A stretch of DNA of 50,533 nucleotides, filler included, from Bipalium vagum (lineage: Eukaryota), in NCBI GenBank assembly GCA_037834085.1. It is 3 parts of 3 records of this genome, joined end to end, with 100 filler letters (N's around TTAATTAATTAA, not from the genome) between each part and the next. Parts side by side here need not be neighbours in the genome. Positions count along the whole stretch, not along the records: positions 18,051 to 34,438 come from JBBMKC010113757.1; 2 more parts are not named here. One strand, given 5' to 3'. The notes under the pieces are model-generated. The model searched no databases, was not told where the DNA came from, and worked only from the letters and a program-made list of their open reading frames with translations. Made by a program: the position numbers and the translations under genes. Positions 1 to 50,533 of this stretch are shown one piece after another (position 1 is the first letter of the stretch; the number at the start of each line of letters is the position of its first letter).

Positions 1-15210: not shown

Positions 15211-15774
15211 AATCAACATATTTTAGTTTCCTTTAGAGTATTTATATTTAATGAATTTTATCTTAATTAAATATAGTTTTATTACTTCTTATTTTTATTA
15301 TGTTTAAACTGGAAAATAAAAAGGGAATTATAAAAACCAATAAAAAACAATTATACTTTAAAATCGAAATATAATCGACAGATATTTTAAATAGTGAAAT
15401 AGGGCTTTTCCAAGCCCTAAGTCAAGAACTGAATTAACAAGCATGAAATACTATTTATTTCAAAATTTACTCATGTTACAAAATAAATAATTCAACCCTT
15501 GTTTCTAATGAAAATCAATTTTCTTTTAGGGGTTTCCTAATGTCTTTTCTTTCTTATTACCTTAGCTAAACATGTTTTTCGATTACGCTTGGACATTGCC
15601 ACTATTAGATCAATTTAGTCTATTTACTATATTTATTTTAATAAAATATTTTAATTTGCAAATTAAGTTAAAAATTATCAAATTAAACTCATTGGAGTAT
15701 TAAATGAAAATCCAATTTCTAAATCTTTTCTTATATATAATTTGGATTTGAATTATTATTATTATTATTTATAG

Positions 15775-16539
15775 AGAATAAATGGTACTCTCCGTTCCAA
15801 TAACGGTTTTTATGGATCTAACATACAAACGTCTATGGGAGTTATAATAAATGGTCAAGAATTAGATGGTGATAGTGCTGATAGTGGCAAAGGGGCTAGT
15901 GAAGTTGATTTGAGACTACAGCACCAATTAAACATAGGTTTTTATTATAATAATCAATATCGAACGAAATGTTAATGTTTTATAGTTAACCGTAATTATA
16001 CCACAATGCCGTTTTTACATTATTCAACTGCGACAACATCATTTGGCAATTACAATAATCTGTCCCCCAATCAATATTATTCAATAAACACTAATCCCAG
16101 GTCTAAGGATTCAAGATTTCTTGGTGTTAACACAACAAACCTACAAAGCGGAGTGGTAGCATCACCTTCTAATTCCAACTGTCAATGTTTTAGACTACCG
16201 GAAGACGATGTTATTCAAATAAATCAAGAAAATGAATTTTCAATGAATACCTTTACCAATAAATCAAAACTGATAAATCATGAGAACAATTGTATTTACA
16301 TCGGTGACGATATTTCTCAAACTGGTGGTCATTTTTACAAAGATTACACATATGGAGAAGCTTCTGGAAACCCCAATGATTTTGCTGTCAGAGAATCAAA
16401 TGAAGTGTCTAATGACGTAAGAGACATTGACATGTCCTATAACAATCTCACTGAAAACATTCATAATAAAGGTCGCTTTACAGCATCTGATAAGAGTAAT
16501 TTAGACAAAAAATTTTATTCTATTGGAATGGCCAACTGA
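15775..16539 (+). CDS. Last two exons of a host gene; Asn/Ser-rich cytoplasmic-type tail, possibly protocadherin-like (5' exons not found in window)
   Basis: Exon 15775-15937 (RINGTLRSNNGFYGSNIQTSMGVIINGQELDGDSADSGKGASEVDLRLQHQLNI) follows a tttatag acceptor. A 48-nt GT-AG intron (15938-15985) splices in frame into the 16006-16539 ORF. AATAAA at 16601. DSGKGxS resembles the conserved motif in delta-protocadherin tails; the family call is inference. Confidence 0.7.
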
Positions 16540-16600
16540 TTTATTTTAGAAACTTATTTTGTGTTTTTATATTCCATATTTGTACATGTTTATTGATGTA

Positions 16601-16606
16601 AATAAA
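16601..16606 (+). promoter_or_regulatory. Candidate polyadenylation signal of the + strand gene
   Basis: AATAAA 62 nt after the stop codon; weak evidence in such AT-rich DNA. Confidence 0.4.
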
Positions 16607-17093
16607 TTGTAAATTGTAAATCAGTTACGGACCCCAGAATTACTATCTGAGAAAAGTGAATTCTACTACTTACAGTTTATGAAGCAATTCATCTCTAAGT
16701 TAGTCAATAATTATATTTTTATATTATATTTATTTTACATATATTAAATGTTTCATAGTTTTTCAGTTTTCGCGGTTAATTTTAATTTTAATATGTAGAA
16801 TGATTTTTTAATCCTTCATGATATCATGATCAGCTGGATATTTACAGTAGAATAATAGTTGATCTCTGAACGATTTTATAAAATAACGTTTATTTCTAGT
16901 TGAGTATCAGTTTCCAATGAATAGATTCCGAATAGTGGAAATAGATTCCAATAAAAGAAAAGAAATCCTTTTCTTAAGGCCCTTTTCAAGGAAATTTTGA
17001 TAAAACCCCTTAATGGATGAAAATAAAAGAGATCAAGGTAAACCCCTATATGGACATTAATTAGACGACTTGGTTGTCTAAATATAGATAATA

Positions 17094-17192
17094 CGCTAAA
17101 ACCTGTTAAATTGAACACTGCTTGTGTGCTGATCAAAATTTGTCAATTGAACGAATGCTCAGATAACTCAAGTGTTCAATTTTACAGGTTTG
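17094..17192 (+). mobile_element. Partial pogo/Tigger-type MITE related to 36283-36458
   Basis: aaacctgttaaattgaacac...agataactcaagtgttcaa aligns by eye over about 85 bp with the left half of the 36283 MITE. Confidence 0.6.
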
Positions 17193-17271
17193 AAATATTT
17201 TTTATTATTACTAATATTAATATTATAATTATTAATATTAGTAATAATAAAAAATATTTGAAACCTGTAAA
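17181..17271. repeat. AT-rich near-perfect palindrome (42-bp arms, 7-nt spacer)
   Basis: 17181-17222 and the reverse complement of 17230-17271 match at 41/42 positions. Confidence 0.92.
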
Positions 17272-17409
17272 GAGCTTATATTTTACAGAACCTGATTATT
17301 GAAATATTTTCAAACAACAAATATTGTTTTTTAATCGTAAAATCAATTTAAAATGGTTTTTAACTTAATTTATTATTAAATACAAGAATAATGATTTTAT
17401 AATGATTTA

Positions 17410-17880
17410 TATCCTCGAATGGTTGTGAATGACTGAGTTCGCGTTTCTGTCGTCGATTCTGCAAGATTCTCTGAGCTTTAGTTGTCGATCCTTTTTCTGC
17501 CTGTTGTGGATTTTAGTTATGCCTTTTTATATCCAATTCGAAATCCAATTTCCTGAAATTGTTTCAATTATTTTAATTGCTTTCCGAGCGTTGGTCTTGT
17601 AATTGATTGAGCCTTGAATAAATTGAGATAATTGTTTTCTGTATTGACCACGAGTTGAATTCGATTGTTCCTGGATAATTGGTCTATTATCTGTTATTAC
17701 GAATTTTGCCCAAATTATCCCAAGTTAATCTGCGTCCTGTTCTTAATTGCTTTGTGTTGACTTTAGCTGTCTTTCTGGAGCTTCGGCGAGTTTGATTGTT
17801 CTATTGTCGCGTTTCCCGTTGTTTGTGGTCGTTTTCGTTGTTCGTTTTGTCTTGTTCTTGTGTGTTTAAACTATTTTTTG
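17410..17880 (-). mobile_element. Possible 5' remnant of an early-branching (R4-like) non-LTR retrotransposon ORF
   Basis: Purine-rich minus strand with RTGRRLTWDN, RGQYRKQLSQ and ITRPTLGKQLK, resembling the R.KWT...GYR...TEQRL..Q N-terminus of R4/Dong-type ORFs; frameshifted. Confidence 0.4.
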
Positions 17881-17950
17881 CTTTTAATTTATATTAAAAA
17901 TTTCTTTTAAAATTTAATATTAGTAACTTTTTGTTACTAATTTAGATTTT

Positions 17951-18050
17951 NNNNNNNNNNNNNNNNNNNNNNNNNNNNNNNNNNNNNNNNNNNNTTAATT
18001 AATTAANNNNNNNNNNNNNNNNNNNNNNNNNNNNNNNNNNNNNNNNNNNN
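17951..18050. other. Scaffold gap: 44 N + TTAATTAATTAA + 44 N
   Basis: Self-complementary six-frame stop linker centred in N runs; assembly artefact. Confidence 0.97.
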
Positions 18051-18972
18051 GTTGGATGCTTAATCGTTGGTGAAATGCACTTTGGTGAAAACTCTTCATT
18101 CGGAAAACGACGAACGAAAGAATTACCACTATGATTGTCGATGGTAAATGTGGATTCGTCAATAAACAAAACATTATTCCACTCTTCTGAAGTCCAATGA
18201 AGGTGTTATTTAGACCATCTTAAACGATGCAGTCGTTGCTTTTCCGTTAATAACGGTTTTTTTCTAAGACGACAGCCACGAAGACCAAAACTTTGAAGCC
18301 TTTTCCTCACGGTTGAAGTGCACACTGCCACACACGTTGATTCGGACCATATTTTTGTTAATTCTGCTGAATTCAGATTTCAATCTGCAAGGCTAAACCT
18401 TCTTAACATTGTGTCGTCCCTTGCGGAAGTTTTTTTCGGACGCCCGGTTCGCTGTTTGTCGTCTATTTTCTCCGTATCCTTGTATTTTTTTAATAGTTCT
18501 GATGACTGATGACTGATTAAATTTCACGATTTCTGCAATTTCACGATTAGATTTTCCTTCTTTATGGTAAAAAACAATGAAATAACGTTGTTCATCACAT
18601 AATTTCATTGACATTTTAATTACTAAAAAAAGTTATAAAAAACTCAGAGATTTACAAAATATGCACGATTTATACTTACAAGTCTTCTATAACTTTCTAC
18701 GAGCAAATAGTTTTCAATAACAAATAATTTTACAGTTATTGTAATATTAAAATGGATGAAAACTATAATTTTAAATTAGTTAAGTTTATATCAGAAATAT
18801 TTTTACACCGTAAAAAAAATAATCCCTTGTAAATATATTATATTACGTATACTATATTATTATCATCTCAATACATTTCATAAAATTAAAATATAAAATA
18901 ATCTTGATATCGGCATTAAATGTTTAAAAAATCAAGATTTTTAGGGTGATGCAAGACATTTTACCATCACTG
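18051..18972 (-). mobile_element. Tc1-like transposon, 5' half with left TIR, truncated by gap
   Basis: TA|CAGTGATGGTAAAATGTC terminus at 18972. ATG at 18614, HTH SNREIAEIVKFNQSSV, then after one frameshift RTGRPKKTS, KKPLLT and NVLFIDESTF; one premature stop. Confidence 0.92.
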
Positions 18973-19478
18973 TAAATTATCTTTTAGGTCTTTTTAAAAC
19001 TTAACAGCGTATTTAATATTGTATTTTTGAGGTTAATATTTTTATTAACCAACTTTCCAAAACTTCCCCAAGTTCACATGAATCATTCATTATTTTATTA
19101 ATATTTTTTATATATTTTTTATTCTTTTAATCAATGAATTATTAAACAAAAAGAAGAAAAAAGGAAAATATTAATTCTTTTATTATAATATTAATTATTT
19201 TTTTAATATTATTAAAATCATTTCCTTAATTTTACAGTTATATTCCAAATAAAATTTCAATTATTTTGAAATTTTTTTACCATTATTACTTTTAAAATCA
19301 TGACTATTACTGGCATCATGATTCACATTTCATTACTATTTTTACATTTTCTAATTTTTATTTAAGAAATATTTAACCTTTAAACAAAAAGAGGAAAAAC
19401 AAAGGAAAAAAAATTTTTTTTTCTTATAAAATTAATTATATTTATAAGACACCTTGAAACCAACTACCAATAAAGAAT

Positions 19479-20238
19479 TGTGAGTGGAGGAAGATTGCCT
19501 GAATTAAATAAGATCGTTTATTGTTTTTGGATGTAGAAAGGAGGGTCAACTATCTGTTTACTTTTTGAAATTATGATAATCCCTTTGACAAATCACATAA
19601 TGCAGACAATTATTTATTAGATTAAAACCAAGATATCACAAAAACGTCGATACTAGTCACACAATATCTCACGATCAGTTAATAATTAATCAACACCTCT
19701 TCGAGTAGTATCAGCAAGGTATCGAAATGGAAAGATCTCCAAGCTTGGAAGGTTAGCAATGAGTCACATAGCTGGTAGCTGACCGTGCTCAAAGTAACCC
19801 GGACACAGCATCGAATGCTTCGTTAATCGTATCTTTCAAAATCGTCAAATAATTTTCAGTAATAAAGTTTTTAATACATCAACAGTTATATCGCTCTTTC
19901 CCAGCTCTGTGAGGTCTTTTTATAGTCCCCAACAACCAATCAGAGCTCCCAGATCTGGAAGCTCGTCTAATTCGTCTCTCTTATTATATTTTCGGGTTGC
20001 GACAGCAGCTGATGCTGCAGAAAGAAAACACAACATAAAATAGTAATTGAAGTATAATAATCTATCTACCTTTCAAAAACTCTCTAATTCGGCTTTTATT
20101 CTCATTAGCCTATTCGGAAATAAAAATAAGCATTGAATCCCTTGTAGAACGTAAATTGATTAATTCATATCTGCCTCTTTAGTTAGAAAAATAATATATT
20201 ATTATTTTTTGTTGTTATTATATGTGAAAAACCTAACA
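19479..20238 (-). mobile_element. Candidate solo LTR
   Basis: TG...CA ends with short imperfect inverted termini (TGTGAG / CTAACA). On minus: CCAAT box (19936-19940), TATAAAAA (19924-19917) and AATAAA (19522-19517) in LTR order. No TSD seen. Confidence 0.5.
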
Positions 20239-20653
20239 CGTTTATTTTTTAATTTATTTTTATTAAAATGAAAAAGAAACATGTTTAAAACATTTTTAAA
20301 AAAAGAGATGTGAAAGATTCGAAGTCCAGAAAAGAAATTTTAATTAATTTTTCCGTGGAAAATTTTCAAAATTACAATTTAGGTTTCAAAGATTTTCTTA
20401 ATACATATTCAACTCTATTTTTAATGTTTTGTTCTTTTCTATTTATTTTCTAGGTACAGATAAAAACTGGTAAAAATATTAGTATACACGATTGAATAAA
20501 ACATAAATTGAAGTATAAATTGAAAAAATCTTTTTATTTAATTTAATATATAAAATTTTTAGAAGAATATAAAATTTGTGATAACCTTAAGATTTTATTT
20601 TTTTAATTTACCGAAACCATTGAAAAGTACATGCAGAAAAATTGTTTTTTAAT

Positions 20654-21151
20654 CTAAATAGATGTGGTTGACTCTAATTTAATATAATTTTCTGGGTTGT
20701 TTATTGGTATTGGTACTCGCGTTAATTGAGTAGGAAATTGGGGAAGATGAATAGAGTCTCCACCATTAATATATTCGTATGATATAGGTGATTTCATAGA
20801 TTGATTGGTGTAAGGAGATGGAATGTGTTCGTGCGGAGAGTAGCAAAGGTATTGAGAAACTTGATCATGCAGAGTATTTGATTGATAATCGTTCGTGTTC
20901 TGAATTGGGTATGAGATTGTGTAATTTATCATATCTGGATGTATAAGATTCATAGAAAGATTCATTCCATTGATATTTGATGGTCCTACCAAAATATTAT
21001 CGGGAAGACAATTATCAGTGAATTTGTAAACGTATCTTTCTCCAGGCACCTTTTGCATGATGTTCTTGTCGTAATAATAACGAAGAGATCGACTTAATTT
21101 GTCGTAGTTCATAGCAGGACGATTTTTCTGAGCTCCCCACAAACGAGCAAC
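20654..21151 (-). CDS. ETS gene coding exon 4 (recognition helix, wing and C-terminal tail)
   Basis: CTAAC branch-like motif plus ttgttcag acceptor at 21152; [27 protein letters not shown]; TAG stop at 20656-20654. Confidence 0.95.
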
Positions 21152-23567
21152 CTGAACAAATCGTTAGTTTAGTTTGTTATTCCGGTTCGTATTGTTTTCC
21201 AAAAGTAGACATGAGATTGAAAAAGAATGAAAATAAATAAATAATAAAAAAATTTAAAAATATTAATATTTTATTCAACTTCAAAAATTCAAATTTTGGT
21301 AATTCACCGAAACTTTACAAGTTTAATTTGATGCTGGTATATTCCTTAGACCGCGCGATCCTTGTAAACATGTATCTTGTCTTACTGGAATATCCTGATG
21401 GCATCCTTGCATAAAACAACATCAGCGATCTTGGAAATCGGTTAAGAATAGATTCATGATGTGATTATTTCTACGGTATCGCACACTACTTTCTTTGTCT
21501 CTTACCAATGCCGATAATTTTTAAACAATCATAATTAAAATAATCACAAATTCATGAATAAAAAGCGAAATTGTAATGTGGAATGCTGGTAAATTTTCTG
21601 TGAATTAAAACACAAGTATCTTAATTTTCAGTTAATCAAAGCTCCACAGTATAATGTTCATAACATAATAATATTACTAAAATAATTATTATTATTATGC
21701 TTTTTATTACAGAAGATATAAAATAATATTTATATCTCAAAATATTAAATATGAATAATATAAATACTAACAAACAGAATTTCAATTCAAAATACAGTTA
21801 TAAAAGAACCTTTTTCTGTTTCAATTATTAATAATTCCTATAATGTTAAGATAATAATAATATTAATAATAATACTAAAATTAAAATAATCATTGTAATA
21901 TTAAAATAATTATTATTAACCAATTATAATTGGTTAAAATCAAAATTATATTAAAATTTATAATTAATTTTTTAATGCATAAAATCATTTTGAGAAAAAA
22001 AATTGTTATAACAAAATGAATATCTGCAATCAAAAATTTAAGGAAATTAGATTGAAAAAATTTGTAATAAAAGTAAAGCTTGGAGCGATGTTAATTTGAA
22101 GTTTCGCTTGAGATTCAGTTCTTAATCCATCTGATACTTTAGACTAGAACATTACTTAAATCATTATATAAAGAGATAGAGCGAGTTCATGTGTAGAGAA
22201 ACAAAGATATTATGAAACCAATTTAAGATAATAATAACATATCGGAATGTATAAGACTATCAGAAAGATTAAATTCCCTGATACTTGACGTTCAACAGAG
22301 ATATCGTCAAATGATAGTGATGAGAAAATTTTTAATTTTGTCCATGATCCTCATTATTGTCAAAGTTTAAATTAATATTTTTCGTAACGGATTTTTTTAA
22401 AGGAATAATTTTGATATTTTCTCCCAAGGTTTTAAGGAATTATCAAAGGATGATGAAGAAATTAAAATACATGCTACAAAATTCATAACTTATTCTCGAA
22501 TTCAAATTTTCAAAAATGTGCCAGCAATCAAAGGAATGCCTAAGATGTGTGATGGAATATTTTAATATCTTTTCCTTGAGATTTATGTGTAAAAAAATAA
22601 TTAAATTTACTTCTTCCGGTTCAATCAATTTAAATTCCTTATTTCTTCCAGTCCAACAAATAACTCGCGAATGTCTACTGTCATGCAATAGAGATAGTAA
22701 AAACTGCCAGAGCTGAGGATTTCCTCTTTCAGCTATGCCTTTGGAATTGTTGGTACACGATCGGGAATTGTTATTGGAAATGTTAGAACGAGAATTAGAA
22801 TTGAAGTTCGATTCCGACAAAAATGAAGGAGATGATTCCTCACATGAAAACTGAATAGTACTATTGGAACTGTTTATTAATCCCGAGTATTCTAAAATTA
22901 AATAGTTGAATGAAAAAGTCTTTTCACTTTATGGTTTTTTCACTTTATCTTTGAGGAAAATTTAGAAAAAGTATTCTTCTAATTTTTAAAGCTTACCTAT
23001 ATTATTAGCCAAAAATGCTACATCTCCGTTTCCAGAATTTTCTGATGTTATATAGGAAATGTTGTTACTGTTCACCATTGATACACTTGGTTGAGAAATA
23101 CTGAAAGATATATGTATCAATTTCATCTGCATTTTACTTTTGACAAAAATGTAGAGTCCTTCTTACAAAATAATCGCATTTTATTATGATTATTAAATTA
23201 TTAATTTTGTTCGCAATACAATAAAAATTGAAAATCAATTTTAATAAAATCTATAACTCGAAATCAATATTTAATTATCAAATCAAACTCACCTGGTCAT
23301 TAATCCATTATTATTGTCAAAAGTTCCTGGAAATATCTCACTTGCTAATTCGCATTCGCCATAGTTGAATCTTGAATCTAATCGTATCAGAGATTCCGGT
23401 CTGTCGGAAATGTGACCGTGAAAATCTGCACCTCCAATTCCACATAAATTGATGCTTGATTGACAAAAACCCTCTACGTCACCCGAGTATGGTAATGATT
23501 GGCGTAAATACAGATCCGGCACGCCAGGAAGTTGAGAGTCGAGGTTACCTCCGGTATTGAGATTCAT
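20654..23567 (-). CDS. PEA3/ETV4-like: PEA3-subfamily (ETV1/ETV4/ETV5, Ets96B-like) ETS transcription factor; 4 coding exons, 385 aa
   Basis: Exons (minus): 23567-23293, 23100-22997, 22891-22611, 21151-20654. All introns are GT-AG (192, 105, 1459 nt) with compatible phases; CDS totals 1158 nt. Spliced ETS domain [39 protein letters not shown]|[44 protein letters not shown] closely matches the PEA3-group consensus. An in-frame TGA lies 3 codons upstream of the ATG. Confidence 0.93.
21353..21515 (-). mobile_element. Merlin (IS1595/ISXO2-like) transposase N-terminal remnant in ETS intron 3
   Basis: [39 protein letters not shown] resembles the Zn-ribbon region (H.M.L...DRWRC...C...I..R..TW..GS) of eukaryotic ISXO2-like transposases. 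Confidence 0.55.
22611..22891 (-). CDS. ETS gene coding exon 3 (Ser/Asn-rich linker plus N-terminal half of ETS domain)
   Basis: Acceptor ttttag at 22892; ends ...EFKLIEPEE|GTAAAT; contains LWQFLL and WTG motifs. Confidence 0.92.
22997..23100 (-). CDS. ETS gene coding exon 2 ([35 protein letters not shown]); absent from the ORF track
   Basis: Acceptor tctttcag at 23101; donor G|GTAAGC at 22996; 104 nt, open and in frame with both neighbouring exons. Confidence 0.82.
23293..23567 (-). CDS. ETS gene coding exon 1 ([12 protein letters not shown]...GLMT)
   Basis: ATG at 23567; donor AG|GTGAG at 23292; 275 nt, phase 2. Confidence 0.8.
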
Positions 23568-26500
23568 TGGAATTCAATTTGTATATTTGTATGAGGATAA
23601 TAAATCAATTGTGAACCCGATCCTGTCTTCATTTGATGCACATGTATTTCAGATATAAAATTGCTTCAATGCCATTGGTCAGAAAAGCGGCTAATATGAC
23701 ATGTACGACATACACACCAATACACATTATTCTTTATTTACTCAATTAAATTCTGAAATTCACTTTCTGTCAGATATAAAGTGACAGATAAAAAATCGCT
23801 GTCAAAGTTACATGAAAAACATAAAATTTTATGTAATAATTAAATTAAAATTAAATCCAGGAAAAGATCACGAAAATTTAATAATATTATTTCTAATTTA
23901 TTAAAAGAAAATTACCGAAGAAAAAAGATCAGGTGGATGGACTTTTCTGATTATATGTTACCAGGAATTCCAGTGGTCAATGTGGTAGTTGCGGACAATA
24001 GTATCAGGTTGCCTGACCCGCATTTATAATCGAATTACATAGCTTCTCACTATTATTAAAGAAATTAATTGTTTTCTAGCTGAAATATTGCCTATTTACC
24101 ATTTTTATGTATGTAAGGAAACATTTCTGATAATTTTTTGATATTCTGATTTCGATTTCCTTGCTCATTTGATAAAAAATGATCAATAAACAAAAATTTC
24201 CCCATTAAAAATTTTTTTGAACAAATGTTTTTTTATTATTATTTTTATAAAAATATACACATATATATTCTTTTGATTTTCAGGAAATATTTCCTAGTGA
24301 TACCAATAGAAAATTGGTATTCAATTTAAGACAAAGATTTTCATTCCCAAATAACAATGAACAATATAGAATTGGAAAATAGTTAAAGGAAATGAAGAGA
24401 TGTGCTACATTCATATATAGAAAAATTATGTCATACACATTTATGAACACTCATTAAAGTCCATTCTCTTCAGACTTTACCAAATGTTAATCAAAACATA
24501 TATATCGATCCTTTTCACTTCAGAAATATTAATTAAAATTTATTTGATAATTTGCAGAAATATTTTAATGACATTTCCCAATCTATAAATTCAACCAAAT
24601 CAAGAGAGTTGAATAATTAAATCGTCAAAGGGAAATTTTACGTTACTTCCGTCTTTGGAATTGATAAATAAACAATTATTATTCCACTAGTCCTCTATAA
24701 CCATCCTCCAATAATTGATACCGGTTACATCACCATAGAAAACCAATTATGGAAAGTTAGTTAATAAATGACTGACTTAGTTGTAAGGATAATTGCCTCA
24801 GTTATCATGCATAATTGTTCTAATTGTCGTACTATTATTATTAACATGCACAAAAATAAGGATATTTGTCAAACGAGTCTGCATTGTGTGTATGTACACT
24901 GCTTAACCGATCCAATGGCTCAGCACATGTTTACACACACAACTGTTCAGTGTTAGTGTTTGTAAGTGTGTATTGTATACGACAGTAATTATATTGGTAT
25001 TATTTCATTGGTTTTCAATCTGACATAAGATAGGGTTTTTTGTTCATTATTTTGTCTGCGGTCTATTTTCTGTTTCAGAATTTAGCACAACTCTACGAAA
25101 AATTTGCAGACAAACTTTTGGAAAATATCTTTTGGTTTCATTTTCTAAAACTTAAATCTTGGATTTAGTTCACAACATTTTCCCTGAATAATGAGTCTTC
25201 TTTACAAATTGTATAGTATAATGAAATTATTATTTCTGGTAATAAAGTTGAATGCGATTTAATTTTCTTTACCAAATTTTTTGAAAATAAGTACCATAAT
25301 TTATTTTATGTATTAGAAGAAACTGTCATGGAATTATTCATAATTTTATAGACTGAATCTTTGCTAAAACAAAATAATATTGCAAGTTATTATAACGTAA
25401 AAAAAAGTCTTAATTAATCAAATATAGATTACTTCAAAATTTTTAAATCTTAAGACCAGAACTAAATATTTACTAAAATATTTTACTCTTCAGTTCCGTT
25501 AAAACTGATTTGATTTTGCTTTCTTCATTTCTCATCGGAGCCAGTCGGTGTAAGGTAATATTATCTTTATATTTTACTTTTCAACCTTTACAATGTTCTT
25601 TACTTTGGATGTTTATGAAGTCTAGGTTTATAAATAACTCATAGAAAGAACCTATACAATTTATGGCCATTTCTAATTGAAATTTACACTTAATTAAGAA
25701 TCTCAACTATTTAATCCAATATTTAGCTTACTAGAATATTATTTTTGCCAATAATAAATGATCTTTGAAAATATTTTTTTGAGAACCCCTCTATGTGACT
25801 TTGATGAATTATTAAAAAGCATAAATTAGTTAAAAGGTATAAGACATGACAACATTAAGTTCCGAGAATGATATGGTCACAATTATTATTTATTGCCGTT
25901 ATTATCTTATCAAATATGAATACTTTTAAGGTTGCAGGAAATTGATACACCCTAATAAAAGATATATCTATTCCTAAAATATCATTATGATAACCAGATA
26001 CAGAAGAATCTAGAGAAAATGGAGGATATTTAATTATAAAATAGTCACAGTTATTCCATAGGTTGATGATTAAAGAATTTTTTTAAAAAAATTTGATTTT
26101 ATTGTTTACTTTTAACAAAAGACATTGTCCACACTTAAAATGACTAAAAACCGTAGAAGATATAGAGTATTTTTAATTAATAGAATAGGGAAATGAATAA
26201 GGTATTTGACCAAGGAACAGTTAATGATCATGTGTTACAACTATGATATAAATGTTTTCACTGGGAAAATGAAATTCTTGAATGTCATGAAGATCGCATC
26301 CAAAATTGACAAGGAACAGCTAAAAAAGGTAACCGAAGAAGATTCATACAAAACCATCATAGAAACTCAATGTCAACAATGCAACTATACTCCTTCATTT
26401 AAATCAAATTAAGAGGGTAAAAACATTGAATAAATATGAAAAATAGAAATAAACAATATTAATTGAGTGAATATGAATTATTAATAAACGACACTACTGT

Positions 26501-29500
26501 TATGTCGACCTGACATAATTTAAATTTACACATTGTAAATTATATGTGAATAATAATCGCATGAATAATTTGTATGTGATAATAAATATCATACATATAA
26601 GTTTCAAGTTCGTAGTAGAAATAAAAATGGGTTTTTAATTTGATTTTTTCAAAAGATGAATTTTAAAGTATAAAGTGGATTTTAAAATCTAATATCAATA
26701 TTTCCTATAGAACCATAAGAAACACGAATGGTTTAGAATATAATGTATTTAAGCAAGAAATTTGGAAGATCTTATCTAAAGATGGGAACGGAAATAACAC
26801 AAATACATAGAAAATTTTTAATTTCTACAAAAGCCTTCGTTAAAAGATTAAAAATAAATAAATCCTGTTTTATATAAGTCCTAGCATATCATTGGGCATA
26901 TTATTTGCAATGGAACCGATCCTGTTTGTCCCATAAATATAATTTTTCAAATGTTTTTTTAATCCAGAGTTTCTATCTGAATGATTAAAGTGCTTACTCT
27001 GTAATTATGCTGTAGAGGCTTTTTGAAGAGCTGCTGTTCTCGAAACATTATCCTTCTATTTAATTTGCTATCCATTGATCTTGGTAACAGAGGTTACCTC
27101 GATTTGCTGTTCATATTAAATCTCATAATCAGTGATACTTATTATTATGTCCGTATTTAATCTTTAATACCCTTTGAATGATTTTAACTCAAATTTTTCT
27201 GTGGAGCTGACCAACATCAGAATCCAGTTATTATTATTTGGAAATTTCAATTTATGTTAATGGGTTCATCTCTTTTATATGGTTGGCAGTTTATAATAAA
27301 TTTCTACTATGATACAATAAATCAACGTTTTAATACTTTTACTTTTCTAATAAACATCTGGGATAACTTTTAATATTATATACAAAATGTAAAGTAAAAA
27401 TTAAACATTATAGAAATTGAGTATTAATAATATCGATAATAGGGTAAAATTATAATCTAGTACTGGACGATGTTTTCATTTTCATTTAGAGATTAACTGA
27501 TTTTTGTCAAATGTGTGCTTAAAGATTAACATCAAATAAAATAAGTTCGTTAAAACTGTGAATGTTTCAAGGACGTTGGAGTAGTTACTTTTAAAAATTG
27601 TTCTAAATTTCAAAAAATATGTTTCGCCTTATATTACTATAAAACTATTCGTAACAAGTAGCACGTAAATTTACTGAATTTGTCACTTCTGTCAATAACA
27701 TGTTTGCAAATAATTGAATCAAAAAATACAATAAAGCTTTACTCTTCTAACATAAATACAAAAAAATAATCACACAATATACAACTTTAAATGTCTAAAA
27801 TAGTCAGAATTAATAATACTGAAATCAAATCAATCAAATCAAATAATTAATAATATTCGAATAAGTATGTAATATAAGAGCATACATTGAAAAGCGCTTA
27901 TCAAACAACGATCTTAGTGCAATTATCAACAGCAATATAAAGGACGTACCACCAAGTTAAACCAGAAAATTCAACAAAATAATTAATAGAATTAATCTTA
28001 ATTTTAAGAAAATAACAAAAAGAAATATAGATATGACCATTTAAGTAGACGATGGATCCAAAGGTCGTTTGATGAGCCCGATCCGGTAAGCTTATAAAGA
28101 ATGGGTGCCATAGAAAAATTATTTGTCTATTATCGGTTTTTCTTCCTTTAAACTTGTTAGGATTTGTTTCTGTCTCTGTATACCATCTTATGACTCCTTT
28201 AATTTGTCTGAACCAAACTTTAATAACCTCTATTTCTTTTAGGTTAACCAGGGAACTTTTCTTGGGTAATACCAGGAGTTAATTCATATCTCTATTATTG
28301 ACTAAAAATTAATTTTTTTTCTTCGTGGGAAATGAAGGAAAAGTACTGAATTCCGGCGGGCTTCAATTCAGATTTGTGGCATTCCATCGTTGATTTGTTC
28401 AACTGAAACATAAAAACATTAAAATTACAATTAATAAATAAAATTTTTTTATCTTTTTTCATATTTTACTCATGGTTGCCTATAATAATAATAATAAAAT
28501 TATAAAAATGTAATAATAATAAAATATAACTTTATTATTAAATAATTTGTTAAAGTGTATGTAAATCAAATAAGTATAATAGTTAATAGTTGTACTTATA
28601 ATAGTTCATTTAATAATTTTAATTTATTTTATTTTAAAGTATTATTTATTATAACTAGGGCAAGTAAAAGTTAATAAAGTTAAAATGTGTCCTATAGGTT
28701 CTCTTGACCTACAAAGCACATGTATACCATTTTCGGTCCCTCTATCGTGATTTATAAGATTAAAACACGGGTAAAATTTATGGTTGTTAAAAATAAAATT
28801 TTTAGGCTAAAATTAAATTAATAATAATTAATTAAATAAATAATAATTAATTAAATAAAACGAATAATTAATTAAACTAAATTAATATGAGAAATAGGCA
28901 TTTTTAACATAATATTAATATACTTAGATGTGTCTGAAATGATAAAATAAAAAATAGTGCATAAGTTTAAATGCAACATATTCAATTTTAAAATAGGAGT
29001 GAGAAACACTAAAAAACAGAGGGAGACCTTGGTTCATTGTCTACCTAATATATTTAATTCCAAAATTTAATGACTGCGAGGAAAGTTAATTCAGTTGAGT
29101 AAAATTCAGAAAATTATGGCTGGTTTTGTGATAAAGAATTTTACTAAGTTAATTAGTTTTCCAGTAATTCGCTTAGTTTAGAAAATTTCAAAAATGTGCA
29201 AAAGATGGTCGATAAGGCGTTATTATGTGAAATTAGAAAAGAAAAAATCTTGAGACAAGGTTTGATTAAATGTATAGAGTAAGTGAAAATGGAAATTAAA
29301 TTGAGAAAATTTCAAAACGGACAATAATTAAAAGACATAATTAAATTAATCGATGAGATTGTAAAAAAATGTTACTTTTCAGGTAATTCATATTATGAGC
29401 TATCTTGAGATACAAAAATCCCTGATTAATGCGAATTATATTATTAGTGTCTTATATTTTTGTGCTTGAATTTCGATTGTCGCACTTCAAAGTCAATTAC

Positions 29501-30929
29501 CGACCACTAACAAAAAGTAAAAATTTAGAATGCAAATTGACAGTGCTGTTAGTAAAATTACATTTGCAAAAAAGACCTTGTTTATGAAGATTTTGATACA
29601 GGAAGTGACAATCGGTCAGTGAGTTCTCATTTAGAAAAACTTTGTGAAAATGACCTCAAAATTGATACTTAGAGAGTTTATGAAGAGTCGGATAAAGAAT
29701 GCCATACTGAAGCTTTCAAAAAGGAAATTACTTTATAATTTAACACAATATTTCAATTTTTAGACCCTTTAAAGCAATGCATTGACACAGACTTAGATTC
29801 AGATCGTAGTGCGCAAGTTTGCAGAATCTTAAATTCAGATTTATTACCAATTTACAAAATTATCGCAAATGGCGAAAGGAAAACAAAAAAAATTGATAAC
29901 TAAATGTTGAGACGCAACTGATGAACAACGGAAAATCCCTTCATTAGCCAGTACCAAATTTTCTTATAAAAACTATTTAAGGTGAAAGAAAAAATACTTA
30001 AATACTGAAAGAGACATTTATACAAATGATTTCATAGAAAAAATTTACATATATTATTAGTATTGACAACTCCAGGCTAAGTTTTCACGTTGTTATTATT
30101 TGCAGATCAATAAAGGGTGTTCGGTATCACGAATAAACCTCCTTATCGCATGTATTTCGTGTTTGCTGGACTGAAGATGGAAACCACATTATTCAGTAAT
30201 AGGATGAAAATTGCAGAAAAATTAGCGTCCTCGTCATACAGCAAGGAATGATTTTTCCTGAAATAAAAACAAGAGATCAAGAAATACATACAACAAAAAT
30301 GGTACAATTTTCTTTTAATTATAGAATTATAATAGCTCAAGGAAGAGGTATATCATCTTTAAGCGCACTAGGAATTTTTTCCATAAAATTTTGGAGTTGA
30401 CTATATTAACATCAGATTTTAAAAATATCTCAGTTACTCATTTTAAATAAACAAAAGTTGCTTACAAAATGTAGATTAATGATAAAGCAAATGTTAAAAG
30501 GAGAATTTTTATGCTTTTTAGCTAAAAAATTATTAAATTGAATTCAGCTGAAATCTAATTTTTATTGATAGTTACAAATGATTTTACAAGACTTTAATTA
30601 GACATTGTATTATATAATGATTAGTTACTTGTACAGTATTAGTTATATAATATTGTGTAGATATTAATTAGTTATATATATATATTAATTAGTATTTAAG
30701 AACATAATGATAAAGGATAGTAGGTCTAATGAGACCTTTTCATGCAAATGATATATACAAAGTTAAAGCATACATGTTTTTAATTGTCAATTATAGTTGA
30801 ATTTGGGAAAGCTGTTTTCATTCATCATCGGGCCTAGACACTCCGCTGTTCCAATTGGTTCATGTTTGGATTTTGTTGTGATTCTTTTTGAATTGTCAGC
30901 AGGCTTTGGATTGTTTTCATTGTTAGTTT

Positions 30930-31430
30930 AGCAAGAGTTTGATGATGTTCATCACTGATTTAACTGTGGATCCCAATACAAACAGATGATAATAATTAAA
31001 ATGTTCCTTCATATGCTTCTTCAGGTGGTTGAACAACCAGAAATCACTTGGTGCGAAATCTGGACTGTAAGGTGGGTGGTCCAGCTGCACAAATCCATCT
31101 TTTGCAAATGCTTCTTGGGATTTCTTTGATGTGTCATGAAGGAAGAAAGATTTTGGTTCCGAGGCTTGCGTTGGATAATTCGGGTTTCAAGTTAGAGATT
31201 AAGTACTAATCGGAATCTATGATTTCTTTGGTAAAATCTAGCTATAAGATGCCTTTTCTATCCCGAAAGACGGTGACCATTGCACATTTACGATTCGAAA
31301 TTCCCAGATGCAAAATTTTAAAGGCTTCTCATTTAGGAAAACCCATTTCTTTGACTCTCTGTTAGAGTAAGGAATGCAGAGACGTCTACATCTGGTCTGT
31401 AGTTATGATATACCATAAAATGGTCAAACA
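30930..31430 (-). mobile_element. Mariner remnant
   Basis: AMVTVFRDRKGIL*LDF and LDHPPYSPDFAPSDFWLF on the minus strand. Confidence 0.85.
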
Positions 31431-31697
31431 ACATCAAATAGAACTAGAAATAGTAAAATTTTACTGGTAAAATTGTAAATGAAACACCTAAGATATTTGA
31501 TATAAGGAAATAAAATTATTAAAAATTAAAAATAAACTAAGGAAAAATTAAAATAATATTTATATATAGATAAAATAGAGTAAATAACATAAAAGTGGTA
31601 AAAACAATAACTATTTTAAGAAAAGGTATAATAAAAATATCTAAATTAAGGAAAAAAACAAAAGAAACGCAGAACATATTTTTATACTTTTAAAAAT

Positions 31698-32428
31698 TGT
31701 ATAAGCCTCAAGAAAACAAGTCAAAAGTTTTAACAACTGGGCTCACCAACTCCCTCGAACAAAGTGTAAATAGAAAACTCACGAATAAACAAAGCGATTA
31801 ACAAAATAAGGTATATTTGTTATCACAAATGCGAGGTTAGAAATCTATTCAATCAATCAAACAATATTCAAAATTACAAATGATTATTTAATTAATAAAA
31901 TATCTTCTTGACTTTACGATAGTCGAAGAAGTCCTGATAAGAAAAATGAGTATTCTGTTGCCTTGATCGAAGCAGAATCGAATTAGCGAGAGAATAATAA
32001 AAAAGAATAAAGAAAATATTAAAAAGTTAGTGATGAGAAGAATTTCCTTCTATCACTAAATAAACTTTAATTAATTAATTCTTTAAGTTTAACTCGATCG
32101 GTTAAACACTTTTGGAATTGATACAAATTCCTACTTATAATTATTACCAGTGTCTTAAAAGTATCTTTAATTTGAATAGCTGTAAGCGTATTCTAAGATT
32201 TATTAAGGGCGTTTTGAATGTGAAAACCAGGAGTTTATAAACTCCGGTTTTCCACATTCTAGAACTTCTCATTGGCTCTATTTTAACTTACTAAATATAA
32301 ATTTATGTGTGGGCGGTTTCTATTTAAGTAAGTTTTTCTTAATAATAATAAAATTTGCGTATGTGGTTACTATTTTAAGTAAATTATTATACTAAAGAAC
32401 TTACTATATTTAGTAACCCTACTTCCAC
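31698..32428. mobile_element. Possible solo LTR
   Basis: TGTATAAG...CTTCCACA termini; palindromic TATA (ggagtttataaactcc, 32230-32245) with a nearby CCAAT; no TSD. Confidence 0.3.
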
Positions 32429-32659
32429 AACATTTATTTACAGTACTTTATTTTATTTCCATAATAATAATAATGCTTAATAAAGTGGGTTAATATTTTA
32501 ATTAATAACTAACTCCACGTTTTACATATTTAATTTAACTTTTATTTTATTTTAAAATGATTATTATTTATAACTTTATTAATTATTTAAATATTATTTT
32601 TTACAACATTAAATATAAATCACATTCCTTTATTCAAAAATATAAAAATAAAGATAGTA

Positions 32660-33440
32660 GGCCTTACGAAGCCTTTTCAAGCACATTAAAATCAATTCAA
32701 ATATAAAATGTAAATTCAAATTCAAAGGTAAAATCAAAATTTTCCAATATCAAATGTTTCTAATATCGATTACTAATTTCGGGAGCTGTCATCACTCTCC
32801 ATCGGCTATTGAGATTCGTCTGCGATCTCTGGAATCTTTTTCTTTTGATTTTGTGTTGGATCTGTCTGGTTTTTACCAGTTTTACTGTGGATCCAGACAG
32901 ATGGAAACAAGTGGAAGTCATATGGCACTGTCTAATGAGTACGCGGGTAAGGTAGAACCTCAAAGCCAGGTTTTTAAAAATTTTCTTTAACTGGTTTTGC
33001 AAGATGTGGTCTTGCATTATAGTGTTGTAAAACGATCTGATCATGTCTTAGGTCAAATTGTACTTCTCTGGTTGTCCTGAAAGTTCTTTGTCTTCAACGA
33101 TAAAGTCACTTGCGTTAAGTAGTCTATATCATTCTTGAAATGTTGGTTCGGACAGAGCATATTCACCTTAAGCTATTAATCTATGGACATCGACTGCTGA
33201 TTTCTTTAAATTGTAGCACAATAATAATAATTCTACCAATTCTGTTTTCCTGTTCCATTATTTTGCATTTTTGCTAAAATACATAGGCTATTTAATCATT
33301 TAAAACAAAAACTAACTATTGATATCCAATAGATATATTCCACATATTTTATAGAATATTAACAGATACAATAAACAAGGAGAATATGAGTGACTAATTT
33401 TTATGAAATCCAATTGAGGAAAAAGGCTAAGGTAGGCTCG
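32660..33440 (-). mobile_element. Internally deleted mariner
   Basis: Minus strand N-terminal DFIVEDKELSGQP joined almost directly to IVLQHYNARPHLAKP and ...FHLFPS; weak terminal inverted similarity (agccttttc / aaaaggct). Confidence 0.75.
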
Positions 33441-33799
33441 CTTAAGTGATAATTAGTTTTCATACTCACCAAGACCCAGGCGGCTCTCAAAACCTACTTT
33501 CTGAGGATAAAACAATGATGGAAATACACAATTACCAGCGATACATCACCCAACGCTTTGTGTAATAAAGGAAGTCATAAATCAACGATTACCTGACTTG
33601 TATATTAAGTTAAGGCTTTGATTTAATCAAAAAATTGAAAAAGTTGTCTAATTTATTAAGCAAATTTAAAACGTTAAAAGTCATTAAACTCCTATAAAGA
33701 TTGTAATTATTTGTATCACATGAACTTTATTTGAGTTAAAATTTTAAAAACAGAGATTCTAATCCGAGTACATTTTATCGTAAATCTTAAAATCATCAA

Positions 33800-33863
33800 T
33801 AAAGTAAGATGAAAATGTGTTTTAGTGTTAGTGAAAATTAATCGGAGATACCGGGATTCGAAC
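33800..33863 (-). repeat. 3' half of tRNA-Ala-like repeat/SINE (T-arm, acceptor 3' strand and shared tail)
   Basis: Minus: GTTCGAATCCCGGTATCTCCG ATTAATTTTCACTAACAC...ATCTTACT, homologous to 43751-43808. Confidence 0.72.
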
Positions 33864-34438
33864 GAACAAAATTGTATTTTCACAACAAATCTTTACAAAT
33901 AATTGAAAATAAATCAATTGCACATTTCTTTGAGCCTAGTATGGCATTTTTACAAAAGAAAATAAAAGAAAGAAAGTTTATCACATAATTCAGGTTTGTT
34001 AACATTAGATTAGTTCTTCGTCACAATCAGTCAGATTTTGTCCGTCATTATTGTCGTCTGTCTGAATTTGTGGTTCATCATTGGCAATATCGTCAAATTC
34101 AGTTTGCGTCATCTTCAGCTTTCCGACATTCCGATAAAAATTCCATTGCGTTGCGCTCCACTTAATATTCGAAGATACGCAGAATTTTCCGATCTCTGTT
34201 GATTTGCGTTTTGAGAACTGCAGATTTTTGAGAATTTCGTCGTTTCCCATGATCCGAGGCTATAACGGCAAATGTATCCAGCATGATTGTCTATTGCGGC
34301 AAAGCTTCTTTAGTTTTGTTGAGCAGATCTTCATAATGCCTGAGATTTTTCTCATGATTCAAAAACATGTTGTTTTCGGTGTCATAAGGGCATTTGACGT
34401 CTATGAGAAGAAGACGTTTTTGATTTGTGAATTCGATT
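33864..34438 (-). mobile_element. 3' end of an REL-endonuclease non-LTR retrotransposon (NeSL/R5/Utopia-like), truncated by gap
   Basis: Minus: RLLLIDVKCPYDTENNMFLNHEKNLRHYEDLL...TFAV / SLGSW / NDEILKNLQFS...FCVSSNIKWSATQW matches the post-PD restriction-enzyme-like domain (IIDV.CP.E...K..KY...GSLGSW...N). One stop, two frameshifts; ORF ends at 34005; about 140-nt 3' UTR. Confidence 0.8.
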
Positions 34439-34538
34439 NNNNNNNNNNNNNNNNNNNNNNNNNNNNNNNNNNNNNNNNNNNNTTAATTAATTAANNNNNN
34501 NNNNNNNNNNNNNNNNNNNNNNNNNNNNNNNNNNNNNN
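34439..34538. other. Scaffold gap: 44 N + TTAATTAATTAA + 44 N
   Basis: Same artificial linker as at 17951-18050. Confidence 0.97.
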
Positions 34539-34671
34539 GATGGGTTAGATTACAAACATGAATTATGTAAATGGGTTAGAAAAAAAACATGGGTTGAAAA
34601 AAAAACATGATCCGTCATTTCTTTTCAAGAATTTCATTCAAATCACTTATTTCATCAGATATTTTTAAGTA

Positions 34672-35098
34672 TAGTAGACTTCGCTGAATACGATATTGCC
34701 GGGACATCGAAATATCATCGTAATAACCAATATAACGTATTAAAAAAGTTTACTTAATAAAATTACACAATAATTATTGTGCAATATTAATTTTTAAGAA
34801 GAATATTGATTTTAAAATAATACTTAAACATAGATATCATTTAATTTGTTTTAAAGACGTCCAGTATGGATAACTGCTTATAGCATCTGTGGAAAGTTAA
34901 AAATTAAATATAACATATTGTATTAAGCGATAAGTGAAAAATTAAATAAGATTTAATTTCAAAGGTAATAAGCGGTTTATCGTATTAAGTGATGCTTTTA
35001 TATATCAAAAATATATATATTCAAAAAGAACCGGATTAATTATATCGTAATATCCAGAAAATCGAATTAAGCGATCTTGTATTAACCGACTTCCAATG
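34672..35098. mobile_element. Degenerate pogo/Tigger-type MITE
   Basis: Ends TA|tagtagacttcgctgaatac and (reverse complement) TA|cattggaagtcggttaatac; repeated cgtatta/attaagcg subterminal motifs. Confidence 0.5.
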
Positions 35099-35107
35099 TA
35101 TATGTAC

Positions 35108-36267
35108 TACTACTCAAAAGTTTAAAGTTAGTTTTCAGGTTAATTTAAGCCAACACAATTTTAATTTAAACTTCGTTTAAAAATTTAATTGCAAGTGCTA
35201 CATTTCAAATTTCAAAATGACATACAAAAAACAATTAGAAGATTCTGTTAGAAGCTTTTATTCGAAGATTTAATAGTGGGAAAGGTCCAATGGTGATAGT
35301 CGTGATTTCTCTATAATAAATTTATTCAATTTATAATTTTTTATAGGTGGATGAATTCAGGCTATTAAAAATAGAGTAACGAGAGAAAAGAAGATAACAG
35401 TTGAAGCTTCTCAGTATCTGGCAGATTGCATAGTTGAAGGTTGTAGTGTAACATTGAAGACTTTACAATCCGAAATTAATGAAAAATATGGTATAAATGT
35501 CTCATGCATCACCATAAGCACGAGCCTGGCACAAATGCACTATTCAATCAATAAAGTAGTGTTGGCTCCTGTCGTATATACAGCGAAGAATTTAATTATC
35601 CGAGAATGCTATTTCACTGATTATCTGCTGTAAAATGAATCAAGTATGGTATTTGTCGATGAATTCGGCATTAGTTGTTCCACAAGAGTCAATCATGGAA
35701 GAAGCCTTGTGGGAACATCAGCCAGAAAAATTGTTCGTGCAAAAAGATCGAAAATGTATATTGATTTGTGCAAAAACAAAATCTGGATTGATCTCTTTTA
35801 TCATACATGATTAAGCGTACAATTCTGAAGACTTTAATGTTTTTTTAGTGGATATGTTCACTAAAATTAAAGATCTTGGATTAACATCTGGAATAATAAT
35901 TATGGATAATGCAGGTATTCACAAAACGGCTGAAAATAGAAAACCAATAGAAGATCATCATTTCCAGCTGAATTTTCTACCGCTTTATTCACCACAACTG
36001 AATCCTATTGAAGAGGTTTTCGCAAATGGTAATACACTTTACATCAAAACAGGACATGCCAGTACTATTGAAGAGTTAAATCAATGTATCAACTTTGCTA
36101 GTACATCTATTTCCGCCAATGATTGTGAAGGAATTCTAGCACATGTTCGATTATTTGTGCTAAAAGGAATAAGAGGAGAAGATTTTTTATTACGTTTATG
36201 ATTTAGGCAATTAAGTTTCTTCTATTTTACATAAAATAATAATAGTTTTTATAATTTTTTTAGTAGT
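35108..36267 (+). mobile_element. IS630-like (DDE_3) DD34E transposon, degenerate near-full-length copy
   Basis: Winged-HTH-like VTLKTLQSEINEKYGINVSCITI; VFVDEFG...GRSLVG; IIMDNAGIHK...FLPLYSPQLNPIE with 34 residues between D and E; imperfect termini tactactcaaaag / (rc) cactactaaaaaa. Confidence 0.85.
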
Positions 36268-36282
36268 GTTTTACATATAATA

Positions 36283-36458
36283 CAGTGAAACCTGCTTAAA
36301 TTGAACACCATAGTGTCCTTGCTGAAAAGTTCAAATTAGAGAAGTGTTCACATAATCAAGGTGTTCAAGTTTAACTTATATTTACAGTGTACGGAATTAA
36401 ATGTTCAAATAAAAGAGGTGTTCAGCTAACAAAGGTGTTCATTTATGCAGTTTCACTG
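36283..36458. mobile_element. Pogo/Tigger-type MITE, 176 bp, TA target duplication
   Basis: TA|CAGTGAAACCTGC...GCAGTTTCACTG|TA; five internal TGTTCA plus one inverted TGAACA. Confidence 0.88.
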
Positions 36459-37229
36459 TAATTATATATTAATAAATATCAGATTATAATAACGTAAAGT
36501 TTAAATTAAATTGTACACAGATAATAAATTGATTGTAAACCATTTATCATAAACAGTGCTCCATTTATGTTATAATTAAACAATTTTGATCTTCCAGCAT
36601 ATCTTCCAAAATGGTTATTCATTAAAATCTTGAAGAGGGAAAATATTCAGTAAATGTACTCGATCAGAAGATCTACGAGTCGAAGATCAACACAAGGTTT
36701 ATAGGAGTTCTGAATCGTTGAGAAACACTCAACGATTGTTAGTTTTGATGAATGATAACCTTGTCCATCGGTTAGCATAACAAATCGGAATAAATTTCAA
36801 AATGGGAAGGATTAGACAAAAACTATTAAGTCAGTCGGGTCAGAAATATATTCCCATCCGACGTCGGATCGGCAACTGTTCTGTCTTGCTATAACTGTCT
36901 CCGATGGGCGACAGTGGTTCATGTAAATGAATAATAAGAATAAGAATAATAAAATGATTAATAATAATTATTATCATTATTCTATTCAATGTGTACTTTG
37001 ATACAATTTGATAAAGAAATCCAACTGTTATAAAAATTTTTAATAATTATTCGCATTAATACTTTAAATATGTAAAATTTTTTTCTTTTTGTTTCATTTC
37101 AAATTATTTCCTGTAATGAAAATTAATTTAAATCTATTAAATTATATTTTTTTTAATAATTATAAATTAAATAATAATAAATAAGCTTTTAAATTTAATT
37201 TGATATGTGTAATAAAATTGACGATATTT

Positions 37230-37650
37230 TATTGTTATTTTTTACCTAAAAATCATATTATTATTATTTTTTTTATTATTATTATTATTTTCTTATTTTT
37301 AGTGTGAATCATTTTTATTTTTTGTATTATTATTAATTATTAATTTATTACTAAAATTATTAATTTTTATTATATTTATTATTAATTTCTTTTATTATTA
37401 TTTTGCATTATTATTTTATTATTTTTATTATTATTACACTTTTTACTATTATTATTTTAGTATTTTTATTATGAATAATTTTTTTGTTTATTTTTATTAT
37501 TATTTATTATTACTTATTCATTTATTACTACTATTATTAATTTATTATTATATTTATTATGAATTTTTTTATTATTATTTCCATTATTATTTCATTATTT
37601 GTTATTCATTATTATTATTTTATTCGTTATTGATTTTTGTTATTTATACT
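37230..37650. repeat. Degenerate (TTA)n low-complexity tract
   Basis: About 420 bp of decayed TTA repeats; source of the spurious Y/L/F-rich ORF 37471-37695. Confidence 0.9.
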
Positions 37651-38278
37651 GTGAGCAAAGTACAAGGGAAAATAATAAGTCCTGGTATCTTTTGAAAGAA
37701 CCACTTTCCCATAATTATTCCGTTTTTTTATTTTCGAGAACTTTAATTATAAAGTCTAACAATTAAAATCGAAATCAAAAACTGAAAGCAACCCACGAAA
37801 TGCTGAGAATTATCTGGGAGACTTGGTAATTTTCCCAGATAATATTTTCAGACGTTTTTCTAAGATTTTAGAATCAGAGCACTTGTTCAAGTCTCACCAA
37901 ATGAAATCACTTAATTTTATGTATCTTTCAAAATTGCTTAGGAATAATAAAACGTGAAATGGATTCATCTTTCCTCTCCTTCGAAAATGAGACGAGCTGA
38001 CTTTCAAAATGAAATTTTGCAGAAATTATCATTGAAAATTTAATTATTTAAACAAAAAAATGTTCCAGTATGACCTTTCCTCTTTTGTCTTCTTACTTGT
38101 ATTTTTGTTTTGTTGAGACTTTAACGCAATATCTTTAAATTATAAAGTCTTCCGTTGACTTCATAAGATTATTAAATATTGTTTATATATTGATAAATAA
38201 GAAGAAAATAATAAAATAAGAAGAAATAAGATTGATTTGATAAGAAGAAAACTTATTTTTAAAAGAAAAAGGATGATA

Positions 38279-38804
38279 TTAGGTTATTCAGTCAGAAATG
38301 AGCGGTTTCAAGACTAGGTAGATTTGATTCATTTCTCCAATTGAATGTAAATGATTTATTATGACAAAGTTGTTGCAACTGAACCTCTCAGCAAGTTCTT
38401 ATATAGTTTTTAGAAGACCTGTATCAATGACGTCTTTGAAATTATCACCATTTACCGTTTATTGGTGTCGTTTATGCTGATCATCTCTCAGATCTACATT
38501 TTCAAGCTTAAACAGTTGAAACCATGTCCTGCATTGAATAATAGCAATATTGATCGGTATGATTATGCGGCAGTCTTTCCTTGTTTGAAATTATTCAATA
38601 TGAATATGGTTTTTTATTTTGGTCATCCATATTTCTAAGCTTATTTTCCAATTAAAATGAAAGAAAGGAAAGATAATACCAATAAAATATTCCAAATGAG
38701 ACAAATATACATAATAAAATTTTAAATGCCCGGTCTTTCTAGATGATTTAATCAATAATAAATGTATATTCATTTAAACACACATTTCTGACTTAACAAC
38801 CCAA
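38279..38804 (-). mobile_element. Internally deleted mariner with both TIRs and TA TSDs
   Basis: TA|ttaggttattcagtcagaaatg and (rc) TA|ttgggttgttaagtcagaaatg; retains only the N-terminal HTH remnant (IFILNNFKQGKTAA, WFQLFKLENVDLRDD). Confidence 0.85.
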
Positions 38805-41800
38805 TAATATTATTAAAAACAAAAATTTAAATGACACCAAATATGATACATTAATTCATAACACTGTAATAAGATTTTCTGTATATAAATAACTTTCTAT
38901 GACAATATTATAAATTACAACGAAATGGTACAATTGTTATAATTAAAGTATTAGTTGAAAATGAAATTCTAAATCGTTATCATTGCCCTCATGAATGGTT
39001 GCGTTAATAATGAAAGAAAAATAATCAGTTCAAAAATAAAATTTTATTTCCTAATAATGATTAACATAAATATCAAGTGTTCCAACAGCAACAAATATTT
39101 GAAATCGAATAAATCAAATATAACTCGTAACCAATGTCAAACAATAAAATGCAAACACAAAACGAATATAAGTCAATAACAATAAAAATGAATCGGTAGT
39201 TCAAGAATAAATTTTAAATAAATCAAAAAACATAATTAATTCGAAAATTAAATCAATAAAGATAGTTAAAATATGTAATTATATCATTTAGCAATAAAAA
39301 GTGAAATGAGTTCTAAACAATAACATAAGGAATCCTTTCCCGCGCGTCAAAATTCAACCAACCCTTAGACGCATATAAAGACTATCGAACTTTACAGGAT
39401 CGGATGACTGTCTTTTAATAAGTGTATTAAACATGCGTTCTTGAATTAAAATATGCTTCTTCCAATAATTATCAACAATTCAAACATGGCCTTCTTCAAA
39501 ATATTCTCCCTGCAATAATAAAACAGTCGTAAAGGATTTATAGGAAAATTTTCCTGATTAGTCTTCCTTTAAATACAAGATCGCCATGCGCCCACTATCC
39601 AATCAATGGTATTTTAAAAAGTCAAGTGTTTAAATGACGTTTATACACCAATTTTCCAATCAATATAGCATGATTTTGTTTAACAAGCCTCTAGTCGTAT
39701 TTAAACATTTGCAACATATAGATTTTCAGCAACCCAAAGAACTGAAAATTCCATTTATCTAAATCAAAGGTAGAAAATTCTGAATTCTTGAAATTTTAAT
39801 CAAATGTTCCGACGGCAAACGGTCTTCATTGACAGTATCAGAAATTCATTTAAGATTTGAAATTGATCGGTGATAAACTTTGATTAATATTCGTGACCAT
39901 GGCATTAATTACATTTTGCTTATTCAAAATATTTTATTTCTCATCTGTTAAATTTAATTATTGCTTGATAACTATCTTGGTAAATGTCCTAAATTGCCTT
40001 AACGACACTTTGTAGTGTCCTTTCCAAATGGTACAGCTTTCTTACCACAAACAAATGAGTAATAAAATGTTTTTGACTTATTCTAACACACCCAATTCTT
40101 CATTATTCTGAAATAATTTCAGCTTGATATTGGTTTTGTGTATTTTATAGACTTTATCGATTGATTCACATATAACGATTGATTATACAAAAATATATTT
40201 TGATTTATTCACAAATACTATTTTGATTTTATCCTTTAAATATTTTAGCTTCATAAACATGTTTTTATTATTTTTCACTGAAAATATTCCTTTATCAGTT
40301 CTGTATTATCTGAATATTTGTCTTTATAAAACAATTTTTAAAGAAAGTTTTTTTTAATCGATTTAAAAGAAACAAAAAATTGTTGAAAAAAATACTTATT
40401 AAAACAAGTCGTCTAATTTTACTAGTGAAGCGGCAGCGATTTGATCATTAAAGAAACATTCTTCTGACCGTAAAACAGGAAAGAGACAATAGTTAATTAC
40501 TCCTAATTTATGAATTAGTTAAAACAACAGACAATATATACTTAAATATAGTTTTCATTATAATTCATTTCCTTTCATTACTATATTATTATTATTACTA
40601 TTATTATTACTATTAATAATAATAATATTATTATCATATTCCTTTTATATGTTGGGTGTGACAAATGTATTACAGGGCCATCATCAGTCGCATTTGTTGC
40701 TTGCTCAAATCTGTCAAGATCAATTGCAAATAAAAACTAACATCAGTCTTTTGGAAGAGAGAATTATTCAATTGCAAGTAAATACAGTCAGAGAATAATT
40801 TTATTTTATTTTTAGAAAAATAATATCAATTATATTTTTATTTATTTGTCTATTATCAACATAATTCTCCAATAACTTTAACTATTTTTTTTAGTTTTTA
40901 AAAAAAATTTTAAGTTAACTTAAATAATTTTATTTTTTTAATTAATTTTGTTTCAAATTAAATTAATATTAAAATTAAATACATTGGTGTATGTAAATTA
41001 AGTATCGATTTTAAAGCGTAATACTGTAAAATATATTCAATAGAAGACCACAAATTTCTGACGCAGTAACATTTATTTATTAAAATCTACTATTTTTCTA
41101 CCTTCAGATTTGATACACATTTTTAATCAATAATAAAAGTCATTGATAACATTAGGTAACATTTCTGGTGATATTCTAACTGCCTTCGTTTGAATAACAT
41201 CTTTTATGTTTTGAACATCCTTTGGTTTTTTTTCTATATATTTTTGCATTCATATGTCACCAAAAGAAGAAATCAAGCCCAAATTTTTTCGCATGTGTTT
41301 TCATTTTCAATTGATGATTTTTCAGACTACCAAAAATCACAAACACTCACAATGTTTTCTGAATTATTCAAATATCTTCATCATTGCCTTCTCTATAGAT
41401 ATTTTTTACTTTATGGGTGTTCTAAATGTCGTATGATCAATGTGACTGAGTCCATCTTAGCTATCAGTAAAAACAATTCGCATTCTTCCTTCAATGGAGA
41501 ACATTATTAAAATTTGAATTTACCGCAATTAAATTCGATGACATTGATTTATTAAAAGAAATTAAACAATCACATTAAATTTCGGAAATTCTATTTCTCA
41601 AAAATAATTAACCTAAATATATTTAATTAAGACATTATTAAATTGCTGAGCTCCAAAGTCGTTTATTTACTTTATACGCACCCTACATACTTATCATAAT
41701 TTTTTGCAATGTCAAAAAATTATTAATAATTTTTTTGAATTAATAAAATTAAAATGAAACTTTTGATTATGAGATTATTTTTTCTTACAGAATCAAACAA

Positions 41801-42229
41801 ACGAATTTCCCGACCTCATTGCTCAGAGATTGATGAAATTTCGAGACCGATGATAAAATATAATTTTTCATTTGGAAACTTTATGATCCATACAGTAATA
41901 TTCATAAAAAGATTATCGAAATTCACTGGATTAATAAAAAAATTTTCTTTATAAAATTAATAAAAAAGATTATCATGATGAAAAAAAATAATAGTAATAA
42001 TAATAATAATAAAAAAAAATAAAAAAAAAATAATAATAATAATAGAAATAATAATAAAATTGATCTCTATGATTTCTTATAAGAAAGTACAGAATTTAAA
42101 GCTCATTAAAAGATTACTTCGTTTCTTGCAATGGAGAATATAAACAAATTTTCTTAAATTAATTCCCTCTCTACCTGCATTCTTTAATCAGGAAATAATA
42201 AAGAAAACCATTTGTGAATTGAATGATTA

Positions 42230-43050
42230 TTGAACAATTACCCTAAGTACTTAGTTAAACTTTTTCTCCCAGAGCTGCTTAAGTATAACAAAGCAACAGG
42301 TGTCCTGATTGTACGAACTTGGTGTGGGTGAAGATGGATTGTTTAATAATAATTATTATAAAGTGGTAGACTGAAATTGTATTTTTAAAAGTTTTTGATT
42401 TCTTTCACTCTCAAAAGCGGCTGGAACGATTCGTTTGTAAATGAATTATGCGAATGGAATTATACATTAAAGGTCTCACAAAAATTCCTGCTGTCCACAT
42501 ACTCAAGCTTCCATTCAATATATGGATTGTGTTATTATATCTGCTATGTTTTAGTGGATATATGTCTCATGCACAGTAAACGGAACATAAATTCCATTAT
42601 ATTATGATTAAATCGATCGAGACATGATGGAGTAAATTGTCTGCAAATAGGTTTTTTATCAATTATCACCAGATAATTATCATCCATCTTGTAAAATTAT
42701 TTCATCCTAAAATGTTCAATAAAAAAAAACCAAACTCGTTCAACTGAAATGCATGTGGCAGAACCAATCATCCAACAGCATAACATAGATTTCGTAAATT
42801 ATTTGCGGTATTGTCGCAGATTTTTGGCGTACACTGCGTATATGATCACGTCGTAATGGAAATGAACATAAATCTGTAAACTGTTGGGAAAAAGCATAAC
42901 CTGTTTTTAATACTTTGACTTTCTTTGTAAAAAATTTCTGTCGTGAAGTATCCTTCCACGAAAAAAATGTTATGATCCCTCGATATTCAGTTTTGCCAAT
43001 TTTAGAGTTTGCGCTGTCAAGTCAAATTAAAATAAGTAATTTAAACAAAT
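42230..43050 (-). mobile_element. Highly degenerate mariner
   Basis: N-terminus KTEYRGIITFFFVEG and KSATIPQIIYEIYVMLLDD resemble irritans-type mariner N-termini. Confidence 0.55.
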
Positions 43051-43359
43051 TACATTTACATAAGGAAATGATAAAATAAATATTTGAATATTAAAAATGA
43101 AACATTATAAATCCATTGGCTTATATAGTCCTGCTTTATTGTTAAATTTACCCTTTCGCTTTCTAAACTTTTCAAACATTCTCCGTATTTAAATTTTTTT
43201 AAAAATTATTAAATTAAAATTGATAGTGAATAAGTGAAATTATTTCTTTTAATCAATTAATTTTTATTTAATAATAATTTCATGAAAAATTTCAAGCAGA
43301 ACAGGAGATTAAGTTTCAAAATAAAAAGTTTCTGGCAATAAAAAATATTTTTACATTAT

Positions 43360-43590
43360 AATGTTTAAAGGGAATTTTCCACCACACCCAACTTTTTCCG
43401 CTTTGCAATAGGTTTAGCCATCTGTCCATGATCCAACCATTGATTTTCCATATCAGGGTTGTCGAAATAAATCCACTTTTCATCACAAGTAACAATGATT
43501 TTGATTCAGCGTTAATCTACTATATTCTAGAGAAGTTAACGACAAACTTTAATTAGGCGCTTAGTTTGTGCATCTGTTAATTTGTCGAGT
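43360..43590 (-). mobile_element. Mariner fragment
   Basis: IVTCDEKWI and WLDHGQMAKPIAK on the minus strand. Confidence 0.75.
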
Positions 43591-43701
43591 TTTTCACGAC
43601 TATGTTTACTGACTTTCTGAAACGAAAGAGGCGACGAGGATTTTTTAGTTTTCTAGTTGTTTCATTTTTTGAAGTCTTGTTTCCAATAATGGCGTAAACT
43701 T

Positions 43702-43810
43702 GCCGGAATTTCAGCGGTTAGAGAGGTCCCTGCGCATGTGAAGGTCCTGGGTTCTAATCCCGGTATCTTAGAATAATTTTCAACTAACACAAATCAATGA
43801 TCTTACTCTA
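43702..43810 (+). repeat. tRNA-Ala-like pseudogene/SINE head with tail shared with 33800-33863
   Basis: A-box-like TCAGCGGTTAGAG; GCATGTGAAGGTCCTGGGTTCTAATCCCGGTATCT resembles the eukaryotic tRNA-Ala 3' half (..GCATG...AGGTCCCGGGTTCGATCCCCGGCATCTCC). Acceptor stem does not pair, so it is not a functional tRNA. Confidence 0.7.
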
Positions 43811-43956
43811 AATAGCCTTTAGAAAACACAAATACTTATGAGACCCCTCAACATATACAAATATATAAATGAACCACAGAAGAAAAAAAAATATATTTTA
43901 TAAATTGGAAATATTATTTATTATTTAACTATAAAATTAATATAAATACTTAATAT

Positions 43957-44426
43957 TGTAACAGAAATATTACTTTAAAAATTCTCTGGAAATTTTCCAA
44001 ACTAGTACCAGAATCTATTATTCAGTACTCAGAGCCTTGAATTAAGTGATTTACAAGTTAGGGTAGTACTACTACCTGTCACCGACTCTACACAATGACT
44101 CAAAGTTTGAACAAGTAATGTTGCAGTTTAAATAATGTATACGCAAAGTACGCAAAGTAACGTTTATTGAATGAAAAAATTAAAAGACTTCCAAACTCTT
44201 TTGTGATTAGTTTTTATAAAAAGCAAGAGATCTTAACGACTAATGGTAGTTTAGTTTGTTGAGACTCGGAACTTTTTATAAGATAGATTTTTATTTGATC
44301 CTCAAGCAGACAATAATAGGATCCCTTGAGTACTTATTTTATTTATTTTAATAGCTCCTGCTAAATTATAAAATTTAAGAAGACTTGTAATAAAGAAATT
44401 TTGAATTAAGTTTAAATAGGGCCACA
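43957..44426 (-). mobile_element. Possible solo LTR
   Basis: TG...CA ends; minus-strand TATAAAAAG (about 44280) followed by AATAAA (about 44165); no TSD. Confidence 0.25.
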
Positions 44427-45269
44427 AACAAGTTGAAATGATAATCTCAATGTTTCACGTTCTCCCTTAATTAATTTTGATTCAGACTTTATCACTGCTT
44501 CTCTGTTCTGCTCTCAGCATTTTGAACTGATTTATGACTTACCCCAGCTGATTACAGCCCATAGATTTGAGTGAATATGACAAACGGTGAAGCTTCAAAG
44601 ATTGTCGTTCATCGGGTACAGTAATTTTAAAATCGGAGATTGATCAAAAGAAAAAAATCCGCATTAGGCGAAATATTAATGTCGAAAACCCAATTAACAT
44701 AATGATTGAAGGCGTTGGGTTTTATTTAATAAATAAGTTAATAAAATACCATTAGAGCCAATGCAAAGTTTTAGGGTTTTTACACAGATTTGTAAAAAAA
44801 CGAACCAGATAAAACGTCGGAGACCACGAATCATAAGCAAGAATAAAAACTGAAGCAATTGAATAAATGTTTTTCTTTCTCATATAAGAAACAAGGAACA
44901 ATAAGTTTAGTCCGTAAGGCAGGCTAGGTGCTTGAGGTTGGCATTTTGTTCAGTTGGTCATAGAGGGTTGCTACCATTTTGTACAGTAATTATTATTTAC
45001 TGTTTTCCCATTATCAAACATCTGAACAATTTTTACTCTGTTGATTTGAAGCACACAATTCACTTCTGACTCAAACTGCACATCATTTTCCATAACCATT
45101 GATCCACATGATGTGCCTTAAGTAAGTAGAAGGTTTTAAAATGTTTTGCAGCCAATTATATTTTATATGAAAATACGATTTCTGAAATGTTATGGAAGCG
45201 TTTCTTTGTTTTAATAATTTAATGTAATAACATTTTAATACAAAAATTTGACAAATTTTCTCATAGTTA

Positions 45270-45640
45270 CGAAGAGCGTCCTATGACATCTGTACGAAAT
45301 GTTACTTAAGAAATTCAATGCAGCTTTAATACAGTACATAATTTGTTGGAAAACAAAATTAAAATTATTCTTTTCAACAGGTGAGAGTTCCTGTTCATTA
45401 CTCTCTTTAAGTTAGAAATTTAAAAAAAAACCCATTTCACCGAAGGTAAAATCCATCTTTTCCAATGGATTTCTTTCTTTGAGAATATCTATACATAAAG
45501 TTTATGTATGATAATCGAATAAGCTAAAAGATCTTACAGATGCAATCGAATAAGAAACAGCTAAAATATAAACAAAAATTTGTAAGTATGACGGTGCTTC
45601 TGCTTATCGTTGGTTACAACATTGTATTAGTGGTAATGGC
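45270..45640 (+). mobile_element. Possible hAT transposase remnant
   Basis: CKYDGASAY resembles the hAT-family (Q)CYDGAS motif; otherwise decayed. Confidence 0.3.
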
Positions 45641-45949
45641 TGTCCTATTGAAAATCATTAATTTTTAATAAATTTATTTTATTGTGTTAAAAATTTGACT
45701 GTTACCTTGGGTATTTCACACTTACTTCGTACACACCATATATTACCTTTTCGTGTCTAACTCTTATTTGATTGCTAAATCTATGACAAGTCTGAGGTTC
45801 ATCAGCAGGTCTAATTCGTTATATTTTATAAGAGTTACGTGTTACGTAATTGTGTTTTGTTTGAATAGATACTTCTTATAACTCTGACGTCTTTTCAATT
45901 TGTATTAAAATTGTCGACCACACTGAAATTGTACCAGAAGCATGAAAAA

Positions 45950-47395
45950 AATTTAATCAAGGATGTTTTACCAAAAATAAATAGATAATAAATTTCAAAT
46001 AAGACGATATAACAGTAGAAGTTCTACTGAAGTCGAAAGATGGTTGAAAGATATTTAGAAATGACTCAGTATAAATGATTTTTGCTTGGTCGGGGTATTT
46101 AATCTGCTATTATCGAAGGAAGCTTCAATCTTATGGAAGAATTTCAAGACAGTATTAACTACAAAATAAGAAAAAACAAATTCGTGGTTTGCTGATACGT
46201 TTATGGAGAGTAACCAATAACCTATTTAATTTGCGAATTGTCAGAAGTCAGAAAAAAACTGGGATGAACGATTTGCAATTTTTGAGATTCGAATCTAATG
46301 AACGATATCTTTAATTCTGATTTGTTCCAAGAAGAGATCATTACCGAATGATCTAACAAAAAGAAATAGTAGTGCTGGACTTCGAGATGCTTGTTTCAAA
46401 ATCGAACGCCAAAGTCGAAGACATCTGAGCTACAACCAAACTATATAAAACACAGGAATCAAGAATGGATCAGAAGAAGGAAATTTAGGTCCATATCGTA
46501 AGCTAAAGAACCTATGCAGAAAAAGTACAAAGAAATTTTCCCAAAGAAATTCAGGCGTTTACGTACAATCGAGTTGATCAAAGGACAAATTTAATATCAT
46601 TTCCTATAGTAAAAGAACCACGGAAATTCAAGACAGCAATGGGAATCTTCACAATTCTCTACCAACCATATAGCCAGACGATTTTACAACAGATATAAAG
46701 ATATCCCAGCATCGCGAGATGAATATCTGTGGCCGAAACAATGTTTTTGTTGCAATGGTGACAATCATGTGCACAATCATTGTCCACTGAAAAACAAATG
46801 TCATATTTGCGAAAAAGATGAGCACCTTTTCCGTACATGCCGCTTTTAAATTCAAATTCGAAAATTCCAATAAGATCCGTGATGTTCATTCATTATGCAG
46901 TAGAAGATGATTCACGAAACCAAGACATTCTTATGAATCAGATGAAGAAAAAACCAGGCCTACCACATTGCTCAAATTTTGTCTGTAAGGTTGAACCATG
47001 GGAGTTGAACCATAATATGGGAAAAATTACGATATGGGAAAATATTCATGACCTGTTCATTTCATATTGGTATCACCAGATTGGTTAAACATGACATAAT
47101 CATCACCGGCACACTTATTGCACAGGCACAAGAAATGCATCTTGAGCCTAAAGATGATGACATGATTATGCAACTTTTAGATGCCGCTGTCATTTCCAAA
47201 TGCAAAAGTGCATGGAACTCGGTGGTTGTCGGAAAGAAGGATTGGTCTATTCGAATTTGTGTGGATTTCATACATGTAAAGGATATAACAGAAAATACAT
47301 GTTCCCGATGCCAGACATACAAATGCTACTGGATTGGGTGGCTGATTCAAAATATTTTTCGTCAATAGATCTGGGCCAAGCCTATTACCAGGTGG
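45950..47395 (+). mobile_element. Ty3/Gypsy LTR retrotransposon internal remnant (decayed gag-like region plus RT N-terminus)
   Basis: 47060-47395: LVKHDI...QLLDAAVISKCKSAWNSVVVGKKDWSIRICVDF / YMFPMPDIQMLLDWVADSKYFSSIDLGQAYYQV, the classic Gypsy RT blocks, frameshifted. The upstream boundary is approximate. Confidence 0.85.
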
Positions 47396-48038
47396 ATTTT
47401 TTTATGCGGAAAGATTTATTAATTATTGAAAAACTTGGAGACATTTTCAGTGAGATGTGTCAATTGATTGATCTTCTTCAATTTTTGTACTTATTAAATT
47501 TCAGAATAAATCTTAATTTTATAATTTATAAATTAATATTATTAAATATTATATTAAATAAATGAAAGTACTTCACCTCTGATTTCTTCAAGAGAAATAA
47601 ATTTTAATTTAGAAGAAAATAATTTTGGTAATATTTAAATAATAATAATTATTATATTTTATGTTATATTGGAAAAAAAGGAAATCTCGAACTCATTCAT
47701 TAAATTTTAGGTTCATTTAAACTTACTGAACTGAACATAATTATATAAAATGGCATGAGCAAATAAAATGAAATTTATTCGTATTTTAAAATATTTAAGA
47801 CTGTTTATTCCGCTTCTCAATTTTTAAAATTTAATAATAATATTTTTTTAAAATAAATATTTTTCAATATCACTTAGATCACCTTAGATCTATTCACAAG
47901 AAAGATACATCATAATATGAAACTGTGGTTCGGAAAAAAAACGAGACAATCAGGAAGCAAACTTACTCAGTGACTTTCAGGGACCGTAAAAAAGACGATA
48001 TGTAAATGTAAAGGAATTTTTTCGCTACTTGTCTAATG

Positions 48039-48577
48039 TCTACCCACAAAGATAGCGTCATGACGTAATCTCAATAATATATAGACACACCAATTAAAAA
48101 AAAATTATCTACCCACAAATATTATTTTAAAAATATTCATTTGTTTTAATTAATTTTTACGCAGGCAGTATAATTATTTCAAATAACTGGAGAGCATACA
48201 ATGATTTAGAGTCTTTTGGATATCCTCATCTAAAAGTAAATCATAGATATAACTTTGTAAATACACTAACAGGAGCGCATACCCAAACTGTTGAGCATAT
48301 ATGGCGGAGCTTTACATTCCTAAATAAGGTACAAAGTGGAACTACTAGAAGTTTTTAGACTCATACTTGGCTGAATACATGTGGAGAACTTGTCTAGACG
48401 GTCAGGATACGTTTGAAACAATCTTACAGGATATTGCCGATTTTAGTATTAAGTAAATTCGTGGGTATATATTTTTTCTAGTTGTGTCTGCGATTAGGAT
48501 ATGACGTAATCGATTTTTTAGTATTAAAATTACTATTAAAAGTTTACTTAATTACATAATACTCTTTTGTGGGTAGA
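48039..48577 (+). mobile_element. Merlin (IS1595/ISXO2-like) deletion derivative with inverted termini
   Basis: GSIIISNNWRAYNDLESFGYPHLKVNHRYNFVNTLTGAHTQTVEHIWR...LDSYLAEYMWR (48164-48390) is the typical DDE_Tnp_IS1595 C-terminal half; TCTACCCACAAA at 48039 and 48108, inverted copy at 48566-48577. Confidence 0.88.
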
Positions 48578-49249
48578 ATTAATTAATGGTTTAAAAATTA
48601 TAATAATGAATATTTAAACAACTTATATTATTTAAAAATATTTGTCACATATATTTTGGTCTTTACATATGCAATAATCATGGTGTTTTTTGTTTAATTT
48701 TATGTTTCAAGGTTCCAAGCTCAACGACATAATAATGATAAAAGATAGCTAATATCTTGTGAAGATAATAATAATTATTATTTAAAATAAAATAAATAAT
48801 TACTAAAAATAATAATAAATTATAAACATACGAAAATAGTAACTTTAGTTAAGAATAACCAAATCTTTGATTATTGTGAAATTTCGATTATTATAATTTT
48901 TATTTTTACTTTTATGGTAAGGTGCTGTTGTGTTAATTTCTGATTTATATCGATTTTTCTTATATGACTTTTAAGGAAGTTTACTAACAACTGCTACAGC
49001 AGAAAATTTAGACAAACTGCTTTTATAAGATATATTTTTATATATTATGATATCATACAACAAAGTTTAAAATAGATGTAATAAAAATGACAATTTATTA
49101 ATTGAAGAAAATAGGAGGAGTGATGGCATCCTTTAAGAAAAACTAACACAAATCTTTTATACTTAAAATAATAAATGACAAATGAAATTCAAGCAACTGC
49201 TAAACGATAAAAAATGGATTGATTGAGACAATTTTTAAGTGTTATATTG

Positions 49250-50220
49250 AAATAATCCATTAAAAAAGCATGGTAATATTTTTCCTTACATTATTTTTTA
49301 CAGGTCCTGCTTTCTTGACTTTTCACGCAAACTTTATTTTAATTTCTTCGTGGTCAATCTACATATCAGGTAACGAACTAAGTGTTTTCCATTTTCAGTT
49401 GTTTAAATTTGTTAGGCCCTGGAATTCTCATTTATCTGCCGATTTAAATTTTCTTTGTTTTAGTTTGCTGCGTAAACATGTGAGTATGTACAGGAAAAAG
49501 GTCATGATGGAAAATTGGTTCCACCAAATGATCTATAAAGGTAACATATTTGAATTAAGGATGGCTTTGTATTTTGCAGACTTCATGAAGTTACTACATT
49601 TTATCAAAGACCCAAGGTTATTTGAGGTACTACAACTCCAGAATATAACTGACCCACACGAATGTTTAATAATTGGCAACTGGCACTCAACTATACATTT
49701 CTCATTATCTCTCTTCCACACCAAAATTCTTCTATCGCTTTAAAATAAAGTGAAGCGTGACTCATCAGTCCAAATCACTCTGTGTCATTGTTCTAATGTC
49801 TAGTTTTGCCTCTCCTTACACTATTTAAGACATCGCTTTCTATTCTTTTCAGTTATGAAGTGCTTCATAACACCTGCTCGAGCATGAAATTCAAGTTTTA
49901 AAAGATTTTGTTGTATAGTCCTGATACTAGCAGGTTGTTGTAATCTATTGTGATCTGTCGTGGTGACGTTTGTTGATTTCTTTTGACAATCCTTACCAAT
50001 TGTCGTTGATCTATTTCTTTCAACAATTGTGGCCTTACACTTCTTGAACTCGACTAAATAGTACCATCTCGATTGTGCTTCACTAGAAAAGACTGAATAG
50101 TTGAGCTTGGATGGCCAGTAATCCTTGATATCTCTCTGGTAGATTTTCCGCACAGGTGACATCCAAAAATCTTTCCTCGTTCAAGTAAATCTAACTCTAC
50201 ACATATTGATTGATAATTTA
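49250..50220 (-). mobile_element. Degenerate Tc1-like transposase
   Basis: ERGKIFGCHLCGKSTREISRITGHPSSTI (HTH), VIWTDESRF, KHSCGSVIFWSC and FHHD; many stops and frameshifts. Confidence 0.88.
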
Positions 50221-50332
50221 AAATCTCTAAAAATAGAAATAAATAAATCTTCAAAGAAGAATAAAAAGTAGACAAGCAAAAATCATATTTTAATTTAAAT
50301 TAGACTAAATTAAATTTTCTAAATATTTACTA

Positions 50333-50533
50333 CAGGGTGCGCCACTTGAATCGGGAAAATTATCAGTAAAACAAAAGCCGAATATATTTTAGTAATGATC
50401 AAGTAAATTATAAAACTTATTTATAGATTTCAAAATTTACAGGTTTATCTTCAATATCACTCAATCCATTCTCCTTTAGCTTCGATGACGGCCTCCAAAC
50501 GGGATCGGAACCGACTACAGGCATTAATTACAT
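50333..50533 (-). mobile_element. 3' end and TIR of a Tc1/mariner-superfamily (maT/DD37D-like) element, continuing beyond the window
   Basis: TA|CAGGGTGCGCCAC terminus; minus strand VINACSRFRSRLEAVIEAKGEWIE*. Confidence 0.8.

What the first reader, a model, noticed from the sequence alone, without database searches (positions are those of the whole stretch)
33800..34438. REL-endonuclease retrotransposon whose 3' end joins the T-arm of a tRNA-Ala-like repeat: candidate new site-specific element/target pair
Seen: on the minus strand an REL-type domain (IDVKCPYD...HYEDL...SLGSW...N) ends at 34005. About 140 nt of 3' UTR follows, then ...ttttGTTC|GTTCGAATCCCGGTATCTCCG, i.e. the 3' half of a tRNA-like sequence starting at the B-box, in the same orientation, with GTTC duplicated at the junction. 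An uninterrupted homologue with its 5' half sits at 43702-43810. Known: REL-encoding non-LTR clades (R2, R4, NeSL/R5/Utopia) are typically sequence-specific for multicopy RNA genes or repeats. Inference: this family may cleave the conserved T-loop of tRNA-Ala or a tRNA-Ala-derived SINE, using it as a safe harbour. Only one junction is visible, and the 5' junction is lost in the gap.
Basis: partly seen in the sequence, partly recalled or inferred. Interest (0 to 1): 0.78.

Follow-up and report, generated by a model that had tools for sequence, protein, structure and literature searches.

The report
Retrotransposon end joined to tRNA-like repeat
A decayed tail of a jumping gene of the R2/NeSL kind sits directly against the back half of a very abundant tRNA-like repeat, which fits a known habit of such elements in flatworms of inserting into tRNA-type sequences.

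Summary
On the minus strand, 34437-34005 is the C-terminal restriction-like endonuclease (REL) part of a non-LTR retrotransposon ORF. It matches RT-bearing, R2-like proteins. It is broken by one stop and two frameshifts. A 141-nt UTR follows, then GTTC|GTTCGAATCCCGGTATCTCCG, then a TTTT trailer.

Contigs of one public run show that both parts are repeated. The tRNA-like piece has about six times the summed depth of the UTR. 93 contigs leave our locus exactly at 33863 and run into the rest of a tRNA-like sequence, so uninterrupted copies exist.

Indirect signs suggest that other element copies share this junction.

Best reading (about 0.55): target-specific insertion into the T-arm of a tRNA-derived repeat. 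The main rival (about 0.25) is that the element carries the tRNA half as its own 3' end.

NeSL-clade LIN families that target tRNA-Arg and tRNA-Glu genes in planaria are already published (PMC4640811). So this is at most a new member of a known kind.

The parts
34005..34437 (-). C-terminal restriction-like (PD..D/ExK) endonuclease part of a non-LTR retrotransposon ORF. It is cut by the N gap at 34439. It is broken by an in-frame stop (34293-34291), a frameshift near 34258-34270 and a 7-base deletion at 34240/34241. The stop codon is at 34007-34005.
   Evidence: Translations. phmmer hits P0001-P0003. Two-frame tblastn match, E 3e-19. RVT_1 and zf-RVT in P0001 and P0002. P0002 is closest to solved R2 proteins, E 6e-52. 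The 7-base difference comes, table 4.
33864..34004 (-). 3' UTR of the element, 141 nt, AT-rich, ending in ...TTTTGTTC.
   Evidence: Repeated: summed word depth 16135 in 33896-33963 against 27 in the single-copy flank. No unusual fold: z = 0.13.
33860..33867 (-). Junction GTTC|GTTC. The last four letters of the element (33867-33864) repeat the first four letters of the tRNA-like part (33863-33860).
   Evidence: The divergence point of 93 contigs lies exactly at 33863 (table 7).
33843..33863 (-). 3' part of a tRNA-like sequence: last T-stem base, T-loop (TTCGAAT), 3' strand of the T-stem (CCCGG), 3' strand of the acceptor stem (TATCTCC) and one more base. The standard-numbering assignment (from base 53 on) is my inference.
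   Evidence: B-box-like 10 of 11 (the motif is recalled). Bin 33828-33895 has summed depth 100581. The loose-end consensus at 33863 completes the T-stem.
33827..33842 (-). Trailer ATTAATTTTCACTAAC, which many copies of the tRNA-like repeat share. It holds a TTTT run, the form of an RNA polymerase III terminator. The repeat ends in two classes of boundary, at about 33832 and 33826.
   Evidence: table 7: loose ends 'before' 33832 (77 contigs) and 33826 (52 contigs), with low agreement (0.53, 0.45). The single-copy contig (record 3, 0 differences, depth 27.1) runs from 32983 and stops at 33851.
33352..33826 (.). Single-copy flank downstream of the tRNA-like repeat.
   Evidence: table 2: depth 27.1-37.6 in 33352-33759. 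Record 3 in table 8.

Best explanation
The stretch is the 3' end of a dead copy of a multi-copy non-LTR retrotransposon with a restriction-like endonuclease. It belongs to the R2 group and is most like NeSL/R5/LIN-type elements. The copy is broken in three places and its 5' part is lost in the assembly gap.

The copy lies inside a member of a very abundant tRNA-derived repeat: a tRNA-like body plus an 11-17 nt trailer with a TTTT run. It is inserted in the same orientation, in the 5' strand of the T-stem just upstream of the T-loop, between bases 52 and 53 in standard tRNA numbering.

Proposed mechanism (inferred from what is established for R2, not shown here): the element's protein recognises the tRNA-like DNA, its endonuclease nicks the bottom strand at this point, and the freed 3' end primes reverse transcription of the element RNA (target-primed reverse transcription). 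This gives a precise 3' junction in all copies. The thousands of tRNA-like copies serve as a harmless landing site.

Shown: the REL homology, the broken state, the repeated nature of both partners, and the existence of uninterrupted tRNA-like copies that diverge from our locus exactly at the junction.

Inferred: that other element copies share the junction, the cleavage site, and the specificity.
For: - REL homology to RT-bearing proteins. The relatives are R2-like by PDB search, E 6e-52. One has a weak Ulp1-protease hit, as NeSL-type elements do (E 0.02, below the cut-off).
- the flank is single copy (depth 27). The UTR bin sums to 16135, the ORF bins to 1988-12048, and the bin with the tRNA-like piece to 100581.
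- 93 contigs leave the locus at exactly 33863 and run into sequence that completes a tRNA T-stem. So the tRNA-like unit exists without the element.
-, table 7: no loose-end cluster 'before' 33864 appears among the six listed (the smallest listed has 23 contigs), although 27 contigs carry the non-reference letter at 33881.
-, table 3: from_end values of 51, 58 and 42 at 33881, 33889 and 33930 fit a non-reference contig that crosses the junction as far as about 33830.
- Literature: RLE elements are mostly target-specific. Planarian LIN families of the NeSL clade target tRNA-Arg and tRNA-Glu genes (PMC4640811, section 10). Precise 3' and variable or missing 5' target flanks are the rule in Utopia and R2 (PMC4640811, section 6).
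- Non-LTR elements that target other transposons are known: Tx1 in Tx1D, and Tx1-Mar in Mariner-N4_AMi (PMC4494074, passages).
Against: - No second copy of the junction was seen letter by letter. The evidence for recurrence is indirect, from one call on short Logan contigs of a single run, which may be the very sample the window was assembled from.
- The tool warns that summed depth is not a copy number.
- from_end may count unaligned letters, and 462 loose-end rows were not shown.
- The 5' junction is lost in the gap.
- ARAGORN and Rfam do not call the half-tRNA.
- The adjacent GTTC GTTC doubling is not what simple microhomology priming predicts; that would leave one copy.
- A non-specific R2 family exists in a planarian (R2NS-1_SMed; PMC5035012, passage). 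So carrying a REL domain does not guarantee specificity.
Confidence: 0.55

Rival explanations
1. The tRNA 3' half and its trailer are carried by the element as its own 3' terminus. It would have been picked up once from a tRNA-like repeat, by read-through or 3' transduction, and copied with the element ever since. In the stronger form of this idea, the element and the tRNA-like retroposon share this tail because the element's reverse transcriptase recognises it, making them a LINE-SINE partnership. The junction would then recur without any target specificity.
For: - The shared part (33863 down to about 33832/33826, 32-38 nt) is 3'-terminal in both the element and the tRNA-like repeat (table 7). 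That is the geometry of LINE-SINE pairs with common tails (described in PMC4494074, introduction passage).
- Both partners are very abundant.
- Target-derived sequence inside the 3' UTR is known for one vertebrate R2 lineage (PMC5035012, section 17 passage).
- The GTTC GTTC doubling looks like an arbitrary joint.
Against: - The shared part is of tRNA origin, not LINE origin. It supplies the 3' strands of the T-stem and acceptor stem, whose partners lie only in the uninterrupted repeat (consensus, hand reading).
- The R2 families that carry target sequence in their UTR are still target-specific.
- The UTR plus the half-tRNA forms no special structure (z = 0.13).
Confidence: 0.25
2. Chance adjacency. 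Either a non-specific element happened to land in one of thousands of tRNA-like repeats, or a 5'-truncated tRNA-like retroposon landed next to the element's end. The junction would then be unique to this locus.
For: - Only one junction was read directly.
- The genome is full of both repeats, and nested insertions are common.
- Non-specific REL elements exist (R2NS-1_SMed; PMC5035012, passage).
Against: - By the rough depth ratio, the tRNA-like units would make up well under 1% of the DNA (my arithmetic, and not a true copy number). A random hit in the same orientation is therefore a priori rare.
- No large loose-end cluster appears at 33864.
- High-depth non-reference contigs appear to run across the junction (tables 3 and 7).
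Confidence: 0.1
3. The plus-strand complement of the tRNA end is a primer-binding site of an LTR retrotransposon, unrelated to the REL element.
For: The plus strand at 33843-33863 is complementary to a tRNA 3' end, as primer-binding sites are (established knowledge, recalled).
Against: - The preceding plus-strand letters are TTAAT, not the TGG that pairs with CCA.
- In 93 contigs the similarity runs on for 30 or more letters into the T-stem, variable and anticodon regions, far beyond an 18-nt primer-binding site.
Confidence: 0.02

Closest known systems
LIN15_SM and LIN25_SM (planarian NeSL-clade, R5/LIN lineage), specific for tRNA-Arg and tRNA-Glu genes; NeSL-1_TV for tRNA-Pro (Kojima and Jurka 2015, PMC4640811, section 10)
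   Same: A non-LTR retrotransposon encoding a restriction-like endonuclease, with its 3' end joined to the 3' part of a tRNA-type sequence, in an AT-rich animal genome. The relatives found here have an RT, a zinc-binding motif and a REL domain, plus a weak Ulp1-protease signal.
   Different: It looks like a high-copy tRNA-derived repeat with a shared trailer, not a set of ordinary tRNA genes.
R2 (28S rDNA-specific; solved structures 9nl2, 9dou, 8gh6)
   Same: A C-terminal PD..D/ExK endonuclease after the RT and a zinc motif, with a precise 3' junction made by target-primed reverse transcription. The relative P0002 matches R2 proteins at E 6e-52.
   Different: The 48-aa window piece itself finds no PDB chain. 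The target is not rDNA. The copy number appears much higher than is usual for rDNA-bound elements (depth only).
Utopia (U2 snRNA gene-specific, NeSL clade; PMC4640811, sections 6 and 8)
   Same: The 3' flank is the downstream part of a small RNA gene, starting at a fixed base. 5' target fragments are often missing. Specificity ranges from strict to weak.
   Different: The target is a tRNA-like sequence, not U2.
Tx1 in Tx1D, and Tx1-Mar in Mariner-N4_AMi: LINEs that target another transposon (PMC4494074, passages)
   Same: A repeated mobile element serves as the landing site of a LINE.
   Different: Those LINEs carry an AP-type endonuclease and the targets are DNA transposons. Here the endonuclease is REL-type and the target is a tRNA-derived repeat.
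Dada DNA transposons (Dada-tA in tRNA-Ala genes; PMC3706591 and PMC8869645, passages) and Dewa (spacer of tRNA-Leu; PMC3706591, passage)
   Same: tRNA genes or their arrays are used as a safe harbour, with insertion at a fixed site.
   Different: Dada uses a DDE transposase and makes 6-7 bp target-site duplications; by those passages its tRNA-Ala site contains CATGCTAAG, a sequence that does not occur in the T-arm stretch joined here. Dewa is listed in that passage among zebrafish target-specific elements; that it is a Tx1-clade element with an AP-type endonuclease is recalled, not read.

Membership tests
Non-LTR retrotransposon with restriction-like endonuclease (R2 group: R2, R4, NeSL, HERO, CRE) | C-terminal PD..D/ExK-type endonuclease domain homologous to that of RT-bearing elements | tested here: met
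   Three phmmer hits at E about 4e-4 to 5.5e-4. tblastn two-frame match, E 3e-19. Columns D967, K969 and others are invariant in the 6-protein alignment A1, and the window has ...IDVKCPYD....
Non-LTR retrotransposon with restriction-like endonuclease (R2 group) | Reverse transcriptase upstream in the same ORF | not testable with these tools
   The window ends in N at 34439, before any RT. Relatives P0001, P0002, P0004 and P0007 have RVT_1.
NeSL clade (NeSL-1, R5, LIN, Utopia) | Position in an RT phylogeny with Repbase reference families | not tested
   No RT in the window and no Repbase sequences on hand. The only pointers are that relatives are R2-like and one has a sub-threshold Peptidase_C48 hit (E 0.02, 15.2 bits against a cut-off of 20.7).
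Target-sequence-specific non-LTR retrotransposon | The same precise 3' junction in independent copies | tested here: inconclusive
   Indirect only: tables 3 and 7 (see the report). No other copy could be fetched: searches were closed, and searches were blank.
Target-sequence-specific non-LTR retrotransposon | Uninterrupted copies of the target exist | tested here: met
   93 contigs diverge at 33863 into the remaining tRNA-like sequence. The bin depth is 100581 against 16135 for the UTR.
Target-sequence-specific non-LTR retrotransposon | The 5' flank is the upstream part of the same target (allowing deletions) | not testable with these tools
   The 5' part of this copy lies in the N gap, which may not be filled.
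tRNA gene (as target) | A cloverleaf recognised by a tRNA finder, and copies that share nothing beyond the mature 3' end | tested here: not met
   ARAGORN found 0 tRNAs and Rfam gave no tRNA match, as expected for a 21-nt half. Copies share 11-17 nt of trailer beyond the acceptor end (table 7). That points to a tRNA-derived repeat rather than independent genes.
LINE-SINE pair with a common 3' tail | The SINE's 3' tail derives from the LINE's 3' end | tested here: inconclusive
   A common 3'-terminal 32-38 nt is seen. However, it is of tRNA origin, because it pairs with the 5' parts of the uninterrupted repeat (hand reading). So the direction of borrowing would be the reverse of the classical case.

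The most novel reading that the evidence does not exclude
The element and the tRNA-like repeat are partners, not parasite and landing site. In this reading, a REL-type LINE ends in the T-arm and acceptor half of a tRNA plus a polymerase III-type trailer, and its reverse transcriptase recognises that tRNA-like 3' end. It would thereby also mobilise bare tRNA-like polymerase III transcripts to thousands of copies. That would be a LINE-SINE pair whose common tail is a piece of tRNA.
Probability: 0.1. Interest if true: 0.7.

Novelty: new member of a known kind. Interest (0 to 1): 0.35.

Why it matters
If the junction is confirmed in many copies, this adds one more target to the known spread of target specificities in flatworm-type NeSL/R5/LIN elements. 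The target would be a tRNA-derived high-copy repeat cut at the start of the T-loop. It would also add a case where a REL-type LINE uses a dispersed repeat, rather than a gene array, as its safe harbour. That could explain how such an element reaches hundreds of copies.

Site-specific REL elements are of practical interest as templates for targeted DNA insertion (PMC13586686 and PMC13580325, seen only in the search listing). The kind itself is already in print, so the gain is incremental.

Tried and rejected
- Same-family protein fragments: the search for homologous proteins with the 81-aa tail piece found nothing in its length range of 45-142 aa. With P0001's REL region it found only P0001 itself and P0007.
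- The search for related loci with alignment A1 matched 75 pattern stretches in metagenome contigs and 64 in viral contigs, but none was confirmed.
- Exact DNA patterns from the tRNA-like part found 0 in metagenome contigs and 0 in viral contigs. They found 3 bacterial MAG contigs in genome contigs, none of which is a tRNA at the match (ARAGORN). So nothing was learnt about the isotype.
- PDB search with the 48-aa piece found 0.
- Pfam on the two window pieces gave no REL family, only a chance IL23 hit at E 0.01.
- Rfam on the whole piece and on 33800-33864 gave only weak chance matches and no tRNA.
- Folding the UTR plus the half-tRNA gave z = 0.13.
- There is no other copy of the element or of the tRNA-like piece inside 18051-34438.
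- A full-text search for a 19-letter stretch found 0 papers.
- The Atlas look-up of a neighbouring ORF only said Ets domain, Eukaryota. It fits the roughly 27% G+C but is not shown.
- The primer-binding-site idea was rejected (see rivals).
- Supplements are closed. S6 Fig of PMC4640811, which shows the junctions of the LIN families, may bear on whether this target is already drawn there.

Full report
**What is there**

Read on the minus strand, the last 433 bases before the N gap (34437-34005) encode the C-terminal part of a restriction-like endonuclease (REL) domain.
- One frame gives IEFTNQKRLLLIDVKCPYDTENNMFLNHEKNLRHYEDLLNKTKEALPQ, followed by a stop.
- A second frame gives ...SLGSWETT.
- A third gives GNDEILKNLQFSKRKSTEIGKFCVSSNIKWSATQWNFYRN..., followed by an acidic tail and the stop at 34007-34005.

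This copy is dead. It has an in-frame TAG at 34293-34291 and a frameshift near 34258-34270. At 34240/34241 it lacks a 7-base stretch that most of the depth in other copies carries (table 4: 1912 of 2293). I built no repaired reading.

**Is it a REL domain of a retrotransposon?**

Pfam has no model that hits the pieces, and the 48-aa piece finds no PDB chain. However, phmmer of that piece against 1.84 billion representative proteins returned three proteins (E 4.0e-4, 4.1e-4 and 5.5e-4; 45-50% identity).
- Two of the three (P0001, P0002) carry RVT_1 and zf-RVT upstream of the matched part. The third is a 325-aa fragment without a Pfam hit.
- tblastn of P0001 on 33700-34438 gives two collinear matches in two frames (27/58 and 17/39 identities, combined E 3e-19). 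P0002 (combined E 6e-17) and P0003 (separate E 4e-13 and 3e-06) behave alike.
- P0002's best solved relatives are R2 proteins (9nl2, E 6e-52), ahead of LINE-1 ORF2 (E about 1e-19).
- Its cluster mate P0004 has a weak, sub-threshold Ulp1-protease hit at the N-terminus (E 0.02). That domain is mentioned for NeSL/Utopia-type elements in PMC4640811 (section 10).

The element is therefore an R2-group, probably NeSL-like, non-LTR retrotransposon. The clade was not tested by phylogeny, because the window holds no RT.

**The junction**

After the stop come 141 nt of AT-rich UTR (34004-33864), ending in ...TTTTGTTC. Then comes GTTCGAATCCCGGTATCTCCG (33863-33843), and then ATTAATTTTCACTAAC. The 21-mer is unique in the window; none of 100 shuffles had a match at up to 3 mismatches.

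Taken alone, it is not provably tRNA:
- ARAGORN calls nothing in the piece.
- Rfam gives no tRNA match, even when the stretch is cut at the junction.
- The recalled B-box motif at one mismatch turns up by chance in 23 of 100 shuffles.

**What the reads add**

One public run holds the stretch (X1, Logan contigs, 0.68 of the sampled words). It may be the sample the window was assembled from. Laying its contigs on 32400-34438 at 80% likeness gave the following.
- The flank 33352-33759 has a summed word depth of 27-38. A 869-letter contig with no differences covers 32983-33851, so that flank is single copy.
- The ORF bins sum to 1988-12048, the UTR bin 33896-33963 to 16135, and the bin 33828-33895, which holds the tRNA-like piece, to 100581. 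The tool warns that these sums are not copy numbers. As orders of magnitude, they say hundreds for the element and thousands for the tRNA-like piece.
- 93 contigs fit the tRNA-like piece and then leave our locus exactly at 33863. They run into CCGGGACCTTCACATGCCCAATGAACTCTC (plus strand, agreement 0.55, median loose length 42).
- Read by hand on the minus strand, this supplies CCGGG in front of the T-loop. That gives a perfect 5-bp T-stem with the window's CCCGG. Further up it supplies a 5-bp stem with a 7-nt loop of anticodon-arm form. The loop letters are compatible with an Ala-type anticodon but have an unusual base at position 33. This is my inference and was not checked by a tool.
- 77 and 52 contigs leave the locus 'before' 33832 and 33826, with low agreement. 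So the repeat ends 11-17 nt after the acceptor end, just past a TTTT run.

The partner is thus an independent, very abundant, tRNA-derived unit with a polymerase III-type trailer. It is not ordinary tRNA genes, and it is not merely a piece of the element's UTR.

**Is the junction shared by other element copies?**

This is the crux, and I could only approach it indirectly.
- Twenty-seven contigs carry a non-reference letter at 33881, holding 12314 of 14710 of the depth there (table 3).
- If these copies ended in unrelated flanks, a loose-end cluster 'before' 33864 should rank among the best supported. The six rows shown go down to 23 contigs and none is at that place. However, 462 rows were not shown.
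- The from_end values of the non-reference letters at 33881, 33889 and 33930 are 51, 58 and 42. That fits one non-reference contig spanning about 33830-33972, which crosses the junction and stops where the tRNA-like repeat ends. This fails if from_end counts unaligned letters.
- I rate recurrence as likely, about three in four, but not shown.

Protein and DNA scans of the metagenome, viral and prokaryote collections gave nothing usable. There is no second copy inside the piece.

**How it most likely works**

For REL-bearing elements, the established mechanism is target-primed reverse transcription at a sequence-specific nick. It gives a precise 3' junction, and a variable 5' junction that often carries a deletion (PMC4640811, section 6, for Utopia and R2; PMC10499050 seen as abstract only).

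Applied here: the protein would recognise the tRNA-like DNA, nick the bottom strand at the border between T-stem and T-loop, and copy the element RNA from there. The thousands of tRNA-like units would be a harmless landing site, large enough to hold hundreds of copies.

I give this reading about 0.55.
- The main rival (about 0.25) is that the tRNA half was captured once and now travels as the element's own 3' end. This may even be as a tail shared with the tRNA-like retroposon, in the manner of LINE-SINE pairs. Target-derived sequence inside a 3' UTR is known in one R2 lineage (PMC5035012, passage). The adjacent GTTC GTTC doubling fits an arbitrary joint at least as well as it fits priming.
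- Chance nesting gets about 0.1.
- The UTR with the half-tRNA has no unusual fold (z = 0.13). That gives no support to a structured tRNA-mimic tail.

**Comparison with what is known**

[quoted passage not shown] They also state that NeSL-1_TV is tRNA-Pro specific, and that target specificity has diversified in the R5/LIN lineage of platyhelminths.
- PMC5035012 (passages) repeats this and describes a non-specific planarian R2 family.
- Dewa (tRNA-Leu spacer) and the Dada DNA transposons (tRNA-Ala and others) show tRNA-type safe harbours in other element classes (PMC3706591 and PMC8869645, passages).
- LINEs that target other transposons are also known (PMC4494074, passages).
- For Schmidtea mediterranea, tRNAscan-SE calls 4115 loci, of which a stringent set of 457 tRNA genes occupies 1372 loci (PMC7962491, section 5, part 1). 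A planarian genome does hold thousands of tRNA-like loci. That the window comes from a planarian is not shown; I can only say it is an AT-rich animal genome.

In the two searches made for it, I found no print record of a REL element joined to this particular tRNA-like sequence. One search used NeSL, tRNA, planaria, target specificity and LIN15_SM. One search used a 19-letter stretch. Repbase and the closed supplement S6 Fig could not be consulted.

**Verdict**

The kind is known, so at best this is a new member: a new target, possibly a tRNA-derived repeat rather than a gene. Interest 0.35.

Noticed in passing
window 20654-21142 (-) and 22443-22820 (-): Two exons of an ETS-family transcription factor gene. 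The upstream exon holds Ets-domain positions 1-38 and the downstream exon positions 40-80, with about 1.3 kb of intron between them (Pfam E 3.5e-10 and 2.6e-17; Atlas first hit is an Ets cluster). A host gene about 11 kb from the element.
   Followed up: partly
window 18393-18614 (-): A 73-aa ORF with a weak helix-turn-helix match of the Sleeping Beauty/Tc1 transposase type (HTH_SB, E 1.2e-4, below the cut-off). Probably a remnant of a DNA transposon.
   Followed up: partly
window 30923-31090 (-): A 55-aa ORF...QLDHPPYSPDFAPSDFWLFNHLKKHMKE.... From memory it looks like the C-terminal part of a mariner-type transposase. Pfam gave no hit.
   Followed up: partly
window 32400-33351: Another repeated stretch next to the single-copy flank. 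Summed word depth is 280-5450, with many variant contigs, internal skips, and loose-end clusters at 33175 and 33233. It is an unidentified interspersed repeat; Pfam found nothing in its 94-aa ORF.
   Followed up: no
window 33864-34438, other copies in run X1: Many contigs of the element show internal skips of 48-449 bases between the UTR and the ORF (table 5). The family seems to include internally deleted copies.
   Followed up: no
proteins P0001-P0007 (ENA and JGI metagenome records): The only relatives of this REL domain among 1.84 billion representatives are a handful of unnamed metagenome proteins with RT plus REL. P0004 also has a weak Ulp1-protease signal. This element lineage is almost absent from the protein collections.
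   Followed up: partly
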